A DNA stretch of 64,000 bases from Squalus acanthias. Lineage: Eukaryota. Below the pieces are notes generated by a model. The model did not search any database. It was not told the DNA's origin and worked only from the letters and a program-made list of their open reading frames with translations. The position numbers were made by a program, and so were the translations under genes. The DNA lies in contig CM059432.1 of the NCBI GenBank assembly GCA_030390025.1, positions 46,006,001-46,070,000 on the forward strand, in the 5' to 3' direction. The stretch's first letter is position 1, and every line of letters begins with the position of its first letter. Shown here piece by piece: positions 1 through 64,000 of the stretch.

Positions 1-583
1 GTAATTTTTTTCTCTTATGGAACTTGTGAGCAAAGCTTAGAATCCATGTGATAAAACTAATATTGTCATAGAGCCGGCATGGTCTACAGCTGGCGAAGTT
101 GGAGAGGACTGCTAAAAAATAGGGCATCTTGGGGCCAGGGGAGGAGGGAGCAGTGGCGATCAAGATGGTGGTTAAATGTGAGGAGCTCTCCTGCTCCTCC
201 GAATCCACATTCAGGTAAATTATTTACTTTCTGTGTTGTAGATGTTCCATAGGGCTGGTTTCCCTGAGTGCAGCTCAGGGCAAACCAATGTTGGAGCAGG
301 GACCTCAAGCAGGCGTTAGGTCTCTTATGTGCATATGGAAAGAGCCTAATGCTTGCTTCAGGCATGGGTAAAGCACGCCTCTTGTTTTCCTAACCAAATA
401 TGGCGGGTTGCGCACTTCTGGTGGGAAGTGTGTGCGCAATTCCTGCCTGCCATTTTGGAGCCTTAGTAGCCCATGGAGCACCTGAAAAACAAGCCCTACA
501 TGGTCCAATTTCTAGGTCATTAAAATTGTTTCATTATTATTATTCAAAATTGCCACGTTCCAACGATGCAGTTCACTGAATTT

Positions 584-1005
584 CAACAATAACGACAACT
601 TGCATTTATATAACACTTTTAACACAGTAAAAACATCCCAAGGTGCTTCTCAGGAGTGTTATTAGACAGCCTTTGACACTGAGCCACATAAAGAGATATT
701 TGGACAGATGACCAAAAGTTTGGTATAAGAAGTAGGTTTTAAGGAGCGACTTAAAGAAGGAGTGAGAGGTAGAGAGGCAGAGAGGTTAGGGAGGAAATTC
801 CATAGCTTAAGTCCGAGGCAGCCGAAGGCAAAGCCGCCAATGATGGAGCAATGTAAATCAGTGATGTGCCAGAGGCCAGAATTGGAGGAGGGTTGTAAAG
901 CTGAAGGAGGTTTCAGAGATAGGGAGGGGCGAGGCCATGGAAGGACGAGAATTTTAAAATTGAGGCGTTGTTGGTATAGCCAATGTAGGTCAGTGACCAT
1001 TGTTG
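584..1005 (-). mobile_element. L2-like LINE 3' fragment
   Basis: The minus strand ends in a degenerate L2-type 3' end (...CACCTTGGGATGTTTTTACTGTGTTAAAAGTGTTATATAAATGCAAGTTGTCGTT) and is similar to the plus-strand copy at 37530-38080. Boundaries approximate. Confidence 0.7.
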
Positions 1006-1410
1006 GATAAGATGAACAACCCATAATATAAGCACTCCAGTCACTGCATGTTTTGAGCTTGACGGATAGCAAAAAAATAACTTAATTTTATAGCTTTTTA
1101 ATATTTTTTTTAGAAATGTAATCCATTAACAATAAGGCTATGTATCAAAGGCAAATATGATGTGCCAATTTTTTAATTAGATTGAAATTTTGGATATTTT
1201 CAGCGTGATTAAGAGGATAACCCCAAAAACTAAAATGTAGCAAAAATCTATAGCATGTACCATATTTAATTGATTCAGGTACAGAATCTCTTAGTTGATT
1301 GTAGTCCTGAGCTCTATTACTCTACATGACAAAGTAATTAAGTAATCGACTTGCTTAACATAATTGTGGAAGACATGAATATAACATTCATGCAATTGTA
1401 ACTGTGTGGG

Positions 1411-1604
1411 TGTCGTAAGAATGAGCCTTACGCGTGGTGAACTTAAAGTAAGCTTTAATCAACTAAAAAGGTGCTACATACAAAAGAGGTCTTACTCTAT
1501 GCCTCTCCAGGATCCAACTGATCAGCCCAGTATTTATCCTGGACTAATCACAGGAAGTGATGTAATAAAGTTCGAGTCACAGGAAGCTGTATTGTGTTAC
1601 CACA
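1411..1604 (-). repeat. 3' LTR of the Gypsy element
   Basis: Identical to 5695-5888 on reading; abuts the PPT. Confidence 0.97.
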
Positions 1605-1616
1605 TTCTCCCCCCCC
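1605..1616 (-). promoter_or_regulatory. Polypurine tract (PPT)
   Basis: Sense GGGGGGGGAGAA immediately upstream of the 3' LTR start TGTGG. Confidence 0.9.
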
Positions 1617-1667
1617 AAAAGATTAGGAGGCCGGGATGAAGTTCGAGTCACAGGAAGCTGTATTGTG

Positions 1668-4597
1668 TTACCACATTCTCCCTCCATTTCGTAGCCGCTG
1701 GACGAGGGAGAGCCGCACCCGTTTGGGTTCTCGTAGCGGTAGAGGGCCCCTAGCCCGTTTACCCGCCGCGGGCCGTGGACCAGAGTCCGAGTGATCCAGC
1801 CCGCTCTGTGAGGGGTCAGGACGATCCTGACTGTGTACTGGTGCCCGAACGGGTGTCGGGCAGGGCTGTGGCAGATCTGTTTCCGAGCGTATGGTACGGG
1901 GTGGATCGTGGCTGCGCGTGCGAGCCCCGACGGGCTCATAGTCAGTCTGCCCCAGGTCGGCACACTGGAGTGAGGTACCAGCCGGCGTCAGATCCAGATC
2001 GTGATGAGAGGCACCTGGCGAGCCCAGAGATGTGCCTGGTACAATATCATCCCCTGGTGTCCCTCTATGTTTCGGCGGGCAGGGAGCCAGATCCCGCAAT
2101 GACACGGTAGATTCCCGACCGTCAGGATACCGAATATAGGCGTAGTTGGGTTGACGTCAGTGAGCTCAATCTCATCTACCAGGGGGTCATTCTTAGACGC
2201 CCGAACATATCTTCGGAGTAGCACTGGTCCCGGTGCAGTCAGCCACGACGGGAGAGATATCCCATAGGATGAGCGACGCTGAAATCGGAAGAACCGTTCA
2301 TGAGGCGTCGTATTTGTGGCGGTCGAAAGGAGGGACCGTGTGGAGTGTAATGCGTCTGGAAGTACTGCTTCCCATTGCTGGTTGGGTAGGCCCCGAGATC
2401 TCAAAGCCAGACGTACCGCATTCCAGATGATAGCGTTAAAACGCTCGACTTGCCCATTCCCGACCGGATGATAAGGCGTTGTTCTGCTGGCAGCAATACC
2501 CTGTTCCGAGAGATAGGCCTTGAGTTCTCCTGACATAAAAGAAGGGCCCCGATCCGAATGAACATAGGATGCCATGCCACAGAAAGCAAATACCTGCTCA
2601 AGGCAGCTGATAACCGTGGTCGTCAGCATACTGGGGCAGGGAAAGGCAAATGGAAAACGGGAATACTCATCGACCATGGTCAATAGATAAGGGTTGCGAG
2701 TTGAAGAGGGCAACGGCCCCTTAAAATCGATGCTAAGCCTTTGCATTGGCTGGGTCGCATGTATGAGTATACCACCCGAGGGGCGGAAAAACTGAGGTTT
2801 CAATTCCGCACAGACTCTGCAGTCCGAGCACATCTTCTTTACATCCCCGGTAGAGAATGGGAGATTTCGGGACCGCACGAAGTGTAGCATGCGAGTAACG
2901 CCCGGATAACACAACCCATCATGGATGTCTACGAGCGTAGAGGGTGCCATGGTGGAGCAGAATGCTCGTGTGAGGGTATCCGGAGCCACATTCTCCTTGC
3001 CAGGTCGATAGTGGATGGTGTAACCAAAAGAGGCCAATTCCAGCCGCCAAAGCTGGATTTTATTATTTTTAATTTTGGTCCGTTTTCGATTATCGAGGAT
3101 GAAGGCGACCGATCGCTGGTCCGTGATTAAGGTAAAGTGCTGGCGAGCTAGGAGATGAGTCCACTTCCGTACTGCCTCTATGATGGCTGTAGCTTCTTTC
3201 TCGACTGGAGGATAATGTAGCTCAGCCCCTTGAAAAGTCCTGGACAAAAATGCCACCGGACGACCTTCCTGATTCAGAGTGGCCGAGATCGCCACCTCCG
3301 AGGCATCACACTCAACAACAAAAGGAAGACTCTCATCGATGGAGTGAAGAGTCGCTTTCTCCAACTGTTTTTTCAGGAGGTTAAAGGCTGCAACAGCCGC
3401 TGTGTCTAGTGGGAATGTGCTGGCCTTCAGTAGAGGTTGGATTCCGTCCGAGAAGTTAGGAATCCATTTAGCATAGTATGCAAACAGGCCGAGGGCCCGG
3501 CGCAAGGAGGCCGGATTCTTAGGTGGCGGGAGTTCTTGGAGTGGGCGAAGCCTTTCAGGGTCAGGTTTAATGATGCCATTGCCCACACAATAGCCAAGGA
3601 TGTTGATGGTTGGTTGTGACTCAATGGATTTAGCCGCATTTAATGTCAAATTACGGTGCTGGAGTGCATCCCAAAATCGTTGGAGATTGGCGTCATGTTC
3701 CCGCTGATTGCGACCTGCGACAGTAATATTGTCCAGATAAGGAAACGTATCCTTTAAGTCTTCCTGTTTGACCAGGTCATCCATTGCTCGCTGGAAGACA
3801 GCCACTCCATTAGTGACCCCAAAGGGGAGGCGACGAAATTGATACAGCCGTCCATTGGCTTCAAAGGCCGTATACTGCTTGTCTGAGACCTTCAAGGGTA
3901 CCTGATGATAGGCACTTTTCAGATCATATGTTGAGAACACCGTGTACTCAGCCAGTTTATTAACCATATCATCGATGCGCGGCAATGGGTATGCGTCCAA
4001 GTCAGTATATTGATTGATGGTCTGTGAATAGTCAATGCACAGCCGTTTCTTGTGAGGTTGTAGAGGGTTCTTAACAATAACGACCTGGGCGCGCCATGGC
4101 GACGAACAAGGCTCGATGATATCCTCTGCTAAAAGCCGAGAAATCTCAGCCGCAATAAAAGACTGGTCTTCCTGACTGAAACGTCGTGACTTTGTTATAA
4201 TCGGTTTGCATCGAGGAGGGATACTGGTAAACAGTGAGGGTTCATCCAGTGAAGCTGCTGACAATGCACAGAACGGTAATCGAGGTCGTATATTAGAAAT
4301 AGTGAGTTCAGGTTTGGATCCGCCGAACTCAATGGTGAGCTTCTTATGCTGCTTTTGAAAATCTAGCCCTAAGATAAGATCACTACATAAGTCCTTGAGC
4401 ACCGAAAGCCGGGTGGAGGGATACCTGTGACCATTAAGTGTTATTTCAACCATACAAAAGCCAGAAATTCTGGTATTAAGTGATGACTGAGCCATCGCAA
4501 TTGCCTGGTCCGATGGGAAAACATGTAGCTTTAACTCTGCAACAATCTGTTCCCTAATGAAACTATCAGTGCTACCTGAGTCAATTAAGGCATCCAT
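1668..4597 (-). CDS. pol: Pol polyprotein (protease, RT, RNase H, integrase); 1-bp frameshift near 2148-2150 in the integrase C-terminus
   Basis: Protease ALIDSGS. RT motifs RLCIDY, DLKSAYHQ, LPFG and YLDN. RNase H CDAS, EKEA, TDQ. Integrase IDFKGP, HSDRG, GQVERFN. The ORF 1988-4597 continues in another frame as YAYIRYPDGRESTVSLRDLAP to the stop at 1668. Confidence 0.93.
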
Positions 4598-5616
4598 TAA
4601 TGTCCATTAATTGATGCTTTTGTAGCTGCATGGAATAGGTTCTGAGGACAAGCAGCTGTAATTGGTGTCGTTGCACAAAGAGTGGCTGAAACTCTAGGTG
4701 TGTTTCTTCGAGAGAAAACCCGAGAGGAAGCACGATAGATTTTAGCCGGAACATCTTGATAGGCCCTTACCGGGGCAGTTCGATAGGACTTAGCTTGATA
4801 AGCCCTCGTAGAGGCTCTTGATAGGCAAACCTTTGCAAAATGACCCTTTTTGTTGCAATGACTGCAAAACGCATTGCGAGCAGGGCAGAATTTCCGAGGG
4901 TGAAACTCATCACCACAAAAGAAGCATTTCTTAGATTGCCAAGAGGCTGCCACAGTGGGGTCATCATCCTCTTCATCAGTGAAGTCATCAGATTGATCGT
5001 CAGGGATAAAGTCCTCCCTAATAGAGTTCACCTGTGGCCTCTTAAATTGCCTGACTGTAGTTAAGGCAGCAGACCGAGGTCTGGGCACTGTATAAAGGTC
5101 TGTATTTCTTTTTGCCAGATCTAGAGAGCAAGCCATGTCATAAGCTCTCTGAAGCTCAAGTGTCTTACTTTCCAGTAGACGCTGGCGTATAAATGGGGAG
5201 GCAAGCCCGCAGATGAAAGCATCACGGATCATTTCTTCACGGTACAGCTCAGCTGAGGCCGCCTGAAAGTTACAGTCCATACTAAGTCTGCGAAGCTCTT
5301 GGAGGAATTTATCAATGGATTCCTCCGGCCCTTGTTGGGCTGTAGCTAGTAGATGTCTGGCATAGACCTCATTCGGTGTCTTAGTATATAGTCTTTTAAG
5401 CGTCCGAATTGCCTCCTCGTAACTGCCCCATTCCTCGACATACTGAAATACATTCGGGGTGACACAGTTGATGAGTATCCGCAATTTTGAGTCATCATCA
5501 GCCTTGCAATATTCGAGAAAATTGTCAAACGTGCGATACCAGTGTTTCCACACCTTACCGGCTGCTGGGGTGTTTGGGTCCAAGTCAAGACGCGATGGTT
5601 TAAGGATGTTTTCCAT
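4597..5616 (-). CDS. gag: Gag with tandem zinc knuckles, running into the protease N-terminus
   Basis: 339-aa ORF with CFFCGDEFHPRKFC-PARNAF-CSHCNKKGHFAKVC (double CCHC, Mag-like). It ends in INGH*, with TAA overlapping the pol ATG. Confidence 0.93.
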   Translation of the reverse strand: MENILKPSRLDLDPNTPAAGKVWKHWYRTFDNFLEYCKADDDSKLRILINCVTPNVFQYVEEWGSYEEAIRTLKRLYTKTPNEVYARHLLATAQQGPEESIDKFLQELRRLSMDCNFQAASAELYREEMIRDAFICGLASPFIRQRLLESKTLELQRAYDMACSLDLAKRNTDLYTVPRPRSAALTTVRQFKRPQVNSIREDFIPDDQSDDFTDEEDDDPTVAASWQSKKCFFCGDEFHPRKFCPARNAFCSHCNKKGHFAKVCLSRASTRAYQAKSYRTAPVRAYQDVPAKIYRASSRVFSRRNTPRVSATLCATTPITAACPQNLFHAATKASINGH

Positions 5617-5682
5617 GATGGGTGATTCCCTGGATCCTTAGTTCCGAGTTCGTCCAAAAAGTTTGAGTGCGAAGTTTTTCAA

Positions 5683-5693
5683 AGTTGATTAAA
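5683..5693 (-). promoter_or_regulatory. Non-tRNA primer-binding site complementary to the element's own LTR
   Basis: Sense TTTAATCAACT begins 1 nt after the 5' LTR, with no TGG. It is the exact complement of LTR sense AGTTGATTAAA (5748-5738). Confidence 0.7.
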
Positions 5694-5694
5694 T

Positions 5695-5888
5695 TGTCGT
5701 AAGAATGAGCCTTACGCGTGGTGAACTTAAAGTAAGCTTTAATCAACTAAAAAGGTGCTACATACAAAAGAGGTCTTACTCTATGCCTCTCCAGGATCCA
5801 ACTGATCAGCCCAGTATTTATCCTGGACTAATCACAGGAAGTGATGTAATAAAGTTCGAGTCACAGGAAGCTGTATTGTGTTACCACA
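5695..5888 (-). repeat. 5' LTR of the Gypsy element
   Basis: Identical to 1411-1604. TATA-like ATAAATA (5821-5815) and an ATTAAA poly(A)-like hexamer (5743-5738) on the sense strand. Confidence 0.97.
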
Positions 5889-6276
5889 GTGGGTATATAT
5901 GCTCTATTTGCTATTTTTAGTGAAAGTGCAACTGTGTGTATATAGAATGCATTTACAGATTTATTACAATAGGTGAACAGAGGAAATCTTCACCTCTTAC
6001 TGAATACTGGAAAATTATGGCTATGGTATTCATTTGATTGTAATTGTGTATACATACTGGAATTTTGTACCCTAGTTAATATAAAGCCAAAGACAGTTAA
6101 TTTAAGGTACTCAATATAGTAGAGCTAACAGATAGTTGAAAATTGCATGAATGTTTCTTGCAACTGGCAACAACTAGTCCGTTGTTTCTTCTTCAGGTGC
6201 TGCGCCTCTTATTAATCCCCCACCACTCATGGGAACCCTTCTTCTTTTGGGCCTCAATGTTCATGCTTCTTTGTAA

Positions 6277-6375
6277 CATTACAACAGTGATTACACTTCA
6301 AAAGTACTTCATTGGCGGTAAAGCGCTTTGGACGTCCTGAGGCCGTTAAAGTTGCTATATCAATGCAAATCTTTC
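6277..6375 (+). mobile_element. SINE 3' tail fragment (same family as 39153-39583)
   Basis: CATTACAACAGTGATTACACTTCAAAAGTACTTCATTGGC...GTCCTGAGG...CTATAT matches the reverse complement of 39155-39260. Confidence 0.7.
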
Positions 6376-9300
6376 TTTTTTATAAGGTAAAGCTGTGCAG
6401 CAGGCAGTGCATGTACACAATCCTTGAGACCCTAGTGGGACTATATTGCAGGACACCCCAAGATCAATCTCAGTAGAGCAGGTTAAAATTCAAAACTGCA
6501 GGAAGGGAGTGGGACATTGCGGGGTAAGTATCCCAGACAATTTTAACTGCCAGCCTGCTCAGTTTCTGCCAGGTGGACAGGGTTAAAATCAACACTATCA
6601 TGTTCATAGTAGATGTCTATCAATTTTTTCATTGAATTTTCAGCAATGGTTTGTTTCCTCATTCGTAAACTGTGGGACTTTATCTTATTCTTTGGTTAAA
6701 TCTCTGTTTTTCTCCTTTCCATCGATTATTTTCTTCTTTTGTTCTTTGTCAATCATGGTGCACAAAACGTTTCGTCCCCCATATATTTTCATTCCAACCA
6801 TGTTGCTTCACTTGGCTGGAAGTCCCCACCCATGGCCCATCTCCCCACACACGGATGGCTTTGTTTGGGGCACGTGGAGGCTTGCAAGAATATCAGGAAA
6901 CAGCAACAGAAGGCCAGGACCTAGTATATCCAGGTCTTGGCCTAATTTACAACAATTCTGCCACACCGCCACTAGAATTACAATGGAAGTGCACCAGCAG
7001 GGCCACAAATCATCAGCACCAGAGTGTCAAAGAAATCTACATTTTCTGCCCATGAACCTCCCAAAGAATTGAATCTTGTATCATCAACATTTGCATTGCC
7101 CCTTCAGAAATTCTTAGATTTGCCAAGACTGGCCATTTGCTTTTAAAGTAGAATAGAACTTCCATCAATTTGTTAGCTTAATCAACATTTCTTTTAATGT
7201 TTCTTTTGTTTTTCTCTTCTCCATTAGTGTATGCAGCAAGCCCAATTTCTGGCCAATAGAGGGATGTACAAGTTGCTCCTATGCATCAGTTAATACCTGT
7301 GGTTAAATTTTGGAGCCTTCTCATTTAGTTAGCTCAGTAATGGCATGTCTGACCTGGAGTTATTTTTGATTTGACTGTAATGGTGCATGAGTCCTCATTA
7401 ATGATCTTAACAGGGCCTTAACAAGCATAAAAATTACTTTTTCACCAATGTTAAGTCATTTTTGAAGGGGTAGGAATCATCAGGGAAATATTAAACAAGA
7501 CAAATGCACAGGTGCTGTTACCCAGCACCTTTTTTTCTGGTGGTGGACAGGCTGCCTACTCACCTCAACCATTCCTGTCAGAAAAGGGGAATCACAATCA
7601 CAAGTTTTAAACAACTACAGATGTCCAGTTTTTTATCTGACTTGAGGGAAAAAAGTAAGATGGTAAAGCAAAATAGTGCAGCTGGCGCTCTGAAATCCAA
7701 CTCACACTCTGAACAGCAGAGGCTGTATAGCACTGGCAGTCATAAAATCCAGAATCTTTTCCATTTCAAGTGCTTCTATTTAATATGTTTGGAAGCTCTA
7801 AGGTCTACATTGAGTCATAATGTTTCACATAGATCACAGAAAGACTTCCTTCACTCAGCTGTTTCAACCTAATCTCAGACCCATATTTATCTCAATAAAT
7901 CATCTGCTAATATTTCACATTTAGGAGCACATTTATATCAGCAAATATCATACTAATCTCAATTTTTAAAAATTATATTGTATTTTCCAATTATACTTGT
8001 TATCAACAAGCATAAGTATGCACATGTCTCAACAATTAGCCAGAACCTTGAGATATTCCAAATTTTGGTGCTATATTCTACGCATTGTAGTTGATGGATC
8101 CCAGTCTGGCCATTGTAATGAAGGAATCATCAGATACTGGTGATGTTGCACAGGGCTGGAAGCAAGTAAACATAGTGGCAGTTAAATTTGATTAAGCTGA
8201 ATGCGCTGCTGACAGGCTGTGTGCTCAGCAGGGGGCTGAAGTTCACGATGTTCACACAATGCTAGCTTTACATAAAGCTAGCCTGCGCCTCTTAAAGGCA
8301 GTCTGCACCTCTTAAAGGTGAGCTGCCTTATGGTGATGAAAAATGTTACCTCTGCTTCAGCACTAACCCAAATGGCTCAACAGGCCAGGGAAAGAGCACC
8401 CAGGGTCTGGGACGCAGCACGGGCTCCAGTGCCCGAAGAAGTATAATGATCTCAAACGAGTGGTTAAGGCCAGTGAATACATCTTCAAAAGCCATCTCCT
8501 ACCAACTGCACGACTAGCCTCACACACTGCTCAATGCACGACCACCCCATCACTCACCTATCAACAGTCTCTACCAATCACGAGGCGCACCTCACATTCC
8601 TAGCTTCACCTCACCCTCACACACTTACCACTGCTGCAATCCTCACACTCACAGCTTGAACACACTGTTAGTTATTCAACCATGACAGCCACATCTCCCA
8701 AACACGTTACACCACATTCACTGACACACTTCGCTTTCTCTTGCAGGAAAAGGTGGTGCATAACTGGTGCCAGCAGACCTTAACCGGTGGGGGACAGGCT
8801 CGCCTGCATCACCTCACCCTCTTGGAGGAGACGGTGCTGGCCATTCTTGGCAGGGGCATGGCTGAGCTCGTGGCCAGCGGCGGTGCTGAAAGAATACAAG
8901 ATGCCGGTATCCTCATACATTATCCTCCTTCTCACATCTCCCTCATCCCACAATATCTTCTGATTTACAAGCTGCACATGGTGTAGGCATGCACCTCTTG
9001 CTTTACCCTCCTCCCCTCACCACAAACCTACCTTTGTGCCTTCCACATTTCAGACAAAGAAATCCAGTCTGCCCAGCCAGTGGGTCAACAAGAAGAGGGA
9101 GAGGAGAGTAAAGAAAAAGAAACACTGTCACTCGATTCCACACTCCCAGTCACCAGCTCCTGGATGTCATCCTGCAAGGCCATCTTTAGCCTCCCCCACT
9201 GAAAGTCAACAACCTTCCACCAGCCATGCTGTAGCCACTGGAGTAGCACTGCATAGGAGCACTAGGATAAGCAAAGACACATGCAAGACAGTCACTAAGG

Positions 9301-11209
9301 GAATGCACAAGGGTGATTAGTTGATTTTTTGATGTAATATTGGATGCATATATGGATAAAGTTGGATTGGAAGTTTGCTTTGTGGTGGCTTTTATTTCAG
9401 CATTGTGGCCAAGAGGACGCTGTGATGGTCAGTAACAGAGGGAAGATAAATTATGGACCAAATGTTGAAAGAGGAATTGGGGTTGTGTTCACTGATACCA
9501 CAGATCAGATGATTCGATCCCGGATAACCCGGCCAGAAAGGGGCTGTCCTGGTTGCCTCCTTCCTTCCACTTCCTCCTCTTCCGCTATCTCCTCTTCTGC
9601 TTCCCCTTCTTCCGCTTCTTCCTCTTCCTTCTCCTCCTCCCTCTGCAAGCAGCTTGCCCCTTTACTGCCTCTGCTCCATCTCCATGTCATTTTGCAGCCC
9701 AAGGGGGCCTGCAACTAGAGCTCCCATGTCTGGGAGTAAGTGATGTCTCAGAGGGCTTCCTTTGAGCCAAAGCCTTGTGAACATCCAACAGCACTTCCCG
9801 CACACTTTTAACAACTTTTTAAATGTCTTACACCAAGCCACTGACGAGGGAGATAGAGAAGATGATGAAACAAAAAAAGGTGTATGATGAATGTCAGGTG
9901 AATTCTTCAAGGAGAACCAGACCAAATACAATAAGTTGAGAGGGGAAGTGAAGATGAAAATAAGATTGGCAAAGAGAGAATATGAGAATAGAATGGCGGT
10001 TAACATAAAAGGGATCCCAAAAATCATCTACCGGCATGTAAACAGTAAGCGGGTAGTAAGAGGCGGGGTGGGGCCTATTAGAGACAAAGAAGGTGATATA
10101 TGCTTAGAGGCGCAGGGCAAGGCTAGAATACTCAATGACTACTTTTTATTGATGTTTACTAAGGAGGTGGATGCTGACAAAATATCGTTAGAAGTGGAAA
10201 AGGTAGAAGCAATGGAAGGGGTGAAAATTGATCGATAGGATGTACTAGAAGGGCTGGGTATGCTTAGAGTGGATAAGTCGCCAGGTCCAGATGGCTTGCA
10301 TCTCAGGTTGCTAATGGAATTGGGGGAGGAGATAGTGGAAGAGCTTGCCATAATTTTCCAATCTTCCCTAGTTGCGGGGGAGGTGCCTGAGGATTGGAAA
10401 GTGGCAAATGTGACACCATTGTTCACGAAAGGGTGTAAGGACAATCCTAGTAACTACAGGCCGGTCAGTTTAACATCAGTGGTGGGTAAAGTTTCAGAAA
10501 CAATAATCAAGGAAAAAATTAACAGGCACTTGGAGAGGTTTAAGCTAATTAAGGAGAGCCAACACGGATTTGTCAAAGGCAGATCGTGTTTGACTAATCT
10601 AATTGAATTTTTTGATGAAGTAACAGTGAGGATTGATGAAGGGAATGCAATGGATGTTGTCCACATGGATTTTCGGAACGCGTTTGACAAAGTACCACAT
10701 AGAAAGCTGGTTAACAAAATTGAGGCTCATGGAATAGGTGGGTCAGTGGCGGCTTAGATAAGGAATTGGCTTAAGGACAGAAAACAGTGAGTTGTGGTAA
10801 ATGGCTGTTTTTCAGACTGGAAGATGGTATCAGTGGTGTTCCCCAAGGATCAGTGCTGGGGCCATTGCTTTTTTTGATATATATAAATGACCTGGATATT
10901 GGAATACAGAGTAGAATTTCTAAATTTGCCAATGACACCAAACTTGGGGGTGTGGCAAACAGTGAGATGATACCAATCGACTGCAACAGGACATAGAAAG
11001 GCTAGCAGAATGGGCAGACAAGTGGTAGATGGAATTTAATACAGAGAAGTGTGAGGTGATGCATTTTGGCAGAAGTAACAGGGAGAGGCAATATACATTG
11101 AATGGCACAGTTTTAAAGAGTGTGCAGGGACAGAGGGATCTGGGAGTTAATGTGCATAGGTCCCTGAAGGTGGCGGGACATATTGAGAGAGTGGTTAGTA
11201 AAGCATATG

Positions 11210-11886
11210 GGGGGAGAAATGCGGGCGCTAACAGGGCACAACGCAACTAGCGCCCGGGCGCGGCGCCACCCACGCCTCCTGCGAAATTCAGCTGATGGTT
11301 AGCAGCGGCGCTAACCGGTAGCGCCCCGAGGTGCTGCGCCGCCGGCGATGATGTCTTCGCTGTGTGCAGCACCCCGCTCACGCCCCGGCCGTGATCTTCA
11401 GGAGCGCCCCCTGACTTACCGCCGGACGCTATGTCCGACGGGGTCAGGGGGACCTACCTATGGCCAGGGCGGCGCTATTTAAAGGCGAGTTGCGGGGTGG
11501 CCATTTTTGTTGCTGGTTGCCTGCCAGCACCTGCCTGCGCTCCCGTCCCCGGCCTCCTGAACTGCCCCCCCCCCCCACGGAGTGCCGGCTGGGCTTCAAG
11601 AGCCCGGCACGTCTCTTGAGTGCCGGGCTCTTTTGCCGGCACTCCCGATCCCCTGGGGTGCAGCTGGGCCCCGGGTTGCGCTGTGCAATTCCCCTCCCCT
11701 TTAAGGACCCTCCCCACTGTGGCATGTAGCGCCGCGTTATTGACTCACAGCGCCCCAAGTGGGCGCTTCCAGTAGCACCCCGCTTCTCTCTTGGGGCGCA
11801 ACCACTCAATTTCCGGCACGGGGGCGCTAATTTTTCCAGGGCGCTAAAAGTAGCTCCCCCACGAAGTTAGCGCCCCGTTTTAGCCC
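11210..11886. mobile_element. Non-autonomous Harbinger element (MITE) inside CR1 ORF2
   Basis: Interrupts the CR1 sequence AAAGCATATG|GGATCTTGGG with a 3-bp ATG duplication. Starts GGGGGAGAAAT; the right end is degenerate. Colinear with 30236-31008. Confidence 0.88.
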
Positions 11887-12516
11887 ATGGGATCTTGGGC
11901 TTCATAAATAGAGGTATTGAGTACAAAAGTAGAGAAGTTATGCTGAACCTTTATAAAGCGCTGGTTAGGCCAAAACTGGAGTATTGCATCCAGTTCTGGT
12001 CACCACACTTTAGGAAGGATGTGAAGGCACTTGAGAGGGTGCAGAGGAGATTTACCAGAATGGTTTCCGGGATGGGGGATCTTAGCTACAAGGACAGGTT
12101 GGAGAAGCTGGATTGTTTTCATTAGAGCAAAGGAGGTTGAGAGGTGATTTGATAGAGGTGTACAAGATTATGACATGTTTGGATAGGCTAGACAGGGAAA
12201 GGCTGTTCCCACTAGTTGATGGTACAAGGACTAGTGGACACAGATTTAAGGTTTTGGGTAAGAGATACAGAGGGGTTGAGAGGAATAACTTTTTTACACA
12301 GCGAGTGGTGAGGACCTGGAACTCGCTGCCGACGGAAGTGGTGGAAGCGGAGACATTCAATGTTTTCAAGGGGAGACTGGATAGGCACTTGAGGAAATTA
12401 AACTTGCAGGGCTATGGGGATAGAGCGCGGTAATGGGACTAACTGGATTGCTCTACAGAGAGCCGGCACAGACTCGATGGGCCGAATGGCCTCCTTCTGT
12501 GCCGTTATGACTCTAT

Positions 12517-13406
12517 GGGGGAAAAATTCAGTTGGTTTGCGCCTCCCGTTAGCACCTTAAGAGGGCGCTAACAGGGCGCCAAGCAACTAGCGCCCGTGGG
12601 CGGCGATGTTTGCGCCACTCACAAAATTAACTAGACATTTTGCGGCGGCGCTAAACACTACCGCCACGATCTTCTGCACCGGTAGATCGTGATGTCAGTC
12701 GAGTGTGCAAAGCCCCGGTAGCACCCCGGACTGGATATTGAGTGGCGCCCCCCGCCTCACTGCCTGCCGCTAGCAACGACAGGTTGAGGGGAGCGTTTTG
12801 CAGTCAGGAAGGGACTGGGGGAGCGCTATTTAAAGGCGACCGCTTCCTGCCTTTTTTTGTTGGTGACATTTTTGCACCACGCATTCTGAGAGAGAGAGAG
12901 ACTTCTGGAGAGATTCAACGCTGTGTGAAGTAGTTTTGGGTACTAAGCAGCACTTTGCAGGTTCATTTTGATTTGCCCTTCCTTGTATCGATTTAGAAGA
13001 GCCTGTGGGGGCTACACTCTGAGCTCTTTCCCTGGTACTCTCCATTGTTCTTTCCAGCAGATTTCATGTACAGGTCTCTCCAGGCCGAGATTCAAGGCAG
13101 CAATGAGCAGGATGTGGATGGAAAGCAAGATCAACCCTCCCCTTTAAGAACTGGCCCGTGCCATTGTGTGTGTGTTCCATTGCTGACTGACATCACATGA
13201 GCTTCGCCAGCGCTATGAGGTAGCGCCTCGCTCCTCGGCCTTTGCGCCTTAAGACAGGTGTGAAGCGCCTGATTTAGCGCTCCAATCACCTCCAGGGGCG
13301 ATAAAAGCCAAGTTTGCAGTTGGAGGCGATAATTAGCGCCAGGCATTAAACTTTGCGCCCGGCCGATAATCGCGCCCCAAACGGGGTGATACTGAATTTT
13401 TCCCCT
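12517..13406. mobile_element. Non-autonomous Harbinger deletion derivative (890 bp)
   Basis: Terminal inverted repeats (TIRs) GGGGGAAAAATTCAG / CTGAATTTTTCCCCT; TSD TAT. Both halves resemble the ends of 16305-20559. Confidence 0.93.
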
Positions 13407-13887
13407 TATGACTCTATGACACTACTCAAATAAAATGTACAGGAACCAGTACAAAAGCAAAAATCAAAACTTAGCTCAAAGTTGCGTGTGTCCCTTTAAG
13501 TAGTGCTGATGGGGGTTTCGCCGTACAGTTGAACGCACGTTCAATTGTGCCTGCTTTGGAGAGGACATTGAGTGGAGCGGCGACGCCCAAACTAGCAGGT
13601 CATGCATCAATTCGGCGTTCCATGCTGATTACCGTCACGATCTGCCTCATTACCAATTTTCCAGCGAACGCAGGCAACGGCCTTCTGCCGACCTCCCCAA
13701 AATGGTGGCTTTCGCAAACCGCACTGGAAGTGGGTGGAAGTGAGGTGGCCACCATTTTTTGACAAAACCGGCTTTAACAGCCGGCGGTAAGAGGTGCAAT
13801 TTTGCAGCCAATACCTGTATTTAACCCAGGTATCTGACCCAGGTAACTATCCATCAGCTTAACATCAATAACAAGTAAAATAAAACA

Positions 13888-14062
13888 TTGAGTATATTCA
13901 AGGCTGAGATGCATAGATTTTGGACTCTAGGGGAATCAAGGGATATGGAGATCGGGTGGGAAAGTAGAGTTGAGGTTGAAGATCAGCCATGATCTTATTG
14001 AATGAAGCAACAGGCTCGAGGGGCCGTATGGCTTACTCCTGCTCCTAATTCTTATGTTCTTA
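13888..14062 (+). mobile_element. CR1 3' end fragment
   Basis: ATTCAAGGCTGAGAT...GATCAGCCATGATCTTATTGAAT...CTCCTGCTCCTAATTCTTATGTTCTTA, the same 3' UTR as at 36480-36582 and 53822-53920. Confidence 0.85.
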
Positions 14063-14119
14063 ATGGAAACTATATAAGGAGTAAGCTTAAGGAGACTGGT
14101 GCTAGCAATAACTAAATAA

Positions 14120-14219
14120 AAACATGATGTGAGATGCCGACGAAGGAGCAGCGCTCCGAAAGCTTGTGATTTCAAATAAAGCTGTTGGACTATAACCTGG
14201 TGTTGTGCGACTTCTCACA
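14120..14219 (+). mobile_element. Penelope-like element 3' remnant (hammerhead core plus tail)
   Basis: 14137-14218 closely matches 46378-46464. Flanked by a TAAATAA direct repeat (14113-14119, 14220-14226). Confidence 0.8.
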
Positions 14220-14323
14220 TAAATAATAACAGGCAGCATGGAATTAGAAGAGGAAGATTCAGTCTGACAATCCTTCTTGTTCTTTCTGAAATCTCACCAA
14301 TAAAGTAAGCAGTGGAAGTCTTT

Positions 14324-15216
14324 GGGGGAAAAATTCAGTTGGTTGCGCCTCACGTTAGCGCCTTAAGAGGGCGCTAATGGGGCGCAAAGCATCCAGCGCC
14401 CAGGCGCGGCGAAGTTTGCGCCGCTCGCGAAATTAACTAGACATTTTGCGGCGGCGCTAAACACTACCGCCACGATCTCCTGCGCCGGCAGATCGTGACG
14501 TCAGACGAGTGCGCAACGCCCCGGTATCGCCCCGGAGCGGATATTGAGTGGCGCCCCCTGCCTTACCGCCTGACGCTAGCAACGACAGGTTGATAGGAGC
14601 GTTCTGCAGTCATGAAGGGAAAGGGGGAGCGCTATTTAAAGGTGACCGCTTCCTGCCTTTTATTGTTGGTGCCATTTTTGAACTACGCATTCTGAGAGAG
14701 AGTGAGAGAGACTTCTGGAGAGATTCAACGTTGTGTGAAGGAGTTTTGGGTACTGAGCAGCACTTTGAAGGTTCATTTTGATTTGCCATTCCTTGTATCG
14801 ATTTAGAAGAGACTGTGGGGGATGCACTCTGAGCTCTTTGCCTGGTACTCTCCATTGTTCTTTCCAGCAGATTTGATGTGCAGGTCTCTCCAGGCCGAGA
14901 TTCAAGGCTGCAATGAGCAGGATGTGGATGGAAAGCAAGATCAACCATCCCCTTTAAGAACTGACCCGTGCCATTGTGTGTGTGTTCCATTGCTGACTGA
15001 CATTACATGAGCTTCGCCAGCGCTCTGAGGTAGTGCCTCGCTCCTCGGCCTTTGCGCCTTAAGACAGGTGTGAAGCGCCTGATTTAGCACTCCAATCACC
15101 TCCAGGGGAGATAAAAGTCAAGTTTGCAGTCGCTGGCGATAATTAACGCCAGGCGCTAATCTTTGCGCCCGGCCGATAATTGCGCCCCAAATGGGGTGAT
15201 ACTGAATTTCTCCCCC
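14324..15216. mobile_element. Non-autonomous Harbinger deletion derivative (893 bp), sister copy of 12517-13406
   Basis: TIRs GGGGGAAAAATTCAG / CTGAATTTCTCCCCC; TSD TTT. Colinear with 12517-13406. Confidence 0.93.
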
Positions 15217-15607
15217 TTTATGTTTTAGTTTTTCTAAACTTTCAAAACCGTTTGATAAAGTTCCATATGAAAGCCATTGAATATGTGGAGGACCTACCTT
15301 CAAGGAGGTGATTTGGAATGCAATGGACCAATGTGCATCCTAACAAAGCAAAGGTGCCAAGCTTAAAGGCACTCCTGCCTAGTTGAACCGAACTACCAAG
15401 CATCCCATAAAGAAGAAAGAAAAAAGCACTTAAGCTCATGATGGAAAATGGAACCGAATTATGATTGTCTCAATACCAAAAGACATGCCAGAAGTGTAAA
15501 AAAGGCATCAGAATAGAAAACAAAAATTTTGAACTGAATATGGTAAGAGAAATGAAGGACAATAATAAAAAGTTTTGCATGAATGCACCGTGCTTTAAAA
15601 CACAGTC

Positions 15608-16302
15608 GGCCTGGAGTTTCCACTCGATTGTGCTAGTTTTTTCAGTGCAATTCATCCGATATCGGCGTAACTTTTAAGCGCAAATTATGTTCAGTGCAAC
15701 TCAAGTTTCCGCGATCTTTGTGCTAGTTTTAACAACATCGCACTAGAAGCAGGCCCTGCCCACAGAACTGACCACGTCTCCAGGATGAATTAATCACCAT
15801 TGGGAGTTTCCGCTAATTGCGCTCGTTTGCAGGCCTTCAAGGAGGCTCCAAAAATTAAGCTGGATCTTTTGGGTGCAAGGACACTAATAGGTATGTTCTG
15901 AATGTTTTTTTTAATTAACTAAGAAATTGACTGCTGTACCCCATTCTAACCTGAAAATAGCTTTGAATATCTTTTAAAAGTCATTTTCAGTCATTTAAAA
16001 TTGGGTTACTCACAGGTGATGGATTGACACTGTGAGTTAAAATGCTTATTTTTTGTGATAAACCTATTTTCAGCTGGATTAATCAAACTTTACCAAGTTA
16101 CCACTCTTAAATATATCAAGGAACATTTTTCTAAGCAAAATTTAAAAAAAACATGTTTTAAAATGCTGCCGGATTGTGCTGGTTTTGTGTTGTACGATAT
16201 GCAAATGAGTTTGAGCGGAAACTCGGGGCGAAAAGACACTTTTCAAAAAGGGCGCAATTTGCGGCGGAATTCCCAATTACACCCAAAGCGGGAACTCTAC
16301 CT
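15608..16302. mobile_element. MITE (AT-rich core), same family as 50280-51028
   Basis: Ends GGCCTGGAGTTTCC / GGAACTCTACC. Internal colinearity with 50280-51028 (e.g. GGGTTACTCACAGGTG, AAAATGCTTATTTTTTGTGATAAACC). Confidence 0.8.
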
Positions 16303-16663
16303 AAGGGGTAGAAATTAGGTCGCGCCCCATTTGGGGCGCAAATATCGTCCGGGCGCAAATATTAGCGCCTGGCGCTAATTATCGGCACTGACAGGAAACT
16401 TCACTTTTACCGCCCCGGGAGGTGAGTGGAGCGCTAAATTAGGCGCTGCACACCTCTCTTAAGGCGCAAAGGCCAAGGAGTGAGGCGCTAACTCAGCGCA
16501 CGAGCGCAGCACAGCTGCTGCCAGTTAGCGAGGGAACACAGACACAATGGTGCCGGACACTTCTTAAAGCGGGGGGGGGGCCACTTGCTCCCCAGCCACA
16601 CCCTGCTCATTGCAGCCTTGAATCTCAGCCTGGAGAGACCTGTAATCCATTTTGCTGCCAAGC

Positions 16664-18593
16664 ATGGAGAGGGTGAGAGAACGCGCTCATCGCTTCACCG
16701 AGCGGGTCTTGGATGCTCTGGTTGACGCAGTGGAGCGCAGACGATGCATGCTGTTCCCGGAGAGTGGCAGGAGGCCTTTGCCACGCGAGTTCAGAAGAGT
16801 GTGGAGGGAGGTGGCTCAGAGCGTCTCCTCCAGGAGCATGGTGCCCAGGACCCATGTTCAATGCCGCAAAAAGTTCAACGACCTCACTCGGGTCGTCAGG
16901 GTGAGTGGCTTTTTCTCAATACCTCTCCATCCCTCCATCTCAACCTCACTCTATGGCCAGAGGGTCTTAAAACCCCAATGCACAACACTCATCCAACACC
17001 TATGGCCCTTTCATCAAACACACACACACATTCCACACTTTGCATACAGTAAGGGCTATTCACCTATGGGAGGCACATCAGGCAAGACCATGGCTGCATA
17101 CAGTAAGGGCTATTCACCTATGGGAGGCACATCAGGCAAGACCATGGCTGCATACAGTAAGGGCTATTCACCTATGGGAGGCACATCAGGCAAGACCATG
17201 GCTGTATACAGTAAGGGCTATTCACCTATGGGAGGCACATCAGGCAAGACCATGGCTGTATATTTACTCAGATGCTGTCCTTTTTCTTGCAGGCTAAGCT
17301 GGCTCATAATCGGAGACAGCAGCAACGGACGGGTGGAGGGCGGCTTCAGCTGCAACCCCTCAGCGATCTGGAGGAGCGCGTCCACAGGATTGTGGCAAGC
17401 CGGGTGATCGGTCCCGTCGCCACTGGAGACGCCGACCCCGTTGTGCACAGCAATGGTAAGGTCATCACCTTTTTGTCCTCTGTCCTTCCACTTGTCCCTC
17501 ACAATACCAGCCTTTGACACTTTCAATCCAACTTGCTAACTCGCTGCACTTATTCCTCCCTTACTGCCACCCTGTCCTCACGCTAAAGCCACTCTTGTAC
17601 CTCCCTGCTTTCAGATGGTGATTCACCAGCTGAGGAGACGGGCCCTGAAGCTGCCACTGGGAGTGATGCTGCAGCTGAGGAGGAAGAGGAAGCCGGAGCA
17701 TCAGTGCCACCCTCTCCCGAGGAAGCCCATGCCCACACTGGGAACACGCCTTCCCCGGAGGGGAGCAGGGGGGAAGGGGCTGATGATGGTGAAGCTCCAG
17801 GACCCAGCGGGCTGCAGCAACGCCATGGGGGGGGAGGGAAGAACGGGAGCCTTCTCCCCAGAGGGAGAGTATGCCAGACACTCCTACTGCAATGGACGCA
17901 GAGGAGGAGCGGCTGATTGCAGAAATGAACAGCCAGGCGGTGGGCATGCACACTGAGCTCATGGGTGCAGTGGGAAGGGTGCCCGAATGCATTGAGTCAC
18001 TGGCAAGGAGTGTGGAGCACTTCGCTGTAGCACAGGCGGATGCCAGACTGAAGCTTAGTGCTGCAATTCAGTCACTGGCTGCCAGGAACCCATCTGAGAC
18101 TGCTCTCATGCAGACTCAGATTGAGGCCACGCGAGCACTGACTGCTGCCATCCTCGATGGTTCGTGCACATGTCCCCGGGGCTGTCACCGCGCCGCAGCA
18201 GGCCAGCAATCTGTTCTCCGGCAAATTGCTCCGGATGCTGAAGTGCTGCCCCGTGGGAGTGCCAGTGTGTCGGGCGAGCAGGGAGTTGCTGTCCTCTCTC
18301 ACGATGACAGCATTCCTGCTGCCAACACTGTCACTTCTCCACTGCACTTGCCACCGCCTGTAGGACAGACTGCTGCCGCCCATGCAGAGTTGGTGCAGTC
18401 TGCAGCCGGGCCCTCCAGGCCCAGAAGTGGTCGAGGCCGTCCTTCAGGGGCATCTGCAGTGTCAGGGTCTGACGAGCAGCAGCCTTCCACCAGCCTTGCT
18501 GCAGCCACTGAGGTCCCATTACGGAGGAGCAGTAGGGTTAGAAGGGAGGAAGTGCGCAAGGGAAGGAGATCACCCTCGAAGGGCAAAAAGTAG
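16664..18593 (+). CDS. Harbinger Myb/SANT-like (trihelix) DNA-binding protein; exons 16664-16900, 17293-17455, 17615-18593; 1-bp deficit in the G run at 17827-17834
   Basis: RERAHRFT...WREVA...QCRKKFNDL motif. GT-AG introns (GTGAGT..TTGCAG; GTAAGG..TTTCAG). Adding one G gives a continuous 459-aa protein ending LRRSSRVRR...KGKK. Confidence 0.88.
17041..17262 (+). repeat. 54-bp minisatellite, about 4.1 copies, in intron 1 of the Myb-like gene
   Basis: Unit TGCATACAGTAAGGGCTATTCACCTATGGGAGGCACATCAGGCAAGACCATGGC at 17041, 17095, 17149 and 17203; the fourth copy has one C>T. Confidence 0.97.
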
Positions 18594-18887
18594 GAGGTGT
18601 GACAAAATGCTGGTCATTTTTTTATTAAAGGCCGAGGTTCATGGTCCAACTTTTGTTTAGTGTTTTGGACATTATCTCCAGGTTGTGAGAACCAGTTATG
18701 TTATTGACTGTTTTTTTGTGTTTATTTCTATGAGTTTGTCATGAGGAATTGACACACACAGAGTTTGTAAAATAAATAAGTTTCTGTATTCAAAATATAC
18801 ATGGCTGGTGGTTGGAATTATTGGTGCCTTGGCCGGCTTAGGGGTTGCGTGCTGGGTTGATTAGTGTTTGTAGCAATGGCAGGGGCC

Positions 18888-20048
18888 CTAGAAGCGGCTT
18901 GCTATTAGTCGTTGACGGACGGCCCTTGCAGTTTGACCATTGTGGGCCGCCCTCCCGCCTTGGTGCTGCTGATGATCATCGTCCTCGTCCTGTTCCTCCT
19001 CTTCCTCCTCCTCCTCTGGTGGTGCTACAAGGCCTGGTGGCATTGGCTGGGTCCTGAGGATTGCCATGTTGTGCAACATGCAGCACACGACTACGAAGTT
19101 CGAAACTTGCTCAGGCGAGTACTGCAGGGCTCCTCCGGAATGGTCCAGACAGCGGAACCGTTGTTTCAGCACGCCGATTGTGCGCTCAATAATGTTCCTG
19201 GTTGCTTGATGGCTTTCATTGTACCGCAGCTCAGCAGGGGTGTTTGGCGTACGGAGCGGTGTCATCAGCCAGGTGCTCAATGCGTACCCCTTGTCCCCCA
19301 GAAGCCAACCAACTGGCTGATGCGGTGCCTCGAAAAGTTCTGCCACAGTAGTCTGGCGCAGGATGAAAGCATCGTGGCAGGTGCCCGGATAGTGGGCATT
19401 GACAGCGAGTATCACCTGTCTGTGGTCACAGACCAACTGCACATTCAAGGAATGGAACCCCTTTCTGTTCCTGAATTCCTCTGCATTCTCTCGCGGAGCA
19501 CGCAAAGCCACATGCGTGCAGTCAATGGCGCCCTGCACCATGGGGAAGCCCGCTACCCTCGCAAAGCCCATAGCACGGTCACGCTGCTTGTCTGGGGTCA
19601 TAGGGAAAGAGATGAAGTCTCGTCTCCTTCTGAAGAGGGCATTGGTGACCTGCCGGATGCAGCGATGCACCGCAAACTGGGAGATATTGGCGAGGTCCCC
19701 AACAGCAACTTGGAATGAGCCAGTGGCGTAGAAGTTCAAAGCCACTGTGACCTTCACTGCCACCGACAGAGACGTCCTGGACCTCAGCTGAGGCTGCAGA
19801 TCTGGCTGCAGCAGGTGGCAGAGCTCAGTGACCACCTCCTTGCTGAATCGCAGCCTTCGCAAACACAGCTCCTCGGACATATGGATGTAGGAGAGCTGTT
19901 CACGATATACCCTGGGAGGGTAAGCTCTCCTGTACATGCGCCTGATGGCCCTCCTCCGTCTGGCCATCATTGCCACTCTCTGTCTGCGTCTCACTATCCT
20001 CCGATTCAGCTGGAGCAGGACGACGCCCCCAATCATTGCAGCCCCCAT
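18888..20048 (-). CDS. PIF/Harbinger DDE transposase (HARBI1-like family), intact 386 aa
   Basis: Uninterrupted ORF from ATG 20048. Catalytic motifs GAIDCTH, LLGDKGY and IERTIGVLKQRFRCL; also [17 protein letters not shown] and an acidic tail. Confidence 0.95.
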   Translation of the reverse strand: MGAAMIGGVVLLQLNRRIVRRRQRVAMMARRRRAIRRMYRRAYPPRVYREQLSYIHMSEELCLRRLRFSKEVVTELCHLLQPDLQPQLRSRTSLSVAVKVTVALNFYATGSFQVAVGDLANISQFAVHRCIRQVTNALFRRRRDFISFPMTPDKQRDRAMGFARVAGFPMVQGAIDCTHVALRAPRENAEEFRNRKGFHSLNVQLVCDHRQVILAVNAHYPGTCHDAFILRQTTVAELFEAPHQPVGWLLGDKGYALSTWLMTPLRTPNTPAELRYNESHQATRNIIERTIGVLKQRFRCLDHSGGALQYSPEQVSNFVVVCCMLHNMAILRTQPMPPGLVAPPEEEEEEEEQDEDDDHQQHQGGRAAHNGQTARAVRQRLIASRF

Positions 20049-21629
20049 ATTCTCTTTGCCAGAAAAGTAATGAGGTACAGCAACTAAAGTAGCAACAAAG
20101 TTAGGATGAATAGGCAAAACTACCTCACAAAGCGTTGAGTCAATGTAGAAGTCTCTCTCTCTCTCTCTCCGAATCTCTCTCTCTCTCTCAGAACGAGTGG
20201 TGCATAAATGTCGACCACAGAAAAAGACAGGAAGAGGCCCCCTTTAAATAGCGCCCCCCCCAGCCCCACACCGATTGATAACGTTCCAGTCTTCCGGTCG
20301 TTGGAAGCGCCAGGCGGTAAGGCAGGGGGCGCCACTCAATTTCCGCTCCGGGGCGCCCCAAGGGCGTTGCACCATGGAATGACGTCACAATCTGCGCGCG
20401 CAGGTGGTCGCAGCGGTAAGTTTTAGCGCCGCCGCACAATCTCAAGTTAAGTTCTCGAGCGGCGCAAACAGCGCTGCGCCCGGGCGTTAGCGGCTTAACG
20501 CCCCATTAGCGCCCTCTTAAGGCGCTAACGGGAGGCGCAACCAAGTGAATTTTTACCCCTAAATGTTTAAAATAACTCTTTTCCCAAAACCTTTCTGTGG
20601 AAAAATAGTCAAAAGATTCTGAAAGGTGGCCACATCATATCTTCAGTACCACCTCAATTAAATTTCCCACTAATATTTGGGTGGAAGCTTCTGGCATCTG
20701 GAAGGAGTGAAGCTGCAAAATCTGACAGTCATAACAATGGGTGTGGATCCGATGTAACGGCTCTCCACTCCATTTTCCATCCCTGTCCGCCAGAATAGCC
20801 CTTGAAAATCAGACAACCTTGAGATTAAAATCCTTCCTAAAACTCTGGAATCATTCAAGAGGCAATTAGACGCTGTAATGGAGGAACTGGAGGTTTCTAC
20901 CAAAGGATAGGTTTGACGGGCTGAATGGACTCTGTCATCTGTACTTGATTTTGTGATCTTTGTGATCAGAGATACTAGAGGGACACGCTTTAATGGTCAG
21001 ATGACCTTTTCTCAGTCATGACTTTTCTTATGTTATTCTGGTTTAAATATTTTAGTTGCTTTTTGGCAGATGGGAGGTTTTACCAAAATTAGTTGTGGTA
21101 TCTAAGGATTTCCTTCAGTTCTGCAGAGCCTCAATAAGTACATTTTCAGTAGATATTGCTGCAGTGGAGACTATTAACAGGTACAGTATATAGTGCTGGA
21201 TTCCTCAGGTTGAGCTATTAAAAGCAGAGACTGATGTCCGATATGAAGAATAAGTAAGTGAAGCGAATGGAGCTGTGGCATCTGGTGGTGAAATGGTCGA
21301 GGTGATGCAAGGGGTGAACACAACTAGTGAGCCAAAGCATTTTATAAAGTTCCACATGTAAGCTTCCATGAAAGATTGATGTTCCTGGAATTGATGGGAA
21401 AATAGAGAGCTAGATTGAAAACTGATTTAGTAATTGAAAGCTGAAGGTGATAATAAATTGAATTTACTCTTTCTTACTACTGGAGTTTCACATGGGTCTG
21501 GTCCAGATCTCTTGCTGTCTATACTATTCATAAATGGCATATAGATGTGTACTACTAAAGTAATATTAAAAAATCTGTTGCTTACAGCAAGTTATGTGGT
21601 CGGATGCTTAGTGCCGGCTTATCACAAAG

Positions 21630-22041
21630 ATATTCTTCTTAGAGCAGAGAAGGTTAAGAGGATATTTAATAGAGGAGTTCAAAATCATGAAGGGTTTTGA
21701 TAGAGTAAATAAGGAGAAACTGTTTCCAGCATCAGAAGGGTCAGTTACCAGAGAACATAGATTTAAGGTAATAGGCAAAAGAACCACAGACGACATGAGG
21801 AAAAAACAATTTACACAGTGAGTTATTACAATTTGAAATGCACTGCCTGAAAGCGTGGTGGAAGCAGATTCAATAATAACTTTCAAAAGGGAATTGGATA
21901 AATACTTGATGGGGGATAATTTGCAGGGTTATGGGGCAAGGGCAGGGGAATGGGACTAATTGGATAGCTCTTTCAAAGAGCCGGCACAGGCACGATGGGC
22001 CAAGTGGCCTCCTATTGTGCTATATCATTCTTTGATTCTAT
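21630..22041 (+). mobile_element. CR1 3' fragment
   Basis: Encodes FFLEQRRLRGYLIEEFKIMKGFDR and carries a CR1 3' UTR similar to 12113-12510. Confidence 0.88.
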
Positions 22042-24087
22042 AAGTACGAATGAGGGCGGCCACTCAGCCCATCCAGCTCATTTTATTCAAAGCGATTTGG
22101 ACAAAATAAGTTCATGAACTAAAAATAGTAAATGATTTTAATAAATAAAATAACATAAATGTAAATAATGTTTGTTGTCCCCCTGTTGACCATTGATGAG
22201 TTTACTTGTCCCCTTCCTATTTTGATGCATTTATCAACAGACACTTTTCCTGCTTTTTATTGGAATAGAACCCAACCTTTGAAGCTTTTTTTTAATCAAA
22301 ATCTACTTTGAAACGATGCAATCAGCAGGATAAAGAAAGAAGGAAGTACAATGTTTTAAAGCAGCTTTTTTAAAGTTAAAAGAATAGAAAAAAAGTATGT
22401 TGAAAAATAGTAAGATAAAAGTTAAAGAAAAAATAAAATTCAACAGAAAGGAAATGGGATGGGAGATAGAATAAAATGAGAAAGGGGATAACAAGGTAGG
22501 AAGAAATAAGGGGATGAGGGATGATTTTCACTTTATGCGGAGATTGGGTGGGAGGTGGACAGTGTGATTGTATAGCCCATCTCGTGTCCTTGGTGAGAGA
22601 CCTGAGCCATTTTGAGGACCATTTGATAAGCGGTCTGTGAGTGCTGAATATGACAGTAAGAAAACTGCTCCTGACTTTTGAGTAGCTTTATTAATACAAT
22701 AGTAGTTTGTTTCAGCACTACAGTACCTGGGATGAAAGCTCACAATACCATTCAGCTCAGGGATGCAGTCATATCCTTGGATCTGGCAGCTATGTAAGGG
22801 TTAACGCACAAAAGAAAAATACGCAAAAGGGATTTTACCGATGACAGATTTTGCTTTGAAAAATAAATTTGAAAAATGCACCGTGTATTGAAATTTCTCT
22901 TTGCACAAGGTTATTTCTTATCAGATTAAACAGAACATCATTCAGGTATAGCTGTAAATATATAATAATCTGTCTGTTAGTGTACCATGGTTTCAGTGTT
23001 GGATCTTTCATATTTCTGTATAAACTCCTTTTTAATAAAGAACAAATTTTATTTTCTGTATGTAATACACATTGATCTATTTTACATAAGAATGCACCAC
23101 AATTTCAATTAAAAAAAAATACATAAGGCATAGCATCTCACTACTGGTAAAGCAAGTTTTGCAAATAGGCAAGATTTACTAATGCACTTAGAATCCTGTA
23201 GAGACAATAAATTCTGGGAACTACTGCATCTGAATCACTGCCAACTTCATTTAAAGCATAAACCTAATGAAAGAGAATAGATTCTATTACATTTCCTCTC
23301 ACTGTCCCACCTGGCCACTGTGCTGCTTCCTGCCTACAAATGCAAGGCACATTCCACAGAAATCCCAAGCAATAACAGCAAGTCATCTAAAAGGTCCATT
23401 CATTGTATAAAAATGGCAGTTGTGTAAAGGAAGAAAATCTGGATCCCAACTTTATTTTTATTCTGAGAAATCTCCAAGGCTTTTCAACCTGTTAGGACTG
23501 CAGCGCATTGTCCACTGGCCAGATCTGTGCTCCAACAAACTTATCTCGCCCCATAATGCTACGTTAGCTCATTAGTAAAATTTGCCAGCACGCAATCATG
23601 ATGCCAAATTTGAGCGGGGTGGAATCTCCTTTAAGGTGTATATACCTTTTAGACTGAAAAATGGTTGGAGCAGAATCAACTCATTCTGTACCCAGGCTTC
23701 AAAAGTCTGACTGCACAGGGTCCTGCAGTAAAGGTTGGCTCAGTTGGTGGCTATCCTGCAATAAAGAGTTCAGCCAGAGCAGTATGAATAGAGGGGACAG
23801 CATGTATCAATGCAGACTCACCTGTGGCCAAAACCTGGGTCAAGGTAAGCAACAACATTTTTTGGCCTACACCAGGTTGCCAAAATAAGTGAGAAAACAC
23901 GTGACAACATCTTAATAGGTTACTTTTTAAGCTGCTTTATTGATTTTTATTGTAAACTTAGTAGACCCACACAGAAGGGACTCTGCCAACTGCTGATTTT
24001 TGTAAATGCAGAGGCATGATCAGAGCAAAGCTTTGTAACTCTACTACATCCAGTTGAGAATGTTAGTGATCAAACAGGCAGCTAATC

Positions 24088-27000
24088 AAAGGAGGAGGCT
24101 CCATAAACATCCCCATCCTCAACCATGGTGGAGCCCAGCACTTGAGTGCAAGAGAGAAGCTGAAGTGCCTTCAGCAAAAAGTGCTGAATGGATGTTTATA
24201 CTCAGCCTCCTCTCAAGGTTTACATTATGAATCTCAGAATCTAGAAATTCGCAGTCTTACCGCTGGACGTTAAGGCCCATCTCAGGGAAGAAAATGGCGG
24301 TCGCCGCACTTCCGCCCACTGCCAACGGGTCCCGTGGTGGCTGCCATTTTCGGCAGGTCGGCAGCACTGCTGTTGCCTGCGCTCACCAAAAGTATTGTTA
24401 TTAGTCGGAGCATGACGTCAATCAACGTGCAACACCGAGTTGATGCCTGCTCATCCATTTTGGATATCGTCACTCTCTTGCCGCCCTCTCCAAAGCACAT
24501 CCATGCGTGCAGCCGCTAAAAGCGCTTCAGCAGTGTAAACAGCCAGGACTATTATCTCCACGTAGCAGTGTTTATATTAATCGCAAGCCTAGGTCTTGAG
24601 AGCTAACCCTTGAGATTTGTAGGTAAAGTTTAATTTTTCTTCGGTGGTTTGCTTATTTGAAACTGTCCAGCCTGAAATTGTAATACTGCATGTAACAACT
24701 GGGAAGATGCAGAATATTGCAGGTGATTACTTCTGAGTGACTAGAAGAGTAAGCTTTAAGTTTGGATTAGGATTCACCTATGGATGTTCAGTGTTTTGAA
24801 ATCTGAAGTGTGAATTCAATTGTTTAAGTTATCAGATATGAGTACTCCGCCCTCAGCATGGAATAGTAAAAAGCCCTCAGTTGTCAGACCCTCCTAAGCC
24901 AGTGACTAAAGTGACCTCGGCATATCAATGAAATTATGACTACAGTGTAACGGTTTCAAACACTACAAAGCGCTGGATTTGATTGTTCCTGTCCTATATC
25001 TTTTTCTTCTTGCTACATGAAAATTGAAACAAGCATTTAAAATAAAGAGCTTGGCTTAGTCACTATTCCTTTAGAAAGACATGTGTGAGTAAAGTGCTAG
25101 GGGAGAGTCCTTGAAAGCATTACATGGCCCACCTTGGCTCAATGTCAAAAAAAATTAACTGTGGTCCCTTTAACAACAATGAATGCTGCATGCCTTCTTC
25201 ATCGCTATGAGAGGTACAGACTTCTGAGAATTAATTTGCCCTGTTGTACGCCCACACCCTCCCCCTTCTCCTTTGATCCCATAAAACCCGAAGTCCGATC
25301 AAACCACAGACTTCTCCCGCGCAGTCGACAGACTCCCCACAAATGCATAAACAATTTGCCTGTAACATTGATTGGTGAGCGGGTGGCAGGTAATACTGTT
25401 GTAACAATACGGCAACTGTTCTGTACATGGTCCACAGGTTCGCTTGTTTCTTCTCTGTTCTCCTTCATTGCAAGCTGGAAACAGACATGACCTTCAGCCT
25501 CCTGCTGAGCTTAGCGCTGGAAAAAATGCAAATTCTCCGCACCCCTGATATTAATTACCAGGCAGCACCAGAATACTGGTGCTGCCTGCGCTCTCTCTGC
25601 GGGCGGCCGTTAGCCTTGGCCGAAGCTGTTACCGGCAGATTTCCGGCGTACTGCAATTTCTAGGCCTCAGTGTCCAACCAATTCAGATCACTTCACGTGA
25701 CATTAAGAAGTATCTGAATGCATGGGACACAGCCAACATCCCAGCTGTAGTGTTGAAGACCTGTGCACCAGAATTAGCCGCTCACCTAACCCAAGTATTC
25801 CAGTATCGCTCCCTCAATGGGGTTCCAGGATTTTCACACAGCACTGATGAAGGAATGACGATATATGTCCAAGTCAGGATAGTGTGTGACTTGGAAGGGA
25901 ACTTGGAAGTGACGGTGTTTCCATGCACCTGCTGCACTTGTCATTCTAGGTGGTGGAGGTCACGGGTTTGCCAGGCGCTGCAGGGCATCCTGTAGCTATT
26001 GTACACACTGCAGCTATTGTAAACCATTGGTGGAGGGGGCGGATATTTAGGCTAGTAGATGAAGTGCGATGAAATGGACTGCTTTGTCCTGAATGGTGAT
26101 GAGCTTCTTGCGTTTTTGCAACTGCACCCATCCAAGCAAGTGAAGAGTGTTCCATCACACTCCTGACTTGTGCCTTGTAAGTGGTGGAGAGGCTTTGCGC
26201 AGCCATGAGGTGAGCCACATGTCACAGAATACCCAGCCTCTTACCTGCTCTAATAGCCACGCATTTATCTGGCATGTCCATTTGAGTTTCTGGTCAATGG
26301 TGACCCCCATGTTATTGATGGTGTAATACTTGGTGATGGTAATGTCATTGAATGTCAAAAGGAGGTGGTTAGGCTCTCTCTTGTTGGAGATGGTCATTGC
26401 TTGGCACTTGTGTGGTGTGAATGTACCTTGCCACCTATCAGCTCAAGGCTGGATGTTGTCCATATCTTGCTGCCTGTAAGGATGGATTGCTTCAATATCT
26501 GAGGAATTGTGAATGGAGCTGAGATCTACAATCATCAGCGAACAGCCCCACTTCTCATCTTTTGATGGAGGGAAGGTCATCGATAAAGATAGTTGGGCCT
26601 CGAACACCGCCCTGAGGAAATCCTGCAGCGATGTCCTCGGACTGAGATGATTGGCCTCCAACAACCACAATCATCTTGCTTTGTGCCAGGTATGACTCCA
26701 GCCACTGGAGAGTTTCCCCCCTAGACCCCATTGACTTCAGTTTTATTGGAGCTCCTTGGTGCCACACTCAGTCGAATGCTGACTTGATGACAAGGACAGT
26801 CACTCTCAACTCACTTCTGGAATTCAGGTCTTGCATCCATGTTTTGATCACCTTTGTAATGAGGTCTGGAGCCATGTGACCCTGGCGGAGCTGAAACTGA
26901 GTTCCCCAGAATCAATATCCTAAGGTTGACCATTGACCAGAAGCTTAACTAGACCTGACATATCAATAAGGTGATCAAAGGAGCAAGGCACGGATTGGGT

Positions 27001-27240
27001 ACTCTACAATGAGTGGCTCTCCTCCTGAACCCTCCAAGCCTATCAACCATATATAAGGCTCAAGCCACTTGTCTGGATGGGTGCAACAACATTCAAGAAG
27101 CTGTACACCATCCAGGATAGAGCAGTTAACTAGATATGAACCCTGCAACAGGACTCAATATCCAAATCCTCCATCACTGTGACTGAATGTATGATCTACA
27201 TAATGCACTGCAGCAACTCACCAAAGTTATCTCTCAAGCT
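24088..27240. mobile_element. Cluster of old fragments of a second LINE family (same as 28441-30107): plus 24088-24233 and 25667-25805, minus ~25812-26900, plus ~26905-27240
   Basis: LKTCAPELAA, FINDLPS-like and TIDQKL motifs shared with 28441-30107; many stops. Boundaries approximate. Confidence 0.75.
24238..25666. mobile_element. ~1.4-kb TIR element (probably Harbinger-related) inserted in a LINE
   Basis: Ends AATCTAGAAATT / AATTTCTAGGCC, flanked by TCAG on both sides. The LINE sequence resumes across it. Confidence 0.6.
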
Positions 27241-28232
27241 CACGGTTGTTCCACTCAAATGATTGTGGTAGAGTTAGCAATTGTACATGCCCAGGCAGCC
27301 ACTTCGTCACTAGCGGTAGGGCCTTCACTTGCAGGGCAATCTTTTGATCCTGCAGAAATAGGGACTGAGCCATCTCCATCTCTGAATAGCAAGTACTGAC
27401 ATCCAGCAGCGCTCCATCTCATTTGTCCCCCTCCTGGGAAGCACTTACAACAAATACAAGGTCAGGAATTAGAAGACAGACACTATACACTTGACTAAGC
27501 GGAAACACCAGAGCAAAATACACAGAATACAACAGTGCTGTAGGCTATGAGGGTTACTATAAGTTGCATTGACTGATACTAGAATGTGCCCTGACAGCTC
27601 TTTCGGTCTGAGACTGATTCAGGATGTTGTGCAGAAATCAGTTTGCATTCATGGGTACTGATGTATAGTTGTAATCTATGGAGTGAAAGTTTTATCTGGG
27701 AGGAGAACTGGTCAAGATTAATTTTAGGCATTGACAAGATAGATCTACCAAGACCTGCAGAGAAAGCCAATCATCTACAATGCAATATCAGTTGCAGTGA
27801 AGTTCACCCTTGCCCTCAACTTTAATTCTATGAGACCCTTCCAGGCAACAGTGGACATCTCAGGAGCCACTTCATTTATTTGCATTTATGAGAACCGACG
27901 CTTTCCCTTTACTACAATGAAAGACTCAAGACTGAGATATAGTAAATGTGGAAGAATTTTATACAATTGTGCAGCATTAAAGGTGATTAGTGGTGTATGT
28001 GTTTAATATGTTTTCCTTATGCACATTGGTTGTAGATGTACCCTACATTTCCAACTGCAAGGGATATAGAAGACCCATGGTTAACCCTGATAAACATGTA
28101 TCAGTACTATGGTTGGTTTATTGGAGTACATTGAGTTTAGAGGCGGTGCCTACTGTTAATTGTGCAGGGCTGAACAATGGTACAGATCTGCCATTGACGT
28201 TAGTACCAACTAGCTGTTTCTGCAACTTTTAA

Positions 28233-28440
28233 TTCATTCTTGGAATATGGGCTTCGCTGGCAAGGCCAATATTTATTACCCATCCCTAGTTGCCCTTGAG
28301 AAGGTGATATTGGGACTTCTTTTTGAGTATTTGAGCAGTTTGATACAGCTGAGTGGCTTGCAGAGGGTAGTTAAGGATCAACTATGTTGCTGTGGGATGG
28401 GAGTCACATACAGAACGGACCAGGTAAAGACGGAAGATTT
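28233..28440 (-). mobile_element. SINE 3' fragment (family of 43288-43640)
   Basis: Reverse complement of the tail and central part of 43450-43635. Confidence 0.65.
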
Positions 28441-30107
28441 TAAAAAATTTGTTCTTGGGATGTGGGCATCACGGGCAAGTCCAGCATTTATTGCCCATCC
28501 CTAATTGCCCTTGAGAAGATGGTAGTGAGCCGCCTTCTTGAACCACTGCAGTCTCTGCAGTGAAAGTACTCCCATAGTGCTGTTAGGGAGAGAGTGCTAG
28601 GATTTTGACCCAGCGACGATGAAGGATCGGCGATATACTTCCAAGTCAGGATGGTGTGTGACTTGATGGGGAACTTGCAGCTGATGGTGTTCCCATGCGC
28701 CTGCTACCCTTGTCCTTCTAGGTAGTAGAGGTCGCGGGTTTGGAGGTGCTGCCGAAGAAGCCTTGGTGAGTTGCTGCAGTGCATCTTGTAGATGGTACAC
28801 ACTGCAACCACGGTGCGCCGGTGATGGAGGGAGTGAATGTTTAAGGCAGTGGATGGGGTGGAAATCAAGCGAGTTGCTTTGTCTTGGATGGTGTCGAGCT
28901 TCTTGAGTGTTGTTGGAGCTGCACTCATCCAGGCAAGTGGAGAGTATTCCATCACACTCCAGACTTGTGCCTTGTAGATGGAGGAAAGGCTTTGGGGTGT
29001 CAGGAGGTGAGACACTTGCCGCAGAATACCCAGCCTCTGACCTGCTCTTGTAGCCACAGTATGTATGTGGCTGGTCCAGTTAAGTTTCTGGTGAATGGTG
29101 ACCCCCAGGATGTTGATGGTGGGGGATTTGGTGATGGTAATGCCGTTGAATGTCAATGGGTGGTGGTTAGACTCTCGTTTGTTGGAGATAGTCATTGCCT
29201 GGTACTTGCCACTTATCAGCCCAAGCCTGAATGTCACCCAGGTCTTGTTGCATGCGGGCATAGACTGTTTCATTATCTGAGGAGTTGCGAATGGAACTGA
29301 ACACTGTGCAGTCATCAGCGAACATCCCCACATATGAACTTATGAAGGAGGGAAGGTCATTGATGAAGCAAATGAAGATAGTTGGGCCTAGGGCACTGTG
29401 TTGAGGAACTCCTGCAGCGATGTCCTGGGGCTGAGGTGATTGACCCCCAACAACTACAACCATCTTCCTTTGTGCTAGGTACGACTCCAGCCAGTGGAGA
29501 ATTTTCCCTGATTCCCATTGACTTCAATTTTCGGAACCCGAACTGAGCATCGGTGAGCAGGTTATTGGTGAGTAAGTGCCGCTTGATAGCACTGTCGACG
29601 ACACCTTCATTCACTTTGCTGATGATTGAGAGTAGACTGATGGGGCGGTAATTGGCTGGTTTGGATTTGTCCTGCTTTTTGTGGACAGGAGGACATACCT
29701 GGGCAGTTTTCCACATTGTCGGGTAGATGCCTGTGTTGTAGCTGTGCTGGAATAGCTTGGCTAGAGGTGCGGCTAGTTCTGGAGCACAAGTCTTCAGCAC
29801 AACAGCCGGGGTGTTGTCGGAGCCTTTGATATATTCAGTGCGTTCAGCCGTTTCTTGATATCACTTGGAGTGAATCGAATTGGCTGAAGGCTGGCTTCTG
29901 TGATGGTGGAGACCTCAGGAACAGGCCAAGATGGATCATCCACTCAGCACTTCTGGCTGAAGATGGTTGCAAACGCTTCAGCCTTGTGTTTTGCACTCAC
30001 GTGCTGGACTTCGCCATCATTGAAAATGGAGATATTCATGGAGCCTCCACCTCCCGTTAGTTGTTGAATGGCCCACCTCTATTCATGACTGGATGTGGCA
30101 GGATTGC
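28441..30107 (-). mobile_element. 5'-truncated non-LTR retrotransposon (CR1/L2-group RT) with an internal deletion near 29530
   Basis: LKTCAPELAAPLAKLF, NYRPISLLS, QFGFR, FINDLP and MFADD motifs. 3' tail ...AGGGATGGGCAATAAATGCTGG...CCCACATCCC. Confidence 0.9.
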
Positions 30108-30235
30108 TGAGGGGCAAGTTGGCTAAGGTAGATTGGGAAACTACATTAAAAGGTATGACGGTAGACAAGCAATGGTTCGCAATTAGAGAATTAATACATA
30201 ATTTACAACAAATATACATTCCTTTAAGACACAAA

Positions 30236-31008
30236 GGGGGAAAAATTCAGCTGCTTGCGCCTCCCGTTAGCGCCTTAAGAGGGCGCTAATGGGGCGTAAA
30301 GCAGCTAACGCCCGGGCGCAGCGCCGCCCACGCCTCCCGAAAAATTTAGTGGGAGGTTAGCGGCGGCGGCAGCCGGTAGCGCCCTGTGGCGCTGCGCCGC
30401 CGGCGATGACGTCATCACCGTGCGCAGCACCCCGCTCGCGCCCCGGCCGTGATCTTCAGTCGCGCCCCCTGATTTACCGCCAGACGCTATGTCCGACGGG
30501 TTCAGGGAGGCGTACGTGCGGCCGGGGCGGCGATATTTAAAGGGGAGGTGGCAGGCGGCCATTTTTGTTGCTGGCCGCCTGCCAGCACCTGCCCCCGTTG
30601 CTGTCCCCGGCCCCCGTGAAGCCCCCCCACCGTGAAGTGCCGGCTGCGCTCCAAGAGCCCGGCACTTCTCTTGAGTGCCGGGCTCTTTTGCCGGCACTCC
30701 CGATCCCTGGGGGCCCAGCTGGGCCCCGGTTCGCGCTGCGCAGGGTCCCTCCCCTTTAAGAAGGGGAGGAAGGCCTGCAATACCGCGGCGCGACGTGCTG
30801 CAGCACGTGGCGCTGCGGCACGTAGCGCCAGGATATTCACTCGCAGCGCCCCAAGAGGGATGCGGGGTGCTTCCAGTGGCGCCCCGCTTCCCTCTTGGGG
30901 CGCAACCACTGAAGTTCCGGCGCGGGGCCGCTAATTTTTTCGGGGCGCTAAAAGTCGCGCCCCGGCGAGGTTAGCGCCCCAAATGGGGCGCGACTCAATT
31001 TTTACCCC
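30236..31008. mobile_element. Non-autonomous Harbinger element (MITE, 773 bp)
   Basis: TIRs GGGGGAAAAATT / AATTTTTACCCC; TSD AAA. The CR1 resumes across it. Confidence 0.93.
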
Positions 31009-31350
31009 AAAAACCCCACAGGAAAAGTGGTCCAACCGTGGCTAACAAGAGAAGTTAAAGATAGTATTAGATCAAAGGAAGAGGCTTATAATTTTGCCAA
31101 AAAGAGTAGTAAGCCTGAGGATTGGGAGGATTTTAGAATTCAGCAAAGGAGGACCAAGAAATTGATAAGGAAAGAGAAAAAAGAATATGAGAGTAAATTA
31201 GCAAGAGACATAAAAACAGATTGTAAATGTTTCTATAGGTATGTAAATAGGAAGAGATTAGTGAAAGTAAATGTGGGCCCATCAGAGGCAGAGATGGGAG
31301 AAATTATAATGGGCAATAAGGAAATGGCAGAGACATTAAACAAATACTTT

Positions 31351-32143
31351 GGGGTGATTTTGCCAATGGGGAGCTTTTGGAGGCGGGACTCCCACTTGTC
31401 GGGTTTCAGTCCCGCCTCCATCAACTTCTGGCTAACCCAGGCTATTTTCCCTTGATTGACCTTGTTAAGCCTGTCCAGTGGGCTTAGCAGGCCAATTAAG
31501 GGGAAGCCGGTTACAGAGAACGTCAATGTATGGCGTTTCGTCTATCAAAAATTACAGTGAAGCTGTCAAACACTGACATTCTCTGTAGTTTGATGAGGAC
31601 TTGAATTCAAGACCTCATCAAACATCTATCTTATGCAGAAATTAGATGGTTGTTGCATTGGAGAATGCAACGGCCAGCTGTCATCTCGACCGCGGAGGTG
31701 CGAGACTCTCCACATACCCACCGACTGAAGCCTGCAGGAAGAAACAAAGTTAAGTACACTTTTTCTAACACTTTGCACTTACCTCAGATACTCACCTCTC
31801 CACACTTGCACCCATCACTCACCTCCACAGCACACTTTTAGACCCCTCCGACCCCCGCTGACCCACTACTCGCCTCACTGACCTGGCGGATTTCGGCACC
31901 TTCGGGAAGCCCGCACTTGTGAGGGCAAAAAGGGGATAATCCTATTTTCTGTCTGTTAACTAACTGTTAACAGGCAGTTAATTGGCTTTAATCCCTGCCC
32001 GCCTCCAAGGAGATAGGACCCGGCGCGGGACGGCTACCCGCCTCCTGGCAAGATGGCATGCCCCCAAATTGGGCACCCGCCCCCAAATTCTGCCATTTTC
32101 CCGGCAGTCCTGCCTCCATACCTGCCTTCCCATAATTGCCCCC
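31351..32143. mobile_element. Non-autonomous Harbinger-like element
   Basis: Ends GGGGTGATTTT / ATAATTGCCCCC with GGAGGCGGG/CCCGCCTCC subterminal motifs. Flanks TTT/TAT do not form a perfect TSD. Confidence 0.7.
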
Positions 32144-32679
32144 TATGTCTTTACTTATACTGATTTCTTTAAGTTCCTCATTCTCTCTAGACCCTTGAGG
32201 GGCGATTTTCCCAGCCCCGAGGAGGCAGGTTGGGAGGCGGGAAAGGCGGGAAAATCGCAAAAACTGAGTGCGGGTTCGGAACCCGCCTCCAACCCTCCTC
32301 CGTGCAATTTTGCCGGAGGCGGTTTTGAAGGGTACAAATAGGTCCCGCCTCCAGCAGTCCAGAGAGGTTGTTAAGGGCCTCGTTATTTTTCCACATTTTC
32401 AGTGTGTTCCACGACCCTCCTAAACCACGCCAGCTAAACCTGGCGGGTTGACAAGTGGGTGGCCTCCTCACAGCTGCAGCTCCACCATTAAAACGGAGCT
32501 TTCATCAGGGAGCAGTTGCAGGTGGCAGAACTTTGCTTTAAAAGGTCTTTCAGCACTTTTAGCAGGCCTACCGAAGTTGGAGGTGCTGCAGCTTGAATCT
32601 ATCAACTGTGGGACCTCCTTGGAAGACCCTCTCCCCGCTTGCAATGAGCGCTTCCCCAACGGAGGCATCTGCAAGCAGC

Positions 32680-33973
32680 ATGGGAACCATTCATTTCCTT
32701 TCACCATGGAGCTCAGATTCGGATGAGGAGCAGCCACGGCAGCAGCAGAACCAGGCAGCTCAACAGCAGCAGGCAGGAGCCCCAACCTCCTGCTCAGCCA
32801 CCTGATGCTGTACAGGGCAGAAGGCGCCAGCGCATCGAGGCACCTCGCCGCAGGAGATACCCTCAACAGACGGTTTACAGACAGAGGATGAGCTACCTCA
32901 ACATGAGTGAGCAGCAGTGCCAAAGGAGGCTGAGACTTTCTTGAGAGGTTGTCGGAGACATCTGCGCACTGCTGCACCAAGACCTGGTGCCCAGAGGAAC
33001 GGGTGGACACCCCTTACCAGTGGCTGTCAAAGTCACCACCGCACTCAACATTTTTGCCTCGGGCTCCTTCCAGGGATCATCAGCAGACATCAGCAGCATC
33101 TCCCAGTCGGCCGCCCACAGTTGCATCACGCAGTTTACTGATGCCCTTTTTGCAAAGGCGCACAATTACATCCACTTCTCAAGGGATCAAGCAAGTGTCA
33201 CCGCGCGTTCACTTGGCTTTGCAAATATGGTAGGCTTGCCAATGATGCAGGGTGTCATAGACTGCACACATGTGGCCCTTAGGGCACCCCATCACAACCC
33301 AGCTATCTTTGTCAACCACAAGGGCTTCCACTCCCTCAACGTACAACTGGTGTGTAACCACAGGAAGGAGTTTTTGCATGTTTGCGCCAAGTTCTGTGGT
33401 AGTTGCCATGACTCTTTCATCCTACGGAACTCTAGTGTTCCTCCGCTTTTCAATCCACCAAACCAACTTAACGGATGGCTCCTTGGTGACAAAGGCTACC
33501 CCCTGAAGAAGTGGCTAATGATGCTGATCAGGAGGCCAGCTAATGAGGCTGAAGAGCGCTACAACGCCAGCCACACTTCGACCAGGTCCATCATCGAGCA
33601 AACCATTCGGTTGTTGAAGATGCGCTTCCGATGCCTTGACCGATCAGGTGGAGCCCTGCAGTATTCAGCAGCCAGGGTCTCCAGAATGGTCATGGTTTGC
33701 TGTGCACTGCACAACATGGCACATCGTCATGGCTTGTAGCTTCCTGATGAGCAAGTGGCTCAGTTCCAGCCCTTCTCAGATGAGATTGAGGATGAGGATG
33801 AGGAGGAGGAGGAGGAGGAGGAGGAGGAGGGGGCTGAGGAGGAGGGGGAGCAGGAGGAGGAGGAGCAGGAGGAGGACCGAGCGCCGGTCTATCGGCCAGC
33901 AGCAGCCGCAGCACGCGAGCATATGGCTGCCCATGATGTAAGGGATGCACTTATCCTGGCCAGATTTGCATAG
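32680..33973 (+). pseudogene. Harbinger transposase pseudogene
   Basis: GVIDCTH, LLGDKGY, IEQTI and CCALHN motifs plus a poly-E tail. Frameshift near the N-terminus and in-frame stops ending at 32944 and 33739. Confidence 0.92.
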
Positions 33974-34219
33974 GTTTCCCTTGTTGGCACATGTCCTTGG
34001 CTCCATCTTAAGACATGATAGAAAATGGACATGACTCTCTGGCATCCTTTCACTCTGGCTACCAACCTGACAACGCAAGTGTCGTGGAGCCCGCAATGTG
34101 GAGCTGCCTAAGGCGAAAGAACAGATGCCATCACGCCAACATTTTGCCATCAAATCATTTTTATGTTTTCCAACAGGGATGGCATTTCATCAATACACAT
34201 AAACATTCACCCAATCTAC

Positions 34220-34400
34220 ACACAGATCTGGAGGTTATATCCCTTGCCAGCTGGACCCACACAGCCTTGGTTTCTTTGGGAGGCCTCTTCCTCCCAAATA
34301 ATGGGAAGAGCACCTCCCTGCTAGCTCTCATCCCCTCAACCAACATTTGCAGCGCTTCATCCGAGAACCTCGGGGAGGCCCTTGCCTTGGAATTGGACAT
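34220..34400 (-). pseudogene. Truncated exon 1 of a Harbinger Myb-like gene
   Basis: MSNSKARASPRFSDEALQMLVEGMRASREVLFP...VWVQLARDITSRS; homology then breaks off. Confidence 0.85.
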
Positions 34401-37400
34401 AGTGGTTTCTCAAAAGATGTTGGAGGTGGTGCAGGAGACGCAGAATGAGCCAAGGGAGCAAGAAGCCATAAAATCAGACTGGAAAAGACTGCGGAAGCGC
34501 TCATTGCAAGCGTGGAGAGGTTCTTCCAAGGAGGTCCCACAGTTGATGGAGTCAAGCTGCAGCACCTCTGACTCCGGAAGGCCTTCTAAAAGTGCTCAGA
34601 GACCTTTGAAAGCCAAGGTCTGGCACCTGCAAGTAATCCTTGCTGCAATAAACGATGTCTTGTTGGACCTGCAGCAGTGAGGAGGGCACCCACGAGTCAA
34701 CCCACCAGGTTTACCTGGCGTGGTTTAGGAGGTGTGTGGATCACGCCGAAATGCTGGAAAAATCACGAGGGCCTCTCAAAATAGGCTTAGAGAGGCCCTT
34801 AACGAGCATTTAAGGATCTTTAATAGCGCAATGGCCAGCTGGAGGGGGAGCGTTTCCCGACCTCCAAAACCGGCACTGGCAAAATCCCGCGGAGGCGGTT
34901 TGGAGGCGGGTTCCGAACTTGACCTCTTCGATTCTGATTTTCCCGCCTTTCCCGCCTCCAAACCCGCCTCCTCCAACGTCAGAAAATCGCCCCCTAAGTG
35001 GCAACAAATCCCCTGGACCTGACGACCTGCATCCTAGGGTTTTAAAAGAGGTAGCCACAGAGATAGTGGATGCACTGGTATTAATCTTCCAGAATTCTCT
35101 AGATTCTAGAACAAGGATTGGAAGGTAGCAAACATAACCCTACTATTTAAGAAAGGAGGAAGAGAAAAAATGGGGAACTATAGGCCAGTTAGCCTGACAT
35201 CAGTAGTAGGCAAAATGCTAGAATCTATTATTAGGGATGTGGTAACAGGGCACTTAGAAAATAATAATAGGATTGGTCAGAGTCAACACAGGTTTGTGAA
35301 AGGGAAATTGTGTGTGACAAATCAGTTAGAGTTTTTTGAGGTTGTAACTCGCAGAATAGATAAGAGGGAACCAGTGGATGTGGTGTATTTGGATTTTCAG
35401 AAGGTATTCGATAAGGTGCCACACAAGAGGTTATTAAACAAAATTAGGGCTCATGGGATTGGGGGTAATATATTAGCATGGATTGAGGATTCGTTAACGG
35501 ACAGAAAACAGACACTAGGAATAAACGGGTCATTTTCGGGTTGGCAGGCTGTAACTAGTGGGGTACCGCAAGGATCAGTGCTTGGGCCTCAGCTATTCAC
35601 AATCTATATCAATGATTTGGATGAGGGGACCAAATGTAATATATCCAAGTTTGCTGATGATACAAAGCTAGGTGGGAATATAAGTTGTGAGGAAGATGCA
35701 AAGAGGCTTCAAGGGGATATAGACAGGCTAAGTGCATGGGCAAGAACATGGCAAATGGAATATAATGTGGAGAAATGTGAAGTTATCCACTTTGGTAGGA
35801 AAAACAGAAAAGCAGAGTATTTTTTAAATGGTGCGAGATTGGGAAATGTTGGTGTTCAGAGGGACTTGGATGTCCTTGTACACGAATCACTGAAAGTTAA
35901 CATGCAGCTACAGCAAGCAATTAGGAAAGCAAATGGTATGTTGGCCTTTATTACAAGAGGATTTGAGTATAAGAGTAAAAATGTCTTACTGCAATTAAAG
36001 AGGGCCCTGGTGAGACCACACCTGGATTATTGTGTACAGTTTTAGTCTCCTACCTAAGGAAGGATATACTTGCCATAGAGGGAGTGCAATGAAGGTTCAA
36101 CAGACTGATTCCTGGGATGGGGGGATTGTTCTATGAGGAGAGATTGAGTAAATTAGGCATATATTCTCTAGAGTTTAGAAGAATGAGAGGTGATCTCATT
36201 GAAACATACAAAATTGTTACAGGGCTTGACAGGGTAGATGCAGGGAGGATGTTTCCCCTGGCTGGGGAGTCTAGAACCAGGGGTCACAGTCTCAGAATAA
36301 GGGGTCGGCCATTTAGGACTGAGATGAGGAGAAATTTCTTCACTCAGAGGGTGGTGAATCTTTAGAATTCTCTACCCCAGAGGCTGTGGAGGCTCAGTCA
36401 TTGAGTATATTCAAGACAGAGATCAATAGATTTTTGGATATTAAGAGAATCAAGGGATATGGGGAAAGTGCAGGAAAGATGTGTTGAGTTAGAAGATGAG
36501 ACATGATCTTATTGAATGGCGGAACAGGCTCAAAGGGCCAAATGGCCTACTCCAGATCCTGTTTCTGATGTTCTTATGTTCTAAAAATTGCATCAGCCAG
36601 GCCTTGGACATCAAACAGGCAACCAACGTGCTCTTCTGATTTTTGACTGCTGGTCGCCCATTGTTCAGGCATGAAATGGGCGGCCGTGAGTTGAATTTCT
36701 CCCCCATTATATGTTACACTGATCACATGACAACATGCTTAGTGTCTTCAGCAACTATTAGTGGAAATATCCTTCTGACATCATATAGGAATAGTAGAAT
36801 TTGGGCCATTTCAGTCTCAGAATGTATCCTTAGTAATGGACTACTCTTCAATTTTCCAAAGTACGTCATTCGCAGCTTGATGTGAATTTTCAGTTGGAGG
36901 CAGACCAAACTTGTTAGGAAGGATGTTGTCACCTTCAATTGAAGTTTATTATGTTAGATTGCTAGACTACCAACATTTTATTCCTCTACAGACATAGGAT
37001 GGAGAAGAATATTGATAGGATTCTAAATGTAAAAGGTCATTTTGTTTCTCAGCACATTTGCAATACAATATTAGAATATGGAATCTGACATTGCACATCC
37101 ACAGAAGGACATTATGCCACATAAAAAAGATAGGGCTGTCCAGATACAAAGTATGTTAAGTTGAGCCAAATCCGGGTCTCTATCAATGAAACGAAATGAC
37201 CATATCTGGACTGTTCAGACTTGTCATGCACACACACTAGCATTTTATTAAAGGGACTTAAACATTCCAATCAAAGTCACTTGAATTGCACTAAATTCAG
37301 ATTTATGCCAATTTTTTCCATCTGCTTTTTCATCTTGTCTCCTACAGATGTGAATTTTTAAGAGGATATGCTACTTACGTGACCGTAAGTAATGTCACAG

Positions 37401-37529
37401 CTAAAACTGATTGTACATTCACCTGAGCTCCATAAAGTTGCATTTTTCAGTGGCAGTCATAAGTTCCATTCCCTTGGCACTGATGACATTCCTTTACCTG
37501 GCCACGTGCATAGACTAAATAAAACGATG

Positions 37530-38080
37530 TGAACCCCTTTGTCACGTTTCCCTTTCTGAGCTTCAAACCCCACTTCCTCTCCATCACTAAGTTCACTGAT
37601 TTCCACCTCCTCAACATTACCCATGCTTTTTCCAAGAACAAGTGCGATTACTCCAGTGTTCTCCTCACTGGGCTCCCATCATCCAACCTCCACATTTGCC
37701 AAAATATAATTTTTTACATTGTGTACTGCACTAAGTCCCAATCCTCCATCACTCTTATCCTTACTTACCTACACTAGCTCCCTGTCCTTCAATGCATCCA
37801 ATTGAAAATCCTTGTCCTTGTTTTCAACAGCCGTGCATCTCCCTACCTCTGTAACCTCTTCCAGCCATACAACCCCTGTCACACCTTTTGGTTCTCTGAC
37901 TCCAGCTTCCTCTGACCTCCTTTAAAGCTCATTGAAAAGCACCTTTTCAACTTAACCTTCAGTCGTTTCCCCAAACCTCTCTCACATAGCTTGGTGCCCG
38001 CTTCCATTATTATTCTTTGTGAAGTGCTGTGGAATATCGTGTATGTTAAAGGCACTATATACGTCCAAGTTCAGGTTGCT
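37530..38080 (+). mobile_element. Old L2-like LINE 3' fragment
   Basis: Decayed DYSSVLLTGLP...ITLILTYLH coding remnant and a GTGAAGTGCT...GTTAAAGGCACTATAT...CAAGTT tail. Confidence 0.7.
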
Positions 38081-38084
38081 GTAT

Positions 38085-38470
38085 CTTATAAACATCTCAA
38101 AATGCTTTATATACAATGAAGTGCAGTTATAGTTGTTATGTAGGAAATGCTAGAAGCCATTGTGTGCACAGCAAGATTGCACAAGCAGCAATGAGATGAA
38201 TGACCAGTTAATGAACAGTTAATCTGTTTTTGATGGAGCTAGTTGAGAAAGGAATGTTGACCATGAAAGGAGAACCCCCTATCTTTCTCAAATAGTGACA
38301 TGAGATCTTTCTGAATCACCAGCGCAGGCCAATAGGATCTTGGTTTAATACCTTACCCAAAATATGGCACCTCTGACAATATAACACTTACTCAGTATTG
38401 CCTTAGAGCATCAATTCAGATTATCACCCTAAACTCCTGCTATGGGGGTTGGGTCAACCACCTTCTGACC
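38085..38470 (-). mobile_element. Old SINE copy (family of 39153-39583)
   Basis: Shares GCACAGCAAGAT..CACAA.CAGCAATG and TAATCTGTTTT blocks with 39153-39583. Confidence 0.65.
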
Positions 38471-39152
38471 AAAGACCAGCCAATATGATAATCAGAAGTC
38501 ATAGTGCGGTGGCAGTGATTTAGTTGCTGTACACTATGGGCAGGAGCTGCTGCTCTTACGAGAATATTTGCCATCAGTATGCAGCGACCAGGATCACATT
38601 CATTAGTAGTAGGACTTGAGGACCGCCCCAGAGGGGATAGGAGAGAGGGCCCCATCCATGCTGCTTTTTGTCAACAGACACGTGGACTGGGTACCCAATA
38701 ATGCTGACTCAGCATCAAATGCTGACTGTTGCCATGTATATGTTTTGCTGGTGCACCTGCCTCTTGTGTTTCTGTGTTGGTTGAACCCTACCAACAAGTG
38801 GTTAGTCAGTTTTGAAATATTGAAATGCTTAAAATGAACCATTTTAATGCACAAAGTCAAATTTTCTGGGGAGTATACTCCCTGAAAATGAATCACCAAT
38901 TTCTGCCTTCAACATTTTGATTTCTCACTTTAACCTTCATATACTTATTTTTTTCCCGCTAATACAAGTAAAAGGAATGTTAGATATACTTATAGCCTAA
39001 GTTGCAAAGTCTATGCAACTATTTGTTTTTACATGCTAATACTTACAGCTGTTCTTGAGTTGTCAGCTTTTTGGAGGCCACAGGCAGTGCTGTCCATGGC
39101 CTGGTACGAAGCTTGAGTTGTTGCTGTAGCAGGTGACATAGCTCGGTGATAA

Positions 39153-39583
39153 AGAAGAAAAGTCTTGTATTTATATAGCGACTTTCTTGACCTCAGGACA
39201 TCCAAAAGCGTTTTATAGCCAATGAAGTACTTTGTAAGTGTAGTTATTGTTGAAATGTAGGCAACATGGCAGCCAATTTGCACACAGCAAGATCCCACAA
39301 ACAGCAATGTCATACTGACCAGATAATCTGTTTTAGTGATGTTGGTTGAAAGTTAAATATTGGCCAGGACACTGGGGAGAACTCCTCTGGTCTTCTTTGA
39401 AATATTGCCATGGGATCTTTTGCGTGCACCTGAGAGGGTAGATGGGGCCTCGGCTTAATGTCTCTTCTGAAACAAGGCACCTCGAACAGTGCATCACTCC
39501 TTCAGTACTGTACTGGAGCGTCAGCCTAGATTTTGTGCTCAAGTCCCTGGAGTGGGACTTGAACCCACAACCTTCTGACTCTT
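39153..39583 (-). mobile_element. tRNA-derived SINE, DeuSINE/SacSINE1-like, with an L2-like tail
   Basis: Minus-strand B box GGGTTCAAGTCCC (~39553-39567), a central conserved domain, and a 3' tail resembling the L2 end (GCTATATAAATACAAG). Family name from recall, not a search. Confidence 0.75.
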
Positions 39584-39639
39584 TTGTGAAACAAAGGCAC
39601 CTGAGTCATTGCTCCTCAGTGAAGTTCATTTGGAGAAGT

Positions 39640-40255
39640 GTTCCTTGAAGTTCCTCTGTGGGTATGGCCTCCTGCGCAATGCCCTCCTCATCCCTCTTGT
39701 CCCAGCTTCTCCTGCTCTCTCCTGTCTTCTTGACTGCTCCCCCTCATCCTCCAGCCCCAAAGGCAGTCCTACCAGACTAGCCATGACTGCAGTAAAACTG
39801 TTTTGAAAGCAGCTAAAAGCAATGCAGCACCAGCAAAAACTTCTTCTCAGAGGTCAGAAATAAGTTATAGAAGTGAGACGTCCAAAGGTTAACCAGCAGT
39901 CTAAAAGGACAAACCAGCAATTAGCCTGTATCTTGCACTACTGAAGGGTCTTTGTTGCCTGTTAGTGCCACGTATTGCTGAGCAAGTTTCTCATGTTGTG
40001 AGTCGGCCGCTGGGGCAGCCCAATTTTTCAAAAGGATCCTACAACAAGCGTAGGACACTTATTTAAATACTTTAATTAATGATTAACATACTTCAGTGTG
40101 CACCCAGGGCACCTACAGAAGAGTCCAATCCAATATGGCAGGCAGTACACTTGCAGCACGGGCCAGGCGTTCACTCCGCACGCATCACATTGAACGCTTA
40201 GATGCTCGTTTTACGTCTGCAAAACGGGCGCGGCACCAACAAATTTGTAGGCCTT
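39640..40255 (-). mobile_element. Harbinger remnant (transposase N-terminus plus terminus)
   Basis: Minus strand MASLVGLPLGLE...RRALRRRPYPQR resembles the transposase N-termini at 20048 and 59150. Ends AAATTTGTAGGCC. Confidence 0.6.
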
Positions 40256-40783
40256 TAAGACATGGGCAAGAATTAATAAGCTAAACTCACCTACCAGGGA
40301 TTTTGCCTAACAAGCTATTAAAGTTTGAGACACTAAAGCAATAAACTGGATGTCTGTGAAGTGGTGTGGCAATTAGTTGGTAAGGTAACTCTACTGGTAG
40401 TATTATTTTGTTCGTACAAAATTCTTACTAAAATGCATTTGTGTTAAATACATTTTCAACCATTTTTGCAATTAATTTAGAGCAGTTATTAATTGGACAA
40501 CATCTGTTGTGATGTAAAGCCCAGCATGGCCAATTCATTTCCTGAATGCTGATGTATGTTCACAGTGTTTTATGTGTGTCAAACCAAAGCTCATGTGATT
40601 TAAATACAAACTTCATCTCATGAATCTGGCTCATGAACAGAGTGCTGAAGAAGCATAATTATATCTTTCTATTTAAAAAGAAAATCTGAGCCTGAATGGA
40701 GCTTTTCAAAGAAAATCAGTTTTTGTTCAGATTTTATGAGCAATTCAGTCGAGTTAAGTTGAAGTTTTGGCCAGGGACTCACT

Positions 40784-43280
40784 GGCCCCGATATTAATCA
40801 GAAAGCGGCTTCCGTGCGGGGGTGGGGTGGAATTGCATGGGGGAAACCTGGAAGTCATCTGAATGGGTCGGAATCTGCGCTCTCACCTCAATTGTACCAA
40901 TTAATTTTGACTTCCGGGTTTCCTGTCTCCGAGCTGAGCAGCGGGCATGATGCGCACCTGCATGACGCGATTTCAGCTGAATTTAAAGGGACAGTCCACA
41001 GTGGAACTTGCAGGTATTCAGGATGGATGGTGGACATAGAGAAAATGCAGCACCCAGATTTAATGATGCCTCACTGGAATTACTGCTGGGTGCAGTCAGG
41101 AGGAGGAGGAGGAGGAGGGAGGTACTTTTCCCCAGCAATGAGAGGAAGAAACCTGCTGCTCTCACCAAGAAGGCGTGGTTGGAGGTATCTGAGGAGGTGA
41201 GCAGCAGGAGCGTTGTGTCCAGATCATGGATACAATGTAGAAAGCGGTTTAATGACCTAACCAGGTCTGGAAAAGTCAGCACATTTGCTGATTCAACTAT
41301 ATCCTGTGCTTTAGCCGCCACCCCCTAGCCCCCCCCCCCCCACCCCCACCACCACCTTTCACTCTGTTTTAACAAGCGTTCGCCATCACATCACTCCTCA
41401 CACCCACTCAACTTTCAGCAGCAACCAGCCTTCACTTTCTATGCACTTCATCACCTCCCCATTTACCATCTACTGTTGACACTCACCCCAATCCTTATGC
41501 CATGTGATGCATGTGTCTCATAGTCACGCTCACCAAATACACTGCATCCATCGGGTGAATATCTGACCTTCACTCACTCATAGGTCTGTTTTTTCACTTC
41601 TTGCAGGGGAAGAGAGCGCGAAACGCAAGGGAGAGGGACAGGACTGGAGGTGGACCACCACAAATAGTCCAGCTCACTGATGCAGAGGAGGACGCGATGG
41701 GGATAAGTGGCACATCTGTGTGCCTCTCAGCTGGAGCTGGAGAGACAGTGAGTTCACAGATAGCTGGTAACAGAATTACAAATATCTCTGACTTAATTTC
41801 ATCAATGACTGAACTATGAGAAGACTGTATATGGTGATTGTCAAGATTGTGACTTTGTCTTTTGTCTTCCAGGCCCTTCACACATCCAGGAAGTCTCACA
41901 GGACATCCATGAGGACGATTCCTCATTCCTTCTGAGGGTGCGCCTACAACCATGCACCAGCACAGATACTCACACTTCAGTGGGTCCAGTTAAAGAGTTA
42001 GTTGGGTTTTCACCTGGTGATTCACACCTCACAAGTGCGTACGAGCTGGCATTGGTGGCAAGCACAGCTGTGGAGAGTCGGTTTCAGAGGGTGCAATCCT
42101 CTCCAAGCTCTGCTCAGCTGGACACAGATGCTGAACTTGGGGCCATTATTGAGAAGGAGAATGCTAGATTAGCATCAGCAACTTCGCCAGGTACTGACAG
42201 ATGTGCCACACACACTCTCCACAATAGCGAAGAGGATGGAGGAGTCCAATTCAATTACTAGTGCATTGGTGGCGCAGGGCAAGGCGAGAATGTCTGTCAT
42301 GGAGAGAGAGTCCACCTCCATGGAGCTTTAAGCAAGGCTCTCAAATGAGGCCATGCAGGCCACGACCATAGCCGTGCAGACTTTGGATGGCAACTTGTCT
42401 GCCACCTTAAACATGATGACAGATACCTTATCCGTGGCCTTACAATGTGTCACTGATCTTCACCAATCTGGTCTACAACAGAGTGGTAGGAGTGATGTGG
42501 TGCTGGCCCAGGAGAGGTTAGATGGCAAAAGGGTACATGGAAGTGGGAACTCCACTCAAAGCGCTCCCACTTCTCACCCGTTGCCGCCCCTCAGCCAGTA
42601 CCTGACATGCTGCCTCATCTTCTGATGGCCAAGTCTGCCTCTGCACAGGTGCAGGTGGAACAGCCTTTGGCAGGGCCCTCAGGGGCTCCAAAACCCAGTG
42701 GGCATAGGCCAAAAAGTATCTCAGCAGTCAGGGCAGGGATCTGAGCAGCCTCCTTCTACCTCTACTGAAGGCACATGGGATGCACCACGTAGAAGTGGTA
42801 GGAAGCTTAAGTTAAAGAAATTGTAATTCATCGAGGTATGCACATGGGTGTTTGACAAAATGTTATGCTGTTAAATGTCCTTCTTTTTATAATGCCACAT
42901 AAAATTTAATGATTGGCACCACTTTCACATCTTTCCCATTATTGTGTCCCAAGGGCCAGCTCGCCCTTTCACTTGTTTCATGATGAATGTCAATACATAC
43001 CGGGAGCCATTGGGCGGATGTGCAATTGGTGGATGAGTGGTTGGAGGACTGTTTAGTGCAAAGGAGGGGGGATGCGTGTTGGTGCTGGTGAAGGAGCGAA
43101 CTGCAGGATTTAATTTTTATTTTTCACATTAGGTGAACCATTGCGATATTAGGGCATCTCTGGCATCCCGGGCAGCACTGTAAGTGGCTGGTCTGGTGAT
43201 GGCTACCCCATCTTCATCCTCCCACTCCTCCTCCTCCATGTTTACCTCATCTGAAGATTAGTAATGAGCCACTGCACTGG
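40784..43280. mobile_element. Decayed Harbinger element: Myb-like pseudogene (exons 41023-41274, 41607-41766, ~41873-42828, plus) and a transposase 3' remnant (minus)
   Basis: RENAAPRFNDASLE...WLEVSEEV...QCRKRFNDL in exon 1; RERDRTGGGPP in exon 2; exon 3 disrupted. Confidence 0.85.
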
Positions 43281-43287
43281 AGGGTAT

Positions 43288-43640
43288 GGTAGTGTAGTGG
43301 TTATCTTCCTGGATTAATAATCCGGAGACCTGGACTAATAATCCAGTAGCAGCTTGTGAATTTGAATTTAGTTTAAAAAAATCTGGAAATAAAAAGCTGG
43401 CATCATAAAGCTTTTGGATTGTTGTAGGGAAGGAAGCCTGCTGTCCTTATCCAGTCTGGCCTTTCTATGACTCCAGTCCCACACCAATGTGGTTGACTCT
43501 TACTTGCCCTCTACCAAGCACTCAGTTGTATCAAACCTGTTCAAGAAGGTGGCCCACCACCACCTTCTCAGGGTAACTAGAGATGGGCAATAAATGCTGA
43601 CTTTTCTAGCAATGCCCACATCCCGAGAATGGATTTTTAG
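43288..43640 (+). mobile_element. SINE sharing its 3' tail with the 28441-30107 LINE
   Basis: A-box-like GGTAGTGTAGTGG start. The tail TTCAAGAAGGTGGCCCACCACCACCTTCTCAGGG...GATGGGCAATAAATGCTG...ATGCCCACATCCC matches the reverse complement of 28457-28542. Confidence 0.78.
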
Positions 43641-44078
43641 AAACTGCCACCAATCCAGGGAAATTCCCACCAGATTGCAAAATCTAGGCCTCAGTTCTCC
43701 AAATGGATCTGCCCTTTGGGAGAAATCTCCTGAGATCCTGCACCACTGGTGGCGCCTCACACAGAGCAGGTGGCTTTTCGCAAAATCGTGGGTGCGCTGT
43801 ATTTTACAAGCTATCAATCATCACTCTAGGCACTCTCTTAATCCCAACACAAATGGGCAAAATTAACACTGAGGTCTGCTGATTGTGGATTGAAATTGGA
43901 TTTGTATTTCCGCTGTGTGCTTTCCTGAGAAAATTAGACTTTTGTTCATGTCAGTACTCAGACATGTTAATGCCAGACATATTGGCCTTGGCTAGTACCA
44001 TAAATGAGTGAGTGTGGCCCATGTACTCCATACCTACACTCAACCTCTGATATTACCCTTGGGCTCTTTCTTTATGAT

Positions 44079-46040
44079 GCGGAGGGTCGCTGCCCCAAGC
44101 TTGACATGTATGCTCAAGCTGTCAGGAGATGCATCAACGCCAGATTCATCAGCCGCACTCACAAGACAGTCCAGAATGTCACCCGAGCACAACGCAACGC
44201 CATCCACGCTCTCAAGACCAACCGCAACATTGTCATCAAACCAGCGGACAAAGGAGGAGCCATCGTCATACAGAACAGAACGGACTATTGTAAAGAAGCA
44301 TACCGACAACTGGACAACCAGGAACACTACAGACAGCTACCCGCAGATCCGACCAAAGAACACACCCGCCAACTCAATAGACTGATCAAGACCTTCGATC
44401 CAGACCTTCAAAACATCCTACGCGCTCTCATCCCACGTAATCCCCGCGTGGGAGACTTCTACTGCCTCCCAAAGATACACAAAGCCAACACACCCGGACG
44501 TCCTATCGTATCAGGCAATGGAACCCTGTGTGAGAACCTCTCTGGATACGTCGAGGGCATTCTGAAACCCATCGTACAGGGAACCCCCAGCTTCTGTCGC
44601 GACACTACAGACTTCTTACAGAAACTCAGCACCCACGGACCAGTTGAACCAGGAACACTCCTTGCCACGATGGACGTATCGGCACTCTACACCAGTATCC
44701 CCCACGATGACGGCATCGCTGCAACAGCCTCAGTACTCAACATCAACAACAGCCAATCTCCAGACGCCATCCTACAACTCATCCGCTTCATCCTTGACCA
44801 CAATGTCTTCACCTTCGACAACCATTTTTTTACCCAAACACACGGAACAGCCATGGGGACCAAATTCGCACCCCAATACGCCAACATCTTCATGCACAAG
44901 TTCGAGCAAGACTTCTTCGCTGCACAGGACCTCCAGCCAACGCTGTATACCAGATACATCGACGACATTTTCTTCCTTTGGACCCACGGTGAAGGATCAC
45001 TGAAAAGACTACACGATAACATAAACATGTTCCATCCCACCATCAAACTCACCATGGACTACTCCTCAGAATCAGTCTCATTCCTGGACACACGAATCTC
45101 CATCAAAGACGGACACCTCAGCACTTCACTCTACCGCAAGCCCACGGACAACCTCACGATGCTCCACTTCTCCAGCTTCCACCCTAACCATGTTAAAGAA
45201 GCCATCCCCTATGGACAAGCCCTGCGAATACACAGGATCTGCTCAGACGAGGAGGAACGCGATGGACACCTACGGACGCTGAAAAACGCCCTCGTAAGAA
45301 CGGGATATGACGCTCGACTCATCGATCGACAGTTCCGACGGGCCACAGCGAAAAATCGCATAGACCTCCTCAGAAGGCAAACACGGGACACAACCAACAG
45401 GGTACCCTACGTCGTCCAGTACTTCCCCGGAGCGGAGAAACTACGCCATGTTCTTCGCAGCCTTCAACATGTCATCGATGACGACAAACACCTCGCTAAG
45501 GCCATCCCCACGCCCACACTACTTGCCTTCAAACAGCCGCCTAACCTCAGAAGTACCATCGTTCGCAGCAAATTACCCAGCTTTCAGGATAACAGCGACC
45601 ACGACACCACACAACCCTGCCATGGCAAACTCTGCAAGACATGCCAGATCATCAACACAGATACCACCATCACACGTGAGGACACTACCCACCAGGTACA
45701 TGGTACATACTCATGTGACTCGGCCAACGTTGTCTACCTCATACGTTGCAGGAAAGAATGCACCGCGGCATGGTACATCGGCGAGACCATGCAGACACTG
45801 AGACAACGTATGAACGAGCACCGCGCAACAATCGCCAGGCAGGATTGTTACCTCCCAGTCGGGGAACACTTCAGCAGTCAAGGACATTCAGCCTCGGATC
45901 TGCGGGTAAGCGTTCTCCAAGGCAACCTTAGAAACACACGACAACGCAAAATCATCGAGCAGAAACTGATAGCCAAGTTCCGCACTCATGAAGACGGTCT
46001 CAATCGGGATCTTGGGTTTATGTCACGATACATGACGTGA
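44079..46040 (+). CDS. Penelope RT plus GIY-YIG endonuclease (N-terminally truncated, no internal stops)
   Basis: IKPADKGGA, LPKIHK, GRPIVS, DVSALYTSIP, GTAMG, RYIDD and YRKPT motifs. Cys-rich linker PCHGKLCKTC; NVVYLIRC...WYIGET...RMNEHR. Confidence 0.93.
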   Translation, partial: AEGRCPKLDMYAQAVRRCINARFISRTHKTVQNVTRAQRNAIHALKTNRNIVIKPADKGGAIVIQNRTDYCKEAYRQLDNQEHYRQLPADPTKEHTRQLNRLIKTFDPDLQNILRALIPRNPRVGDFYCLPKIHKANTPGRPIVSGNGTLCENLSGYVEGILKPIVQGTPSFCRDTTDFLQKLSTHGPVEPGTLLATMDVSALYTSIPHDDGIAATASVLNINNSQSPDAILQLIRFILDHNVFTFDNHFFTQTHGTAMGTKFAPQYANIFMHKFEQDFFAAQDLQPTLYTRYIDDIFFLWTHGEGSLKRLHDNINMFHPTIKLTMDYSSESVSFLDTRISIKDGHLSTSLYRKPTDNLTMLHFSSFHPNHVKEAIPYGQALRIHRICSDEEERDGHLRTLKNALVRTGYDARLIDRQFRRATAKNRIDLLRRQTRDTTNRVPYVVQYFPGAEKLRHVLRSLQHVIDDDKHLAKAIPTPTLLAFKQPPNLRSTIVRSKLPSFQDNSDHDTTQPCHGKLCKTCQIINTDTTITREDTTHQVHGTYSCDSANVVYLIRCRKECTAAWYIGETMQTLRQRMNEHRATIARQDCYLPVGEHFSSQGHSASDLRVSVLQGNLRNTRQRKIIEQKLIAKFRTHEDGLNRDLGFMSRYMT

Positions 46041-46373
46041 TCCGGACTCGAGTCGTCGTTAGCTTGTTCACAGATGTGATTCCCAGTAAAAAAAGTAAAA
46101 ATTTTCCCAGTAAAAAAGTAAAAAAATGTTAAAGCTTTTCGTTTTACATACAGACGGCAGCTTTTGACACGTTAGAACCCTAGCGACTACACCTCATTGT
46201 CTCAGTTGTATCTTGCTATGTCTTTGATGTGGTACCTTCCTGGCTGACTTAATTAACTTTATCACACCTCGGCAGATAGTCAGGATGATTTAATTTATTG
46301 GTCTGCAATTGTAAAGTACACATTCTTTGTTTTCCATCTATATATGCTTTGGAGATTCTGTATCTAATTTACT

Positions 46374-46416
46374 TCACCTGAGGAAGGAGCAAATCGATAG
46401 CTCCGAAAGCTTGTGA
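46374..46416 (+). ncRNA. Minimal type I hammerhead ribozyme motif
   Basis: TCAC-CTGAGGA-A-GGAGC(9-nt loop)GCTCC-GAAA-GC-TT-GTGA: conserved CUGANGA and GAAA boxes, helix I UCAC/GUGA, 5-bp helix II, and palindromic AAGCUU in place of helix III. Confidence 0.72.
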
Positions 46417-46541
46417 TTTCAAATAAAACTGTTGGACTATAACCTGGTGTTGTGCGACCTCTCAACTCTTTCTTTATGCCATGGCACAAAATCTCAGTAA
46501 GGATTTAAGGCAAGTCACAAATGGAAGAGTTAATAATCAAG

Positions 46542-46727
46542 GGCCTAGAAATTCGTCTCAGGCGGTGGAGCAAAACGGGCGCTATCGGATCGGCCGCCCG
46601 TTATACGCAGTGCCTGACGTTCAGTTCCACTGACTGCAATAGAACCGAATGTCAGGGGCTGCGTATCGCGGGCGGCCGATCCGATTCTGCCAGTTTTGCT
46701 CCACCGCCCGAGACGAATTTCTGGGCC
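46542..46727. mobile_element. 186-bp fold-back MITE (Harbinger/Tourist-like)
   Basis: TSD AAG; TIRs GGCCTAGAAATTCGTCTC / GAGACGAATTTCTGGGCC. The arms pair almost to the centre. Confidence 0.92.
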
Positions 46728-49700
46728 AAGATTTCAAACTATTGACTGGGAATCATTTCTTCTTTTTGCTCATCTGCAGATTATTAAAGTTTAACATTTT
46801 GGATCCAATCCAGTTCTATAGGCAGAAGGTATATTGCTTAGAGGTTATTCATTAGAAAAATAATCACATGTTATTGATTAGAGATTATTTATTAAAAAAT
46901 ATAATCATCTATCATTGTACTGGTCGAAAAGGAGTTCCTATTATATTAAATGATCTAATATTAATATTGTACAATACAATATATATGGTGTAGGAGATAA
47001 TGAGTTATGTAAGATTAAAGTGAAATTCATAGATTTTATGTATTTCAAGAAATATGTTTGCAACTCCAAATATATTGATATGGTTCAGCACTGTGTCTTC
47101 AATTTACATATGATTATAAACAGTCAAAATGTTTTACTAATTATAAAAAATATCAGATTAACTATTGATGTCAATAGAATAATTTGCATGTGACCACTAT
47201 ATTAAAATACCAGTGGGTGTCCTATGGCATTGCTCACTGATATTCCCGAGCCTGGTGAGCAGTTTCTGATTTATACCATGGTCCTGCTCTGAGATCCAAG
47301 TTCCCATGCTGAAGTACAAAATTGGCTGTCCTTCCTCTAATCCTGGAAATGATCTCCTGACTGGTTCCTGGAGTCCTAATCAATGAGAAAAAAAAGACCT
47401 TTAACCAATAGTGCATAAAATATGTCAAATGTTCAAGGAAAAAAGTTGATGGATGTTTACAAGATGCATTACAGCCACAGACTAGTTATACTCTATCCAG
47501 TGCTAATGCCAAGCAGTGTGAGATGGATCCCTGGAGGGATCGCACACTGCTTGACTTTAGTGAGCTCTGGAGTCAAAACAGGACCTGACTCCAGAGATAT
47601 TTGGTTACTTGTACATTGATGCTTACCTTAAAATATTTTGCATCAACACATATTTCTCAATCTTGGTCATCCACTATAACTTTGGTGGAAAAGCTGTGGA
47701 AACCCTAGAAAAACAGAGAAAATACACCATTATCTCTGGGGTTTTATAGTTATAGTGGATGAAAGGTAGAACCCCTGTAAATTCACCCTCAGTATATTGT
47801 AGTTATTTTATGGGTCCATGTTAGAAGCACAATTTCATAAAATTGGCCCTTTGTTGTCTGTCTTGAGCACCGCCAAGTTAGACATAGCATGGGTCATTTA
47901 CAAAGTAAAATCTCCCTAGGTCCTGCTCCAAATCCTTAACCTTGCCTTGTCACAACGAACTCTGATGGCACACTAGGTAATTTTCCATTTCCCACATCAG
48001 CCATTTTTAAAGCCTGTCTTTTTGAAATAGATTGATGCTAATTGATGCACAATGTACGATGCTTCTGTACTGTAGATCTGTGGGCATGAGGTACTTGGCT
48101 GAAACTGCCTAAAATCTTTTCATGAAGGATCCTCCTTACAGGTGGCAGAGACAGGAGACTTGCAGACCATCAATTTGGATTATATCTCATCCCCAGCTGC
48201 CAGAGGTGAGTGGGCAGTGTGCTTTCCTACTGCATCACTTGGTTCTATTATAATATGCAATCATAAATCACACAACTAATTATTTCAGCTAATTTCCAAG
48301 TTTGCACCTCTTTCCAGTCTCAGCAGTGGTATTGTGAAGCAGGGGTTGAATGGTGAAGTACAGGAAGGAAGGGAAAATCAGAATATTGCTTCAGTGCAAC
48401 TACAGAGCAATGCTGGCAGAGGCATGAAAGCAGCCTACTCCCTTATCCAGAGAAAGTGTGTGATGTGGCTAGACCACTAGTTTAGGAAGAAGACAAAATA
48501 GCCATCTGAAACTGCTCCCTAAAACCTAACCGCCAGAACAACATCCACATTTTAGAATGCACCATTCCTGCTTTTTCTTCTTTAAATGTATAGTCACTGT
48601 TTCAATATTTATAAGCTAGCTATAACTAATGCAGTTTAAATCTATAGCCCTGTTTCAATCGGTTTGCTTTATTGAATCTTGTTATTGTAATAGTTTTGCT
48701 GTTATACAATAATGGTACAAGCACACTATTATTTATTTGCTCAGATCCAAAATGTGGTATGTCTTTGTGTGCTCAATATCAATTTATAAAAAGACAAATT
48801 GCTGTACAATAGTTTTGCACAAAGCACAGGCCAGCAAAACATCAGTGTTCAATCAGGGAAAGCTGCAGGCTTGCTGCCTGACAAATTTGTTGGTTAATCA
48901 ATGAGTGTATTAATTTAAAAAGTTTTGGTAATTACATCTACCTCTTCCCTTCTATTGATTTCCACTAAAATCTACAAAGGATAGAAAGTACACTGAATCT
49001 GGTCATAAACTAACCACTTACCCCATGCAACTGATATAGCTTTAATGACGGTACACCTTAGTAGGCATTTCTGTGCAGAAATAAATAGTTTAGCATTCAT
49101 TAATTAATTACGGGATCTGTAACTACATTATAGAATCTCAGAACATAAATTATACAAATTAATTTCTATATTTCTTCTGCCAACATGTGGCTTTGCATTA
49201 TTTTGCTTAATAAATTTACGTGACAGGAAACCTAACCTGAATATGAGGTCTGAAATATTGTACTGATAGGGGAAAAATCAGTTTGTGTCTTCCTTGTGAA
49301 TCAATTTTAAATTTATTCCAGTTGATTGCTTGAATCACAGAACCTTTACCCAATATTCTGTTTATCATTCAAGCACACAAAAATTCAAAGCCTGACCTAC
49401 TTTTAGCTTTTAACTTGCAAAGTCCATCTATTCCTTTAATGAGTTCAGCACATACTTCTGGAAGTTTAATCCAGAAGGTACATGATGATGTCTGTTGCTT
49501 TTACTACTACAAGGAAATTACATTGCTCCAATTTCCCATTTGCGTGTGATTCAATTCACTGACACTTATCCAGTTACCTCTTGCCTGTCTCTGCTGGTAG
49601 CTGATCCTGAGAAAATTCCTTACATGGTTTAATTCATACAGAACTTCAAAATTGCTTTAGTCTGGTTAAACTTGGCAAGTTCAAATCATCTTTGTTTTGT

Positions 49701-50279
49701 TACTTTAATCTGTGCATACCTCTAAATCATTCTCAATTTGGAGAGAACCAAGGGCTTTACATTCCCTTTGCGCTTTTAGATAAGCAGCTTTAATCTTTCT
49801 AATTGAGAGGGCACAATTACCATTTTATGCATTGTACTCAATTAAAAACACCCAGAAATAAATATTAAATCTTATCACGATGCAGATATTGAACTGAAGC
49901 ACATGATAGATGCCTCTGAACTTACAGTAAATGGAAATGCTGAAGCCATGTCTTGGTTTGCTTCACCATGAGCAACCTCATTCTAGCATGTATGGAATTA
50001 TGCAGTATGTAACTGCTGAATTTGCTACAGTGAATTGAGTTTGCATTTGATATGTAATTCCATTCACACATGCAAAATGTAAGCACAACATGAATTAGAA
50101 GTCACTGAAATAAATAAGCAATAATAAATTATATTAGCCAGTTGTGGGGAAGTAGCTCAGTTTAAGGATGAGGTCGTATGTTAAACGCCCAATCGGCCTG
50201 CCTATTGCCATTCCTTCAGTACAGTTAATGCAGGCTATATTATTACTATTCAACAAAACCTGTACCTATTTTGGATAAT

Positions 50280-51028
50280 GGGGTAAAGTTCCTGCTCGGT
50301 TGTGCTGGTTTTTCGAGCGCAATTCGCCCAAAATTGGCCAAGCCAGCGCAAAACAGCAAGGAATTTCAAGCGCAATTTACGTCCAGCGCAAATCGAGCTT
50401 TCTGTGATCTTTTGCATTGGATTAAAAAAATTGTAATGGAAGCCGGCCACGCCCCCAAAACTGGCCACACCCAAGACCGAATTAATCACCATAGCGAGTT
50501 TCAGCTAGTAGCGCCCATTTGCGGGCATTCGAGAAGGCTCTTAAAATTAAGCTTTTTTTTTTAGGCCCAAGGGACACCTTTTAAAAGTTTTAAAAAATTA
50601 AAATATATTTAATTTACTAAGAAACTGACTACTGTACACCAATTAAACTAGTAAACGGCTCTGTATAATTTTTTAATATCACTTTCAGTTATTTAAAATC
50701 GGGTTACTCACAGGTGGTGGACTAGACACTCTTATTAAAAATGCTTATTTTTTGTGATAAACCCGTTTTCAGCTGCATTAATAAAACTGCACCAGGTTAC
50801 CACTCTTAAATACATCAAGGAATATTTTTTAATGCAAGGGAAAAAAACAAACAATTATGTTCCAAAACACTGCCCGATTGTGCAGGTTCATGGAAGATAT
50901 GTTTGTGATTATGCAGATGAGTTTGAGTGGAAACTTGAACCATAATTTCACTTCGGAAAACTAGCAAAGCTTTGGAGCACAATTTGCACCCAGATTGTCG
51001 ATTACGCCCAAAGCGGAAACTCTACCCC
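50280..51028. mobile_element. MITE, same family as 15608-16302
   Basis: Ends GGGGTAAAGTTCC / GGAAACTCTACCCC; flanks AAT/AAA. Colinear with 15608-16302. Confidence 0.82.
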
Positions 51029-52220
51029 AAAATGTTTTTCATTAGTTTATTTTTCTCTCCTTCCATCTGGCATCAAGACTGTGTACCAAGGGGGAAGGTG
51101 CATTCAGTATTGAGCTGTTTTTCATTAGGTGCAATAACATACCATTAAATATATGCAGCTGTCAAAAGACAGTTATTCACATTGAAAAGGTTTTTATATT
51201 CTCGGTGGGCCTTGATATGATCATTTGTAAGGGTTTCGACGTGTCTCTCAGCCTGTGAGATTCGCGTGGCTCTGTGCAGCCTGTATGTCAGTGCGGGTTT
51301 AGGCCTTGTTGCCTGTTCTGGTCTCCAGCCAGTCTGGGAGCACTAGACACACCTGTGAGTGGTTCGAATCACTCGCCCTTACGGTTCTAGACACTGGACT
51401 TAGATGCGAGAGCAGTAATGGAGATGAAACTCAGGTAGACTCGGTTGAATGGTACGAAATGGAAAATCTTTATTGCATAATACTTAAGATTACGAAATAC
51501 ATGTCATAAGCACAGATTAATGACAGTACAATCTTACATGCAGTTATGTAACTGATTTCAGGGAAACGAGGAACGAACGACACACCGTAAATGGGGGCAC
51601 ACATTACAATTATCCTTAATACTTGAAACCCTCCCCTATCAATATCTGTCCTAAGCTAGATTCGTAGGATTCGAGACTCATGCTCACCACTCGTGATAAC
51701 TCGGAGAAATTCCGAATAGCTGATCGGATGTTTTCACCGCAGCACCCACGTGTCGATCAGGGGGTCTCCTGGCCCCACTTGTTTACTTGTTTCTGCTCCG
51801 GCTAGCAGGCTGGAACGTCTGCTGTCATGAAGATCTGTATTGGTGGTTTTCACATTCCAGTCAATACTTAAGAAAAGAATTTTCCGGTGTCCGTTCTTTA
51901 AAGTTCGAAGAAGTCTTCCTGGCAAGGAAAATGTCAATTCGACCTACAGGCGCGGTCGGGGCTTACTGACCGTGGCGATAAGTATGGTCTTCGTCTCTTC
52001 CCATCTCATCTCATCTCATCTCTTCTCGGGCCTTTGGTTCCGATACCGGTTACCAATACAGGTCTTCGCGACCCGACACGAGGTAGATCCGAGCGGATCA
52101 CAAAGTTCAACAGTCTTTTAAAAGAGACACGAGGCAAGCAGGAACAGGACGGCGAGTCAAAAACACAGGAGCAGCCACGAGGATGAACGCCAGCAAGATA
52201 CGAAGATAAGAGGATAAGAG

Positions 52221-53920
52221 AGAGTCTTGAAGGAAGTGACGGTAGGGATTGTAGATGCATTGGTAATAATTTTTCAAAACTCCCTGGATTCCGCTAAGGT
52301 CCCGGCAGACTGGAAAACTGCTAATGTAACACCCTTATTTAAAAAGGGCAGTAGACAGAAGGCTGGTAACTATAGACCGGTTAGCCTAACATCTGTGGTA
52401 GGTAAAATTTTGGAGTCCATTATTAAGGAAACAGTAACAGGACATTTGGATAATCATAATTTAATAGGACAAAGTCAGCATGGTTTTACGAAGGGGAAGT
52501 CATGTTTGACAAATTTGCTGGAGTTCTTTGAGGAAGTAACATATAGAGTGGATAAAGGGGAACCAGTGGACGTAGTGTATTTAGACTTCCAAAAGGCATT
52601 TGACAAGGTGCCACACAAAAGATTATTGCTTAAGGTAAAAAATCACGGAATTGGGGGTAATATTCTGGCATGGATAGAGGATTGGCTATCTAACAGAAAG
52701 CAAAGAGTTGGGATAAATGGTTCATTCTCAGACTGGCAATCAGTAACTAGTGGTGTTCCACAGGGGTCAGTGCTGGGTCCCCAACTCTTCACAATCTATA
52801 TTAACGATTTGGAGGAAGGGACCAAGTGTAACATATCAAAATTTGCAGATGATACAAAGATGGGAGGGAAAGTAGTGAATGAGGAGGACATAAAAAACCT
52901 GCAAGGGGACATAGACAGGCTAAGTAAGTGGGCAGAGATTTGGCAGATGGAATACAACACTGGAAAGTGTGAGGTGATGCACTTTGGCAGGAAAAATCCT
53001 AGAGCAATTTATTATCTTAATGGCAAGAAACTGGAGAGTACTGAAGTGCAAAGGGATCTGGGGGTCCTGGTGCACGAAACTCAAAAGGTTAGTATGCAGG
53101 TGCAGCAAGTGATTAAGAAGGCAAATGGAATGTTGGCTTTCATTGCTAGGGGGATAGAATATAAAAATAGGGAGGTATTGCTTCAGTTGTACAAGGTATT
53201 GGTGAGACCGCACCTGGAATACTGCATACAGTTTTGGTGTCCTTACTTAAGGAAAGACATCCTTGCTCTCGAGGCAGTGCAAAAAAGGTTCATTCGGTTA
53301 ATCCCGGGGATGAGGGGGTGGTCATATGAGGAGAGGTTGGGTAGATTGGGACTCTACTCATTGGAGTTCAGAAGAATGAGAGGCGATCTTATTGAAACAT
53401 ATAAGATTGTGAAGGGGTTGGATCGGGTGGATGCGGGGAGGATGTTCCCGATGACGGGTGAGACGAGAACTAGGGGACATAGTCTTAGAATAAGGGGCTG
53501 CTCTTTCAAAACTGAGATGAGGAGGAACTACTTCACTCAGAGGGTGGTACGTCCATGGAATATGCTGCCACAAAAAGCTGTAGAAGCTACAACATTAATT
53601 AAATTTAAAACAGAAATAGACAGTTTCCTAGAAGTAAAGGGCATTAAGGGTTACGGGGAGCGGGCAGGAATTTGGACATGAGTCTAGGTTCGGATCGGTC
53701 ATGGCCCTGTGGGTAGTGGAGCGGGCCCAGGGACTGTGTAGCCTGATTCTGCTCCTATTTCGTGTGTGCAATTCTGTTAGATGCAGGAGATGGTTCTGTG
53801 ATAGATAGTAGATTGGCGGTTAGGATCAGATCAGCCATGATCTTATTGAATGGCGGAGCAGGCTCGAGGGGCCGATTGGCCTACTCCTGCTCCTATTTCT
53901 TATGTTCTTATGTTCTTATG
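52221..53920 (+). mobile_element. Young 5'-truncated CR1 LINE
   Basis: Uninterrupted RT ORF, 3' UTR and (TATGTTCT)n tail. Confidence 0.95.
52227..53681 (+). CDS. CR1 ORF2 C-terminal part (RT domain), 484 codons without stops
   Basis: [34 protein letters not shown] and KFADDTK motifs. No native start codon (truncated). Confidence 0.88.
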   Translation: MKEVTVGIVDALVIIFQNSLDSAKVPADWKTANVTPLFKKGSRQKAGNYRPVSLTSVVGKILESIIKETVTGHLDNHNLIGQSQHGFTKGKSCLTNLLEFFEEVTYRVDKGEPVDVVYLDFQKAFDKVPHKRLLLKVKNHGIGGNILAWIEDWLSNRKQRVGINGSFSDWQSVTSGVPQGSVLGPQLFTIYINDLEEGTKCNISKFADDTKMGGKVVNEEDIKNLQGDIDRLSKWAEIWQMEYNTGKCEVMHFGRKNPRAIYYLNGKKLESTEVQRDLGVLVHETQKVSMQVQQVIKKANGMLAFIARGIEYKNREVLLQLYKVLVRPHLEYCIQFWCPYLRKDILALEAVQKRFIRLIPGMRGWSYEERLGRLGLYSLEFRRMRGDLIETYKIVKGLDRVDAGRMFPMTGETRTRGHSLRIRGCSFKTEMRRNYFTQRVVRPWNMLPQKAVEATTLIKFKTEIDSFLEVKGIKGYGERAGIWT

Positions 53921-54926
53921 GACGGTTGGAGCTTGTAATTATAGTACAAAATCTTCCGTTTCCCGCCCAACCTTAATGTCTTTTTCTTTGTCAGGGTTTG
54001 GCGCTCAAATGTCTTGTATAGGTGATCTCCGTTTTTAATGGGTTTCGGGGCTACTCGTAAATGTCTGAGTACCTGTAAATATTTCTCCCATTGTTTAATC
54101 GGTCGGTGTTCTCCCTGGAGGGGTTTTGGGGCCTCCAAGTGTTTTCTGTAACTACCCGCTAACGGCTCTCTCATCGTAGAGTCGTTGGGATTTTACATAT
54201 TAATGTCTTTGGATGGGTTCTTGATTACTGGGTACAATAGCCTTCATTCGTACCTGGGAGACTGATTTCAGTATCTATGTGTATACTGCAAACCCAAGAT
54301 GTCTCGTGTATTATCTTCAATGTGCTGAATCTTAATCGATCTTGCACAAATGTTTATTGGAACGCCATCCTGTCTGCCTGTCGAAAAGTCTAGAATGTTC
54401 CGCCACGAGGTGCGGCGGCCATTTTACAAGCTGCTTGTGTCCACTTTGAAACCTGACAGCATTCTGCTGAAATAAAAGCTGTTTGAACGAAACTATGTGT
54501 TTTCTCCTTATTTATAAAATCGCGATATATTGCGAATTCTACACATTTGCAATAAATCCTGAATAATCTCCACTCAGTTCTGTGTGCTCCTCAATCTGAT
54601 AGCAGCCTGTGACATGAGGGTATCTTTGGTTAACTGGAGTAACTTTAAAGTAGTACATTCAGCAAATCAGAATGCTGCATTATTCAATATTGTGTGCCTT
54701 TGGTACATCTGTGCATGCTTATAAGACTGGACTCTGGAAGGCCTGCTTGCTACAAGACACAAATAAATCATTGAATATAACAACATATCAATAACCTACT
54801 TTAATTTCCATATATATCTAAGGCCATGTAATACAATATTCAGAAAATAAAGTTTAGATTTTGATAGTTGAAAAAAGCACTGATGCCTCTATCACTGCAG
54901 CAGAAAGAAGGGAGGCTGCATTTTTA

Positions 54927-55132
54927 AGAACATAAGAAATAGGAGCAGGAGTAGATCATTTGGCCCTTCGAGCCTGCTCCGCCATTCAATAAGATCATGG
55001 CTGATCTTCTACCTCAACTCCACTTTCCCGCCCTATCCCCATATCCCTTGATTTCCTCAGTGTACAAAAATCTATGATCTCAGTCTTGAAGATACTCAAC
55101 GAATGAGTATCCACAGCCCTCTGGAGTAGAGA
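54927..55132 (-). mobile_element. CR1 3' end fragment
   Basis: AAGAACATAAGAAATAGGAGCAGGAGTAG...ATTCAATAAGATCATGGCTGATC is the reverse complement of the CR1 3' UTR. Confidence 0.88.
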
Positions 55133-55684
55133 TACATATAGCCACTGTCAGGACTTATTTCAGTGTAGCAGTAACAGAATGTTCATTTGCTTTGAGGTAG
55201 CATATGTGAGTGTTAAATCCTTGCTTTTATTTATGAGAGATAAGTGGTACACTTTTGAGCTGTTTTAATGATTGATAACCTATATACTTTGCACTTATTT
55301 AAATAACCCATGATATGTATCCTGGGACCTGTTTCTAAACTGTGCACCAGGGCAAAAAATGTTTTGGGAGTAGCTACACAAAACCCACATTGAAATGTGC
55401 TTCCAATTGCACGGTGCCACAAAGCGAATCAGTAATTAAAGCACATTTACGCAGCATGTGGTTTAATGAGTTATATCTGCTCAAGGAGGCTGAGTGCTGA
55501 TTACAATCAAAGCCCCGACCTCTGTAAGAAAGAAAATGCAGACCAGCCTGAATAAAATTTAAATTTTTATCAATGAATAATGAAATGATAACACTTTTCC
55601 TTCAGAAGGTGAATTGTCAGCCCATCAATTACAGCTACAGACTGAGGTGTGATGCTTAGCTAATGAGAGGAAAAGAAAGACTAT

Positions 55685-57850
55685 GGGGGGAGAAATTTGG
55701 CATGTTAGCGCCTCCCGTTAGCGCCTTGGGGGGCCGCTAACGGGGAGCTAATGGATTTGTGGCAAATCCAACGCTGCACGCGAAATTTTACCGGCCTTTA
55801 GCGCCTGGCAGATCGTGACGTCAATGAGCTTGGAACGCCCCGTTAACGGCCCAGATACAAAATTGACTGTCGCCCCCCTGCCTTAGCGCCTTGCCTGAAC
55901 AACGGCAGGAAGAGGAGGCGTTATACATTCGGATGGCCGCTGTAGGAGCGGTATTTAAAGGGATCAACATCCGCTTTCATTTTAGTGGCCAATCAAAGCT
56001 GTCTTCTCAGTTTCACATTGCAAAACAGCCGTTTTCAGTGAGTTAAATGTTTCTTACTTTCAGGAGTGTTCTGCCTGCTAAAAATTGTCACTTTCATTCT
56101 GCTAAGGTTTCAAAGTCCTACACTTGGTTAAATTAATGAGGGCTGTACTGGCGCTCGACCTCGCCCTCCAGCATCAACGTCGGAGGCAGCGGAGGCAGAG
56201 ACAAAGGCCGCGATTTTGCCGACCTGAGGCGGGTCCGGGGCGGCCGGGGTCGGTGTCGTGGTCCCAGCCCGCTGCCTACTACAGACCGCACTCTCCAAGT
56301 GATTTTTCATTGATTGGGCTTGTTAAGCCCGCCCTGCGAGGTTCCCGGCCAATTAATAGGAAGCGGGTCTGATGACGTCATTTGATGACGTGTCATCAGC
56401 CAGTTTCCTTAAAGGGACCATGTCCAAATTGATCTGACAGTTCTGCTGTCACTGTTCCACAGCATTGAGGTGCTGCAAACACTGACAAGCACTGCACAAA
56501 GGAGCACGGCTGCACCCAGGCTCTCCCATGGCTCCCTCCATATGCTTATGGAGGGAGTCACAGCACGCAGGGAGGTTCTCTTCCCTTCCCATGGGTGAAA
56601 GAGACCTCCCCAGGAGATCAACGCAGCCTGGTTGCACATTGCACAGGAGGGCACAAGCAGGGATGTCATCAGGACGACCAGGCTGCAGTGGCGCAAACCT
56701 TTCAATGATTAAGGATCACAAAACGTTACTGCCAAGCCACACTCAACCTCATCCTGCTGTGCCACTCATCACATCCCCATCACTCTGCCTTCCCTACCCT
56801 ACTCCTGCACATCTTTACTCACACCAACTTGCCTTGCACCTCCAACCATCCTCTCTATCTACATTATCACTTCCCCATCCCACTAGCCACCCCTCACACT
56901 CACCCTCAACCTACTGCAAGCATACAAACTAACAACACACAAGGGTAGGCTTCTGGGTGGTTTAGCCAATGTTCATGTGAAGTTTCTCTTAATGTGTTGT
57001 CAAATATTGAAATCTATATTTTCAACACTTTACCTTATTGGACAGATCTGTGCTCTCCTTTAGAAGTGTCTTAGTGAGTTCCAGTGAATGTTGAGACATA
57101 ACTTTCCCCCCCACTCCCCAATTGTGATGAGCGTGAAAGGAATGGCTTGGACATTGTAGGGATGCTTTATGGTGCTGGTGTGGGGTGGTGTCAACTTGGT
57201 GCATCATGTGGCAGCCAGGGTGTACAGCATCAAGTAAAGTAAATCTGGCCATGGTGATGCCATCGCTGGCCTCCTGGGCAGCAATGTTGTCGGGTGCTGA
57301 TGCCCTGTGTCCTGTGCAGCATCAGGTGGTTGCGGAGAAGGTTGGTATTGTTGTTGGTGATGTTGGTGCTGGGGCTGATTGTGTTGGGATTCAGGGGACC
57401 AAGGTGAGATTTTTTCAAGGGCACCGATGTTGCTGGAATAAGTGGCAGCTGAAGTTGAGATGACAGAAGCGATCTGTCAATGGTGAGAGAGCTTGCTCCA
57501 AGGAGGTGACAGTGGATAGAGAGTTTACTCCAAATACTTCCAAACTGCATACAGCTCAAAAGTGTCTTCCAAGTCCTGAAGGCTCAAGCTTCTGACATTG
57601 GAAAGTGACCAGCTGTGAAATGGTAGCTTTCATACCACTTTTGCAGCTGTCGCCTATTCACAGCAATGGGGAGACATTGAGAACCCAACCTACTTACCTG
57701 ACATGATCTCCAAACGACATAAACCCTGTTAAAAAAGTGGGAAAATAGAAATAGGCTGGCAAAATAGTAGGTAACAAGCATTTAACAAGCATTTAACTAT
57801 CTGAAATGCCTCCCCCACCGCTTGGTGTTGGGTCTTTTCTGAAATCGCAG
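55685..57850. mobile_element. Nested or decayed Harbinger-derived remnants
   Basis: GGGGGAGAAATT end with TAGCGCC repeats at 55685; a second end-like GGCCGCGATTTT near 56206; Myb exon-1 remnant AAPRLSHGSLHMLMEGVTARREVLFP at ~56509-56590. Boundaries uncertain. Confidence 0.6.
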
Positions 57851-59011
57851 ACATACATACATACGAACATACGAACTAGGAGCAGGAGTAGGCCACTCGG
57901 CCCCTCGAGCCTGCTCCGCCATTCAGTAAGATCATGGCTGATCCGATTACTCCACATTCCTGCCTACCCCCGATAACGTTTCACCCCCTTGCTTACCAAG
58001 AATCTATCTACCTCTGCCTTAAAAATATTCAAAGACTCTGCTTCCTCTGCCCTCTGAGGAAGAGAGTTCCAAAGACTCACGACCATCTGTGAGAAAAAAT
58101 TTCTCCTCATCTCTGTCTTAAATGGGCGACCCCTTATTTTTAAACAGTGACCCCTAGTTCTGGATTCTCCCACAAGAGGAAACATCCTCTCCACATCCAC
58201 CCTGTCCAGACCCCTCAGGATCTTGTATGTTTCAATCAAGTCACCTCTTACTCTTCTAAACTCCAGCGGATACAAGCCTAGCCTGTCCAACCTTTCCTCA
58301 TAAGACAACCCGCCCATTCCAGGTATTAGTCTAGTAAACCTTCTCTGAACTGCTTCCAACGCATTTACATCCTTCCTTAAATAAGGAGACCAATACTGTA
58401 CATAGAACTCCAGATGTGGTCTCACCAATGCCCTGTATAACTGAAGCATAACCTACTTTTGTATTCAATTCCCCTCGCAATAAACGATAACATTCTATTA
58501 GCTTTCCTAATTACTTGCTGTACCTGTATAGTAACCTTTTGCGATTCATGCACTAGGACACCCAGATCCCCTTGCATCTCAGAGCTCTGCAATCTCTCAC
58601 CATTTAGATAATATGCTTCTTTTTTATTCTTCCTGCCAAAATGGACAACTTCACATTTTCCCACATTATACTCCATTTGCCAGATCTTTGCCCACTCACT
58701 TAACCTATCTATATCCCTTTGTAGCCTCCTTATGTCCTCTTCACAATTTACTTTCCTACCTATCTTTGTGTCATCGGCAAATTTAGCAACCATACCTTTG
58801 GTCCCTTCATCCAAGTCATTTATATAATTTATAAAAAGTTGAGGCCCCAGCACTGATCCCTGTGGCACACCACTCGTTACATCTTGCCAATCAGAAAATG
58901 ACCCATTTATGCCTACTCTCTGTTTCCTGTTAGCTAGCCAATCTTCTATCCATGCCAATATGTTACCCCCTACACCATGAGCTTTTATTTTCCGCAATAA
59001 CCTTTGATGTG
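57851..59011 (-). mobile_element. 5'-truncated CR1 LINE
   Basis: [10 protein letters not shown] and KFADDTK motifs with one frameshift near 58450. Tail (TATGTTCG)n(TATG)n. Confidence 0.93.
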
Positions 59012-59139
59012 ACCCGACACTTTGGAAACTTACATGGAGGCGGGTTCGGAATGGGTTTCCAACCGTTGTCAATCATTTTGATTTTGACAGCAGACCCGCC
59101 TCTGAACCCGCCCTCTGAGCGCTGGCAAAATCGCGGCCA

Positions 59140-59998
59140 AAGATTGGAAAATGTGGCCAGAGGGAGGAGGGCCAACAGGGCTCTCAACAGGAGGCCTTAC
59201 CCTCACAGGGTATTCTGGGAGCTCTTCTCCTACATAAATTTAACTGAGGAGCAGAGTCTGAGAAGGCTCCGCTTCAGCAAGGAGGTGGTCACTGAGCTCT
59301 GCCACCACCTGCAGCCAGAACTCGAGCCTCAGATCAGGACCACCACAGCTCTCTCAGTGGCAGCCAAGGTCACCGTCGCCCTCAATTTCTTCGCCAGCGG
59401 ATCCTTCCACTCTGCAGCAGGAGACATAACTAATATCTCGCAGTTTGCCGTCCATCGCTGCATCCGCGAGGTCACAGAGGCTCTGTACAGAAGGAGAAAT
59501 GACTACATTTCCTTCCCCATCACCAGAGAGAAGCAGGACGAGCGTGTATGTGGCTTTGCCAGGATAGCGGGCTTCCCCATGGTGCAGGGCGCCATTGACT
59601 GCACCCACGTCACTTTGCGGACACCCCATAACAATCCTGAGGTCTTCCGTAACCGTAAAGGCTACCACTCACTTAATGTCCAGTTGGTGTGCGACCACAC
59701 ACAGCGAATCCTCACTTTCAATGCCCGCTATCCTGGCAGCAGCCACGATGCCTTCATCCTGCGCCAGACCGGTGTACGAGCACTCTTCTAGCCACCATAT
59801 CAAGCTCGCGGCTGGCTGGTCGGAGACAAGGGCTATCCGATCTCCACCTGGCTCATGACTCACCTCCGCAACCACAGCACTCCTGCCCAGCACTGATAGA
59901 ATGAGAGCCATGCTGCCACCAGGAACATCATTGAGCAGACTATCGGGGTGCTCAAGCAATGGTTCTGCTGCCTTGACCACTTAGGAGAGCACAGATTT
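59140..59998 (+). pseudogene. Harbinger transposase pseudogene, close relative of 18888-20048
   Basis: LRRLRFSKEVVTELCH, GFPMVQGAIDCTH and GDKGY motifs. Stops ending at 59791 and 59896; truncated after CLDH. Confidence 0.92.
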
Positions 59999-61018
59999 CT
60001 GGCCTGCTGCTACACCAGGAGATCCCGGTGGACTGTGGTGGACCCAGCGATGATGGCAGCAGTCAGAGCTTGTGTGGCATCAAGCTGAGACTGCATGAGA
60101 TCAGTCTGAGACTCGATGGCACCAACCATTGGCTGCATTACAGCACTAAGACATTGCGTGGCTTCCGCCTGTGCTGCAATGGATGCTGCCACATCGCCCA
60201 TGACACGCAGCATGAGGTCTGGGTCACCAGGTTTATCTGAGAGTCCACCATCCTTGGCAGACTGCCAAGGATAGCCTTCATGGTGTGCGCAGAACTCTGT
60301 GAAATGTTGGGGGCGGACTCCTCCATGCTCCTCACCATTGCCAACAGGCTCTCGGGCATCCTTGCCATTGCACCTATCAGTGCATGCCCATATCCCTTCT
60401 TGTGAACACCTCCCCATCAAGGTCCTCATCTGAGTCCTGTGCGGCAGAAATCACGCGCGAACTCCCCTCTGGGGAGCTGGCCCCCGAGCTACCCTTTCCC
60501 CCTGGCCTTGCTGCAGCCCACTCATCCCCAGTGCAGACCCCTCTACTAAACTTGCCTCTAAAGATTGCTTAGTCCCAGTATCTGAGGTGGTGCCTGCGGG
60601 TGAGACATGCATTGACACGGTGCTTTCTTCCTCCTCCTCTTCTCCCGCCTCACTCTCACTGGGAGGGCTCAGAGACAGGCTGGTCAGTTGGTTGCTGATT
60701 ACCTGAAAGCATAAAGGCACAAGACTCGTGTTAAGGTGAGGGCAGGGGGGCAGGAAGTGAGCAAGGAATGCAGACAGTATAATGAGCTGGAATGTGGGAA
60801 AGGCTTGTGGTGTGATGGGGAAGTGGGATGAGAGAAGGAGAGGGGATGAACATACTGTTGTTGTCCCCAAGGGGGTCGACGTCGCTTACGGCCACGGCGC
60901 CCACCACCTGGCACCCAATGACTCTCAGCAGTCGCTCCTCCAGGTCTGTACGCTGTTGGATGTCCACTTCACCACCGCCTGTTCGTTCCTGCTCCCTCCT
61001 ATTGTGGCCCAGCTTGGC
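59999..61018 (-). pseudogene. Harbinger Myb-like gene remnant (exon 2 61018-60856, exon 3 from 60702)
   Basis: AKLGHNRREQERTGGG in a 163-nt exon with AG/GT borders, as at 17293-17455. Exon 3 reads LMQSQLDATQALTAAI, similar to LMQTQIEATRALTAAI. Confidence 0.88.
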
Positions 61019-62147
61019 CTGCAAGAGAAAGGAAAGTGTGTGAGTGAGTATGCAGCTATGAGGTTAACTGGGGAATGGCATTGGGCAGGTTGTCGAAACT
61101 GTCCTCTTTGGCCTCTCAAGAAACAGGGTGTGCAACTCTAAACAGAGGAAGAATCAACATATATAAAATAAGGAACTAAAATATAAAAAATTCTAACAGT
61201 GATTAATGTCCAAGTAACATTATTATCAGGCACATCATTATCTCTTTGCTACTGTCGACCAGGTGCAGCATCTTGAAGAGGGGGAGAGTGCTTACATGCT
61301 GTGAAACAAAAACTCAAATGGCCCAGAACAGCTGGCCCATGAGACTTTAGGGGGAACTGAGAAAGTAACCAAAATATTGGGGATCACTTCTGACGCACCT
61401 TAAAAGCAAATTCATTTGGGCACATAAGCTTCTGCTTTTGCAGCCTGTGCAGTAATTGGAAAGCTACTTCATTGTGCTTTCACCCTTGTGCTTATATAAT
61501 CTAGATGCTGTAAGCTGTATCATAGTACCAGCTTTCCTTGTATTGGCTTAATTCTGATTTGCACACTATTCTTCCCATTCTTATTGAGAATTCTATTACT
61601 TTAAGAGTTGTGGCTGTATAAAACTACTTCATTATCATGCTTAGTAGTGCAGTATATTCAGACTGAAAGCATTGATTAAAGATTAAAGGCAATTAAATAA
61701 ATGGAGCTATAGTTCGCTATCCCTTCCAGCATTATCTTGGCAACTGCTGCATTTGCAACACAATCATTGCTATCGGATCTCAAGTGGGGAGTCAATTTCA
61801 GGAATAAAAATAAAAGTTTTTCTTTCATGGAGAAAATAGAGCAAATTCTGTATATCCTTCACTCAGTCATTATTTTAACTGTCCAATCCGGTATCAGTTC
61901 CCCGAGGGTAACATGAGCAAGATTTATTTCTGCACATTTTAAAAAATATCATTGCGTGATACAGTAATATCTTTGTAACATGGTCTTCTCATCCCTGGGG
62001 CACTTAATTCATTTCAGTATAAAAAATGTTTTGCTTTTATTTCATCTGTCAGCTAAATCCTGTAAAGCACAATATTGTGTTTCTAATTGTTTAATTCAGT
62101 TCAAGGTTGGGTTGTCTACATTGTACAGTTAACATCACTAACACAGT

Positions 62148-63353
62148 GGGAGGAATTTTAACCTAAAAAATGGGTAGGTTTGGGTCGGGTGGGAAGTTAA
62201 AGGGGGAAAAATTCGTTGCTTTGCGCCTCCTGTTAGCGCCCTAAGAAGGGGAGGAAGGCCTGCAATACTGCGGCGCGATGTGCCGGTGTGTGTGGCGCTG
62301 CGGCACATAGCGCCACGATATTCCCTCGCAGCGCCCCAAGAGGGAGGTGGGGCGCTTCCAATAGTGCCACTCTTCCCTCTTGGGGCGCTACCACTCAATT
62401 TCGGCCGTGGGGCGCTAATTTTTCCGGGGCGCGACTCAATTTTTCCCCCAAAGTGTTTAAAATCTGAATACTGACTGCAACCCACCTCCAACCCGCCTAC
62501 TTCTGGTTTTAACAGAGGCGAGACGGGGACGGGCAGCCAACCCACTCCCAGGAGGCTGGTCGTGCATTTAAATATTATAATGAGGCTGGAAGCCTCTGAT
62601 TTAACTTCCATTTTGAATTTAACCTTAGCTGGTTGGGTTTTGCAGGCCTTGTGAAACCCACCAGCTAATGGAAGGCAAGGACTGCTGGATCCAGGAGGTA
62701 AGAGTCTTTACACTTACCTCCTGGATCCAGCGTCCCTACCTATTCCACCCCTGGCGATAGGAGACCCACTCATGAGGCCTCCGAACACCGCCCCCCCCAC
62801 CACCCGGGCTCCGATCGCCCCCTCAGGCCTCCGATCCCCCAACGAGGCCTCCCACCCCGATGCTCCTCCTCCCACCTCCTGCTCCTCCTGGCCCCCCATG
62901 CTCCTCCAGCTGCTGATCGTTCCCTAACCCCCGCTGCTGCCCCCCTGCCCCCCACCCTGCTCCTCTGGCTACCAATCGTTCTCCACCCCTTCCCCTGCTG
63001 CTTCCAGCCCCCAATCATTCTGGAACCCCTCCCCGTGCTGCTCCCGATCCCCGATCATTTCTGGCCCCCTCCCCGGCCCCCAATCGTTCCCGCCTCCCCC
63101 CCCCACCCTGTCCCACTCCTCCAACCTTCCCCGTGCTCCTCCTCGCAAGCCCTTCCTCTTTCCTCCCTGCGGCCTAGTGCCCCAGGCCTACCTGCCCATA
63201 GCCAGCCAGCCTCTCAATCTGGCTGGCTGTGGATGGGAAACACAGGTTTCCCATGCAAATAAGGCCCTGCCATTAAATTCACGTTCCCTCAGGTTTCCAG
63301 ACCGCTTCGGAGACCCCCCACTCCCAATCCGCCTCCCCATTAAAATTGAGGCC
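62148..63353. mobile_element. TIR element (MITE-like) with a C-rich low-complexity core
   Basis: Ends GGGAGGAATTTTAA / TTAAAATTGAGGCC; flanks AGT/ATT. Confidence 0.65.
62202..62449. mobile_element. 248-bp Harbinger MITE nested in 62148-63353
   Basis: TIRs GGGGGAAAAATT / AATTTTTCCCCC; TSD AAA. A deleted version of 30236-31008. Confidence 0.93.
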
Positions 63354-64000
63354 ATTGTGAGTGTGATATTAACTACTTCCATCTTGTTATCGTTTTAGAC
63401 AAATTTTAGTTTTTTTTTCGTCCCTTCAATTTTCAGCCCAGGGATGCCTGTTGCCCTACCTGACTCAAGTGTCTATTCTTCATGTAAGTGTCTAACAGTA
63501 AGTTTTTACAAGCTGTTCTACCATGGGGGCATCACTGACCCAATATTATCCTTGTACAAAAAGCATATAAACACACTTTGGAGATCAGGATCCCTGGTGA
63601 AATTTTGTCTCTCTCTGCTGCCACCATGGCTGAGGTCAGCTAACTCAGCAGAGACCTGGGACTAAACCTGGCCTTTCTGGTCTATATGGTCCAAACGTAT
63701 TAAAATAATATGTAGTATTATCTGTTCAGTTTCCCACAGACTGTTTCCAGTAATCTCAGGCAATTGGCCTTTAAACTTCCAGTTCACCCTGGATTAAACC
63801 ATAATCCTTTTAATGTTGAAAAAATAAGTGGAACATAATGGGAGAGCAAAAAATGCAACAGGTGATGGAGTCCCTCAGGGGAAGCCATTAACTGCATATG
63901 GGAACAGACTTGTTCAATTCATTGGCAGGGAGGCTTTGAAGATGTGGGGCCTCAGCAAAGTGAAGAAGTGTGCAGATGGATATGCAGATCAAATGGTGTG

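Follow-up and report, generated by a model that had tools for sequence, protein, structure and literature searches.

How is minus-strand DNA primed in an LTR retrotransposon that has no TGG directly after its 5′ LTR? The question is raised by a 64,000-nt stretch of Squalus acanthias DNA (the whole of which is called the window here), in which a reading made from the letters alone, referred to below as the sequence-only reading, had proposed that such an element is primed by a piece of its own LTR.

Anatomy of the window copy and its LTR border

The window carries a whole LTR retrotransposon of 4478 bp (1411..5888), recognised by its direct repeats, ORFs, Pfam domains and target duplication. 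It lies on the minus strand, as do all element features given below, and its parts are ordered as LTR, primer site, gag, pol (PR-RT-RH-IN), polypurine tract and LTR. The 5′ LTR (5695..5888, 194 nt, TG..CA, ending in ...CTTACGACA) is 100% identical to the 3′ LTR (1411..1604, 194 nt), of which it is a direct repeat, and a 5-bp target duplication, CCCAC, flanks both element ends (5889-5893 and 1406-1410). Because the two LTRs are identical, end in TG..CA and are bounded by this duplication, their borders are firm. The polypurine tract GGGGGGGGAGAA (1605..1616) adjoins the 3′ LTR, and similar purine tracts precede the 3′ LTR in relatives too. The gag ORF (4597..5616) encodes 339 aa with two CX2CX4HX4C zinc knuckles; these are visible in the ORF, as the sequence-only reading had noted, the Pfam matches being weak. 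The pol ORF (1988..4597, 869 aa) was assigned protease, RT, RNase H and integrase from the ORF and Pfam. The lack of a chromodomain noted in the same reading also held, PF00385 being detected neither in 18 aligned relatives (0/18, E ≤ 0.01) nor in the last 170 residues of the window Pol (E ≤ 10). The Gypsy domain order PR-RT-RH-IN and the short TG..CA LTRs with an AATAAA-type motif (194 nt in the window copy, 152-231 nt in relatives with complete LTRs) correspond to the characters of the Mag C-clade.

In the window copy gag and pol are in different frames. At the gag/pol junction (4594-4599) this copy is unlike 27 of 28 other genome copies, carrying a short replacement (length +/-1) that creates a stop, and it is broken there though its LTRs are identical. 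Relatives mostly have one Gag-Pol ORF of ~1200 aa, as do most other genome copies, and 34 of 38 scored genome copies read open over the matched part. The family is both abundant and very young. Of 1526 first-look candidates for the LTR-leader query 40 were scored, and each of these is 99-100% identical. When the genome was searched with a 58%-identical relative, the matches obtained (57-58%) apparently belonged to the window's own family, the window Pol being equally close to the query.

Two further features of the window copy were recorded. A 39-nt insertion at 1639-1677, just upstream of the polypurine tract, repeats the tract's last two bases and the LTR's first 37 nt; it is missing from the common form, contigs of three of four runs joining across it, and it looks like a template-switch duplication at purine-rich microhomology. 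The RT active-site box, usually YxDD, reads YLDN at 3728-3739 (Pol residues 287-290); among the 18 aligned relatives its D is invariant and its N has a frequency of at least 90%, and the family is plainly active.

On the sense strand the 5′ LTR is followed by a single spacer base, A (5694), which separates the LTR end ..CA from the stretch TTTAATCAACT (5693-5683), then by TTG and AAAAA (5679-5675). Read on the minus strand in this way, the junction has no TGG adjoining the LTR, in agreement with the sequence-only reading, and none directly follows the LTR in relatives either. Both arms of the proposed duplex were re-read, and TTTAATCAACT (5683..5693), the putative primer-binding site, proved to be the exact reverse complement of the LTR-side arm AGTTGATTAAA (5738..5748, paired as 5748-5738), the candidate self-primer. 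The 3′ part of this arm is the poly(A)-signal-like hexamer ATTAAA that had been described within it. A small hairpin (5725..5737) lies directly 3′ of the arm and is stacked on the main helix in MFE folds. The second hairpin, CGTAAG-N7-CTTACG, was found before the LTR end where it had been placed (5698..5716); it is a candidate U5 stem-loop, with no clear conservation in relatives. Two other proposals fared less well. AAAAA (5675..5679) can indeed pair with TTTTT (5749-5753) across a 3-nt bulge in the window copy, but this pairing finds no comparative support, its register differing from that of the relatives' extensions. The TATA-like box (~5822-5815), used to predict a transcript start ~40 nt upstream of the primer, has no evident counterpart by eye in the relatives' LTRs.

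Elsewhere in the window copy, complementarity to the LTR never exceeds 8 nt in the 99 other internal 22-nt windows tried, and a match of 11 nt arises in 4 of 2000 mononucleotide shuffles of the LTR. Folding 5668-5763 gives an MFE structure with the 11-bp helix and both inner hairpins; its energy, taken alone, is unremarkable (z = -1.83), and the case for self-priming rests on comparative data. Of 30 copies in the same genome, 29 are identical from arm to primer site. Run X5 includes an LTR-variant contig that departs from the window just upstream of 5748, at the T-run, and a second contig with one base added to the arm at 5747/5748.

Own-LTR complementarity in related families

Protein search revealed relatives at 55-75% identity, the named ones being hosted by shrimp, copepod, tunicate, mussel and sea anemones. 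An alignment of 18 Pol sequences (A1) was used to fetch the relatives' DNA. From metagenomes 80 loci were taken, the best of 502 confirmed, and 8 further loci came from contigs filed under bacterial MAGs, which we take to be eukaryotic contamination; a search of viral contigs with the Pol alignment found no relative. Of the 80 metagenome loci, 49 have a match that extends sufficiently towards the 5′ end, and these were submitted to LTR-pair alignment; it succeeded for 20 of them, the other 29 giving no pair or having flanks that were too short, and a wider search yielded a usable new pair in L050 only. LTR ends were fixed by LTR-LTR alignment in 13 copies (the window, L033, L034, L037, L042, L048, L053, L080, L094, L102, L108, L124 and L125), and six more copies have a single usable LTR, the contig ending in it or wrapping through it (L035, L036, L062, L121, L123 and L040). 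The public runs X1-X15 are Logan contigs, mostly of uncertain type and apparently derived from DNA. Between about half and four fifths of the 31-nt words sampled from the element occur in runs of five coded organisms; such words match near-identical sequence only, and their sharing could reflect common ancestry of close species or horizontal transfer.

A perfect complement of the copy's own LTR, 11-17 nt long, was found at the primer-site position in 11 of the 13 copies defined by LTR pairs, and all six single-LTR copies have one of 11-14 nt, so that the complementarity which the sequence-only reading expected of related families is kept. The complement starts at +2 after the LTR (in 10 of 11 copies of the control set), and at +4 only in L034, an old copy; between the end of the LTR arm and that of the LTR lie 23-55 nt. 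Wherever a relative's junction is defined, the spacer is a single base, A in general and T in L080 and L063; only L047 is ambiguous. The longest case described, a 19-nt perfect duplex, belongs to L099, a young antisense copy of the L033 family. Both exceptions are old copies with an LTR identity of 94-95%: L102 has 15 nt with one mismatch, and L094 has only 7 nt to its own LTR. The primer site of L094 (8748-9005) suits the LTR arm of L048 better (12 nt) than its own, and this copy may be a recombinant or have a decayed LTR. In L062 (123-260) the primer-site stretch occurs twice, 56 nt apart, after one LTR, a local junction duplication.

The letters of arm and primer site differ from family to family. 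They read AGTTGATTAAA and TTTAATCAACT in the window copy, AGTTGGTTAAA and TTTAACCAACT in L062, CAAGTTTATTAAA and TTTAATAAACTTG in L048, TAAGCTGTTAAAA and TTTTAACAGCTTA in L033, ATTTCTAGTCGAATAAA and TTTATTCGACTAGAAAT in L042, TTTAGCTAGTTAAA and TTTAACTAGCTAAA in L037, ATGTAGACAAAT and ATTTGTCTACAT in L080, and AACGTCTAGTAAAA and TTTTACTAGACGTT in L123, whose Pol identity is only 43%. As a control, 99 other 22-nt windows were compared with the LTR in each copy, and these reach at most 7-10 nt of complement. For the 9 control-set copies with at least 11 nt, the observed length was reached in 0-4 of 2000 LTR shuffles. In a cross-family matrix, each long match is to the LTR of the copy itself or to one whose arm is identical or nearly so.

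A covariance model built from the 16-family alignment A4 (described below) retrieved 8 further loci with arms of 15, 13, 16, 18, 9, 17, 10 and 11 nt in new letters; a search of this kind rewards pairing, and these loci extend the set and are no independent test. A free search for inverted matches was run on loci without LTR pairs, where ~0.3 chance matches are expected per locus. Its matches of at least 11 nt in L032, L052, L065/L068, L070, L071, L084 and L088, and likewise in L097/L103/L105, L099 and L101, were set aside as chance; none of those inspected (L070, L088 and L105) lies at an LTR border, and the real 3′ LTR of L105 has another arm.

Covariation of the helix and rival explanations

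The sequence-only reading had proposed to test the helix by compensatory covariation of the LTR with the segment that follows it, and the helix passed. In A3, a MAFFT alignment of 11 families in which the helix occupies columns 16-32 with 99-115, 88.2% of cells are paired as against 73.0% after shuffling, 11 of 17 helix pairs change on both sides, and moving the partner by 1-3 columns leaves 23-49% paired. The corresponding values for A4 are 84.2% against 69.7% and 12 of 17 pairs, including the row of L123, which is shifted by one column and tells against the helix. Covariation scores were 0.429 (shuffled, 0.150) for A3 and 0.396 (shuffled, 0.151) for A4, with 0 of 500 shuffles as high in either alignment, a comparison to be read with the caveat that related sequences may exceed shuffles without any structure and that the alignments were anchored on conserved flanking motifs. 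RNAalifold, supplied with no structure, returned the same helix with 13 pairs, 8 of them compensatory, and single-sequence MFE folds include it in all 16 families.

The 11-bp core of the helix (A3 columns 22-32) has 120 of 121 cells paired, with 15 two-sided changes and no one-sided (G-U) change. A helix conserved for its shape only would be expected to show G-U intermediates, and their absence suggests a recopied site; we infer that the strict Watson-Crick core fits a primer-copied duplex better than a purely structural helix. The helix is often 1-8 nt longer than the core (13-19 bp), and the extra pairs covary too. In most families the 5′ edge of the core is a conserved, initiator-like AG that follows a T-rich run. 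The 3′ end of the arm is fixed as AAA followed by (G/A)(C/T)(C/T), and a hairpin usually starts immediately after it; by eye, MFE folds have a hairpin right after the arm in about 12 of 16 families, and RNAalifold on the MAFFT alignment did not call it. In most families, with L080, L061 and L128 as exceptions, the arm closes with the hexamer ATTAAA, AATAAA or AGTAAA.

This hexamer brings up the strongest of the rival explanations, in which the helix is regulatory or structural RNA only, masking the 5′ poly(A) signal or serving as a packaging or dimerisation signal, and priming is left to another, yet unseen primer. Covering the poly(A) signal could alone explain why the helix is conserved. Pairing with the post-LTR segment can, by its very arrangement, involve the 5′ LTR only, and the helix belongs to the MFE fold of all 16 families folded. 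We nevertheless consider it unlikely that this is all the helix does, since the partner strand sits at the exact primer-site position, one base after ..CA, in nearly all copies, the core is devoid of G-U pairs, and the helix persists in L080, L061 and L128, where no poly(A) hexamer is recognisable. Moreover, several families have space for nothing else between LTR and gag ATG: in L033, L042, L048 and L053 the ATG comes 17-20 nt after the LTR, which leaves no room for another primer site. A structural role and priming do not exclude each other.

That a host tRNA, a tRNA half or another small RNA primes here or nearby is far less probable. The window leader does hold a TGG-led stretch, TGGACGAACTCGGAAC (5656-5641), 39 nt after the LTR, at which such an RNA might act, and internal tRNA fragments are used by Copia-type elements according to the portion of PMC6317226 drawn on here. 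However, the primer-site letters vary by family, each site matching its own LTR, which excludes a shared host RNA primer, and the leader stretch is missing in the relatives whose gag begins 17-20 nt after the LTR. The 3.7-Gb genome holds 11 occurrences of the leader stretch's complement, counted only where the next base is not C so as to exclude copies of the element itself, versus 67 of the reversed control. Ten of these 11 matches were fetched and no tRNA was found at any of them (0/10), and the leader stretch TGGACGAAC... was rejected as a tRNA site. The window of 64 kb has no tRNA gene, and 5550-5950 has no Rfam match. The sequence-only reading had named a matching host tRNA as one outcome that would speak against it, and none turned up in the window, in Rfam at 5550-5950 or at the 10 genome loci of this one pattern.

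Chance complementarity in an AT-rich region, for which one might cite the AT-rich 11-mer, the 4 in 2000 shuffles that equal it and a fold z of only -1.83, has next to no probability, being contradicted by the recurrence of the same geometry with different letters in about two dozen families.

A candidate self-primer and its place among known systems

The explanation that we prefer, and regard as likely, is that this young Ty3/Gypsy element, a member of a chromodomain-less clade, primes its minus-strand DNA with its own RNA and not with a host tRNA. As judged from the sequences, the geometry is Tf1-like, with a putative LTR-derived RNA stretch on a site adjoining U5 and its 3′ end pointing into U5. 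In the proposed mechanism, an LTR segment of 11-19 nt in the genomic RNA (AGUUGAUUAAA in the window copy) would fold back onto the primer site one base after the LTR, enclosing a loop of 24-70 nt in which a hairpin as a rule stacks immediately on the duplex. The junction of arm and hairpin would be the natural candidate site for a cut by RNase H, and the freed 3′-OH would then be extended through the spacer and into U5. The resulting short strong-stop DNA would move to the 3′ copy of R. Plus-strand synthesis would copy the RNA primer, by which the primer site would be rewritten in each cycle.

The same helix may mask the poly(A) signal. It would do so only in the 5′ LTR, since no partner strand comes after the 3′ LTR; masking fits alongside priming as a second function. 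With the poly(A) signal inside the primer, only 23-55 nt would be left for the rest of R and U5. Placing the transcript start right on the A of the conserved AG is attractive but is at odds with the covarying helix extensions of 1-8 nt. Since these bring the helix to as much as 19 bp, in some families at least the RNA probably starts somewhat before the 11-nt core.

Self-priming is experimentally established for Tf1 and Tf2 of Schizosaccharomyces pombe and has been proposed for Tj1 of S. japonicus, as stated in the sections of PMC4600332 and PMC5341516 cited here. According to the same sections, these elements resemble the present clade in having no tRNA primer site and in pairing an 11-nt RNA from their own LTR just after the LTR, and both systems have an 11-bp helix, here the core (PMC4600332, PMC5341516); a candidate stem-loop lies between primer and primer site in the present clade too. 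In Tf1/Tf2 the primer is released by the element's own RT/RNase H, and the Tf1 primer consists of the first 11 nt of the mRNA (excerpts of PMC4600332 and PMC5341516), whereas the helix of the present clade often has 13-19 bp, so that the simple Tf1 picture misfits some families. The clade is further unlike Tf1 in that its arm ends in a poly(A)-signal hexamer 23-55 nt from the end of an LTR of ~150-230 nt, no chromodomain was found (0/18), and the hosts are animals.

For predicted self-priming in the Tf1/sushi and Tcn1 groups the reference is said to be Butler et al. 2001. In the relevant part of PMC6317226, self-priming is predicted for the vertebrate Tf1/sushi group, the plant and fungal Tcn1 clade and the Copia TAR lineage, and for the first two, as for the present clade, the prediction comes from complementarity between LTR and primer site. 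The Tf1/sushi and Tcn1 groups are chromoviruses, whereas the present clade has no Pfam chromodomain, a two-knuckle Gag and named relatives in marine invertebrates; the chromodomain at the integrase C-terminus that defines the Tf1/sushi lineage was found in none of the 18 relatives by Pfam. 'Some chromoviruses' are said to use hairpin priming (passage in PMC3601003). In the plant Ty1/Copia TAR lineage (Houba, Osr-1), self-priming has been inferred outside the Tf1 branch from evidence of the same kind, as far as the cited portion of PMC6317226 goes, although that lineage belongs to another superfamily, with the Copia domain order, and has other hosts. A further independent origin would thus not be without precedent.

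The Mag lineage resembles the present clade in its PR-RT-RH-IN order and its short TG..CA LTRs with an AATAAA motif, as far as the partial descriptions go, the Mag C LTRs of an LTR training set averaging 174 nt with an AATAAA motif (section of PMC3601003). Mosquito elements of the Mag lineage are described with tRNA-Leu or tRNA-Ser primer sites (excerpt of PMC3286476), in contrast to the present clade, which has no TGG-led site and carries a complement of its own LTR instead. Membership of Mag C / SURL is plausible, a placement that rests on resemblance in short LTRs, marine-invertebrate relatives and published descriptions. In the full-text literature, the original SURL and Jule descriptions aside, no link of self-priming to Mag, Mag C, C-clade, SURL or Gmr1 was found. 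Retroviruses have helices beside the primer site or over the 5′ poly(A) signal, namely the U5-leader/U5-IR stems and the HIV-1 poly(A) hairpin, which aid the tRNA primer or regulate polyadenylation and are not known to occupy the primer site itself. The helix of the present clade has a similar position but occupies the primer site. What is probably new, as far as sequence comparison can tell, is a Tf1-like mechanism in a different and apparently large lineage, with a primer that overlaps the poly(A) signal.

The fullest version of this proposal can be advanced only tentatively, as we give it somewhat less than an even chance. It holds that a large chromodomain-less clade of animal Ty3/Gypsy elements, probably Mag C / SURL, with hosts among cnidarians, molluscs, crustaceans, tunicates and a cartilaginous fish, would replicate free of tRNA, using as primer an LTR segment that ends in the poly(A) signal; that the primer site would be rewritten in each cycle and the helix would mask the 5′ poly(A) signal; and that the system would have arisen independently of Tf1/sushi and would allow escape from host defences acting on tRNA primer sites.

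To our knowledge, experiments have demonstrated self-primed reverse transcription in the Tf1 group only, and if the present clade self-primes, the mechanism would extend to a Gypsy clade that is widespread in animals. Annotation software in search of a tRNA primer site would then return 'no PBS' for these elements, and primer-site evolution would be a copying process and not selection on two separate sites. Should the clade be Mag C, which includes the sea-urchin element SURL, the finding would concern the most abundant Gypsy clade reported in molluscs (per the cited part of PMC6238403). The overlap of primer and poly(A) signal provides a testable model of how a very short LTR (~150-230 nt) distinguishes its 5′ from its 3′ copy. 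Elements primed by tRNA can be inhibited by 3′ tRNA fragments. Independence of tRNA would let elements escape defences aimed at tRNA primer sites, and it might bear on the well over a thousand near-identical copies in this genome.
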